DNA of 64,000 nt from Octopus sinensis (taxonomy: Eukaryota): positions 43,586,001-43,650,000 of the forward strand of contig NC_043009.1 of NCBI RefSeq assembly GCF_006345805.1, in the 5' to 3' direction. The notes beneath the pieces were generated by a model. The model ran no database searches. It saw nothing but the letters and a program-made list of their open reading frames with translations, and was not told where the DNA came from. Below are positions 1-64,000 of the stretch, piece by piece (within the stretch, counting starts at the first letter, position 1; each line of letters opens with the position of its first letter). The translations under genes and the position numbers were made by a program.

Positions 1-273
1 GCCAGTCGAAAGTATTTCCATAAAAATTTGTCATAAACTTTCATGGTTGTTTTCAGAACTTTAGTTAATCAGTGTATAATACTTTTTAAAATATTTTTAT
101 TCTTTCAATTGTTTTTATGATAGGTGCCTGCTTGATCAGAACCCGGGATTAAACAACGACCGCTGAAAGATAAAAAAAAAAACCCCAAAAAACAAAACAA
201 ACAAAAACAAGGCAAGTGGAACTGTAAGAGGTTTGAACTCGGAGCAAAGCATTTTGTTCAACACTATAATGTG

Positions 274-304
<31 letters not shown>

Positions 305-315
305 TGTGTGTGTGT

Positions 316-660
316 TGGACTGTAGCTATGCTGGAGCACAGCTTTTGAAGGGTTTTAGCCAAAGAAATTGAACTCAGTATTTTTTAATGAAACAGGGTAC
401 TTATTCTATTAGTCTCTTTTGCTGAAACGCAAGGTTACGGGACATAAACAAAACCAACACTGGTTGCCAAGCGGTGTGTTTGTGTGTGCTTGTGTGTGTG
501 TGTGTGTGTATGGGGGAGGGTACAATGACCCCCCCACACACACACACACCATAAGGTTTTCGCCTACCAAATTCACTCACAGGGCATTGGTCCAGCCCGA
601 AGCACACCGGGTGACACGCAGTAGTACTCGAAGGCGAAACCATGTGATTTGCATAGAAGG
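316..660 (-). mobile_element. SINE type A, diverged
   Basis: Same tail and body flanking an internal (TG)/(CA) tract. Confidence 0.7.
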
Positions 661-709
661 AAATCCGTGAGACAAGTATCTCGAAAAATAATTTAAAAAA
701 ATTATATAA

Positions 710-749
<40 letters not shown>

Positions 750-1836
750 TGATGGGGGTGGAGGGAAGAATAAGAACGAAGAGGATAGAGAGAAGAGAAG
801 AGACAAGAGAATGACCACGGAAGCGGAGTATTCCGATCAAGCGGACATCCCATGCATGACCATCCCACCTTATTTTCAGACATAATATATCTTAGGGCTA
901 CATTATTCTCTCTATGTGTAATTCAGGTAGGGTGGGTTTTTAAAAGTGATTAGGCTATAGTTTGTAGCATGTCAACCGAACACATAGACCTACATTGCTT
1001 TGTGTCATGTTGGTGGTAGAAAGTTCTTAAATCGGGGAGACTACAAACCTCCAATTTTGTATCTGTAGGTAACGGGTTCAAATCTTGGACGGAGACGGGT
1101 TTTTCTCTCTTAAATTTCCTAAGTCAACGATAAAACGGATACCAGTAATATATTTAAGTTGTATTCAAACACCTTTGCATAAATCACCCCGCTACACTCC
1201 ATCCCAACTCTTTTCCCGTCCACACCATACAACTGGGCCTTTTGTTTTAATTAAAAATACCTATACGTTAGAACGCGCACCTTGTCTGTCGTGCGGCCGA
1301 TAACCAGCACACAAGCTGCCAAGGACCAGTTGGATTAGAGCAGACCAAAGGATTTACATCATCATCATCATCATCAACAACAGCAACAAAACCGAGTCGA
1401 CGAAGGTGACTTTACGTGGTCGTTCGATCGCAGAATCGAAACAGCAGCCAACGGGCCTTCAAACCACACCTGAACGTTAAATACACACGAAAACACGCAC
1501 ATTTAGATATATACAATATTTTTAATCAGCTTTCTGGGTTCTTAGGTATTATTCTTCCCATGTCCATTCGGACCCGGAATAAACACCTGTCAGGGTCCCA
1601 GTCACGGGTTATCGAGCGTATGTAATAATAATAATAATAATCCACTTGAATACGGAGGACGCAGAAAAACCACCGGCAGTGAGGGACCCCTAGCTGTTGT
1701 CAAAACATTCTTCAAGGAAAAGAGCACTCTGATGCAAAACCCGAGGTTCCATGTGATTACTGGTCATCTCGCTTCTGCCTGTCACCAGGAGCTTGTTATA
1801 ATCACGAAGACCCGGAGCGTGGTACTCGTGTTGTGG

Positions 1837-2203
1837 AAGCACTCCGTCGGTTACGACGACGAGGGTTCCGGTTGATCCGATCAACGGAACAGCCTGCTCG
1901 TGAAATTAACGTGTAAGTGGCTGAGCACTCCACAGACACGTATACCCTTAACGTAGTTCTCGGGGGATATTCAGCGTGACGCAGAGAGTGACAAGGCCGG
2001 CCCTTTGAAATACAGGTACAACAGAAACAGGAAGTAAGAGTGAGAGAAAGTTGTGGTGAAAGAGTACAGCAGGGATCACCACCATCCCCTGCCGGAGCCT
2101 CGTGGAGCTTTTATGTGTTTTCGCTCAATAAACACTCACAACGCCCGGTCTGGGAATCGAAACCGCGAGTCCGCTGCCCTAACCACTGGGCCATTGCGCC
2201 TTC
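1837..2203 (-). mobile_element. SINE type C (GGCGCAATGGCCCAGTGGTTAGGGCAGCGG head) with type D-like tail
   Basis: A box TGGCCCAGTGG, B box GTTTCGATTCC; tail shared with 3835-3990 and 31340-31515. Confidence 0.85.
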
Positions 2204-2590
2204 ACACTCGTGTTGTACAAGCGTGTTTATCACCATAATCCAACGACGAAGAGATGTTTTGTTATGGGGATCTAAATTCGTTGTTCCATCTATTTTAAAA
2301 GTCCAGTGGCAATGGAAAAGCGGCGACGCGCTTGTAGATCCTAATAAGTTGGAAGCGCATTTGCAAGTTATAAAACTTTCGCCCGTCACCTTATTATGTT
2401 CCCAAACCGTGCAGATCCGCAGCAACGGGACTGAATAGTCACCTGAGAGGTCATGGATGGAAAGGCAGATATGGAATTGACAACGGGAAAGTATAAAGTA
2501 ACTGCAATCATCTATGAGATACATACATATATACACACATATATATGAATATGTATATATATATGAATATATATATATATATATATAGAT

Positions 2591-2749
2591 ATCGTGACGC
2601 ATATTTGCCATTTGAATATGGCTAACCCCTAAGGGTGGATGCTACTGTAGTTTGTAGCCCCAGGAGATATCTCCTCCTGGGGCTACAAACTACAGTAGCA
2701 TCCACCCTTAGGGGTTAGCCATATTCAAATGGCAAATATGCGTCACGAT
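2591..2749. repeat. Perfect 76-bp inverted repeat, 7-nt spacer
   Basis: 2591-2666 is the exact reverse complement of 2674-2749. Confidence 0.95.
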
Positions 2750-2794
2750 GTGTTACCGCTACTGTTTATAACTCGCTCTGAGATTTATCATTAT

Positions 2795-2828
<34 letters not shown>

Positions 2829-2854
2829 CATATATACATATATATACATATACC

Positions 2855-2894
<40 letters not shown>

Positions 2895-3022
2895 GGGTAA
2901 AACTTCATTGGGTAGATTAGCACCCGAGCAACTAAGAGCTTGATGTTATAACAAAAACTACAAAGTCTTGTGGATTTTATCCCAATTATGTGTGTGTGTG
3001 TGTGTGTGTATACAAGAAGAGA

Positions 3023-3122
3023 NNNNNNNNNNNNNNNNNNNNNNNNNNNNNNNNNNNNNNNNNNNNNNNNNNNNNNNNNNNNNNNNNNNNNNNNNNNNNN
3101 NNNNNNNNNNNNNNNNNNNNNN
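3023..3122. other. Assembly gap, 100 N placeholder
   Basis: Run of exactly 100 n. Confidence 0.99.
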
Positions 3123-3834
3123 ACAGAGGGACACACTATGTATATATATTTAGATACCCCTACATATATATATACACACACAGAAACACACATATTGTGT
3201 GCAGACTTGTTATTTTTCATTGTTCTAACCGTGGGTCGTAATGTGCCGTGGTGTGTTTCTGTTCTCAGCGAACCGCGTCGACGACCCAGTTTCGAAACCC
3301 AGTCATATCTTTAGAAAACAGCGAGAAGAAAAGGAGAAAAGGAACAAAGGACTGATGTCTTAACCATTCTTCCTCCACCCCACCTCTCCTGTTAAAAGCT
3401 AGGGGCTACATACATCTAAACAATACATATCATCATCATCATTATCATTATCAATTTTATCGTTATTATTATTATTATTATTATTATTATATTTATTATT
3501 ATTAACATGAGAAAGCATCGCCGTTGTTATTGCTTTTAATACTATCAAAGCGAAGGGTAGGGTAGTGGGAAAATTAATAGAGCGCTTGACAAAATGGCGG
3601 TTTATTGACAAATTTGACAGGACGCTTCACAAAATGGCGCTGTATTGACAGATTTGACAAAACGGTGGCGTATTGACAGATTTGACAGGGCGTTGGACAA
3701 AATAGCAGCGTATTGGCGAGTTCGACTGAACAGACAAAATATTATGGTGTATTTAATTTGGCTTCTTTAAAGTTCAGCGTTCAAAACCTACTGTGTCCAC
3801 TTTCCTTTTTCATCCTCACAAGGCCCATAAATGA

Positions 3835-4129
3835 GGCACTCCGTCGGTTACGACGACGAGGGTTTCCAGTTGATCCGATCAACGGAGCAGTTTACTCGTG
3901 AAATTAATGTGCAAGTGGCTGAGCACTCCACAGACACGCGTACCTCTAACGTAGTTCACTGGAAACTTCAGCGTTTTTGAAATACAGGTAGTATTCATTT
4001 TTGCCAGCTGAGTGGACTGGAGAAACGTGAAATAAAGTGTCTTGCTCAAGGACACAGCGCGTCGCCGGCAATTGAACTCATGAACTTACGATTGAGAACC
4101 GAATACCCTAACCACTAAGCCACGCGCCT
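3835..4129 (-). mobile_element. CORE-type SINE (type D)
   Basis: Minus strand GGCGCGTGGCTTAGTGGTTAGGG...GTGTCCTTGAGCAAGACACTT. Confidence 0.85.
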
Positions 4130-4374
4130 ACACAAACACACACTCATGTATGTATGCATGCATGTCTATAAGAAATACGTTTGCTACCATGGGTGATAAC
4201 AGGAAAGATGATATAGATGCAATGATTTTAATGCAACTTTTATCAAATCTTTTGGCGCTTATAAAAAATGATGAAATGAATATTAATTTTCAAATGAAAA
4301 ATATCTATTAACTTAAAATAGAATTAAATAAAACAAATTTCTCATTCGTATATTCGCAATAAATATATATATTC

Positions 4375-4612
4375 TTTTCCTTGCTTCAGTCATTTGACTG
4401 CGGCTATGCTGGAGCACCACCTTTAGTCGAATAAATCGACCCCCAGGACTTATTCTTTGTAAGCTTAGTACATATTCTATCGGTCCCTTTTGCCGAACCG
4501 CTAAGTTACGGGGACGTAAACATACCGACATCAGCTGGGGTGCGTGGGATACATACGCCACAGAAACCGGGAAACCGGGCCCATGAACCTGGCTAGGCTT
4601 GAAAAGGGCGAC
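4375..4612. mobile_element. Type A tail (minus) fused to type D tail (plus)
   Basis: 4375-4535 matches type A tail; 4536-4612 matches the 3' end of the SINE at 20074-20324. Confidence 0.65.
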
Positions 4613-5083
4613 GTTTTATCTTAATTACCGTACATACGTGTATATATATATATATATGTGTGTGTATGTGGTGTGTGTGTGTGTATGTGTGTGGATTTGG
4701 ATGTATGCATGTGTGTGCGTATATAAACGCAAAAACACTAACAGATACGTGTCTTGATTAAAGGTCTGAGAATCAATCTTTTCTACCCCCCCCCCCGTTT
4801 TTACCTTAAAGAAAAGCTATAACAGTTACAATAATATACAATATTGTTCACGGCTCCATGCCAGAAAATATGAAATTGGATTTTCACAAGAGAATTCGAT
4901 AATTTACCATTCCCGGATACAAATCTAGTGGACTTTACAATATCATAGCGTAGAAGTTATTATACACACACAGAAGCAGAAACTCATATGTTATATAGCA
5001 AGAGATGCAGTACGTGCAGTGAAAGAGAACAGCAAATATGATGACTACAAATGATGCATTAGGAGAGAGTGAGAGTGACAGAG

Positions 5084-5122
<39 letters not shown>

Positions 5123-5194
5123 GGAAAGAGAGAAAGATAGAAAGAGGGGAGAACTAAATAGATGGCTAGTTTATTTATTTACCAATTTACTTAA

Positions 5195-5406
5195 TTATCA
5201 TTATCATTATCATCATCATCATCATCATCATCATTATTATTGTTATTTTATCATCGCTATTATTATTATTATTATTATCATCATCATCATTATTATTATT
5301 ATTGTTATTATTATTATTATTATTATTATCATTATTATTGTTATTACTATTATCATTATTATTGTTATTTTTATCATCGCTATTATTATTATTATTATTA
5401 TTATTA

Positions 5407-5449
<43 letters not shown>

Positions 5450-5455
5450 CATTAT

Positions 5456-5488
<33 letters not shown>

Positions 5489-5518
5489 TATCATTATTAT
5501 TGTTATTTTTATCATCGC

Positions 5519-5552
<34 letters not shown>

Positions 5553-5575
5553 ATTATTATTATTATTAATTATTT
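5195..5575. repeat. (TAT)n microsatellite with higher-order unit
   Basis: Interruption ttgttattttTatcatcgc recurs near 5240, 5362, 5500. Confidence 0.9.
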
Positions 5576-5666
5576 ATTATTTTCTGTTTCTTTAATATAT
5601 TCCTAAATAGATTTGTTACAAAAAAACACTCAACTATCTTGGTACGGAGTCGGTGATGTTTAATCG

Positions 5667-5697
<31 letters not shown>

Positions 5698-6659
5698 TTT
5701 TTTTTTAAGTTGACTGTTTGTGAAAGAGGAGACGATGATAAATATGATAAAGACGACGACGATGATGATGATAATGGTAGTGGTGGTGGTGGTGGTGTGG
5801 TGGTAGTGGTGATGGCACTGGCATTGATCGTGATGATGATGGTGGCTTGCACAAAACGTTAATTGTCAAACTTCTGGTAATGATGGTGGTGGTGGTGGTG
5901 GCAGTAGTTGTAGTAGTAGTGATGGTGGCGGGTGGTGGAGGGTGGTGTAGGTGGTGGGTGGTGGGGGATTGCGTCGGTGGCGACGAAGGTGATGATGTAT
6001 TGATGTTGTTTTCAAAAAAAAAAAAAACATGTCATTTTGGATTACAGGATATAATCACTTGGAGTAATAACGCCACAAGTAAATCCAACTTCCTGTGTAG
6101 TAGGCCTCCTCCTCCTCCTCCTCCTCCCCTCACCCCCACCACGATTGTCAACAACAACAACAAACAACACTAGCAACAACAATAACATCGACAAACACTC
6201 AACAGTGACCAAACTCTTGAGATCGCATTTCACAAATTTATTTTGCATGATCTTGACCAATTCTATAGAAGAAACATTGCTGTGGAACCAAGAAGAAATG
6301 GTCACCAAAAAGAAGTAGAAAAAAAAAAAAATAAGGAGGAAAAAACGCAAGAAAAGAAAAGAAAGAAATCTACTCTACAGACAATACAGGGTTTTTAAGA
6401 GCCTTTCTGCTCTCTACCCGCACCTCCACCCCTATTATGGTCATTATACAGTCATAATTATATACTCATTAGAACACCAATTGGGTTTATAGCCAACCAA
6501 TTTAGAGTGGTGGCCGTGGTAGGGAAGGTGTCACTTGTGTTCTTTAAAGTGAACCCAACTACAAGATTGTTCTTTTTTTTTGGTTAATCAAAATAATTTG
6601 TTTTAAGTGAAAAAAAAATGAAAAAAAAAACATTGGAGTCTAAGGAAACCATATACATT

Positions 6660-6731
6660 GGTTCCGCGATGTGATTATGGGCACTTTGGACTCTGAATCC
6701 AGCGATCCTAGTTCGAGTCTCCGTACAATCT
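6660..6731 (+). pseudogene. tRNA-Gln(CTG) pseudogene
   Basis: 72 nt, GGTTCC...GGACTCTGAATCCAGCGATCC..GTTCGAGTCTC, collinear with metazoan tRNA-Gln-CTG. Anticodon arm intact (CTG at 6693-6695); acceptor and T stems broken. Confidence 0.8.
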
Positions 6732-6875
6732 TAACCGACGTACACTTTGTATCGAGTTGGCAATCCAGAGCAGTGGACTGGCGGAGTCGTTAGAACTTCG
6801 GACTAGTTGTTTTGCGGTGTCTGTTCCAACACTTTTGCGTTCTGAGTTCAAATCTCGCCGCGGCCTACGGAATCT

Positions 6876-6941
<66 letters not shown>

Positions 6942-7025
6942 GTCTGTCTGTCTGTCTATCTATCGCAAAAATTGGATGCTATGTTAATTGATCCGAGTTT
7001 CATCATGGCTACAGAATAATTGTCT

Positions 7026-7058
<33 letters not shown>

Positions 7059-7270
7059 GTATGTATGTATATAGGCGTAAGTTGAGCTTGATGTTTGAAA
7101 GAAACAGCAGCGAAATCTCTTTCAAACTTCATATCAATCTCTTGAAAAGAGAAAGACATGTTCATGAAATAGTGTAGTTTTAAATGATCCCTTAAAAAGT
7201 TTGACCATAGGTTTCCGCTTTGGTACCGACCTGGGGTTAAACGAAAATATCCACATGTCTGCATGTGTGT

Positions 7271-7308
<38 letters not shown>

Positions 7309-7393
7309 AATGTGTGTGCGTTTAGGAATAGTCTGCCATAATTTCCTCAGAATGTACGTCGCCATTTTTGCTGAACTTAAAAGCGTGCGTAAC

Positions 7394-7443
<50 letters not shown>

Positions 7444-8575
7444 AAGGTTTGTTGTTGAGTCTATGAGAAACAAGAATTTCTCCTGCGTTTAACAAAAGTG
7501 TTTTGAGAATGTAAAAAAGCTTACAAACACGAACACAAATTTGTTTGTGTTTGTTGCGCTGCTGCTACTGTTGTTGTCGTTGTTGTTGTTGTTATCGTTG
7601 TTGTTGTTGAGGCTTACCATTAAGGGCCTCTTGAAACGCCAAAGAGGCCTCTATGAATCATCAAGTCCAGTTGATGGCCACCACTTGGTGCTGGCTGCTG
7701 GTTCTTCTGAAGCTTCAGGTTTTCAAACAGAAATTGTCTTTTTAATTAACTAGAGAAAACAACCACCACAACAACAACAACAACAACGACGTCGACAACA
7801 CAAACAACAACTACAACAACAACAACAACAACAAGAACAACAACAAGAGCAACAACGAAGTCTAGAAAGTTCCACTGATCTTATTTTTGTTATAAATGTT
7901 TTCTAATTACCGGTCAAAAATAATATTGAAATAGAACTATGATTCATGTCTTCTCACAAACAGTGGGGGAGTATGTGTGTGTGTATATGTGTGTATATGT
8001 GTGTATGAAAGAGTGTGAGTGTGTATATATGTATATATATGTGTGTGTGTGTGTTTATATGTATGTGTGTTTGATGACTACTTGAAACACTGAGTGTGTA
8101 TGTGTAGCATGTGTTGGACAGCTGAATGAAGTCTTAAATGTACGTAGCACGTAATGTAAGTATATACGAAACTATGCATATGTGTGTGTGTGAGAGAGAG
8201 AGAGCTGTATGTGCAAGAAGAATTCAACTTACGTTGGTAAATGGTTGCAAGTCATGCAACTCAAGTCGGAAAACGACGTTAACACGGAAAAGCAGTAAAA
8301 AAAAAAATTATGTTAGTTTAGATCTATTTCAATAAATATGATTTGTCCACATTCTCACACGTATCGGAATTGGTTTTCCACGTCAGTGTTAGCTTTTAGG
8401 TGTCTTTTGTTCTTTAGAAAAAAGAAAAAAACTTTTATGCTTTAAATATTTGTTGAGACCGACATAAAGTTGGTTAAGTCGACTTAAATTGAGGTTTATT
8501 TTTCAATTCGTTTCTTAAAAAACAACAACAAAAATCTATGGAAACCGAAAACACGCAAAGTATATACACACATAC

Positions 8576-8614
<39 letters not shown>

Positions 8615-8677
8615 CTAAGGCTTCTTGCAGTGATTTATGTGCCTTCATGATATACCCTGGTACATGCAGATACTCTG

Positions 8678-8875
8678 ATATGGCCCAGTGGTTAGGGCTG
8701 CGGACTCGTGGTCGTAAGAACGCGGTTTCGATTCCCAGACCGGGCATTGTGAGTGTTTATTGAGCAAAAACACCTAAGCTCCACAGGCTCCGGCGGGGTG
8801 GGGTGGGGTGGAATGAACCTCGCTGTACTCTTTCACCACAACTTTCTCTCACTCTTTCTTTCCTACTTCTGCCAC
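8678..8875 (+). mobile_element. SINE type C
   Basis: tggcccagtggttagggctgcggactcg...gtttcgattcccagaccggg. Confidence 0.8.
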
Positions 8876-9772
8876 AAAGCAGAGGAACCATGGTGTAATC
8901 CACTATGGTGTGGTAAACTTTCAGACCCTAGTCTAGATTGCGAATCCTCTGTACCCCAGGATGGTTCAGCTCTCCACCCGTTAAAAAAGCCACCGTTTAC
9001 GGAATGAGGACAACAACGTAGCTTTCGCGCCCGTGCAACCGCCAGTCTATCGCGTGTGGTGGGTGGATCTTCAAGCTGCCACACGCACTCTTAGAAGCTT
9101 AGAGTAGGCTCGAATTAGAGATTATTCTTTGTGGCTAATGGCGTGAGTCTTGATTGGAAGAAGAAGAAGAAGAAGAAGAAGAAGAAGAAGAAGAAGAAGA
9201 AGAAGAAGAAGAAGAAGAAGAAGAAGACAGCAACAACAATAACAGCAACCAAACACGCTAATGATTCACTGGCATTGAAGTGTCTTGCTGAAGGGCGTGA
9301 GTTGTTACCTACAGTATATTTTTGAATCTATGACTTAACCTACCTATTTCTCGAGTGACAAATCTTTTTATATACATGTGTGTGTGTGTGTGTGTGTGTG
9401 TTTCTTTTTATCAATACACAAGAAGTACAGTATTAATTGAATTAAATAAAAAACTGAATATGTGTAATAGAGTCAAATATTTATTATTTTTTTTCTTTTA
9501 AGGACGAAAGCGAATTTAAAGTTTCACCAAATCTTTCTTGTTAAACAATAGAAGTCATCAATTTAGTCATCATTTTGGGGATATTGTAGGTGGTATACAA
9601 TATTATCATATCTGGTGTGTGACTATTGACAGAACAATAACTATGAAGAACCACTAGAAGTGGCCCTAAGTCGGGTTGCGTCCTACGGATTTTAAGATAC
9701 TGAAGTAAAGGGACCAGCATAGAAGATGAAAGTCAAGTATGAGGTAAGTTTTATATTCGTGTAGCTGTCAAG

Positions 9773-9990
9773 GTGGCGAACTGGCAGAAACGTTAGCACG
9801 CCGGGCGAAATGCTTAGCGGCATTTCGATCGCGTTCTGTGTTCGAATTCCTTCGAGTTCGACTTTGCCTTTCATCCTTTCGGAAAACGATAAAAGTAAGT
9901 AGCAGTTGCACACTGGAGTCGAACTAATCGATTTATTAACCCCGCCTCCTGCAAAACTGCAGGCTTTGAGCCAAAGTTTGATATTTGAAA
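9773..9990 (+). mobile_element. SINE type B (GGCGAGCTGGCAGAAACGTTAGC head)
   Basis: ctggcagaaacgttagcacgccgggcgaaatgcttagcgg...gttcgaattcc B box...ctttgcctttcatcctttcgg. Confidence 0.8.
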
Positions 9991-10464
9991 TCGATAAGAA
10001 ACGTGTAGCTGTAAAAATTCTTCTAAAGTTTTTGTTGTTCTTTCTTTATGAAATTATGAAAAAAGAAAGAAAGAACGAGACCAAAATATATACGTTCCGT
10101 ATTTGAAAATGTAGATATTCGTGGGTAACGAATTTTTTTTACCAGGGAAAACGGGCATTTCTTCTGCAGAAAACTGAGAAAAATGTGATTTTATAAAGTC
10201 AATAAACTCTATAATGAATATGTATTTTAATGAATTTAGTTTTAAATATTTAGTCATAAATATCCAAAGTTGAAGAATCCAGGTTTTTTGTTTTAAAAAT
10301 GATCCCTATAAAATTTGTATTTTAACAAATATTTTTAGTTTCATTTAATTAATTGTACAACTTACATGTCAGTTAGAAATTTATGTTTATAATTAAATGA
10401 AATAACCATTCTAGCTTTTATTTATTTTTTAAAATATCTTTTACTTGCATCTGTTATTGAACTT

Positions 10465-10595
10465 CGCACATACTGGAGCACCACCTTGACGGGTTTAGGT
10501 GAACAAATCGGGCCCCTATACTTACATTTATATCTTTGTACCTACTTTGGTGCTGTTTTGTTGAACCGCGAAATTATAGGGACGTAAACAAACCA

Positions 10596-10641
<46 letters not shown>

Positions 10642-10735
10642 ATGTAGACATGACAGGCTTCTTTCAGTTTTCAGCAACCAAATCAATTCACAAAGGACTA
10701 TCAGTAAACTAAGGTTAAGACAGTAACCTTGAAGT
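10465..10735 (-). mobile_element. SINE type A, diverged
   Basis: ctggagcaccacc...ggacgtaaacaaacc, (TG)n, gacaggcttctttcagtttt. Confidence 0.65.
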
Positions 10736-11350
10736 ATTTATACAATAAGTGGCTGAGTATTCTGTAGACTCGTATACCCTTAACATATTTCTCAGGTACA
10801 ATCAGGGTGGCACAGTGTATGTGTTGTGTGTGTGTGTGTGTGTGACAAAGATGTACCGTTTGAATCACCGGTACAAATCAAACCGTTAGGCCTCCGTACA
10901 GTCTCTGCGCCCCCGATTTCATTCTCAAGATATTGATCGACTCAATATGATGCCATGTGGTGAGGTTCGAACCAGAGGCCTTAACCACGCGGATGTATTC
11001 ACATACACACACACACACACACACAATAATATAAAATTGGAAGACGAAAGCTCACACGTAGATCCGTGTTTAATGAAATATGATAGTGTTAAACTGCTTA
11101 CGTATGTGTGTATCTATGTATTTGTATATGTGACTTGGCATGTGTACATGTGTATGTACATGCGGATCTATGTGTGTAAACATATGTCCCTATGCGTGTG
11201 TGTATGTGTGTGTGTGAGTACATATGTATATATGTGTACCTGTCTGAGTGTGCATAAGTGTACCTGTGTGTGTGTGTACCGACCTATGAGTGTCACCATA
11301 TATATGTGTGTATGTGGTGTGTGTCTATGCGTACTTGTGTGTGTGTGTGT

Positions 11351-11401
<51 letters not shown>

Positions 11402-12747
11402 GTGTTTGTGTTACTGGTTGTGACTACAATGCGTTAGTGAGACAGTAGAGAGGTATGTCGACATTTCTGAATAGTGTGTTTAGAAATTAAATGTAGTGTG
11501 ACAGTTGGGTCTGTTAGATATCACGCCAGCACCACCACCATCACCACCACTACCACCACCACCACCACCCTCACTGTCACAGCCGCCTCCGCCTCCTTCG
11601 TCGTCGTCGTCGTCATCAACATCGCAACACCCAGAAACTGTCAGGTGGCGCAAAAAAAACAGAGGTGTGTGTGGGGGGGAGGGTGACACAATGTCAAACC
11701 CCACTGCACAGAACAATGCTTCAAAGGAATGGAAACTCATTATCACAGATAAACAGTGATGGTGGCGGTGGAGGTGGTGGTGGTGGCGGTGGCGGAGCGG
11801 AGAAGGTGGTGGTGGTTGTGGTTGTGGTGGACGATTGTGAAAGGTGGAAGTAGCGGTGTGAGGAGTCAAAACAGTTTCTCTGCACCAAAGCCACCACCAA
11901 CCACCACCAACCACCACCACCACCACCACAACCACCACCCTACCACCACCACCACCTTCGAGTTTTTTGTTCCCTCTCCTTTACTCTCTCTCTCTATGTC
12001 CCTCTTTTTATCTAGCCTCACAGCCTCCTCCTCCCCCTCCTCCTCCTCCCCCTCCTCCTCTCCCCTCCTCCTCCTCCCCCTCCTCCTCCCCCTCATCCTC
12101 CCCCCCCCTCCTCCTCCTCATTCTCTCCCCTCTCTCTACACTCATGTAAGTGCTCTCTCTCTCTCTCTCTCTCCTTCCTCTTCCGTGTCATGCTACTTAT
12201 GAAGTGTCTGTTAACTACACCAACGCCACGACAATAACAACCATCATCATCATCATCATCATCATCGTTATTAATAGTAGCAGCAACAACAACAACAACA
12301 CAACAGCAGTCGTTAGCTAATAGTACAAATAAATGAATAAATAAAATGCACTTTCAAGTGTAACTTATTACCACTGAAAACAGCACTGCTAACTACACTA
12401 CTGCCGCCACCACCACCACCACCACCACCACAGCTGCCGCCACCGTTACTGTCCTTAGAAACCACCGCAACCATCACAGCCACCACGACCACCACCGGTC
12501 ACTATGAATGATGGCTTTTGACATTGGCACACGGCCAAAGTTTAACTGGGGAGGAGCTATCCTCAATAACACACACACACACGGACACACACACACACAG
12601 GTATCACACACACACGCACACAGTGACTTCGAAGTTCCGGCTTGCTCGCCTTCGTTAAACATTAAAAAAAAGATAATCGTTTTAACGTCCGCTTTTTTAT
12701 GCTAGCATGGGTCATACAGAACATATATATATGTATGTATGTATGTA

Positions 12748-13002
12748 CTCTTTTTTTTACTCTCTTTTACTTGTCTCAGTCATTTGACTGCGGCCATACT
12801 GGAGCACCGCCTTTAGTCGAACAAATCAACCCCAGGGCTTATTCTTTGTAAGCCTAGTACTTATTCTATCGGTCACTTTTGCCGAACCGCTAAGTTACGG
12901 GGACAAGCACAGACACACACAAACATATACACACACATACATACATACATACATAGATACATACAGACATACACAACACACACACACAACACACAACCAC
13001 AC

Positions 13003-13049
<47 letters not shown>

Positions 13050-13158
13050 GACAGGCTTCTTTTAGTTCTTTCTTTCAACCAAATCAACTCACAATGCTTT
13101 GGTTGGCCCGAGGGCATAGCAGTGGGAATGAACCCGGAACCATGTGGTTGGTAAGCAA
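12748..13158 (-). mobile_element. SINE type A (tRNA head, body, internal microsatellite, 3' tail)
   Basis: Head with GGTTCATTCC B box on minus strand, internal (CA)/(TA) tract, tail GCTGGAGCACCGCC/GTCGAACAAATC shared by many copies. Confidence 0.8.
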
Positions 13159-13194
13159 TATACACATATATATACATACTATATATATATATAT

Positions 13195-13248
<54 letters not shown>

Positions 13249-13565
13249 TATGTATGTGTGTGTGAGTGGTGTGGGTAGCAATGTCTGTTTTCTGAAGTTA
13301 TTTATATAAAAAGACAATTTAACATTAAGCTGAAGAATACTCAATATAGTACATATGTACTTTCACAAGGAAGAAGTCGACAGTGATCTCTACCTTTCGG
13401 ACGGGCCTACAAATTTGAATAATATAATAATAATGAATAATAATAATAATAATAATAATAATATATATATATATATATACACATACATATATAAACACAT
13501 ATAATATATATATATATGCATATATATATACACACATATATTCATATATATATATACACATTATA

Positions 13566-13616
<51 letters not shown>

Positions 13617-13756
13617 CTGTGTAGTGTGTGTGTGGGAGGGTTATATAACACAAGGAAACGAAATTAAACACCGCAAGGTACTTTAATTTAGTTCGGTACT
13701 TTAACAATGCTGCCACTGGCCGTCACAATTTAAAAATCGAATGAAAGAAACTACGT

Positions 13757-13820
13757 CACCACCGGCAGGAATCGAACCCGCACATCACTAGCTTGCCGGT
13801 TTAACCGAACATGCTACAGG
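13757..13820 (-). other. Isolated tRNA-like fragment (SINE head or tRNA relic)
   Basis: Minus strand TAGCATGTTCGGTTAA...GGTTCGATTCC: A-box-like segment and perfect B box. Confidence 0.4.
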
Positions 13821-14084
13821 TTAGTTACACGCATCCCCACCCTACCCCCACCCATTGAGCGTGTAATCATCACTACGCGAATACTTGCTACATGTTGAGG
13901 GCGGGCAGCGGGGAACGGGCACTACAACCGCTACCACACTAACAATTACCACTCCCACTACCGCCACTACCACCACCACCACTATGACGACATACTATAA
14001 TCACTATCATTCTTGTATATTCGCTACTTCCACCGGCCATACAAACTGTAACAATGGCCACTCTCACCACCACCACTACCACCA

Positions 14085-14478
14085 CCACAATTACATAAAG
14101 GCAATATCCCACCCCCACCCACCCACCATAGCCATCACCACCACTGTAGTAACGACACTCCTACCTTTGCCACATCACCACCAGCACCACCACCATCACC
14201 ACCACCACCACTACCACAATTACATAAAGGCAATATCCCACCCCACCCCACCCACCATAGCCATCACCACCACCACTGTAGTAACGACACTCCTACCTTT
14301 GCCACTACATCACCATCAGCAGCACCACTGCACCACCACCACCACCACAATTACATAAAGGCAATATCCCACCCCCCCCCACCCACCATAGCCATCACCA
14401 CCACCACTGTAGTAACGACACTTCTACCTTTGCCACTACATCACCATCAGCAGCACCACTGCACTACCACCACCACCG
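14085..14478. repeat. About 130-bp CAC-rich minisatellite, 3 units
   Basis: ttacataaaggcaatatccc at 14091, 14220, 14351. Confidence 0.9.
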
Positions 14479-14967
14479 CTACCGCGGTAACAATGACGGG
14501 CCATGCATCCAGAATACAACAATGTAATTTTGTTCTTTAAAATAAATAAATAAATAAATAAATAAATAAAAAGGAAATATGCAAGTTTTTAAAAAAAAAT
14601 GCGCTGAATTTATTACTCTCACTCCCATCAAATAATGCTCTTTGTAGCCGTCACCACATGAACACACATGCATATATAATATTATATATATATATATATA
14701 TATTATATGTATGAATATATGTATAGTTGTAGGTATTGTATAATAATGTATACTGTGTTATAAGTAGTGCATTTTATAAGTGGTGTAAATATATATATAT
14801 ATATATATTATAATAAAGGAAATGAAGAAAATACTGACAAAATAATTTAAGTAAGGGAGAGTGTATTTAATTAGGTGAAAGTTCTTTTACGGTTGCGCAT
14901 TGTTATGCTTATCAAAAGATATTTTTTAAAGAGATATAGAGTTCCTTTCTGATAGATTTTTTTCTCT

Positions 14968-15000
<33 letters not shown>

Positions 15001-15205
15001 TCCAACGCCATGATAGATCGCTAGCCACTACACATTCTTTATTTTCTCTCCTTGTTTTCTTTCTGTGTTCTTTTCTGTGGAAGAGCGTAGGCTCGAAAAC
15101 GCTGAAAACTTTTTCACTTCCCGAACGTTATACTAATACATCTGTTTGTTTTTTACACCACCTGTCTTCGTCTTTTGTTTTTGTCTTTTTTTGTGAATTA
15201 TCCCT
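15001..15205 (+). mobile_element. (TA)n-flanked short repeat with hammerhead-like fold; second copy at 52130-52300 (minus)
   Basis: Shared GAAGAGCGTAGGCTCGAAA and tactaataca..tgtttg..ccacctg.cttcgtcttttgttt in both copies. Confidence 0.6.
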
Positions 15206-15580
15206 ATATATATATATATATATCTATATATATATATAGTTGTTATAAGTTGGTATAAGATACAAAGCACACGGTATTATGAATATGTATGTATGTGTCT
15301 GTGTATATATTATTGCACTAAACATGAATTCACGTCCATGCCTAAATGAAACACCAGCAGTCATGCATGCTTACGAAGACACATCACGTTACTTTTCTCG
15401 GTGAGTCGCTCGGTAATGGACACGGAGTGCTCGATACACTTAAAGTAGGGCTAAAATGTGTGCATGTGTCAGTGGTCGCATGTACATTAATATTAGAATA
15501 TGTATGTTCTGTTCTCGAGTATTATATATAAGGAGGGACTAAAAGGGCTGTTGACAGGAAAGGCATCGAGTGGAAAACGA

Positions 15581-15689
<109 letters not shown>

Positions 15690-17615
15690 TATGTGGTGGT
15701 GAAATTTGAAATGGAATATTGGAACATAGAATCGTTTAATGGAAAAGACTTTAAAGTCCTTGGACTTGAAACGTGCCAAAATTATACTCGTTCTTGTCTG
15801 CATGGCTGATGAGAGGATCTCCATGTTTATTAGTCCTTTGTTCTTTTCCGTTAAATTTTTCTATGTTCCATTTCTAGTTGCACTACTAGATTCACAACGC
15901 ACACACTATCGCCTATCACCAATACACACTCTCCCACACACACACATATGCATCTTTGTATATGTGTGGAGGAAGTGATACAGGTAGATGACTAGATGGA
16001 TAGATTTCTACTAAACCTTTTTGAGAGACGTAGCGGGTTAATTGTTAAGGAGGAACAGTAACCGAGTTAAAGTGCAATTCACCACGAAAGAGCTGGAACT
16101 GATAGACAAATCTGGCGAAATCTCTTTGATGTCTCGAAGAGAAAGTCTGCTTTCAGCAACCGTCGCAGACCATCTGTGAAGACATGGTGCAGTACCAACA
16201 GAAACAGATAATTACTGTAACTGTGACGGCGACAGGGACGACGATGGAAGATTAACGTCTTTCATAGGGCCACTGTTGTTGCTAAACTGACATTTTTCTT
16301 TGGGACTGCTGCGTTGTTTCAAGATGTGTATTTTGGATGGAACCGTGAAGGGTCGGGTGAGTGAAAAGAGGTATTCAAGGACACGAACGCAGATCTGCCT
16401 TGTTGGTTAGGCCGACAGATATTTTGAATGCTGGCTCCCCTGTAGTAACCCGCTTCCACCAAATTAGCATAAATGAGTACTGGTTAAGACGACAAGAGAG
16501 AAGGGAGCTCGACTCCATAAACAATCTATCCCTCCCTTTATTCAGCAGCACACTAAACAAGGCGAGGACCTGTTGTTACAAGGCACGGGGACACCGGGAC
16601 GTTACCCAGGCGTCCCACAGGTCTAGGGGCTCCGTTCTGATCTATGTATACTGTCACATGCTGTCAATAAATAAAAACTTTAGGGTCCAATGCATTAATG
16701 CTTCTGGGGTTCCTATAATGATGTTCAAACAGCCTTGACGGGGACAGGATCCATGCAAACCAGATTAAGGCGACGAACTTAACACAGTTGCAGGCTCGTC
16801 AACAGACAACTTCCAGAGATTTGTATCATGATAGCATCACCATCACCATTCGATGCACATGTGTGCCTGCAATAACGCATGCACGCACTCTCTGTCTGTC
16901 TGTTTGTCTTCTCTCTCCTCTCCCTCTCTCTCTCTCTTTTCTGTATCTCGGATATATACAATTCCATACATCTCCTTATGTACATAAACGCAGGATGACA
17001 GTCTTCGTAAGAGTGAGTTGCTTCTTGCTCTCTCATATATATATATATATATATATAATATATATTATTTATATATAATATATATATTATATAATATATA
17101 TATATATATATCTATATATATATACATATATACATAATATATATATTAATTACACACACGACGTGCATTCATCTAATTTATACCTATGCACGTTACTCAC
17201 ATATATAGACACAGAAGAATGGCACTACCATACGCAAATAGACGTGTGTGTGTGTGTGTGTGTGTTGTGTGTGCCTGTATACGCATATACGTAAATGTAT
17301 ACATACATACATACATACATACATACATACATACATACATAATACATACATACATACGGATAGATTGATAGATAGAAAGATACATGTATATAATTATACT
17401 GATGTGTATAATTACGTAGATTGTTTTTGCAATGAGAAATTATGTAAACCATGCCGCCACCACCACCACCACCACCACCACTACAACCACAACCCTAAAA
17501 CAAACAACAAACAGCAAAAGGAGATAAAAAAAAAGCAAGTAATAAAAAAAATAATAATAAAGACAAACTCCGAAAATAAAAACAAACCCAACGAACAAAC
17601 ACAAAAAAAACCCCC

Positions 17616-17655
<40 letters not shown>

Positions 17656-18000
17656 GTTAATAGTGAAAAGGAAAGAAAGGCGAAAGAAAACAAAAGAAAT
17701 GCCAAGTATTTTCTGTAGCCCAAGAAAAACCATCTCACAGATGAAAGACAATGCAAATAGGAGAAGCTGGGTAGATCAAGTCCTACTTCTGAAGAACTGC
17801 ACTATGTCAAACAGCATGAGGTGTATGCGCGCGCGCGTGTGTATGTGCGTGCGTACATACAATATATATATATATATATACATATATATAATATATATTA
17901 TATAATATATATATATATATATATACGTATGTACATATGTATGTCCAGCTCTCCAGAAAGTCATGCGTTGGCATTTTTTGGCTTGTTTTACACATATACA

Positions 18001-18037
<37 letters not shown>

Positions 18038-18277
18038 CACATATATATGCATACAGGCATACACCTACGAATAAGAGCACACAGACACAAACACACACAT
18101 ACACCTGTACACACGTACACACACACACACTCGCCATCTGCTGAAGTTTGTCTTTGTTTGTGTAACCATCCTTGAGATAATATGCAAAAATTCCTTCGGG
18201 GAGGAGCAGGGCTAAGAACCAACAACAAAAACAAGGAGAAGATAAAGAATAAAGAAAAGATGATGGCTTATTTTAAA

Positions 18278-18326
<49 letters not shown>

Positions 18327-18468
18327 ATGTTGTCAGTGGTAGTGATGGTGATGGTGCTGATAGTGATGTCGGGTGTATACAAGAGTGTAGAGGGTGTTGC
18401 GGGTGGAATCCGCGGCCATGAGGTGCAGACATAGATATAAGGTAACGGAATGACTAATCGAAATTTTG

Positions 18469-18519
<51 letters not shown>

Positions 18520-18656
18520 ATAGACAGAGACAGAGAGAGACAAATGGATGGATGGGTAGAGAGAGAGAAAGAAACAGACAGACACACGGACAAAGAGGCA
18601 GAGTATATAGGTATAAACAGAGGTGGATAGATAAATAGACAAAATCATAGACATGC

Positions 18657-18687
<31 letters not shown>

Positions 18688-19394
18688 CAGAGCAATAAAT
18701 ATAGGTAGGGTGACAAGTTGACAGATAGATATAAAAGTAAATAAAGATACTTTCCAATCATTTTTATATCCACTTTTTAAATCGCTTTCTCCTCCGTTCT
18801 CTGCAAATCCGACTGGTTAGAAATAGCAGCCAAATCTCTCATAGATCAGAAATCTCGCCGTCTTTTTATTATGATTTAGTCAGAGAGGGAAAGCCAGCAT
18901 CCCTGTGCTCTACAGGGAAAGCTTCCGAGAGTGGTGGTAGGGGCGGGCGGGCGGGCGGTACAACCAAATCAATATATTGTATTATCTTCAGAGTGGAGAA
19001 GATACACAAATGCTTGAAACACAGCAGAGTCTATCAAAGGTACCCAAAGGGCAGGTGGTTGGTTGGTTGGAGTTGAGTCGAGAGATGGTTTTAGTCTTGG
19101 AGGGACACATAAGTTAATGTAGTCCTTGATAAACTATGTTTGGATAAAAGATGGACTTATGAAGTGTAGAAAGAACATTTTTGAATCGTTATGGCTCTAT
19201 TTGATCAGGTTTGACCTGTGGTTAAACAACAACTAAAAACAACACCAAAGAGAAATAGAGAGAGAGAGAAGAAAAGAGAAAGGGGCAGAAATAGTGAGAG
19301 AGAAAGAGACACACAGACAGAGAAAAAGAGATTAAATGAGAAGATATTGGTAAAAATTCTTTAAATTCTCACTTCATTTAAGTTGTTGTTGTTG

Positions 19395-19443
<49 letters not shown>

Positions 19444-19887
19444 GAATATAATAATTATGTAAATATTTGAAGTCGATGAACATGAAAGCAAAAAGAAAAT
19501 AATAATAGTAAAGGGGGGAAAAATGGAAAAAACGCCGACATTTTGGAATTTGTCCAGTAGATGTCACTATAATCAATCAGCTAAATATCAGAGCCAATAG
19601 TTTAGATTTATTTATTTATTTATTTATTTAGCTGTTAACGACCTTTGGTAGTAAGAGTTAATCACGTGACTAGAAAATATGGATTCTTCAACTGGAAATC
19701 CATAGACATAGAAAAATAAAAAAAAGAAGGAAGAGGAAAAGACAGAACTCCATTACCGAACTTTTAAAACTGTTTTTTTTTTTCAAATATATTTTACGTA
19801 ATCTCTCTCACTCACTGCCTCTCCGTCTGCGTCTACCCGATTATCAATCCTTCGCTTTCTCAACAGACAGACAGACAGACAAATGTC

Positions 19888-20381
19888 TTCATCCCTTTAG
19901 AATATAAACCGGTCATGCCCAGCCCAAAGACTATACCTATTTTCTGTTCAAACTGGCCAAATCTGACCTGTCACACCTGCTCTACAATGTTATTCCTAAA
20001 ATAAACAATCACATCATCAATATCTCAAAGCTACAAGATAATGCATGATTAATTCAAAATAATGTGATTCAATGTGGAGGCGCGTGGCTTAGTGGTTAGC
20101 GTGTCAGCACCATGATCGTAAGATTGTGGTTTCGATTTCTGGACCGGGCGACACGTTGTGTTCTTGAGCAAAACACTTCACTTCACGTTGCTCCAGTCCA
20201 CTCAGCTGGCAAAAATAAGTAACGCTGCGATGGACTGGCGTCCCATCCAGCTGGGGAACACATACGCCATTGAAACCGGGAAACCGGGCCCATGAGCCTG
20301 GCTAGGCTTTAAAAGGGCACATTTAATGTGAATCAATAAGCAGTATATCTGACAGATTAATCTGAATGCTTAACCAGATAA
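19888..20381. mobile_element. Old MITE, possibly piggyBac-like, interrupted by the type D SINE
   Basis: Left end ttca-tccctttag, right end ctgaatgct-taa; sequence continues across the SINE TSD. Superfamily is inferred from degraded ends. Confidence 0.4.
20074..20324 (+). mobile_element. Full-length CORE-type SINE (type D) with 13-bp target site duplication
   Basis: tRNA head; GTGTTCTTGAGCAAAACACTTCAC..CTCAGCTGGCAAAAAT aligns to the MIR CORE; TSD aatgtgaWtcaat at 20061-20073 and 20325-20337. Confidence 0.85.
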
Positions 20382-20778
20382 GAACCAGATTCACAGATGA
20401 CATGACGCAAGAGGGAGTCAAGGAAAGAGCAGCCCCGTGATTCCTAAGGAAGGGAATGAAGGAGGAAGTCATCCTTAGATATGGCCCCTGAAACCTGGCC
20501 CCACTGCTTGTAACTAAGGGCTCTTAACTAATAGGTATTTAACTTTAGCAACAGACTAAGTCTACTATCCTATAACTTATAAAGACCAACAGAAGGGATT
20601 CCGTGGCAGCATTCACAGAGATTATTTCAAGGATATCATACAATGTCCGCGCCAATATCCAGTTCGACCCTGCCTTGGCTCAATTAGATATTCAATAAAA
20701 TATATAACGCTAGCATGGTTCATTATTGGAGCCCAAATGGATTGGAATGAAATTGATGATATAGAAACGTTTACCATC

Positions 20779-21001
20779 TACGAGGGCGGGGCTGAAAAGT
20801 TCCTAGCTTTGAGAGTGTCGCGAAAGGCCTGATTGGAGGCCCAACCGTCTGAGTTCTTTTACAGGGCTTAGAAAAACTAAAGGGTCACAGCAACAAGTGT
20901 GTGAATCTGAGAGGAGAATATGTTAAATAAAATCACTATTAACTGATCCTCCTGTACTTTCTTTTACCCAAACTCAGAGATTTTCCAGTATCTCTTCGCT
21001 A
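20779..21001 (+). mobile_element. Mariner-derived MITE keeping the transposase C-terminus
   Basis: TA-CGAGGG..GCTGAAAAGTTCC left end with degraded inverted right end; 20859-20930 reads LQGLEKLKGHSNKCVNLRGEYVK*, like mariner C-termini (GIxKLxxRWxKCVxxxGxYFE*). Confidence 0.75.
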
Positions 21002-21224
21002 AACAGTGCAAGATTTCTATCAGGTATTGATCTTCTCAAGAAGTGTACGCATTTATTTGGACTTCGATCTATACGTGGCAATGAGAAAAAGACATTTCCT
21101 CACAGTACCACGCGGATGATTGAACTCGGGACTGCATGACTGCGAAGTGAATTTTTTTTTTTAATTACACAACTAATTCTATCTACCACTTACAAAAGTA
21201 CGTGTCCTGATCTGTGAATCTAAG

Positions 21225-21259
<35 letters not shown>

Positions 21260-21612
21260 GTCATCATCCTCATGAACAAGACAGAGAAGATGCACATCTT
21301 CATTACCATTAGCTTGGTTGTTACTACGAACGATTGATGCGCGACCTGCTAAAAGTGGCAACAACATCTCACTCAAATTTCTCCCTGCTTTTTAACATCC
21401 GCCCCACCGAAAGAAGAAAAAAACCCGAAGACGCATAATAGTTAATATAAGTCGTAGATATAATAAAAAGAACTTTAAAAAAAAATCCCACGGTAAAGTC
21501 ATGGCTGGAATGCCTATGATCATTATAGGTCTTCTTGCTGGGAGTTGACTTGCAGATAAAGCAACAACGACGGTAACTGTTGCCGTTAATACAGCTATTC
21601 CTCCTCCCTACC

Positions 21613-21652
<40 letters not shown>

Positions 21653-22989
21653 ACTACTACTACTACTACTACTACTGCTGCTGCTGCTTCTGCTAGCATA
21701 CCGCCACCGACAACACTAAAGGTCCAGAACCACAATTAATATTACCATCACTTCCACCCCCGCAATAACAGCCACCACCACCACCACCACCACCACCACC
21801 ACTACTACTACCACTACTACTACTACTCATGGTTCTATTATTTGTTTGGTTCCTTATATTTTCTCCGTTTATTGTCGAAGGACTAAAGAGTGGCGGGGGT
21901 GGGAAGGGAGTGAGGTCGGGGTAGACTAGCAGGTATTTTATTTTCTACCCGTTTCTATTCAATACCAGTTCATTGTTACGTAATTTCATTGGCTCGGTTA
22001 CCACTACCATCACCACCACCACGACTGTCATCATCATCATCAACATCCTCATCATCACTACCACCACCACCACCATTCATTATCGCTGCTAACACCCCAC
22101 CCATTACCATTATCCTCACAGCCACTTCAGCCACCCTACTACTATCCACCTTTTCTTAGTCACCATCATCACCATTATCAGTGATTACCACTGCCAATAC
22201 AACACCAGTATCATTATCCTCATCATTACTTCAAACACCCTACCACCATTGTCATCATCATCATTACTATATTCTCACCACCATCGCTGCTGCTGCCGCT
22301 ACTACTACCGCTGCTGTTGCTGCCTCCACCACTATCACCACTACATGCATTATTATAATCATCATTAACGCCACTACCGTGGTGATGATGATGCCGACGA
22401 TGATGATGAAGATGATGATGATAACGACGACGATCGCTCCCGTTGCCATCATCACCACCCACCCCACCCCTTCACTTTGTTCCTATTTATGAAGGCTCAA
22501 TACAATGAATGGATCTTGTCAAGCTCACCAACCAACCCACCCAACCAGCTACACAAAATCAATACACTTTCAAATCAGTCCAGATCCAGGAAATTTCGAG
22601 GTTTCTTTTTTTCATTTTTAGTATTTTCCCTGGGATCCAATAAATAAATGACTAAATAAATAAATAATGAAAAAGCTCTCCCACCCTCGCTCCGCTGAAA
22701 ACAATTAAAAAAACGCAATGCTTCTTTGTTGAAATATAGAAAGCGTGGGTTGGACAGGTTTGTCCTCATTGGGAATAAAAACTAAGGAACCACCATGAAC
22801 ATCATAACTTCTCTCCACCTCTACTTTTCGTCCTGCTTTTGAGTGAGGTTTGGTGTTGTTGTCACTGATGGAGTTGTGCTCTTCAAGGAGTACTTAGTAA
22901 TTTATGTTTACAAGGGAGTACTAACTAAAAACAATGAAAATATTTGAGGAGGGTATCCCTAAAAAAAAAAATAGGCGAAGTTTGTTTCT

Positions 22990-23130
22990 TAACTATGTGG
23001 TTTCGAGTGTGGCACTACAGCGTGGCACCTAGAGCAAGCACCTTCTACTATTCGTCTGGTCCGACTACAGCTTTGTGATTTGGTAGACGGAAACTGAGAG
23101 AAGCCCGCCAGACATATGTATTGATATATA
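22990..23130 (+). mobile_element. SINE type A 5' half
   Basis: gtggcacctagagcaag..ttggtagacggaaactgagagaagccc. Confidence 0.65.
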
Positions 23131-23140
23131 CGTGTGTTAA

Positions 23141-23352
23141 GGCGGTGAGCTGGCAGAACGGTTAGCACACCAGGCAAAATGCTTAGCAGCTTTTCGTCCG
23201 TCTTTAGGTTCTGAGTTTATATTCCGCTGCGGTCGACTTTGCCTTTCATTCTTTCGTGGTCGACAAAGTAAGTACCAGTTGAATACTGGGGTCGATGTAA
23301 TCGACTTACTTCTTATCCCGAAATTTCTGGCCTTGTGTCAAAATTTGAAGCC
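23141..23352 (+). mobile_element. SINE type B, about 200 nt beyond the SoxD donor site
   Basis: Complete head, body and aaatttctggccttgtg tail. Confidence 0.8.
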
Positions 23353-23557
23353 AATATATGTATATATGTGTGTGTCTTGCGTCAAAGAACATATCTAGAA
23401 ATAACTGAGGTTTGGCGACAGGAAGAGCATCTGGCTGTGGAAAACTCTGCCTCACCAAATTCCTTCCGATCAATGCGTGCAAAACGATGGTGGAGTAACA
23501 GAAGGGGGAAAAAATAAAAGAAAAATGGAGGATAAAAAAAAGGACGGGAATTCTTAC

Positions 23558-24112
23558 CCTGGTATTGTCGCCTTGTTTTTTCAAGCTTTCGTTCATTTTC
23601 TGGAGTTGCGAAATCATATCAACGATTTTCTTTGATTTATCTTGTATGGACCCTTTTCCTCGGAGTAAAGCACTGACATTCTCCAGCACTCCTCCCTCTT
23701 GGTCAGCGCTTCCGAGCGGACTTGTTCGCTCAATGTCAGAATTTTGAACTCCAGGAGATTTGGAGTTGAGTCTTTGCAATACGCTTTCCATGGATTTTCG
23801 ATGCAGCCCAGCGTTGGGTTTTGTTGTGACGTTATGTTGAAGTTCAGTTTCGGGCTCGGATTCCGAGTCGTGTCTTATACTTTGAAGAATTCGTTGCTTC
23901 TTGTTTGGCGGCTTGTCCGAACCGCTGTCGGAATCATGAAAATCTTCACTACTATCAGATTTTGAGAGAAAACGTGCCGAATAGTTTATTTCAGTTTCGC
24001 CTTCGCTGTCTAAATTGCTGTTATCACATTCGGATGTGTCAGAATGTAACCGCTCAAGTATTATGTTATCCTTATAGAGCTTGGTGGGTGTATTTTTGCG
24101 TTTAGAAGACAT
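23558..24112 (-). CDS. SoxD: Coding exon of a probable SoxD (Sox5/Sox6-like) transcription factor; N-terminus and start of coiled coil, 185 codons
   Basis: Only long non-repetitive ORF. Pyrimidine-rich acceptor tttttgtcttttacag|GATT-ATG (exon starts 24116). Donor AGG|GTAAGA after 23558, phase 0. HRKSMESVLQRL and GKGSIQDKSKKIVDMISQLQKMNESL resemble, from memory, SOX6 RRKGSLADVVDTL and [27 protein letters not shown]; MSSK start also matches. HMG box not in window, so identity rests on recalled similarity. Confidence 0.7.
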
Positions 24113-24481
24113 AATCCTGTAAAAGACAAAAACAGAGAAAAATGAAATGGTGAGTTTAACAAAACTTTGAAATAATAACAGAAATATTATACATGAATTA
24201 TTATTGTTGTTGAACAAGCAGCATCACCCATTATCTTTCGTTTGCTAAATATCAGTGATATAGTGAATGCAGATATGCATGAATGAACAATCGCTCAAGT
24301 AGGGAAAAAACCTATTCCTTGGAGAGAAACTTCCCAAATACTGACTGATCCGTAACCTTCGGAGACACTCGGAGATTCCGAATATTCAGCGCCAGATCGA
24401 CCCTGATCAGATACGTATGGTCTCAGCCACCCTTCCTTATTTCCAGGTGTTCAGTATTTACCCAGGTCAGAGGGCCAGGGG

Positions 24482-24527
<46 letters not shown>

Positions 24528-24759
24528 TGTGTGTGTGTATGTGTATTCAGGACTACATAAGCTTATTCAATGTGTCCTTGCTCAAATATGATCTGAGGGT
24601 TTTTTTTTTTTGCTGTTTTTATTTCTAGCAGGTTGGACAACCACTTAGAGCCTCTCACCTACTTGGTGGTTCGTACATGGATAATCAAAGTGAATAACAG
24701 TTATAATAATTATTCTAACGATTTCGTCATTAGTCGTAAAGTTAATCGTAAAAATTAAG

Positions 24760-24845
24760 GCCGACTTCGGGGGAATTTGAACTCAGAACATAGCGACGGA
24801 CGAAATATCGCCAAGCATTTTGCCCGGCATGCTAATGATCCTGCC

Positions 24846-24879
<34 letters not shown>

Positions 24880-25000
24880 TAATAATAATGGTTTGAAATT
24901 TGCCACAAGGACAGTAATTTTATCGACCCCGAAAAGATGAAAAGCAAACTCGACCGCGTTGGTATTTGAACTCAGAACGTAATGCTAAGGATTTCGCTCA
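24760..25000 (-). mobile_element. Two SINE type B fragments upstream of the SoxD acceptor
   Basis: 24760-24850 is the reverse complement of the head; 24893-25000 the reverse complement of body and tail; (AAT)n between. Confidence 0.7.
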
Positions 25001-25245
25001 ATAATAATATTTGCCGCCGTCGTCGTCGTCGTCATTATCGTTATTACAATATGATAATGTTAATGTTAATAGTTCGGTATGCACCAGGATTAACTAAATT
25101 CGCGTAGTTTATGGCTAGGAACTGAAATGCTTGGCATCACAGACTGAAGACAATCAACCGTGTCTTATTGCTTTTGTCAATGAGATGAAGTTAAAAAAAC
25201 AAACAAAGCAGAAATGGATAACACCAATGAAATAACTTTAAAACA

Positions 25246-25301
<56 letters not shown>

Positions 25302-25936
25302 GCACGCACACGCACACACGGGCGCGTACACATTCACATGTACGTACGTGCACACAAGCACATCTGAATCGCTATACGTTGTACAAATATATACATGAAG
25401 GAAAGAAAATGGGTTGGCGGTAAAAAAAAAAAAAAAAATTAAACCCCAAATAATATTTTATATTAAGAGGAAAGAAAAAGTAGGAGAAAAAATGGTAAGT
25501 CTGATACAGAACTCAATCATGAGAACACGGACATAAGTGAGTGGTAAATAGAGAATGAGATGGGGTGGATTTACCCGGTAGGGAAAAACATGATTGGTCG
25601 TTGAAATAGATACACATATTAATTGAACGATCATCAAGATCGTTCCTACCCCGGAGGGTTGTTACGATCGAGGCACGGTGCCTGCTTTTGAGATTAACTT
25701 CCAGTGGTGACGTCTCAGAAGACCAGACAATAGTACCATTCCAACTATCTGTCACGGTAGCTTACTACTCTAATATATACGATATGCAAAATTAACGTTG
25801 TGGCGTTGCTTCATCGCCACTGATTCTTAAATATTGCAGCATAACAAGACTGAAAATAGTTTGCAATTACTGCCCCCCCCTCCACCATCTGCTCCTATCG
25901 TCACCTCTACATGACGAAAGTAAAAAGTAATAGGAG

Positions 25937-26105
25937 CCAGGGCCGTCTTAAAGCGGTATGGGCCTCCAGGAAAATCTATGTACTGGACTCTTTAGTATAT
26001 ATTTACTGACTGCAAAGCCACAGCATACATACATCGGAATTGAATCCCTAGACTTGTGAGGCCCTCGGACAACTGCCCGCTGTGTCCATGCCTTAAGTGG
26101 GATCT
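25937..26105. mobile_element. Possible Harbinger-like MITE relic
   Basis: Left end cagggccgtcttaa; right end only partly recognisable (ccttaagtggg). Confidence 0.3.
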
Positions 26106-26964
26106 CATAGGAGTAGAGGTGATGCAAAAACAAGTAATGGTTTTAAAAGTTTCGCATGCGCATGCACACACAAGCGTAGATGCGCAAACGTGTTTGTACA
26201 CCTGTAAATGTCAGCATGTGCGTGCATGTTTCTTTTTGGGGTATATGTGATTATTATTAGATACCCACAAGTTTCATAAGGCTCGTCTTAAATCATCTCA
26301 ACAAGGCATTTATTCACCGAGAATACTCTATACTTAGAAATAAGTCGGGCCTATGACCAATGTCTACGTAAAATAAATCAATAATAAATAAAAAGAAATG
26401 AATCTCGTATATACCCATACATTTACCTGAGGATATGTGTATAGGAATTCCTATATATATATATGAAATCCTATACTTGAAAGTTATGTGTGTGTGTGTG
26501 TGTGTATTGGACTCATTATGCACGACTATTTGCATAATATGTATTACAACATTAACCAGTTGCTTTAAAGAATCTTCGAAACGGCTGTAAAAAAACTTAT
26601 CTCGATCTTATGATATGAATATGCATATGTGACATCTCATATAAACGAATTACGGCAATCTCTAACTGTTTGTCTATCTTCCGTCTCTTCCTATACATAT
26701 ATATATATATTTTATATATACATATATATATTATATGTATGATATGTATGCATGTATGTGTGTGCAGGAGGTGTATAAAGGTGTAAAGAGACAAAAGATG
26801 GACAAACAAGATTTTATTTCGCTATTTTCATATTTTGGTAAAATAATGCATTGAAATATTTGTAACATTCTCTGAAAAGTCTGACACAATATTCTACGCC
26901 ACTTACTTCTTCCTTCCCCCCCTTCCCCCTCTTCTATTTTCATTCGTTCATTTACCTTATTTCA

Positions 26965-26998
<34 letters not shown>

Positions 26999-27693
26999 GC
27001 TTGGTCATTGACTCTCATCGTTTTACGTGCTTCCAAACATTCTCTGATTTGCATATTAAACGTTATGCCTCATGTAGACCGATGCACGGTAACATCCGGT
27101 TGGAGTGAGGTGGGGGGGGGCGGTTGTGGACGATTGGGTGGATGGGTGAATGGGGATGGAGAGAAGGGATAAACGTAACAAAAACAAAACAAACACAAAT
27201 ACAAACTTAAAAAAAAACCCAAATACTCAAAAAAATTTTTATATAACGTAAAGAAAAAAACCCCAACCAAGATTACTATTTATTTATTTTTTTGGCGGGG
27301 GTGTATTACAGGTTCTCATCACTCGACACCCCCTTCTTCCACCACCACCAAATTGCTACCCACCATTAACTCGCAGTCATGATATGGCCCTATACACAGC
27401 AACCATGTTGCCATAACTACGATCACTTTTTAATTCATCTCTCCCTCCCTCCCTCCGTCCTCCTCCTCCCCTCGCACCCACGAAATAAAACAAACCTAAA
27501 ATAAAACCCACCACCACCACCACCACAACCACCGCCACCGCCGACAACAATGAAACTGCAATCATTTTATTGTTATTGTGTTAGTTGTTTTGTTACTTTG
27601 TTGATGTCCTTTTCGCTATCCATAATACTGTCGATGTGTTTGTTGCAATTATTATAGCCACACCATCATCATCTTCATTATTATTATTATTAT

Positions 27694-27752
<59 letters not shown>

Positions 27753-27839
27753 TTATTATTACTATTGTTATTATTCTTGCGCCAACCTTGATTTCGAGGA
27801 GCCTTTTTGCTATTTTGTCTACCTATATATATATATTCT

Positions 27840-27969
27840 TTATTCTTTTATTCTTTTACTTGTTTCTGTCATTGGACTGTGGCCATGCTGGAGTATCACC
27901 TTTAGTCGAACAAATCGACCCCAGGACTTATTCTTTGTAAGCCTAAAACTATTCTAGCGGTCTCTTTTA

Positions 27970-27970
<1 letters not shown>
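27840..27970 (-). mobile_element. SINE type A 3' fragment
   Basis: ggccatgctggag..tttagtcgaacaaatcgaccccaggacttattc. Confidence 0.75.
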
Positions 27971-28017
<47 letters not shown>

Positions 28018-28047
28018 TATATATATAATATGTGACAATTATCGGTA

Positions 28048-28116
28048 GCCGTGATAAAACTCCGAGTTTCGGATGTCGGGTGGAAATCCACGCCGCCATC
28101 TCTTCAGTTATCCGGC
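28048..28116 (-). ncRNA. Type I hammerhead ribozyme motif in a short (TA)n-flanked repeat
   Basis: Minus strand reads GCCG-GATAA / CTGAAGA / GATG..CATC-C / GAAA / CTC-G-GAG / T-T / TTATC-A-CGGC: stem I 9 bp with one bulge, intact core, all three stems in the right order. Confidence 0.75.
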
Positions 28117-28253
28117 CATCGAAAAAATTACATTTACAGATAAATTCCTCTATTTACATAATATCGAGGTCTCTTTCATTCTTTTGTTGTCTTACCATTT
28201 CTATCAATATATATATTCGGTGTATGCAAATGAAGTAGTGTTAATGGAAAATA

Positions 28254-28322
<69 letters not shown>

Positions 28323-28460
28323 AGAATATATACTGTATATACATCATTGACAGCCAAAGCGGAGAGGTTTTCGTCGGGGACAAAATCTTGTATAGACGTG
28401 ATATATTTGAAAAATAGAATTTATACGAGAGAAAGAGACAGGTCGACAGATGTATATATC

Positions 28461-28640
28461 GGTGGCAGAATCTTCAAAGCGTCGGGAAAAAGTGCTTTGT
28501 GCTTTTCGTTCCGGCTCTTTACGTCCTGTGTTCAAATCCCGCTGAGGTCAACTTCGCCTTTCATTCCCACCACAATCGATAAAACAAAGTACCAGTCAAG
28601 TACTTTGGACGACAGAATCGACAAACACCCATTTTCCCAT
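28461..28640 (+). mobile_element. SINE type B, diverged
   Basis: ggtggcagaatc...gttcaaatcccgctgaggtcaacttcgcctttcat...gtaccagt. Confidence 0.65.
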
Positions 28641-28680
28641 CGAAAACATTGTTGTTAGCCCTATCCCTAAATCAGAAACA

Positions 28681-28711
<31 letters not shown>

Positions 28712-28910
28712 CCACCACTTCCACCAGCACTATCATCAACACCATGATCATTAAAAGACTTGTCATCATTGTTATTAACACTATCTCTTGCTGTTAACGT
28801 TATATAGTCCTCATTAATACTGGTATTCTTCATTATCATTCATCGATCGATCGATCGATTTCTCGAAGTTACTGGTTTCTCGACGTCACTGTCACCACTG
28901 CCCCGCTCCC

Positions 28911-28941
<31 letters not shown>

Positions 28942-30172
28942 CAACAATTAATAATGATTCATTTCTTTTCCGCGTGCGCTATGATATTAAGGCTAAAATG
29001 TGAGGAACAGTTTTGGTTGAGTTTCCCCATGACGAGGGCGATGATGATGATGAAGAATACGACGACGATAATGAAATGAGAAGAAGATGATGATGATGAT
29101 GATGATGAAAAATGTCAATTAAAAAAGACCTGATCGTCCACTTAAAAAAAATGTAAAAACTAACAGCTTCATAGATTTTCTTTTTACTTCTTTTGATAAC
29201 AATAATAATTCATTTTAATCATTATTATTATTATTATTATTATTATTTAATAAATTTTATTTACTTATTACGTCACACTGGAATATACTCAGTGAATTTC
29301 AAGCAAGTGTACACCCACACGCTTGTCTTACCTACCTACATATCCAATCCAATCAAATGATTCGGCCTTGTGTCAAGTGAAAAAGAAATCGCCATTATCT
29401 TAATCATTATCATCATTTTGTAAATATTATATTATAGTATTACATTATATCATTATATTATATTATATTATATTATATTGTTATTTCATTGTAAATGGCC
29501 GCCATCAATGCCGAAAGAGAACCAGATGCAAGACGGTAATTATTATCTCTTATGTAATAGCATTAACAGTGGAGATGTTTCTTCAATAAAAAAAAGTAAT
29601 GTAAAAAAAAGGGAAACGAGATGAGACGAATCGAAAATGAAATAAACTAGGCGAAACGAAACGTAACTTAACGAAACGAAACGTTATTGTTTATTCCCCC
29701 AAATCAGCACTGATTAAATAGAACTATGGTGAAAGGCGTTCCACTTGTAATCACCATGAATTATTTTCTGACAAAACATATCTAGGATTACATCATTCAA
29801 TCTGTCTTTTCTCTAGGTTATTTTATGATTTTAAGTAAGATTTAGCTGTTATTTCTAAACACTACGCTGTTAGCTTGAAGCATAAGTTACAAGGTACGTT
29901 TAAAAAAAAAAATTTTTTAAGGTATGTATAAAAATATTTCTCCCAAAAGGGCACGAAATATCTCAAGATTGCAGCCATTCTATCTTCCATCAATCATGGT
30001 GGACAATGGATTGCCTGGCAGGGAATAATCATAGAACGGTCTTTAAAAGAGAGAAAAAAAAAAAAAAGACAGAATCCGGTGAAGAGAACAGAAATTCGTC
30101 GCAAAAATTGAGATTTGTTAAACGAGGAAATAATGCGGCTACAGACTGAGATTTGACAGAAGATGGAGAGAA

Positions 30173-30215
<43 letters not shown>

Positions 30216-31113
30216 GAGTGAGAGAGCAGTTCATGCCATCAAAGTGACACTGGGGTAAAATATACGAAGCCCAGTATACCCATCATGACTACCCGTCTGA
30301 TAAAGGTACACCAGGCACATGCATCACAACCATATGTGCGCGACATGGTGATCTCATATCAAGATAAACACACATGACCTTGCAGGTGGGGCCCAGTTAG
30401 AATTTTCTTCAAGATCGAGTAGCCCATCCCGCTCAAAAGGTCCGAATAAGTTGTTTAAGGACGTTGAAAGAACCACCCCCATGTTTCCCGAGGTGAATTA
30501 TTCAAATCAAACCCCAAAGAATCCCTCTCAACTCATGGCTATGATGCTCCCCCACTACTTTGCTCGTGATCAGAGATGCACATCTCTTCAGCCACCAAGG
30601 GACATGCTCAACTGGTTCAGGTCAACAACTGACTATTATTATTATTATTATCATTATTATTCTTATTATATTATTATTATTATTATTATTATTATTGAGT
30701 GAGAGAGCAGTTCATGCCATCAAAGTGACACTGGGGTAAAATATACGAAGCCCAGTATACCCATCATGACTACCCGTCTGATAAAGGTACACCAGGCACA
30801 TGCATCACAACCATATGTGCGCGACATGGTGATCTCATATCAAGATAAACAGCACATGACCTTGCAGGTGGGGCCCAGTTAGAATTTTCTTCAGATCGAG
30901 TAGCCCATCCCGCTCAAAAGGTCCCTGAATAAGTGTTGTTTAAGGACGTTGAAAGAACCACCCATGTTTCCAGAGGTGAATTATTCAAACCCCAAAGAAT
31001 CCCTCTCAACACATGGCTATGATGCTCCCCCACTACTTCTGCTCGTGATCAGAGATGCACATATCGTCAGCCACCAAGGGACATGCTCAACTGGTTAAGG
31101 TCAAACAACTGAC
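30216..31113. repeat. Two head-to-tail copies of a ~418-bp element separated and flanked by (TAT)n
   Basis: 30216-30633 and 30697-31113, period 481, near identical. Confidence 0.95.
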
Positions 31114-31130
31114 TATTATTATTATTATTA

Positions 31131-31174
<44 letters not shown>

Positions 31175-31179
31175 GAAGC

Positions 31180-31515
31180 GGCGAGCTGGTAGAAGGAATC
31201 GTGGCTTAGTTGTTAGGGCATTCAGTTCGCGATCGTAAGTTCGTGAGTTCAATTCCGGGCGAGGCGTTGTGCCCTTCAGCAAGACTCTTTAATTCACGTT
31301 ACTCCAATTCACTCAGCTGGCAAAAATGAGTAGTACCTGTATTTCAAAGGGTCATCCTTGCCGCACTCTGTGCCACGCCGAATCTCCCTGAAAACTACAT
31401 TAAGGGTACACGTGTCTGTGGAGTGCTCAGCCACTTGCACGTTAATTTCACGAGCAAGCTGTTGTGTGGATCGTATCAGCTGGGACCCACGTCGTCGTAA
31501 CCGACGGAGTGCTCC
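31180..31515 (+). mobile_element. CORE-type SINE (type D), preceded by a type B head fragment
   Basis: gtggcttagttgttaggg...cccttcagcaagactctt...gtcgtcgtaaccgacggagtgct. Confidence 0.8.
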
Positions 31516-32237
31516 TTTTTTTTTATAGGGCGACTTTTAAGCTAGCTCCTGTGAAGGGCCCTTCATTAGGTCTTGGGCCCAACAAAGTCACTTCATGCAT
31601 TGAGTATATATTAGATTTTATTAAACTTGGCCAATATTTTTCAAGCAACGAAGTTTTCATCAAAACAATGATATAATTTGTCGACTTGGAACTTATTGCA
31701 AAACTGCATGATAAACAACAGTACCACTACCATCGCCACCACATCTGCCATGCACTCTTCATTCAGACTTTCGACGCCACCACCATCAATATCTTTGATT
31801 TTGCCGCCTTCTCCTCCACCACCATCGCCATTGTCTTTCGCATCGCTTACTCTCACAGTCATACCTGACGCCTCGGCTACCACTACCACCACCATCATCA
31901 TCACCGCCGCCTCCACCTCTATCACAACTACAGCTCTCGCTCGGTATTCAGTCCCCCTTTCTCTCACATACCCACTCTTTCTCTCTCTCTCTTATTATTA
32001 CTTTCACTGCCACCATCAAAACTACTACTTTTAATAAAACATCAACTCTCCCTAAATTTCTTTGTCTCTCTTTCTCTCCCTCTCTCTCTCTCTGTGTCTT
32101 CACCACCACCTTCACCGTCTCTATGCCTACTATCACTCTCACCCCTACATGAGCAATAGTAGAAGTTTCATTGAATAACGAGAGAGGGAGTCAAAGTGTG
32201 ACACACTGAAACACAGAAATTAGTTTTCGCATTTATG

Positions 32238-32271
<34 letters not shown>

Positions 32272-32527
32272 GAATTCTTATAACGAAATTACAAAGGAAT
32301 AATTAGCAATATATATATATTATAATTGGTATAAAGTAATGAATAACTCTTGTACTGGAGCAATCATATAATTAACAATAGCAGTACATTAGTTAGGGAA
32401 GTAATTAACTAATAGTAATTAGAAAGAAGACTATAAAGGGCTAATATGATAAATGTAAATGAAGTACATTGTCTAATTTGATTAATAGAAACTTTCTATT
32501 ATATATGAATGTTTGTGTGTGTGTGCG

Positions 32528-32561
<34 letters not shown>

Positions 32562-32679
32562 TCATTCATACATATATGCACACACATGCAAATATACAAA
32601 TATATATATATATATATACACATACATACATACATACACACGTACATAAACACGCACACATATAAACCTTACATACTTA

Positions 32680-32714
<35 letters not shown>

Positions 32715-32715
32715 G

Positions 32716-32773
<58 letters not shown>

Positions 32774-32916
32774 GTGAGTGTGTGTGTGCATGTAAGTATA
32801 AACAAGAGCACATACATAAACAGGAAAAGCACCATTACATATGTACTCATATATGTATATGAACACACACATACACACACACACACATTTATATATGTAT
32901 ATCTATACACACACAC

Positions 32917-32959
<43 letters not shown>

Positions 32960-34186
32960 TATATAATATTGTCCTGTTTCAGTTACCACTTTAACCCTCC
33001 GCGAAAAAATCCCAAATTTTATCTAATTTGCTTTGCAGGGAGGACTGTTTTAACTAAGTCGCATCGTATCCCTACCTTCGAAACGCAGAGTCGATAAAAC
33101 AGGGGACAACTGATGAAGATAATGTTCTTTATGTTGCCTGTCTCGATTCTCTATTTGTTTCTTTCTTTCTTCGAAAAAAAGTTCGTTTTCTATGCTTTTG
33201 CTTTTATGTTCTCGTTTCTCATTTTGTTCACGTTTTTTTGGACGTCCTGTACCCATATATGCATGTATATATACATATATATGTAGGCACGAGCATGTAT
33301 GCGCATATATATATACATACATACATACACAGACGTATATAAAGTAGGGAGTGATGCATTTTAATGACTGTATAGCGCTTATATAGATTTATCCAAGTTT
33401 CAATAGCTTTCTCAGTTTGAAATATAAGGCATATTAAGAACTTGCTGCATGTCCAAGAATGGCGAGGTGCCAGAGGTTCAAAATATGAGACGAATAGGGG
33501 ACTAGAAGCTAGAATGGTGATCATGTCCAAATTTAGCCGGTAATGAAGTGAAGACACATACGGTATTTCATAAGTGCACACACGCATATATTTATATAAG
33601 TATGTATATATATATATATATACGTGTGTGTGAGTGCTGGCGCGATATATACATACCATACACACATATGTACACGACATTCTTATATATACTTGATGCT
33701 AACATGTTGATATATATATATTACATGCATGCACGTGTACACACATATATGGTATAATTAAATATTGATAAATTTATATATGATGTGATATCTAAATATA
33801 TATGATGCTATAGAAAACACAGTCACACGGATATAAGATGCAGTATATTATACACACATATGTAGTCATATATATATATATATATATACATATATGTATA
33901 TATGTATATATACATATATATATATACATACATACATATATACATACAAACATATATATATGTATATATACATATATATATACATACATATATACATACG
34001 TACATACACACGCATGTGTGAGTGTGTGCATAGATGCATGTGTGCTTAGATATTCGTTTACATTCAATAGTTGAATCTATATACATGCATCACATACATA
34101 CATACATAGATATATACATGCATACATAGATACATATATACATACATGCATGCATACATACATACATACATGCATACATGCATGCA

Positions 34187-34220
<34 letters not shown>

Positions 34221-34887
34221 CATACATACATACATACATATATATTTATATACATAGACACACACATACACACACATGTTACACTCCATATTCTCTTCGA
34301 CATTCATCTTTGGTTCACCTGTAAAACCTATAAAACTATATAGACACACGCACAGCAAGTTGGGGAAAGAACAAGGAGGATTAATAACAGGTAAATCTTT
34401 GCTGCAGGTGTGTAAAAATTTTCTCCATGAAACATGCATCAATTAAAACTACAAGTCAGAGTGAGATAAAAAAATAATATATCGCATGACATGCATAGTT
34501 ATGGCACGCGTTCGCGTATCATTTAGAGAATCTATAATTGACGATATTTTCTGATCTATATCAGAGGAAAACATTAATATCATGTTTTCTGATGATTTAT
34601 AGGAGAAAACGAAATATGAAAAAATAGCTCGTTTTTTTTTTTTTTATACATTTGAAGGTGTAGAATGCAATGTTGCTTTTCTCATTTCACCCACACTCTC
34701 TCTCTCTGTAGATATATAAGTGTACGAAAAATGTATGTATGTTTAAATATATATGTGTGTATATATGTATGTATGTATAAGTGTGTGTATATGTATGTCA
34801 CATTCTCATGCCATATATATTTCTATACATCAAATTACATAAAAACGTTAAACAAACGCACATGTATAGGTAAGTTACATCTCTCCC

Positions 34888-34919
<32 letters not shown>

Positions 34920-34949
34920 CTGGTTGTATGTGTGTACATACAATTAGAT

Positions 34950-35111
34950 ATATAATATAATATATATATATATATTATATATATAGATATACATATATAA
35001 TAATATAAATATAAATAATATATATATTACATATAATATATATATAGATACAAATTATATATTATATATATATATATATATATACAATATATTATATATA
35101 TATATTACATA

Positions 35112-35151
<40 letters not shown>

Positions 35152-35348
35152 GAGATATACATTATAAATATATATATATACATATATATACAATACATAT
35201 ATATACATATAAATATATATATATATACTATATATATTATACATATAAATATATAGACATATACATATATATATAATTACAATACATATATATATATACA
35301 CATATACAAATATATATATCACATATACATATATATATACATATATAC

Positions 35349-35421
<73 letters not shown>

Positions 35422-35432
35422 TAATATATATA

Positions 35433-35477
<45 letters not shown>

Positions 35478-35510
35478 ATATATATATTTATATAATAATA
35501 TATTATTACA
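34950..35510. repeat. Long imperfect (TA)n tract, one of many
   Basis: Direct reading; similar tracts at 33840-34270, 42330-42730, 59270-59870. Confidence 0.95.
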
Positions 35511-35670
35511 CATACAAGTACACTTTGAAGTCGCTTAGAATACAATTACATAACGGATCATATTCCCGAATGCCCAATATGTTAATCCTATCCTATATAT
35601 ATAATATATATATACATATATATGTATGTATATGTATGATATATATATATATAGTATATATATATATAAT

Positions 35671-35707
<37 letters not shown>

Positions 35708-36255
35708 TGTGTAAGAGAGAGAGACACACTCACACATAGAGTAATACATACAAATACATCTACATTGCGATATTATTTGGTATTCGTTCACAAATCTGCG
35801 ACAGTCATCTGCTGGTTACCCTTTCGTCCAGTTCACAACACACACACACACACACACACCACACACACCACACACACACACACACACACCACACACACAC
35901 AAAAATCATAAAGGATTTATATTTAATAACATTGTAATATCACTATTACAAAGATATTATTATATTTACTTATGTTTTTTTGATTTCACGCAATAGATAT
36001 CATTAATACAGGAGAGAAACAATTAAAGAAAGCGTTATTGATATCATTAATATGTGATATGATTTCTTCACAAATGTCACGGACACCATATTGAGAAAAT
36101 AATACCAGCGCTATTTGAACACTTCTATTTTTTCTTGTTTTCAGTTAAGCAACGGTTTATGTCACAGGGTACACAAAAACATACAAGGATATGAGCGTGT
36201 GTATACGGGTGTGTGTGTGAGTATACATATATATGTGTATATATATAAATATATA

Positions 36256-36288
<33 letters not shown>

Positions 36289-36495
36289 GAATGCATGTTT
36301 CGTTAGGCGTTTGTATTGATTCCCAATGTAAAGAACTCCCGTGTAACATTGTTGATATGCTAAATTGATTATTCGCAGCATGGTCAAAGTGTCTCGACTC
36401 TCGTTTCTTCTTCGCTGAAATGTGAGTCGAGACATATGACCGACCATGCCGTCCGAAACAAAAGAAAAAAAAAGAACAAAAAAAAAACAAACGTA

Positions 36496-36738
36496 GAGGC
36501 GCAATGGCCTAGTGGTTAGGGCAGCGGACTCGCGGTCGCAGGATCGCGGTTTCGATTCTCAGACTGGGCGTTGTGTGTGTTTATTGAGCGAAAACACCTA
36601 AAAGCTCTACGAGGCTCCGGCAGGGGGTGGTGATCCCTGCTGTACTCTTTCACCACAATGGCGGTGCCCCAGCATGGCCACAGCTCAAGAGCTGAAACTG
36701 GAAGAACAAAAAACAAAAACAAACAAACAAACAAACAA
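36496..36738 (+). mobile_element. SINE type C head joined to type A tail, (AAAC)n end
   Basis: Type C head followed by ggcggtgccccagcatggccacagc. Confidence 0.8.
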
Positions 36739-37058
36739 AGCTGAGTGCGCGCGCGTGAGCAAAAATGCTGATCGTTAATTCACACGTAGGTTGTGTTTTA
36801 TTTATTAATTATTTATATATTTATTTATTTTTGCTGTCTTTAAATTCGTTTGCCACATGAACAAATGGGAAAGTTTCGAAAAGTTTCTCGCTTCGGGCCA
36901 ACAGACGACATATCGAGGATCCCTGTAACATCCCACCGAAGAGTCATGACGCAGGACGCCAACTTTCTCCCTTTCTCCATAGCAACCGAAGTTATTGGTC
37001 TCCCAACAAACAAACTCACTGCGGGGAAACAAGAGTTGAAACATCTGGCCATGTTGTA

Positions 37059-37454
37059 ATTCTTTCACTTGTGTCAGCCATTTGATTGCGGCCGTGCTGG
37101 AGCACCGCCTTAAAAGGTGTTAGTCGAAGAAATCGACCCCCAGGTCTTATTCTTTGTAAGCCTTGTACTTATTCTATAGGACTCTTTTGCTGAACCGCTA
37201 CACTACGAGGACATAAACCCACCAGCATCGGTTGTCAAGCGATGGCAGGGAGACACAGACACACACAAATATATATATATATATATATATTACTACAGGC
37301 TTCTTTCAGTTTCCGTCTACCAAAGCAGACTCACAAGGCTTTGGTTGGCCCGAAGCTATAATAGAAGAGAAAAGAAAATTGCTCAAGGTGCCACACAGTG
37401 GGACAGAACCCAGAACCGTGTCGTTGGGAAGCAAGCTTCTTACCACACAGCCAC
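37059..37454 (-). mobile_element. SINE type A, near full length
   Basis: TGGCTGTGTGG A box, GGTTCTGTCC B box, CACCTTGAGCAA CORE-like block, short internal (TA)n, standard tail. Confidence 0.85.
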
Positions 37455-38487
37455 AACGAATATATCTAACACTGTATTATTTTAATTACAAATTACTACG
37501 AACATTCGATCAAAATTCTTTGTGTATGTGTGTGTATGTGTGCATGTGTGTGTGTGTGTGTGCATGTGTGTGTGTGTGTATGTGTGTGCGTGGACCCTCC
37601 CCCACACAACAAATAAACCATTATTATGCTTCGTTTCAATCGTCTTCATTACTCTGTTGTTAACCAACTCTCATCCAGATTGTCGAGTCTCTGTTTGATG
37701 TTAAATTAGAACTGATGTAATATATTATTCCCAGATGGTTATATCTTTTAACTCTCTTTTGTTCTCCGCACCGATTGCAAGTCACCTGGCAAAGACTTCA
37801 TCGCTGACGACATCACACGCGCACACAGGTATCACACACTACCTGCGTAGTTGCTAACTTAGGTAGGCTTTGAGATAAGATACACATGTAGGTACACGCA
37901 GGTAGACAGACAGGTATACAGATAACGGGAGAGGTTTGCTGTTCTACTTCTGCCCGGTCAGGTCTCGGGGTACAAGATGTAGGTAAGGTGGGTAGACAGG
38001 TAGGGCAGATAAGGGACGTTTAATTAACCACCAGGTATCATTGTTTACATAATGTAAACACCACGAAAACATAACGGCAGTAACAAAAGAGGAACAATAA
38101 ATAAACAAGTAAATAAATAAATGAATGGAAAAATAGGGTATTCATCACCACCACCACCCTCATCATCATTACCACCATTACTTTCACAATCACCCCCACC
38201 TCCACCACCACAATATAATAACAAGCAAGACGTCTGTTGATAGAGATATTTTTCTTTGACTTTCTTCAAGTATTTTCATAATGATTAGTAGAATGGTAAG
38301 TACCATATTTATTTTGCAATGGCACCGTTGTTGTTGTACCAAGAGTGACATCTACCCCACCGCGCCTGTCCTCCATCCCACCCCCCACTTTGACTAATAA
38401 TTCTAACTTCCTCTCGCTCTCTCTCTTTCTCTTGTAGTGATGTTGTTGAAAGCCAAGTGTGTGTTTGATGAAAAGATAGATAGATAA

Positions 38488-38580
<93 letters not shown>

Positions 38581-39056
38581 AGTGTAGGAAAGACAAAGAG
38601 AGAGAGAGAGAGAGGGGTGGGATGGATAAGACGAATGAAAGTGAGAAGCAAATAGAAGAGGAGAGAAGAAAAGGAGGGAGAGAAAGAGAAGGAAATTAAG
38701 GGAACGGAGAGCGCAGTTGTGAAAGAGAGGAGCAGATCGAATAAACAACAGGTAGAAATAAAATCGGAGATAGAGATAGAGAGAGTGGGAGGGGAGAGAC
38801 AGGTGAGCATTCATTATCAACACATATCTTCTCCCTGAAGGTTTCCAATAAGTTTGGTTTCAGCCCCTATTCCTTTTGCTATTTCACACACGAATGTTTG
38901 CGTGTGGTGTGTGTGAATGAATCTACAACTCTGCTCCAGTTTCACACTTCTAGTATAGATAATGGCTTTATATATTCTCTCTGGAGTCCTTCTGTTTTTG
39001 TTAAGAAAGTATCCATCCATCCATTCAGCCCATCCATCCATCCATCTATCTATCTG

Positions 39057-39140
<84 letters not shown>

Positions 39141-39363
39141 ATTTCTCAATATATATACACTCACAGACACAGATACACACACACACATATAAGTAAATTT
39201 GCGCATCATTTTAGAAGCTCCGTTGAAGCTATAAGGTGATGTACAAACATTGAACATTATGCAATATACCTTATAGCAGAAACAACTATAAGCTAATGAA
39301 GTTGATTACACAATGTCCTGTTTCCTTGTCATTTATTCAATTCCATATATACATACATACAAA

Positions 39364-39452
39364 CAGACACTAATCCTTCTACTATCGCGGATGTTACGTT
39401 CCAAAAGTCCCCGCGATTGGTGAAAATCCGCGAAGTAGAAACAGTACTGTAC
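39364..39452. mobile_element. Short Tigger/pogo-like MITE relic
   Basis: ctactatcgcgg ... ccgcgaagtag inverted ends, terminal tactgta, internal rc GGAACGTAACATCCGCG. Confidence 0.45.
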
Positions 39453-39457
39453 TGTAT

Positions 39458-39525
<68 letters not shown>

Positions 39526-39867
39526 CACACACATACTTTCCAATGGCCCTAGCCTTCTGTTTCTCGCAAACTGGGTATCTTCATCTCAGAAGTTCCTCTC
39601 AAAGACGGAATGTTTACACAATATTTCTTCTGAAAGAGACCAACTTTTGCCCTTACAAGCAGACTTGCCCTCTCTTCTGCCCTGCTATTGTCTCAGGGCG
39701 AAGTAAGTATCGGCAAAGCCTGGCACCACCGTTATTTCATACATCGCCAACCATAAGATAGATAGAGAACACCGGGACAGCCAGCGCAAGGCATTTCACC
39801 CGTTGCTCTCACAGTTCAGAATTGAAGTGCGCAGCTTAACGTGAACAGTGTACGGCCTGATACTGTA

Positions 39868-40200
39868 AGTGAAGTTACCTTCTCGAGTCATACTCACTCA
39901 TAAAGGCCGGCTTACCGGTTTCAATGGCGTATATATTCCCTCCCCCATCCTGAACGGGACGCCGGTCCGTTTCAGGATTACTCATTCTTACCAGCAATGG
40001 GAGATGAAGGGTTTTGCTCAAGAACACAACACGTCCCCGGTCCTGGAATCGAAGCCACAAGCTTACGACCTTAACCACTGAGCCACGCACCTCCACTGTG
40101 AGCTGGTAGGAAGAATCGTAAGCACGCTGGACAAAATGCTAAGCGTCACTTTGCTTATCTCTACGTTCTAAGTTCAAATTCCAATAAGGGTAAATCGGGA
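39868..40200. mobile_element. Type D SINE (minus, 39868-40096) abutting a type B head (plus, from 40098)
   Basis: ttttgctcaagaacacaac is the reverse CORE; gagctggtaggaagaatcg...gttctaagttcaaattcc follows directly. Confidence 0.7.
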
Positions 40201-40355
40201 TAAAATCCCGGATTACTCTTGTCACCCGCAGGGTAGGGACAGTGTCCTCTTCCAGCTTCTTTCCTCCTGCTTAGAAAAGTATATTCAGAGTAGATCCATT
40301 TAGTCTCACCAGTCTTGCCACACTCCTCATAATCATAATAATAATAATAATAATG

Positions 40356-40418
<63 letters not shown>

Positions 40419-40585
40419 TACTGTTGCTGCTCATGTATTTTAATTTAACTTAAAAAAAAAAAAATGAACGAACTATTAAGTTTGGTTTAATGGCCTACCA
40501 ATGTATACTATGAGTTTCTTTGCCCTAGGAGTCGGGAAGACACTCGGCAAGAAATGGAAGCAAATTTGAAAAAAGAAAAAAAAAA

Positions 40586-40645
<60 letters not shown>

Positions 40646-40969
40646 GTAGTAGTAGTATTAATAATTTGCTATTTTGTTTTGTAAGAATTTTAATAACGGA
40701 AAGAGCGATGAAAGAACTCCCAGTAAGGAATTGAAAATAATAATAAAACTAATAATAATAATAATAGCAACTGCAACAACAACAACAACAACAATAATAA
40801 TAATAAAATTACAATTATTGTAATAAAAAAAACTAAAATATCTTTTAAATTGATAATATAAAAAAAAGGTGTGTGTGGGGGGAGAATATTAAGGGAGAAA
40901 TAATAGCTGTGGGATTTACTGTAATAATGATAATGATGACGATGATGATGATGATAATGATTATTATTA

Positions 40970-41005
<36 letters not shown>

Positions 41006-41090
41006 CATCTTCATTATTAGACATAAGGTCCCATTGTACGAGTCTTTCTTTTGAGATTTTGTATTATATTTTTTATTTCGAATTTGAAAT

Positions 41091-41125
<35 letters not shown>

Positions 41126-41622
41126 TTCATTTCTTAATCATTTGATTCCTAGGCATGAAACACCTGACTTTTATTTTTTTTTTTTAGGGGGTAGAAAAGA
41201 AGAAAAAAAAATGGCACTACTACTACTACTACTATTACTACTAACAATAATGACAATGCAAAAATGAAAAAAAAAAAGGGTGTGGGGTGGGGGATTATCA
41301 CAGGGAATAACAATTGTTGAGAGAGAATAAAAAGAATTGCTATATATTATTGTGTTATTATTGTTATTTTGTTGTTTTTTTTTGCCTTTTTTTTTAAAGT
41401 ATAAAATATTTTTTTTCCCCATCGAAAATATAATAATAATAATAATAATAAATTAATTTCTCTCTTTTCCTATGATTTTCTTTTTGAGGGAGCTGAATAC
41501 CTTTGCATTCAAACGCTGACACACACACACACACACACGAATCCCTTTATCATCTTCGTGACGATAATGATGATGACGATTATTATTATCATCATTATGA
41601 TTATTATTGTCGTTGTTCTTAC

Positions 41623-41653
<31 letters not shown>

Positions 41654-41703
41654 TATGATACTATAACTGTTTCAAAGAACTCTTTTGTTAAAAAAAACCA
41701 AGG

Positions 41704-41756
<53 letters not shown>

Positions 41757-42157
41757 GGAGAGAGTTTCCTTTATAAAGTAAATGTTTAGAGAACATACCA
41801 CAGAATTTAATGAAGAATAAAAAAGAAAATTAAATTAAATACATAAGAGGCAAAAAAAAGAACCCCAACACACCATAAAGATATAAAGGGATGTGGTGGT
41901 GGTGGTGGTGGTGGTGGAGGGATGGTGCAGGAGAAGGGAGTGGGTGTAAGTTATTCTGTTTAACGAAAGCCAAGAGAAGAAAAATCCCTTGTATTTTTTT
42001 TTTTAAGGAAAAGCAAAAAATAAAAAAAAATGTCTTTTTTTAAAAACTAGACATCAGGGCGGGAAGATTGATAGGGGAAAAGTAGGGGTTACGATCAGTA
42101 TTGAGAATGGAAAAGTGAATTAAAGATGTGTGAGCATGTGTTGGTCTCCCTCTTTCA

Positions 42158-42217
<60 letters not shown>

Positions 42218-42322
42218 TATATCATATATAACTAGAGAGAGAGAGAGAGAGAGCAAAAAAGTGTATTGACAACATTTCTATACGTGATTATATAAATGCA
42301 TATATATAAACCATACGTGTAT

Positions 42323-42363
<41 letters not shown>

Positions 42364-42375
42364 TGTATATATTTA

Positions 42376-42470
<95 letters not shown>

Positions 42471-42590
42471 TATTTATGTATATATAATATATGTGTGTGT
42501 GTATATATATATTTATGTATATATATATATATTGTGTGTATGTGTGTGTGTATCTATATATACATATATGTACATACGTACATATATATG

Positions 42591-42625
<35 letters not shown>

Positions 42626-43391
42626 CGTACATATAAATACGTATATAAATATATATCTAATATATATATATATATAAATATATATATATACACGCACATA
42701 TATGCATGCATACACATACACACACATAATGCATAAATATATACATATATTGAGTGTGTGTGTATGTGTGTGTGTGTAAACATGCAGGTGTATGGCACTT
42801 CATAGGATCCGACACACCTTTTTTAAAAGGCACACACACACACACACACGTACATACACGCACACACACACACACACACACATACACACATACAGTCGTT
42901 CTCCGTAGCCAGTGTTGAAAGGATTATGTGTGGGGGGGTAGGTAGCGAAGGAAGGAACGGAAAGAGAAGAATAGAAAATAAAAAAAAGGAAGTAAAGAGA
43001 AAAAGGAGAGCGAGAGAAAGAGAGAAAAAAAAAGAAAGAGATGGGTAATGGTGGGAGGGAGAGAGAGAGGGGAAGCTGAAGTGATTGTGTAAGGATTGAC
43101 ATAGGTAAAGGAAGTGAAAGGGAGGAAAAGTGAAAGAGAGAGAGAGTGAGAGAGAGAGAGAGAAACGGGAGTTATTATTGAGAAGGAATAACAAAGGATT
43201 GAGTAAGGATCACAGGGAGAATGATAGACATAATAGGAGCGAGGAAAAGAGGGAGAGGAAGAAAGAGTATTTGAAGTGTTTTTAAAACGAATCGAGATAC
43301 ATACACACCTACCTACATACATACATGCATGTAAGCATGTATATACATTCATACACTATAAATAAATTTTATGCACATACATTTGTATGTA

Positions 43392-43429
<38 letters not shown>

Positions 43430-43485
43430 TTTATACATATATATTTGTATGCATATATATATATATATATTATATATATATACAT

Positions 43486-43646
43486 CACCTTTAGTCGATC
43501 AAATCGACCCCAGCACATATTCTTTGTAAGTCTAGCTCTTATCCTATCGTTCACTTTTGCCGATGGCTAAGTTACGGGGACATAAATACACCAACATCGG
43601 TTGTCAAGCGATGGTAGGGGGACATACACAAACATACAGACACACA

Positions 43647-43711
<65 letters not shown>

Positions 43712-43888
43712 TTAAGTAGACAAATGAATTATCTATTACGGATAAGTCGAAAGATAACCGATACCTGGGTAGCAAAATTCACAACAGAAAGGGCACTGTT
43801 GAAGTTACGACCATAGGGCATATGTCGAAAATAAAATAAAGGAATTTTGTTGAATCTTCGTTCAGCTCCATTCTTTCCTATACTTTAT

Positions 43889-43932
<44 letters not shown>

Positions 43933-44010
43933 GACGGGCTTCTTTCAGTTTCCGTCTACCAAGTCCACTAACAAGGCTTTGGTCGGCCCGAGGTTATAGT
44001 AGAAGACTAT
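43486..44010 (-). mobile_element. SINE type A with long internal (TA)n and an inserted segment
   Basis: Tail at 43486-43630 and body acgacgggcttctttcagtttccgtctacc at about 43930-44010. Confidence 0.7.
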
Positions 44011-44119
44011 AACCTCCACATCGTTCTTTGTTTGCCGAACAGCTTTTTGATGGGGACATAAACAAACCTACACCGGTCAGTAAGGTGCAAGGTGACAAAC
44101 GCAAGTACCTACCACGTGC

Positions 44120-44181
<62 letters not shown>

Positions 44182-44260
44182 ATATATTATATAATATATA
44201 TATATATATATACATACATACACCACACACACACACACCATATATATATATATATATATA

Positions 44261-44392
44261 TACACACGTTCACTGAATCAACGACCGAGAACTTTCTGAG
44301 AAAACACTTGCCAACTTTTGCAAAGGACAAAATTCAAAATTTCTTGGTTACTTATATAATAATTTCACAGCTTAGGAAATGTGTGTATGCAA

Positions 44393-44479
<87 letters not shown>

Positions 44480-44630
44480 ATATACATACGCACCTGCATG
44501 CATGCATGCATGTGTATACGCACGTCACGAGAGGCCGATCGATTATCAAACGTTTTGGACTATAAAGCCTTCCTTGTCTACCCTTGTGTACTCTTGCTTA
44601 TGTACTCACATACATACACACACCACACAC

Positions 44631-44662
<32 letters not shown>

Positions 44663-44797
44663 CACACGTTCACTGAATCAACGACCGAGAACTTTCTGAG
44701 AAAACACTTGCCAACTTTTGCAAAGGACAAAATTCAAAATTTCTTGGTTACTTATATAATAATTTCACAGCTTAGGAAATGTGTGTATGCAATATCT

Positions 44798-44865
<68 letters not shown>

Positions 44866-45032
44866 ATCTATCTATCTATCTATCATCTTTATATACATAC
44901 GCACCTGCATGCATGCATGCATGTGTATACGCACGTCACGAGAGGCCGATCGATTATCAAACGTTTTGGACTATAAAGCCTTCCTTGTCTACCCTTGTGT
45001 ACTCTTGCTTATGTACTCACATACATACACAC
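44261..45032. repeat. Direct duplication, period about 400 bp
   Basis: tacacacgttcactgaatca starts at 44261 and 44661; non-microsatellite parts look identical. Confidence 0.95.
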
Positions 45033-45304
45033 ACATACATACATACATACATACATACATACATACATACATACATACATACATACATACATTAATACAC
45101 GCACACATACGTCCGTATGTACGCATTCAAAGAAAGATGGTAAAAACGTCGAGTTTGAATTTGAAGTGTGATCGGCGGGAAATCTTAAGTTTGGTTTCTT
45201 TTCCGTCTATCACAGCGGAACATCTATAGTTCAAACGTTATATATATATATATTACACACATAGACACACACACATTATATATAAACGGGTGGATGTGTA
45301 CGTG

Positions 45305-45366
<62 letters not shown>

Positions 45367-45642
45367 TACACACGCACACCCATCCACCCGTTTGTTAAGC
45401 GGAATATCGGAATAAAGCACCCGAAAACAAAGATATCAGAGACACCCTCATTTCAAACCTAAAACATGAAATATAGCCAATAATAATAATAATAACAAGG
45501 TAACCACCCTTAATGTAATAACCATATAAAGGGTTGTTTTTTCTTTCCCCTTGTTCCTCTGTCTTCTCACGGTTTTTGTTCTAAGATTTCTTTGTCGGGT
45601 CGAACGTTTTGCATGCAAAATGCACTGTACACGTGTTTAGTG

Positions 45643-45673
<31 letters not shown>

Positions 45674-45787
45674 TATATATTATATATATATATATGTTTG
45701 TGCGTGCGTATGATGGTGTGTGTGTGTGCTTGTATGTATGTATGTGAACCTCACCTGCCTGGTTGAATGAATATAGCAACATATCTA

Positions 45788-45854
<67 letters not shown>

Positions 45855-47071
45855 ATGCATTCATATATATACATACACATACGAAAGTAGCTACGGACGA
45901 ATGCCTAAACACAAATATGTAATATATATACACACATTGAATGTTTCATAAGCTACATCATACACAGGTAAGACATCAAACAGATATTAGCCGAAAGGAA
46001 GGTGAAAAAAAAAAAGGTAACAAATAAGGCTTTAGAACATAGTTGAATTCACTCGAATAAACCAAAGCGGCTTATTATTATGACTATTATTATTATTATT
46101 ATTATTATCATTATTACAAAAAATTATTATCATGTGGTTCACTCGACCTTGTAAAAAAAGTGGAAGCCAAATCTATTTGAAATTATACACTTACGCATTA
46201 AAAACACAAGGAAGCATTGTCTGGCGAAGAATAGTAAAGCGTGATGGTCATAGCTAGATTGTCATTTGACCATAGTTATGGTTGATCAGAACTGATCCGT
46301 AGTTTAAACAACAACAACAACAACAACAACAACACGATGGGAAGGGGGCAATCGATCTTTTTTTAGAAATAGCAATCAAATCTCCCTCAAATCACACATA
46401 ATAGCATATATAAGTAAAGCCATATAATGCAGTCCCAGACACGCAATATCTTAAAACAACAGTCTGTATCTGGATGGTCACGGATGGAACGTCGTTAATG
46501 ATATATCAAATAGTTCGATCAGACCTCACTTGAGACCAATCAAGATAGATAAATCACAGAATCGACGACAATTTGTTGTTTTTTTTATTATTTTATTTCC
46601 GATAATAAAAGTTTATCGGATGTTGACAAAAGGAATATTTTTTTATCGATTTATCGAACTAGTCATTCAATATAACCAATATAAATATTGTAACTGTTTA
46701 ATTAGTTCAATAAAAACTTAAATAACCCTAACCCTAATTCAATAAATACTTAAATAAAAGGGTACTTAATCCAGCGGGTGTTTACATGTGTCTGCAAGCT
46801 GATTTCTGGGTACCTACACTCATAACTGTCTATCTACATCGATTATATATCTATCTACACACACACATACACACAAATATATATATATATACACACTCAT
46901 ATATACATATTTATAGGTACATATACTTCTTCACGTACAAACTACATTATGCATACATACTTATACATATATGTACCTACACACTGAAATATACAAATAC
47001 ATATATTTTTATACTCAAATACAAACTTTCACACTCATATACAGACGTGTATATATGTGTGTGCATGTATG

Positions 47072-47131
<60 letters not shown>

Positions 47132-47811
47132 ACGGGAAGGTTTACACATATACATACGAGTGGACAAACGAAAGAAGGGCGCTCAACCAATTCACTTACG
47201 TAGATCTTTATTAACTAAAAAGTTTGAATTCTAACTGAAGTGTAGCTGGTCCTTTCATCCTATCGGGGCTACTAAAACAAACACTAGGGTCCCATTAAAC
47301 GAATGCTATCCCCCACCCCATCTAACAAAATCCGTGGACCTTGGCATTTCAATAGAAACTATTTTAAAATTAGACAAAGTTACCTCTACCAAGTTCAAAG
47401 TTCGTTAATATCACCTTTATCTTTCATCCTTCCGGGGTCGTTGAGGGGGAAAAAAACCCCAATGAAATCCGGGAGTTTCACAGAAATTAACCTTTCCTTT
47501 CAGAACGTTCAAGCTCGTGCCCTTGTAAAATCCACACACCTAGATCGTTGGAATAGCTAGAAATAGCGCCAAATCTCCTTTATTTTGCGCCCAACGGTTT
47601 TTTTTTTAAAGGAATGATATCTTAGGCAATGTAATTCTAAAGATGCAAAAGCCAGGATAATCACGGTTGGTGTGTTACCTTTCATAGATTTATTCGATCG
47701 GAGCTGATTTGGGGGTTAAAACAACAGCAGCATCACATTTTAATCTTAAATATCAGCAACATTACTGTTATTGTTTTGTGGGGTTAATAACATAAATACA
47801 TAAGTACCAGT

Positions 47812-48035
47812 GAAACACGGGAGTCGATGGTACCGACTAAGACCTTCCCCTCAAAAATTCTAAGCTTTTGCCAAAATTTCAAGCTATCATTAGAATGGCA
47901 AGCTGGCGGAATTGTTTAGACATTGGGAAAATGCTTTCTGGTATTTACGGATATAAAATAAATTTGATCTCGGTAGGATTTGAACTCAGAGCGCGAAGTT
48001 GTAACTGATATCGAAAGTCATTTTATCCAACGCTC
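47812..48035 (-). mobile_element. SINE type B fragments
   Basis: aagtaccagtgaaacacgggagtcgat tail and ggatttgaactcaga B box on minus strand. Confidence 0.5.
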
Positions 48036-48087
48036 CTTGTTAGAAATAATCATCTGGGTTCTCCTCAATAAATCGGGGCTCCCCATT

Positions 48088-48127
48088 AACAGTTTCTAGT
48101 CTTCTTAGGCCTTCATCAGAGAAGGAC
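48088..48127 (-). ncRNA. Decayed copy of the same hammerhead-like motif
   Basis: Minus strand TTCT CTGATGA A GGCC taagaa GACT A GAAAC T GTT; stem I partner lost. Confidence 0.4.
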
Positions 48128-48435
48128 AGAAATTTTTTTTTTCTTGTCTACTTAAAGATTAATTTTGGACTCAACTAAACTGGTTTGCTTAATTTGCATA
48201 ACAATGCATGCGTTGACAACATGAATTGATTAGTTTATGGTTACACCCCAGAACGTTTTTAGTTCATTTGAAAAATAAGTTATACCGTTTTTAAATAAAC
48301 ATACAAGCTTACCCATAACAAAATCTGACTGACCAGTTCAACTGATTCCTACTTCGTATGTACTATAAGCTACTATATGTGTGCTATATACTGCTATAAC
48401 TACTAATTTCATTGTGGACAGAAGACGGACATCCT

Positions 48436-48476
48436 TTCTCTGACGAGGGTCTAAAACGACCAGAAACTAGTTAGGA
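48436..48476 (+). ncRNA. Minimal type I hammerhead-like motif (Penelope-type)
   Basis: TTCT CTGACGA G GGTC taaaac GACC A GAAA C ta G T T AGGA; 4-bp stem I, palindromic AACTAGTT stem III, G.A at the base of stem II. Confidence 0.5.
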
Positions 48477-48881
48477 CGATTCTACTTTTTTCACACACAC
48501 ACATATCTATTATATCTCTGTGTGGATTGTACCGTCGTGAAACCAGGATTTTCTACACCTGAAAAATTTCGTTATTAGTCTGGAATCCGATAGTATCGAT
48601 AGCCCAGAACTCGGGGTGAGTGTTGCATTGGGAATACCCTATCTTTGGACCTTACCGAGACCTTAGTGTGTGCGTGTGGTTTTGAGCATGTGGTGTAGTG
48701 TTATCACTTAACTTTTCATTATGTTGCACAATGATATTAAACCGTTACCAAGATTTCACATTATACATGCAATCACAATCATAAAAATGTGTGTGTTTGG
48801 GCGCGTGCGTGTATACTTGTACGTTGCTTGATGTCGAACGAATGACAAAGGAAGGCAGGAGTGCTCAATACACGTTGCAGA

Positions 48882-48935
<54 letters not shown>

Positions 48936-49601
48936 AAACTGTATGTGTATATGTGTGGTCATGCGCTAAGCCGTACTCGCCGACATTCACTCATGTAGCT
49001 ATTGTCCAGTTAGTGCCAGGTCTGACCTGGGGGTCAACATAAACAACATGTCATAACCTCAGTAACAGCATACAAGACGAGAATCTCAGTGGAGTGGATG
49101 ATAATTAGAGGACTAAATGAACCCTGATATTTTACTGGTACTTTATTTTATCGACTTGAAGGGCTGAAAGGCGAAGCCAATACTGGCCTTACTTGAACCC
49201 GGACCATAAAATTACCACAAAACATTAGTTAGTTCCTATATAGCAACAAGTGAGCTATAGCGTCGTTATTTACAGGTTCCTATCAGAGGTCAGTTACTGG
49301 CTCACATTTCCGACTGTTACAGTGACAAAGGGAGTGTCTGTTACACAGTGCAGAACAACTATCATAAAGCACTGTCCGATAATCTACCGATTGTGCCACT
49401 TCAATACCAAAGGACTGTGTAAAGTGATCGTTAAATCTGCTAGAAATAACAGTCAAAGTTCGCTTAATTTACGCCCTGTCGTATTGAAAGACAGAATGTA
49501 TAAGATTTTATTGTTAAAGTTTATGTGCAATAAATTGATTATATACTTCTAAAATACACAAAATATTTAAAAAAAAAGTTTTTATGCAATTCCTAAAAAT
49601 G

Positions 49602-49643
<42 letters not shown>

Positions 49644-49901
49644 TCTGTTGTGTCTGGGGAGAGTCATTTTCTTTTTGTGCCTTATAGTATAACACACTCA
49701 CCGGTAAAATTTCCACTTTTTTCTTATTTGTATTTTTCTAAAAGTTTCGTTGCGTCTTGCAACCTTTTCAATAGTTTTGACTCTCAAAGGCACAAAAAGA
49801 AAATGACTCTCCCCAGACACGACAGAATATGCTTCAACACACGAACTCATATAAAGAACCTTGCAAACCGAATCCAAAAACGAAAGATAATAATAGTAAT
49901 T

Positions 49902-50102
49902 ATTATTTCTTTACTACCCGCAAGGGGCTAAACACAGAGAGGACAAACAAGGACAGACAAACGGACCAAGTCGATTATATCGACCCCAGTGTGTAACTGG
50001 TACTTAATTACGCACTGGGGTCGATATAATCGACTTGATCCGTTTGTCTGTCCTTGTTTGTCCTCTCTGTGTTTAGCCCCTTGTGGGTAGTAAAGAAATA
50101 AT
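49902..50102. repeat. 95-bp inverted repeat of two SINE type B tails, 11-nt spacer
   Basis: 49902-49996 versus 50008-50102, three mismatches. Confidence 0.95.
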
Positions 50103-50137
<35 letters not shown>

Positions 50138-50180
50138 TGATAATAATAATACACACGCACACACACATTCACATCGATCT

Positions 50181-50253
50181 GCAAAAACTGGTTGAGGATC
50201 ACTGCTTTCAAGGCAAAAACTGGTTGAGGATCACTGCTTTCAAGGCAAAAACT
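50181..50253. repeat. 32-bp direct tandem repeat, 2.3 units
   Basis: gcaaaaactggttgaggatcactgctttcaag at 50181 and 50213. Confidence 0.95.
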
Positions 50254-50439
50254 ATTTACAGCATATGTAACAGAGATAAAACAATATCCAGGACAAGAGT
50301 GTCATAGGTGGAATGTCATCGATGAGGTGGCGGAATGTCATCGAGAGAAGGACTTTGACGAATCTAGCCGATTCACTGATTGGCCGAACGATTATAGTTA
50401 ATTGGTTAGATAATTGAATAATATTAATAATAATCCTTT

Positions 50440-50650
50440 CTACTAATAGGCACAAGGTCTGAAATTTGGTGGGGTTGGGGTAAAGTCAGTTACATCGAAC
50501 ACAGTGCATAACTGGTACTTAATTCATCGACCCCGAAAGGATGAAAGGCAAAGTGGACCTCGGCGGAATTTGAACTCAGAATGTAAAGACGGACGAAATG
50601 TCGCCAAGCATTTTTCCGGTGTGCTAACTATTCTGCCAGCTCGTTACCTT
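50440..50650 (-). mobile_element. SINE type B monomer
   Basis: aggcacaaggtctgaaattt...actggtacttaattcatcgaccccgaaaggatgaaaggc...ctgccagctcg. Confidence 0.8.
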
Positions 50651-50666
50651 TATAATAATAGTTGTA

Positions 50667-50702
<36 letters not shown>

Positions 50703-51888
50703 GAAGTGACATAGAACCAGTGCGTGTGTCATTATTGGCATAGTGACCCTCCCGAGATAGAAAAAACAAAATATGTTTCTTCAACACATGGTTTCACATC
50801 AAGAACCAAGTAAACAAAAGCAAAAAGCTAAATTATGAGTAACGTTTGATTATACTTACAAGACGAAACACAACAACATGATGGGGTGGGTGGGGGATAA
50901 ACGATTAGTAAAAAAAATACCAAAAAAAAAGGAAAGAAAATGACCCCAGCTGACCTTCATTCGGGTCATCGCGGTCAACAATTGACATATCTCAACTTCC
51001 GAAACAGAGACGGACATTACTACTGTATGTCAAGTAATATACAGCAGGGCATCGCGTTTGCATGACCACCACCATGGGGGCGGCCGCCGCTGCCACCGCC
51101 ACCGCCACATAAAAATAACTGAAAAGGGTCATAGCCGGAACGCCTTTTGATCATTGTTTCGCTAGATGACCAGGGGCCGCCAAACAATAGCAACTAGAAT
51201 AACCATATCTCCATCATCATCATCATTTATTGATTCATACAGCTAAGAGTTACAAACACACATGTATACACACACACATGCACACACACGCATAGATACA
51301 CACACACACACATACACACACACACACAGACGTTCTCGTACGACGATCGCTGATTACGAAATTCGCGTTTTACTGTCTTGGAATGGATTCATGAATGAAG
51401 TTGCTAGCAACTGGAGTAAGGGGGAGGAGGAGGAGGAGGTTTAGACAATGTGTGTGCGTGTGTGTGTATGTCTGGTGGTGGCAGTAGGAGGAGAAAAAGA
51501 GAGGGTAGAAAGAGAGAGAGTTAATGAGAAGATGAAATAAGAGTGTGTGAGAAATATAGTTTGTGTGTATGTGTGTGTGTGTGACGTAAACGGACACTGA
51601 ATTGTGTGAGAACAGAGCAACCCCACCCCCACGTCAACAGACATGTAGTACTCCAGCATGGTCACTTTTCACTGGATAGATCCAAATTTTAGACTGGTTT
51701 ATATCAAACGTTTGTACGAAGACTAAAGTGTGTATATGATTGTGTGTGTGTATGAGAGAGAGACAGACAGAGATAGAAAGTGAGGAAAAAATCTATGGAA
51801 AACCGATATATTTTATCATATTACATCATTATGTATGTATGTATGTATGTATGTATGTATGTATGTATGTGTGTGTGTTTTCTTTATC

Positions 51889-52090
51889 TTCCACTCGTTT
51901 CAGTCGTTGAACTGCGGCCATGCTGGAACATCGCCTCGAAGGGTTTAGTCGAACAAAATCGATCTTAGTACTAGTTTTTCTCTGTTTTTTTATTTCCAGC
52001 CGGGTAATTATTTTGTCGACCGCTTTTGCCGCCGGACCGCTGTGTCACGGGGACGTAAACAAACCAGCACCGGTTATCAGTGACAGAGGT
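51889..52090 (-). mobile_element. SINE type A 3' fragment
   Basis: gcggccatgctggaacatcgcc...ggggacgtaaacaaacc. Confidence 0.7.
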
Positions 52091-52103
52091 GGGACAAATA
52101 TAC

Positions 52104-52135
<32 letters not shown>

Positions 52136-52308
52136 ACGGGAAACTTTATGAAAATAAACAAAAGACGAAGGCAGGTGGAATACAAACAAACAATTGTATT
52201 AGTATGGCGCTCAGGAATATAAATAAAACAAGTCTTTTATGTTTCGAGCCTACGCTCTTCAACAGAAAGATACACAGAAAAGAAATGCAGAGAGAGAGTG
52301 AGAAAGAG

Positions 52309-52345
<37 letters not shown>

Positions 52346-52771
52346 GAAAAAGAAAACTAATGTCAAAGACAGGAAAGGACGAAATGACCGATAAAGACGG
52401 ATTAAAGTGATGGAATTCGCTTGGAATGGAATGGTAAGGCGTGTGTGGTGTTACAAAGTGGAGGGGAAGGCGAAGCGATAATCCTTAAAGGCGCACGCCC
52501 TCACATCCTCATTCCTCTATCAAAAGCAAAATAAAATAAAATATATAATAATAATAATAATAATACTAGATAAAAATAAATAAGCGTAGGACGGACGAAG
52601 AAATAACGGATGCATATTCATTTGTCCTCTGTTTCAAAAAGCAGAGAAGCATACATAGATACACAAACAATCACACACAGTTCTTCTGAAAACAAAACCG
52701 TGTTTATCAAAAGACCGAATCCAGTTTCCGTAATGCTTAAAAGTTACAACATTCACTGAGAGGGAGAGGAT

Positions 52772-53170
52772 AATATTCTTTTCTACTCTAGGCACAAGGC
52801 CCGAAATTTTCGGGGACGGGGGCCAGTCGATTAGATCGACGCCAGTACGTAACTGGTACTTAATTCATCGACCCCGAAAGGATGAAAGACAAAGTCGGCC
52901 ATGGCGGAATTTGAACTCAGAGCATAAAGACAGACGAAATACCTATTTCTTTATTACCCACAAGGGGCTAAACACAGAGGGGACAGACATAGGTATTAAG
53001 TGCGTAACTGGTACTTGATTTATCGACCCCGAAAGGATGAAAGGCAAAGTCGACCATGGCGGAATTTGAACTCAGAACGTAAACACAGACGAAATACCGC
53101 CAAGCATTTCGCCCGGCGTGCCAACGTTTCTTTACCCACAAGGGCCTAAACGTAGAGGGGACAAACAGGG
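52772..53170 (-). mobile_element. SINE type B head-to-tail dimer plus extra tail fragment
   Basis: Two bodies joined at gacgaaata|cctatttcttt (52933-52950). Confidence 0.8.
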
Positions 53171-53766
53171 ACAGATGTACCAGTTGTAACTTGGGGGGGA
53201 GTGAACAACAACAATAACAAGAAATAATGATTTCTGATTTAAGTACAAGGCCAGCAAATTTTAAAGGAAGCGGTGTCAGTCGATTATATCGACATCAGTA
53301 CTAACTAACCTACTACTTTATTTCATCGAACCCCCCTCCCCCACCGAGCGATGGAACGGTAAAGCTGACCCGTGCGGGATTCGAACTCAGAACGTAAAGC
53401 CGGAAACGCGAAGAAAACTGTAAATATTTACTTCGTTCAATGAAACACAAATCCATTCATGTACACAAGAACCAAATCAATGGCGATTACTCTAATTTAA
53501 TTGCTAGAATTTCTTCTTCTTCTCCAGTAGTTAGCTGGTACTAAATAACTTTGTTGTTGATCAGTCGAAGAATATGTTTTTAATATAGTAACGGCGTTGT
53601 CTATCTTGTGCTTCATGCTCTCTCTCTCTCTCCTTGTCTGTCTGTCTATCTCTGTATATAATATCTTCTATGTCTGTGTGTTTGTGCCAATGGCAATTGC
53701 AAGGCAAAGCACTGAACACTTTTCTTTCCCCTTCCCGTTATAACGTGTAATAACATCATCAGCAGA

Positions 53767-53800
<34 letters not shown>

Positions 53801-53978
53801 ACACACAGAAAAGTTGTTTCTCCTTTTGTGTGCATGCGTGTGTATGTGTGTGTGTGTGTGCGTTTCTGTGTCTGCACTTCGTTTTTTCCACCCTCGTCAC
53901 CTCGTCATCTCTTCAGTCTTTTAGTACCACATATATAAATAATATATATATATAAATATACACACATACATACATACA

Positions 53979-54010
<32 letters not shown>

Positions 54011-54299
54011 CATACATGTACACCAATACGTGTGTGTATGTGTGTAGTGGAATGTTTTGGTTGAGTCACAGTGGCCAGTTACTCACTCACTCACTCGCTC
54101 ATACCATTTTTTCCCCCTGCCGCTTCGTTCCACCGTAAGAATGAATATAACGGAATTATCCAAGAATTTCATCGTTACATTTAAGACCTGCTTATTGAAC
54201 AGAATTTCTTGTGTTCCTAGAAACACACACACATACACATGTACATACACTCACACGTGTCTGTCTCTGTTTCTGTGTGTGGTGTGTGTGTGTGTGAGT

Positions 54300-54336
<37 letters not shown>

Positions 54337-54593
54337 TGTGGTGTGCTTGAATGGATGTGGAGCTATGTCGGATCGTCTGCCTTCAATCAATCTTTTTCTC
54401 GATCACTCGAACACACAAACACATAAAACAGAAAGAAAAACAAAAAATTACATTGTATACAAACACGTATTGTTTTCAAAACACATTGCATAGTTCCCAA
54501 TTCTATCGCCACCATCATCACCACCTCCATTTGCACTTCACTAACTACGGCCGTGGTAGCCACGATAACACCAGTGATGGAATTAATAAACAA

Positions 54594-55176
54594 ACAATAG
54601 GTACAAGGCCTGAAATTTTTAGAAGTAGGGACTAGTCGATTATGTCGAACCCCCGTGTTTCACTGGTACTTAATTTATCGATCCAGAAAGGATGAAAGAC
54701 AAAGTCGGCCACGACGGAATTTGAACTCAGAATGTAAGCGACGGACGAAACACCTATTTCTTTACTACCCACAAGGGGCTAAACACAGAGGAGACAAACA
54801 AGGACAGACAGACGGATTAAGTCGATTATGTCGAGCCCCTGTGTTTCACTGGTACTTAATTTATCGTCCCCGAAAGGATGAAAGGCAAAGTTGACCTCGG
54901 TGGAATTGTTTGAACTCAGAACGTAACGGCAGACGAAATACCTATTTCTTTACTACCCACAAGGGGCTAAACACAGGGGGGACAAACAAGGATAGACAAA
55001 CGGATTAAGTAGATTACATCGACCCCAGTGCGTAACTGGTACTTATTTAATCGACTCCGATAGGATGAAAGGCAAAGTGGACCTCGGCGGAATTTGAACT
55101 CAGAACGTTAAAGGCAGACGAAATACGGCCACGCATTTCGCCCGGCGTGCTAACGTTTCTGCCAGCTCATCGCCTT
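54594..55176 (-). mobile_element. SINE type B head-to-tail trimer
   Basis: Three bodies, about 188-nt period, same junction at 54744-54760 and 54932-54950, one head at 55125-55176. Confidence 0.85.
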
Positions 55177-55660
55177 AACAACAACAACAACAATGATAAT
55201 AATTATTATAACGACAATGGCAATGTAGTGTCCTTCTGTATTATTGTTCTTCTCCTCTCCTAGCACCAATATTGGATGGAATAAACAATAGAGACCGAAA
55301 CGTAAACCGCGAAGACCACCACCACCACCACCACCACTACCACCATCATCAATATTACTACTACTACTACTACCACGACTATTACTACTACTACTAGTGC
55401 TGCTGGAGATGAGGGAGAAGTGGGGTAGGGGGTAGAGAAGAAAAAGAAGAATAGAAGCCATTGGAATTCGATGTCGTTGATGTGAGACAGAAAAATGTGG
55501 CAAAGATAACGACATGATTCCAGCATCAGTATAGTACATAAATATATATACCAGTGTGTATGGATATACATACATATACGCACGCGTGCTCACACACAAC
55601 ACACACATATATATATATACACGTACGTACATATTGGTGTGTGTGTGTGGATAGATAAAC

Positions 55661-55706
<46 letters not shown>

Positions 55707-57047
55707 TATAGTACATCATACATTTATATAGCATAAACAAGCATCGTGTTAGAGTCACATTCGTCAATTGTAGCACCCAAACATTGTTATTTACTAGTAT
55801 CCGGCTGTTGTAACCACTTGTGTGTCTCATTTTTCTATCCGGCAATACCACACACACACACACACACTAACTGTATGTGTATGTGTGTGTGTGTATAAAT
55901 CTGTGTGTGTGTGTGTCAAAGTTTGGATCTGTAGAATCACGATACTCGGACCACTGATTCAAATAAGAGACTCGCGCATTCCCATCCGTATATGTCTTAC
56001 AACTTGGTCGCTGGTAAAATAAGATGTGTGTTTGTATCCAAGATATTCCAACGTGTAGAAGAATTTGGTTCGAAAGAGACAAAATACACATCATTTAGTT
56101 GATATCCACTTTTCGATACATGTATATAGACACACACACTCATAGAGCAGGGTGTTTTTTTTTCCCTTTTTAAATGACTAATATAAACTCTGTTACCATC
56201 ATATATAATAATACGTGTGTGTGTGTGTGAAACGCTAACGATAGATGTGGAATACACGCACATTCCACCGCTTTGGCGCACGTGTATATCGTAAACTGCG
56301 TGCATACGTACACATGTTCAAATATGTATATATGCACATATATGTGTGTGTGTGTTTGCGTGCATATGAGACAGATTTATACATACATGCGTAAGGTAAA
56401 CTTTGTTTTTCTGAAGAAACCATGCTAAACTCACACAACGCACACCCACATGCGTGTGTGCTTTTGCACTCATTCATACAATCATCTCTACTCGTTCGTT
56501 CGCTCTCATTACATCAATTTATCCATCGTACACATGCACACACATGTACAAAAATGTCTTCTTTCTCTCTCTTACTTTATCTCTTTCTCTCTCTGTGTCT
56601 CTCTCCTTTTTTCTTCTTCTCAACACATGCCTACATTGTCAACTCTTAATACTTTCGGAGTCATCGACGAAAACAAAAGACGAAAGACCAAGGTAAGATG
56701 ATAACAGGACGAAAATATAAATATACAGAAAAAAAATAATACATAAATAAAAATTTATATAAAGATGAAAATAATGGAATTTAATTACCTGGTCATTTAG
56801 AAATGGCTTGAGGTGAGAATAGTAAGAATAATAATTGTTATGATGATGATAATGATGATGGAAAATTTACATAAGGCGGAAGAATGAACAAAACAAAATA
56901 AATAGCCGGGGTGAAGCCGTTATGTATATCCATGTATATATACATACATGTGTATATATAAATATGTTTGTGTTTGTATGTGTGTATGTTTGTGTAAGAA
57001 GTATGATTCCTGGGTCTGGTGTATGTATATATGTATATAAATATATA

Positions 57048-57080
<33 letters not shown>

Positions 57081-57115
57081 ACGTCTTCCTCCGTTCCGTT
57101 TTAGGATATATAATA

Positions 57116-57146
<31 letters not shown>

Positions 57147-59097
57147 TTTTCCTTTTTTACAAAAAATAGCAGTTTGGCTTGGCTTGGTTTGGTAAAAAAA
57201 GGCACCGTTATTTCGCGACGATGGCATCCAGATATTTTGCACTTCTGACACAAGTGCTGTCATTAACATGATGCGGCATCTTCTGAAATCCCAGCAGCTC
57301 CCTTCCAACGGGATGCCGGGAGATTCTTCAACAAGGGAAACAAGATATAACTTTGCAATTATAACACACAATTCCTCTCCTTTTCAAATTTACATATTTC
57401 GGGGTATTTTGTATGAGAAAATCTTTTCTTTTTTTTTTCCTCCGTTTCTTAGTAATAATAATAGCTTTAGTAACAATTTTTTTTTTTTTTGTAAAAAAAC
57501 CCAACTTTATTTGTTTCTTTTTAAATTTATTTTTCAATTATGTTTTTTTTTGTTTTTGGTTATTCCGTGTATTCCTTTTTTTGATTTCGCGTTTTGTTTT
57601 GTGCTTTTTTTTTATTCTTGTCTGTTATATTCTTGAAAAGGCCCCAAAAGTAATACAAGAACCTCGACAGAGGGAAATCCCCAAAAATATTATCGCTCCT
57701 TGTTCTAAGCTTGTTATTGTTGATGTCACTACTACTACTACTACTACTACTACCACTACCACTATCACTACTACTACTACTATTATTGCCGCTGTCGCTG
57801 CCGTGGCCACTGCTGCTGTTGCTGGCTATATCGCTCGTCTAATTGTTTGTTGCATCTTTTCCTTTCTCTTTATTTTCCTCCCTTTCTCTCTTTCTCTCTT
57901 TCACTCTCTCTCTCTCTCCCTTTCTTTTTTCACATTGTGATACGTCGTTCCCCTCCTCACCCACCCACCCACCCACTACCATTCCTTCGCCTTCCCCTCC
58001 CTCCTCCTCCCCTCCCTCCTCCTCCCCTCCCATCGTCATCATCAGCAGCATCGCCATCGCCGCCATAACAAGTATAATACGGTTGAATATGAGCTGGTAC
58101 GTGCGTGCGCGCGTGTTGTGCGTGTACGCGTATGTGTATGCACGTGTGTGTATGTACGTGTGCGTGTGTGTGAAAGAATTTGTGACTATCTCTCTCTCTC
58201 TCTCTCGCTTCACCATCCCCTTTCCTTTTCCTTTCTGTCTGTCTCTCTCTCTCTCGCTTCACCGTCCCCTTTCCTTTTCCTTTCTGTCTCTCTCTCTTCC
58301 CCTTGTTTCCTTCTACCTCTCTGTATCTCTCTCCCTCTTTCTTTCTTCCTCTCTCCCTCCCCCGCTCTCTCTCTCTCTCTCTGTCTTTCCTCTCTTTTTT
58401 CTCTCTCTTCCTCCCGCTCCTTCTATAAAGTTACATGTGTGATTCAACGGTGGTGATGTATCAGAGTGTGCGAGGGAGTGACTTCATCAAGCGAGCGAGT
58501 GTGTGTGTATGTGTGTGTGTGTGTGTGTGTGTCTGTGTTGCGTTTTTGCAAAGAGGCAGGCGAGGGCGACGGCGACGGTAGAAGCGGAAAGAGAAGAGAA
58601 GAGAAGAAAAGAGAAGATGCCGCCGATGGGATTCTGGTCTGGTTCGTATCGGTTTTCCAATAGACACCACCACCACCAACACCACCGTCACCACCAACAC
58701 CACCACCGTCACCGCCGTCCCCGTATCTATTGTCGCCGCTGCCTCCATCGCCTTTCTTCGATTACAATCAATATTTTTCCTAAGTGTCTGCGTGTCGCCG
58801 AGTGTGCGTATTTTGCTTGTAAATACATGTGTGTGTATACGTGCGTCCGTGTGTTTGCATGTATACGTACGTACGTGCGTGCGTATGCGTATACGTGCGT
58901 ATGTGTATGTGTATGCCTGCCTGTGTGCGCGCATTTTTTCCCCCCTTTCGGAATTCGAGCCGGACACACTGCTAGAGCGAGGAATCTTCCCTCAGCGATT
59001 ATTGTTCTTCAATAGCAGAAATAATTAAGATGTGACACATAAGCAGTGGATCCTTATTGCATTTCATTTCATTGCTATTATGTTCCAATTGGTGTTG

Positions 59098-59152
<55 letters not shown>

Positions 59153-59258
59153 ACACAAACGGTGTTTTGGTATGCGTGCCAATATATATATACAGATATA
59201 TATAACCTGCAAATGTACGCGTGTTCATATATTTACGCATTTCTGTGTGTGTATATAG

Positions 59259-59350
<92 letters not shown>

Positions 59351-59794
59351 CCTGTATTCCTACATATAAATGTTTATGTACATACACACATATGTATGTA
59401 TGTATGTATGTATCTATCTATCTATCTGCCTAACCACGCATAGATACACACACACGCACACACACATATATATATACACAAATACATATTTGCATATTCA
59501 TATATGTATATGCGAATATATGCACTTATGCATATATTTGTGTGTATATATATATATATGTATATATGCATATATATACATATGTATATATAATATATAT
59601 ATATAATATATATATATAATATATATATGTATATATATGTTTATATATATATGTATATACATATATATATATGTATATATACATATATATATGTACAATA
59701 TATATATGTATATATACATATATATATATGTATATATACATATATATATATATGTATATACATATATATATTTTTATATAATAATATATATATC

Positions 59795-59829
<35 letters not shown>

Positions 59830-60403
59830 GCATATATATATATACATACACACACACACACACATATATATAAATAAGTAATAAAAAGTAATCAAAACAC
59901 CTGATTTGTTTGTCTTCTTTGATTTTCTCTTATTGATTGTGAGGGTGAGGGGAAAAGGGTAGATGTAACAGGACGCATCTTTGAGTCACAACATAGAATC
60001 GAAACTGGGTCGATAGGTCGCACACGGACTTTGCTATCTCAGTTATCCAACTCCTCCTCCTCCTTACACTTCTTCATTTGCAGTGTACATATATATATAT
60101 ATATATATATGTATATGTGTGTTTGTGTACGTATCTATACTGTGTTGGGGTAACGTGTATAGATGTGTGTGTGTGTGTGTGTGTGTACATGCATATTTAT
60201 GCCAAGTTCGGAGGGGAGGGGCAGCATTCCGTAGAAATGCCGGTCATCGATATGGCACTGCTACTTATGGTTATTGATCTGGGAAAGATGAAAGGAAGAC
60301 TGGACGTGGGCGGGAATCGAACGCATAACGTAAGCTGACATACATACATACACACACACACGCACATGTATACATATATACAAACACACATATACATATT
60401 TGC

Positions 60404-60444
<41 letters not shown>

Positions 60445-61052
60445 TATATGCATACATATATATATGTATATATATATATATACACATGTATGTATGTTTG
60501 TGTGTGCATGAATGTATACGCATCACGCATCCACGCGTCCATTCACACACAAATCTGTAATCTGCGTTCGATTATCTTCGATATTTAAAATGTCAATCAC
60601 AGGTGTTAAACTGGTGTCACCTCTCTCATTAATTCTTTGCGTTGTATTTTGTGTGTGTGTGTGTGTGTGCTGCTTTATTTTGAAATTTCTACCCTTTTTT
60701 GTTTTGTTTGCGAAATGTTGCGAACTTAACAACGGAGGAAATTCCATAAAGAAAGAATATTGGTAAATAAAATCTCTACACGGCAGTGGATGGTTTAAAA
60801 ACAAAACATTGCTGAATCATCATCATCATCATCATCAAAAACAGCATCAATATTTTTAGACGGGCCAACGATGGAATTTATATACCGCCCGCTCGACCGG
60901 ACAAAGTTAGCACAGAAATTCTACCTGGAATCACTTCGAACTTACTGTCTTTAAAAGGAACAGTTAAATACCTCTGTATACACATAAGTTCATATATAAA
61001 TACATATGTGTGTGTGTATGTATAGATACATACATGTGTATATACATGTGTG

Positions 61053-61216
61053 CACTAGCGTAGCTAGAATGCGTGCCGCCTGGGGCCGCCCTTCCGTTTG
61101 CCGTCCCTGGACCCCACAAAAAAAACACGTAATTCCCACAGCAGACCTAAAGTGGCGCCCCTTTAAGAGTGCCGCCCAGGGAAGATTGCCCCTACTGCTC
61201 CCCAGCTACACTTGTG
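61053..61216. mobile_element. 164-bp GC-rich MITE with about 15-bp TIRs
   Basis: cactagcgtagctag versus reverse complement of right end cacaagtgtagctgg (12/15). Confidence 0.55.
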
Positions 61217-61451
61217 CATGTATACATATATATATGTATATATACATATACACGCATCTAGACATTTGAACCCCCCCCCCATACACACATACAAATATAA
61301 TGAATAACTTAAATTTTAGCTAAACTAATCTTTTAGACAGGACTAAAATGTCTTTGGCCACAGGTCTAACTGGATCCAGGTTGATCTGGGATAAGTAATC
61401 GCATCATTACCACTAACAACAACAACAACACCAGCGACATGATAATAATTC

Positions 61452-61655
61452 TTTCTACTATAGGCACAAGGTCTGAAATTTTGGGTCCTTTACATCAATC
61501 CCAGTGTTCAGCTGGTGCTTATTTTATCGACCCCCAAGAAAAAATGAAATGCAAAATCGGCCACGGCAGACTTAGAACTCGGAACGTAAGGACGGACGAA
61601 ATGCCGCTAAAAGCGCTATTGCGCCCGGCATGCTAACGATTCCGCCAGCTCGCTT
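61452..61655 (-). mobile_element. SINE type B monomer
   Basis: aggcacaaggtctgaaattt...gcccggcatgctaacgattccgccagctcgc. Confidence 0.75.
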
Positions 61656-62215
61656 ACCCTTTGGCGACGGTAATCGGAAGGGGACGATTTTAAACGTTGG
61701 AAACTTTAGCTTTAATTGATGTTGCTATTTGCTGTTGCCATTGTTGCTAATGATGATGATGATGATGATGATGATGTTATTGTTGGTTGTATTGTTGTTG
61801 TTGTTGTTGTTTTGTGAAAAGAAAATGAAATTTGTTGCAATTAGAAAAATGAGAAGGAATATAATATAATAATATGAAATAAAACGTAAAAAAAAAACTG
61901 ACAATCCATTGAGCAGATATTTGCGAAAAAAAAAAAAAATAACGTTTATAGATTATTAATTATTTATATATATTTATTATTTTTTTTGCGAGTATTTATT
62001 ATTGTTATATTTTTTTTTTTTGCTTTTTCGTTTATTTTTTTCTTCCTTTTCTTTACTTTTTTTCTTCTTCTCCGTATTGGCGGAAAATATGTGAAGGAAA
62101 AAGACCCCGTCTATCGATTGTGTTCCCCACACCTAACCTGTACGTATCTTTCCTTCTATGTGAGTTGAGCTGTGTCACAGGATACTGTCATTATTGAGTG
62201 CTTAATTAGAAATGC

Positions 62216-62256
<41 letters not shown>

Positions 62257-62274
62257 TGGTGATGATAATAATTC

Positions 62275-62660
62275 TTTGTACTAAAAGCACAAGGCCTCAA
62301 ATTTGCGAGGAGGGAACTAGTTGATTATTACATCGACCCCCAGTGTTTCACTGGTACTTAATTTATCGATCTCGAAAGGACGAAAGGCAAAGTCGATCTC
62401 GGCCGATTATTTGAATTCAGAATGTAAAAATCCGGAAGAAATGCAGAGGAGAAGCATTTTGTCCGGCGTGCTTACGGTTCCGCCAAGCTCGTCGCCCTTA
62501 TTAATTTATAATTGTTTCAACATTTGGCTCAAGAAGACATCGAAAGGACGATCGGTAAAGTCAAAGTCTACGAAATTTGAACGCAGGGCGTAAAGTGCCA
62601 GAAAAAGTGCCGTTAAGCATTTTGTGCGACGCACTCACGATTCTGCAAGCTCGTTGCTTT
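62275..62660 (-). mobile_element. SINE type B monomer plus a second diverged head
   Basis: gcacaaggcctcaaattt...gtccggcgtgcttacggttccgccaagctcg; second head at 62550-62660. Confidence 0.7.
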
Positions 62661-62746
62661 ATGGCTTCAAACTTTGAAACAAAGTCAGCAATTTTAGAGA
62701 GAGAGGGTTTGCCGTTTGCATCGACCTCATTACTTCACTTGTACTT

Positions 62747-63128
62747 GCAAAGATGACCTCAGTCCAGTTTCGAACTCAGAACACCATCTTTCACTTCACT
62801 TGTACTTATTTTATCGTCCTCGAAAGAGTGAAACGCGAAGGTGACCTCAGCCCAGTTTTGAACTCAGAACGTCATCTTTCACTTCACTTGTACTTATTTT
62901 ATCGGCCTCGAAAGAGTGAAACGCAAAGATGACCTCAGCCCAGTTTTGAACTCAGAACACCATCTTTCACTTCACTAGTACTTGTTTTATCGACCTCGAA
63001 AGAGTGAAACGTAAAGATGACCTCAGCCCAGTTTCGAACTCAGAACACCATCTTTCACTTCACTTCTCGAAAGAGTGAAACGCAAAGACGACCTCAGTCC
63101 AGTTTTGAACTCAGAACGTCATCTTTCA
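62747..63128. repeat. 88-bp minisatellite derived from the SINE type B body, about 4.5 units
   Basis: Units start 62747, 62835, 62923, 63011, 63082. Confidence 0.9.
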
Positions 63129-63854
63129 CATTAGTATTACAATAAAATTAAGTACCAGTAAAATACTGCGGGCCGATGCACATTTCTATTATGCCTCCAA
63201 AATGTGAATAGAATAACAACGGAAGAAGCTATCGCAGAAAAGCTGGAAATGCGTGTGGAGATGTATGTACTTAAAAGTGTATGCATGCGCGCGCGTGTGT
63301 GTGTGTGCGTGTAAGCATGTCAGTGAGTGTGTGTGTGTGTTTGTGTGTACGCGTGTGTGCGCGCGTGTGCGACTGGGTGAATTAGGTGCTAACCTATTGT
63401 GAAGAATTTTTTTTTTCTAAAGAGAACTTTGCCTGATTATTACAACATGCGTTTGTGCGCGCACCTGTGCGTGTTGAGTGAGTGTATATGTGTGTGTGTG
63501 TGTGAGAGAGTGCGGGCACGCGCGTGCAATTACACGTGTGAATATTAATAGTGTTAATATGAGCTTATTGTATATACGGTGCTCAGGTGCGTTATAATAA
63601 TTATTGTCCGTGTGTGTGTGTTGTTTTGTATATGTACCTGTGCGTGTGCTGTGTTTTGTATACATACGTGTGTGTGTTTGTGTGTCTGTGTGTCAACGCC
63701 TTTCCCTTCTTATTGCGTGTGTACACGTCTACCGAGGAGAGAAGGCAGCAGGGAGCCATGTAGAACTTTTGGTAACACTTAACAAACAAAAAAAAAAAAC
63801 GATATTTTAGCATTAACAGAAACCACTTTTATTCCTTTTGTTAGAACCAGTTAT

Positions 63855-63990
63855 TAGTCTACAGCCATGCTGGAGCACCGCCTCCAAAGGTTTAGCCGAT
63901 AACATGGACGACAGTACAGATTTTCAGTCCGGTATTAAATTTATCAATAACTATTTGTCGAACCGCTCGGTCACAGGACATAACATCCAC
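63855..63990 (-). mobile_element. SINE type A 3' fragment
   Basis: gccatgctggagcaccgcc...gaaccgct..ggacataa. Confidence 0.65.
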
Positions 63991-64000
63991 ACTTACAGCA

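What the first reader, a model, noticed from the sequence alone, without database searches (positions are those of the whole stretch)
28048..28116. Near-canonical type I hammerhead ribozyme on the SoxD sense strand
Seen: minus strand gives stem I GCCG-GATAA / TTATC-A-CGGC, core CUGAAGA, stem II GAUG/CAUC with an inner GUGGA/UCCAC hairpin, GAAA, stem III CUC/GAG with a 1-nt loop, and a GUU triplet. Predicted cut is between 28058 and 28057; one extra C sits at the base of stem II. Known: minimal type I hammerheads with palindromic stem III occur in Penelope-like elements and can cleave as dimers. Inference: if SoxD transcription starts upstream of 28.1 kb, the pre-mRNA carries a possible self-cleavage site about 4 kb before the first visible coding exon.
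Basis: partly seen in the sequence, partly recalled or inferred. Interest (0 to 1): 0.8.

Follow-up and report, generated by a model that had tools for sequence, protein, structure and literature searches.

The report
Orphan hammerhead-like ribozyme motif, mollusc genome
An 81-base stretch upstream of a mollusc gene has all the signature letters and the three helices of a hammerhead self-cutting RNA, far beyond simple chance, but it is a lone copy with two structural flaws, so it is most likely an ordinary leftover of a mobile element and not a proven working ribozyme.

Summary
On the minus strand, 28116-28048 reads stem I, CUGAAGA, stem II, one extra C, GAAA, a short stem III, GUU, then stem I. 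The predicted cut is between 28058 and 28057. Stem I is longer than reported, so the folded domain is 28122-28042. Under base-composition null models such a motif is expected fewer than about 0.03 times per 2.5-Gb genome. Among 27 metagenome sequences sharing the same core boxes, none has strong stems I and III.

Support stops there. No Rfam hammerhead model matches, even at E<=10. I found no second copy in the window, in related contigs or in protein-space searches, so covariation could not be tested. As a monomer the active fold is 3.7 kcal/mol less stable than a competing fold. Stem III cannot close with a 1-nt loop. GUU is an unusual cleavage triplet.

Long (TA)n tracts flank the motif, and Penelope-like elements favour such targets. 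A second, decayed hammerhead-like inverted pair lies at 48.1-48.5 kb.

Best reading: a solitary, probably decaying type I hammerhead of retroelement origin. It may be intronic, because a splice acceptor sits just before the ATG exon, but no transcription or cleavage is shown. The 'SoxD' label is unverified. This is a likely new member of a known kind, of modest interest.

The parts
28108..28122 (-). Helix I, 5' strand (2.1 = A28108). An extension UCG-A-UG lies at 28122-28117.
   Evidence: Sequence. Folds pair it with 28057-28042. Constrained energy is -16.9 kcal/mol, with P about 3e-5 to 7e-4 in random strands.
28101..28107 (-). Core box CUGAAGA (C3 U4 G5 A6 A7 G8 A9)
   Evidence: an exact match to CUGANGA.
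28072..28100 (-). Helix II hairpin: GAUG/CAUC, a G.A mismatch, CGG/CCG, a bulged C, GUGG/CCAC, and loop AUUU. An AUG at 28099-28097 (positions 10.2-10.4) opens a 65-aa ORF.
   Evidence: Folds. Constrained energy is -14.6 kcal/mol, with P <5e-5 (Markov) to 7e-4 (GC 50%). The ORF is listed.
28071..28071 (-). Extra (bulged) C between helix II and G12. It can equally be drawn at 28072, which leaves G10.1-C11.1 next to the core.
   Evidence: The two registers score -21.3 and -17.9 kcal/mol.
28067..28070 (-). Core box GAAA (G12 A13 A14 A15.1)
28059..28067 (-). Helix III, ACUC-G-GAGU. It forms 3 bp plus a CGG triloop as a monomer. It is a near-palindrome that could pair between two molecules.
   Evidence: In the MFE fold its UCGG pairs with CUGA of the core instead.
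28057..28058 (-). Predicted cleavage site: U17 (28058) | U1.1 (28057), triplet GUU
   Evidence: Position follows from the consensus numbering applied. No cleavage has been shown.
28042..28057 (-). Helix I, 3' strand: UUAUC-A-CGGC, then UA-C-CGA
28031..28254 (-). 224-nt unique segment that carries the motif, bounded on both sides by about 55-bp (TA)n tracts (27973-28027 and 28258-28313). It may be the extent of an inserted element fragment.
   Evidence: There is no other copy in the window. It is not globally structured (z = -1.18).

Best explanation
This is a solitary type I hammerhead motif of retroelement origin. The source would be the kind of hammerhead carried in the terminal repeats of Penelope-like elements and in their non-autonomous derivatives, the non-LTR retrozymes. 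It sits in a 224-nt fragment that landed in, or is bounded by, a (TA)n microsatellite. The site is 3.9 kb upstream of, and on the same strand as, the first coding exon of a mollusc (probably octopod) gene.

Shown: the full catalytic-core consensus; three helices with the right connectivity and strong helices I and II; non-random occurrence; single copy in the window.

Inferred: homology to retroelement hammerheads. If transcribed, the RNA could cut itself after U17 (28058|28057) by the usual 2'-O-transesterification. Helix III is too short to hold the active fold, the core box CUGA is sequestered in the most stable monomer fold, a C is bulged at the base of helix II, and the triplet is GUU. 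For these reasons I expect little or no cleavage as a monomer. At best there would be weak cleavage through an intermolecular helix III between two transcripts, or with protein help.

Most likely it is a decaying relic with no host function.
For: - All 13 consensus positions are present and the pairs adjacent to the core are intact (criteria from Perreault 2011, PMC3088659).
- It is the only descriptor hit in 128 kb of strand.
- 0/600 null windows match. Energies of helices I and II are each in the 1e-5 to 1e-3 tail of random sequence, giving <=0.03 expected per genome.
- 27 metagenome sequences share the same core boxes and helix II base. None has strong helices I and III, and the best (one sequence, seen twice) reaches only 4 bp and 2 bp.
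- The centroid fold keeps helices I and II as in a hammerhead (z about -3).
- Animal PLE hammerheads have a long helix II, a short palindromic helix III, dimer dependence, low in vitro activity and extra unpaired nucleotides at the base of helix II (PMC4209133).
- PLEs favour (TA)n targets and carry the hammerhead near the element's end (PMC8557442).
- The motif lies between two of the longest (TA)n tracts in the window.
- Solo retrozyme monomers are common and dispersed (bioRxiv 10.64898/2026.07.22.740005).
- A second hammerhead-like motif, with an inverted decayed partner, lies at 48.1-48.5 kb, so such relics occur in this genome.
- As in the Anolis Poseidon element, an AUG sits at the start of helix II (PMC11167929).
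Against: - No Rfam hammerhead model scores it at E<=10.
- No relative was found: none in the window, none in 23 kb of related octopod-like contigs, and none in protein space for 3 of 6 frames. Homology to a retroelement family is therefore unproven and covariation is untested.
- No RT or GIY-YIG coding remnant lies nearby.
- The extra nucleotide is on the 3' side of helix II. PLE hammerheads have it on the 5' side, between A9 and G10.1.
- Helix I (9-14 bp) is much longer than in PLE mini-hammerheads (4-5 bp).
- (TA)n tracts are so dense here that 5% of the window lies in gaps <=250 nt between tracts.
- The 224-nt unit is not rod-like.
Confidence: 0.55

Rival explanations
1. Chance look-alike. 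The region is a stable imperfect hairpin of the kind real eukaryotic genomes hold in large numbers (foldback or MITE-like inverted repeats, hairpins next to microsatellites). Its asymmetric internal loop happens to read CUGAAGA on one side and CGAAA...U-U on the other.
For: - No Rfam hit, no other copies and no covariation.
- Three departures from a textbook hammerhead: the bulged C, the 1-nt loop 3 and the GUU triplet.
- My nulls are base-composition models that under-represent natural hairpins. Helices I and II together look like one long interrupted hairpin.
- The scan that flagged it looked at many windows.
Against: - Even given a long hairpin, both loop strands must carry 11 fixed letters in the right places, plus A15.1/U16.1/H17 and a self-complementary helix III. 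My rough estimate is about 1e-7 per suitable hairpin (an inference, not computed).
- Simple nulls give <=0.03 per genome.
- Real sequences with the same boxes lack strong helices I and III.
- A second hammerhead-like relic lies in the same window.
Confidence: 0.2
2. A working, host-used intronic hammerhead. It would lie in the 5'-UTR intron of the downstream gene on the sense strand and cut the pre-mRNA, like the domesticated intronic hammerheads of amniotes (RECK, CTCL, DTNB).
For: - It is on the same strand as the ATG exon. A strong 3' splice acceptor 4 nt before the ATG shows that an upstream exon and intron exist.
- Long stable helices I and II.
- Intronic sense-strand hammerheads are a known class (PMC6155905).
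Against: - Transcription across 28.1 kb is not shown.
- The 5.3 kb upstream of the orthologous exon in a related species (82% protein identity) holds no hammerhead-like motif and no similarity. Non-coding DNA there is too diverged for this to weigh much.
- The monomer fold disfavours the active structure and no second copy is available for a cis dimer.
- Retrozyme hammerheads are depleted in introns in the vertebrates studied.
Confidence: 0.05
3. A still-active mobile element copy. It would be one monomer of a retrozyme or PLE terminal repeat whose transcripts self-process as intermolecular dimers and circularise or retrotranspose.
For: - The unit size (224 nt) and low GC fit non-LTR retrozyme monomers of 170-400 nt with <45% GC (PMC7229834).
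- (TA)n flanks.
- An intact core.
Against: - It is a single copy, not tandem.
- Protein-space searches of three frames found no relatives in any public assembly. That would be unexpected for a high-copy active family, although ORF calling there is haphazard.
- The unit does not fold into a compact or rod-like structure.
Confidence: 0.08

Closest known systems
Minimal type I hammerheads of animal Penelope-like elements (Cervera & de la Pena 2014, PMC4209133)
   Same: - Type I topology and a canonical core with G10.1-C11.1.
- An unusually long helix II.
- A very short, nearly palindromic helix III that implies action as a dimer.
- An extra unpaired nucleotide at the base of helix II.
- An AT-rich or (TA)n insertion context.
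- An AUG at the start of helix II, as in the Anolis Poseidon element (PMC11167929).
   Different: - The extra nucleotide is on the 3' side (before G12), not between A9 and G10.1.
- Helix I is 9-14 bp, not 4-5 bp.
- The centre of helix III is an odd G, so the palindrome is imperfect.
- No pLTR, RT/GIY-YIG ORF, tandem partner or family of copies was found.
Non-LTR retrozymes and their 'solo' monomers (Cervera & de la Pena 2020, PMC7229834; Li et al. 2026 bioRxiv)
   Same: - A type I hammerhead in a short (about 224 nt), low-GC, non-coding unit.
- Solo monomers are dispersed along chromosomes.
   Different: - It is not in tandem.
- The canonical retrozyme hammerhead has a 6-bp helix I and a 4-bp helix II with interacting loops. 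This one has long helices and no obvious loop-loop pair.
- The unit is not strongly self-structured.
Conserved intronic hammerheads of amniotes (HH9/HH10; RECK, CTCL, DTNB)
   Same: - A possible sense-strand intronic position in a developmental gene.
- Type I topology.
   Different: - Those match Rfam models and are ultraconserved across species.
- This one matches no model, and no conservation could be shown.
[quoted passage not shown] 2011, PMC3088659)
   Same: - A near-consensus motif with a bulge close to the core, in repeat-rich DNA.
- This is the class those authors set aside as probably non-functional relics.
   Different: All core letters here are intact, and the pairs adjacent to the core can all form.

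Membership tests
Hammerhead ribozyme (any type) | Conserved core C3 U4 G5 A6 N7 G8 A9 / G12 A13 A14 / A15.1-U16.1 / H17 | tested here: met
   CUGAAGA, GAAA, A28067-U28059, U28058. One extra C lies between helix II and G12, or one pair into helix II.
Hammerhead ribozyme (any type) | Three helices around the core, with pairs adjacent to the core (10.1-11.1, 1.1-2.1, 15.1-16.1) | tested here: met
   helix I 9-14 bp, helix II 11 bp in segments, helix III 3 bp plus triloop. G-C, U-A and A-U pairs sit adjacent to the core.
Hammerhead ribozyme (any type) | Match to a curated covariance model (Rfam Hammerhead_1, _3, _II, HH9, HH10) | tested here: not met
   no hammerhead family at gathering score or at E<=10, even on 106 nt. 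PLE-type mini-hammerheads were found in the literature with RNAmotif structure descriptors, so this weighs against Rfam-type membership, not against hammerhead-like function.
Hammerhead ribozyme (any type) | Site-specific self-cleavage 3' of H17 that core mutations abolish | not testable with these tools
   This needs in vitro transcription and cleavage assays. Folding suggests the active monomer fold (-21.3) loses to an alternative fold (-25.0 kcal/mol).
Hammerhead ribozyme (any type) | Covariation in the helices among homologues | tested here: inconclusive
   No homologue could be retrieved. No cephalopod genome collection is searchable by DNA with these tools.
Penelope-like element hammerhead / pLTR | Location in a pseudo-LTR flanking an RT plus GIY-YIG ORF, usually in tandem or inverted partial copies | tested here: not met
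   There is no second copy. No RT or endonuclease domain was found in neighbouring stop-free segments. Only the (TA)n context fits.
Penelope-like element hammerhead / pLTR | Mini-hammerhead architecture: long helix II, helix I of 4-5 bp, unpaired nucleotide between 9 and 10.1, palindromic 15.2-16.2 | tested here: inconclusive
   The long helix II and near-palindromic helix III are met. The unpaired nucleotide is on the opposite strand, and helix I is much longer.
Non-LTR retrozyme | Tandem repeats of 170-400 nt, each with one type I hammerhead | tested here: not met
   A single 224-nt unit between (TA)n tracts. It could only be a 'solo' monomer.
Domesticated intronic hammerhead | Sense-strand position inside an intron and conservation at the orthologous site | tested here: inconclusive
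   A splice acceptor before the ATG exon shows that an upstream intron exists, but the transcription start is unknown. The one related contig shows no motif, but nothing aligns outside the exon either.

The most novel reading that the evidence does not exclude
Cephalopod genomes may carry a lineage-specific hammerhead variant with an extra unpaired nucleotide between C11.1 and G12. It is seen here as C at 28071 and as A in both copies of the 48.1-48.5 kb pair. The copy at 28.1 kb may have been retained in the 5'-UTR intron of a developmental gene, where it would cut the pre-mRNA when two transcripts or a protein stabilise helix III.
Probability: 0.06. Interest if true: 0.65.

Novelty: new member of a known kind. 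Interest (0 to 1): 0.3.

Why it matters
Hammerhead motifs number in the thousands in many animal genomes, almost all within Penelope-like elements and retrozymes. One more solitary copy is not surprising in itself.

It would matter in two cases. First, a genome-wide census might show a cephalopod family with an extra nucleotide on the 3' side of helix II. That would be a new natural core-adjacent variant. My literature searches found no paper describing cephalopod hammerheads. Second, this copy might prove conserved and cleaved within the pre-mRNA of the downstream gene. That would be an invertebrate counterpart of the domesticated intronic hammerheads of amniotes.

As it stands, the value of the result is a clean, statistically supported annotation with its limits stated.

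Tried and rejected
- Rfam at the gathering threshold on the whole window, and at E<=10 on 601 nt and 106 nt around the site and on 561 nt around 48 kb. No hammerhead family matched.
- BLAST of the 161-211-nt region against the window and against five related contigs. Only short chance matches appeared.
- Orthologous upstream region. The only long related contig (L001, 82% protein identity) aligns in the exon only. The closer species (L002-L005, 90% DNA identity) has contigs too short, and its upstream 1.1 kb is non-homologous.
- Recovering other copies through spurious ORFs in public assemblies. Three reading frames across the unit gave nothing real. Exact-ORF look-ups also gave nothing.
- Metagenome scan for CTGANGAGATG...CATCCGAAAC. 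It returned 27 hits, roughly the number I estimated by hand for chance. None was a hammerhead, so I kept them as an empirical control.
- Retrozyme-like rod structure of the 224-nt unit. Rejected (z = -1.18).
- tRNA or SINE head. No tRNA was found. The SINE-like repeats at 28455-28680(+) and 27880-27960(-) are separate elements beyond the (TA)n tracts.
- PLE coding remnants or a Sox domain in nearby stop-free segments and the exon. None was found.
- Explicit energy of a double-hammerhead dimer. It could not be evaluated because that structure is not nested in the cofold representation.
- The repeat finder on the whole window was swamped by microsatellites and gave nothing useful for this site.

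Full report
**What is there**

One search gives the minus strand from 28122 to 28042. It reads UCGAUG-GCCGGAUAA / CUGAAGA / GAUGGCGGCGUGGAUUUCCACCCGACAUC / C / GAAA / CUCGGAGU / U | UUAUCACGGC-UACCGA.

In hammerhead numbering:
- C3-A9 is 28107-28101.
- G10.1 is 28100.
- C11.1 is 28072 (or 28071).
- G12-A14 is 28070-28068.
- A15.1 is 28067, U16.1 is 28059 and U17 is 28058.
- The predicted scissile bond lies between 28058 and 28057.

Four details need correcting.
- A one-nucleotide loop 3 cannot form. As a monomer, helix III is A-U, C-G, U-A with a CGG triloop. Otherwise it is an intermolecular 8-bp helix around a G.G mismatch.
- The inner part of helix II is GUGG/CCAC with an AUUU loop, plus CGG/CCG. 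Helix II therefore has 11 bp in three segments.
- Two Cs precede GAAA, so the extra C can be drawn next to G12 or one pair further in. The second register leaves G10.1-C11.1 stacked on a fully canonical core. It costs 3.4 kcal/mol (-17.9 against -21.3 kcal/mol).

**Is it more than chance?**

My descriptor asks for CUGANGA, helix II, 0-1 extra nucleotide, GAAA, helix III starting A..U, H, and helix I. It finds this site and nothing else on either strand of the window.

In 600 first-order Markov windows of 64 kb, none reached helix lengths of 5/4/4 and one reached 5/4/3. That is about 1e-3 per window, or tens per 2.5-Gb genome, before counting the real strength of the helices.

I then factorised the estimate.
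- Core boxes plus a helix III of at least 4 pairs occur about 1.3 times per window.
- A helix II at least as stable as -14.6 kcal/mol occurs in <5e-5 (Markov), 3e-5 (GC 37%, lengths 26-46) or 7e-4 (GC 50%) of random segments.
- A helix I at least as stable as -16.9 kcal/mol occurs in 2.5e-4, 3e-5 or 7e-4 of random strand pairs.
- The product is 1e-9 to 6e-7 per window, or at most about 0.03 per genome.

An empirical control agrees. A metagenome scan for the same core boxes and helix II base returned 27 sequences, roughly the number I estimated by hand for chance. None has strong helices I and III. The best, one sequence seen twice, reaches only 4 bp and 2 bp.

One caveat remains. These nulls do not model the natural excess of hairpins in eukaryotic DNA, and helices I and II together resemble one long interrupted hairpin. 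I therefore keep a chance look-alike at about 0.2.

**What does not support a ribozyme**
- Rfam finds no family at gathering score in the window. No hammerhead family appears at E<=10 on 601 nt or 106 nt.
- The most stable monomer fold pairs CUGA of the core with UCGG of helix III (-25.0 kcal/mol). The hammerhead-compatible fold is -21.3 kcal/mol.
- GUU is allowed by the NUH rule. Natural hammerheads, however, nearly always use GUC, with GUA and AUA as the known exceptions (PMC1636495).
- The extra nucleotide is on the 3' side of helix II. The tolerated extra nucleotide of PLE hammerheads lies between A9 and G10.1 (PMC4209133).
- A long segmented helix II does have a natural precedent (Table 1 of PMC1636495).

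**Relatives**

None could be found.
- The 161-nt region has no second copy in the window.
- The exon downstream has mollusc homologues, so the window is molluscan. I think it is probably octopod.
- The 82%-identical homologue lies on a 27-kb contig whose 5.3 kb upstream shows no similarity and no hammerhead-like motif. Nothing outside the exon aligns there, so this says little.
- The 98%-identical homologue lies on contigs too short to reach the site.
- Searches in protein space with three reading frames across the unit, exploiting spurious ORF calls in public assemblies, returned nothing real.

**Context**

The motif sits in a 224-nt unique segment (28031-28254). It is bounded by two (TA)n tracts of about 55 bp, among the longest of 57 such tracts in the window. 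However, 5% of the window lies in similarly short gaps between tracts.

Beyond the tracts lie unrelated SINE-like repeats. The 224-nt unit is not globally structured, holds no tRNA and has no RT or endonuclease remnants nearby.

Points from the literature:
- PLEs carry hammerheads in their terminal repeats, favour (TA)n targets and leave truncated and inverted partial copies (PMC8557442).
- Animal PLE hammerheads have long helices II, tiny palindromic helices III and low activity, and they appear to work as dimers (PMC4209133).
- Retrozymes are PLE derivatives, and solo monomers are dispersed in genomes.
[quoted passage not shown] Here too an AUG sits at positions 10.2-10.4 and opens a 65-aa ORF. 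This may be coincidence.

The window also holds a second hammerhead-like relic. At 48440-48472(+) the sequence is CUGACGA-G-GGUC..GACC-A-GAAA-CUAG-UU, with helix I of 4 bp and a palindromic ACUAGU. An inverted, more decayed partner lies at 48067-48119(-). The two are about 80% alike by my own count across roughly 36-40 nt spanning the core. Both copies also have an extra nucleotide just before G12.

**Relation to the gene**

The ATG exon (about 24115-23553, minus strand) is preceded by a polypyrimidine tract and 'acag', 4 nt before the ATG. An upstream non-coding exon and an intron must therefore exist. The motif, 3.9 kb upstream on the sense strand, could be intronic, but the transcription start is unknown.

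The name SoxD could not be verified. The window has no HMG-box exon, the exon has no Pfam domain and its homologues are unnamed.

**Verdict**

The best explanation is a solitary type I hammerhead motif of retroelement (PLE/retrozyme) origin, probably decaying and weak or inactive on its own (0.55). The rivals are:
- a chance hairpin look-alike (0.2);
- a copy of a still-active element (0.08);
- a host-used intronic ribozyme (0.05).

It does not pass the Rfam membership test, the PLE-context test or the retrozyme tandem test. It does pass the core and helix tests, so 'works like a hammerhead' remains plausible, while membership of a specific family is unproven. Novelty is a new member of a known kind, and interest is modest.

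Noticed in passing
window 48067-48131 (-) and 48420-48490 (+): An inverted pair of hammerhead-like core segments, about 80% alike by my own count over roughly 36-40 nt, with 5' ends facing and about 320 nt apart. The plus copy reads UCUCUGACGA-G-GGUC UAAAAC GACC-A-GAAA-CUAG-UU|AGGA. It has helix I of 4 bp, helix II of 4 bp and a palindromic helix III. Both copies carry an extra A before G12. The minus copy is more decayed. This looks like relics of PLE-type terminal repeats in the inverted arrangement typical of PLE insertions. There is no Rfam hit.
   Followed up: partly
window 24116-24145 (-): A textbook 3' splice acceptor (ttttctctgtttttgtcttttacag) lies 4 nt upstream of the ATG of the first coding exon (MSSKRKNTPTK...). 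The gene therefore has at least one upstream non-coding exon. The exon has unnamed homologues across molluscs (Lottia, Batillaria) and no Pfam domain, and the window contains no HMG-box exon.
   Followed up: partly
window 28099-27902 (-): An AUG at the start of helix II (positions 10.2-10.4) opens a 65-aa ORF that runs through the hammerhead into the (TA)n tract. The ORF start lies in the same place as reported for an Anolis Poseidon PLE. It has no protein relatives and may be coincidence.
   Followed up: partly
window 28455-28680 (+); also about 50450-50740, 52734-53015, 54601-54891, 62321-62590 and 23141-23395: Multiple copies of a SINE-like repeat. Its stop-free frames give ..NWYLIHRPRKDERQS..NLNSECK.. 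and ..TGVDVIDL... Another partial repeat lies at 27880-27960 (-). They flank the (TA)n tracts around the finding but are not part of it.
   Followed up: no
whole window: Extreme microsatellite load: 57 merged (TA)n>=8 tracts plus many (TAGA)n, (ATT)n, (GT)n and (GA)n arrays. Together with the mollusc protein hits this suggests a cephalopod genome. The load swamps generic repeat finders.
   Followed up: partly
window 3023-3122: A run of 100 N, which is an assembly gap.
   Followed up: no
window 3976-4124 / 31200-31348 and 1838-1965 / 31386-31513: Two non-microsatellite inverted repeat pairs (149 nt at 87% and 128 nt at 89%), about 27-29 kb apart. They are probably dispersed copies of one transposable element in opposite orientations.
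   Followed up: no
L002 1-1135 versus window about 24470: In the closely related species (90% DNA identity over the exon region), the 1.1 kb upstream of the aligned block has no counterpart anywhere in the window. The break falls at a (GA)n/(CT)n tract. This suggests a lineage-specific insertion or deletion there.
   Followed up: partly
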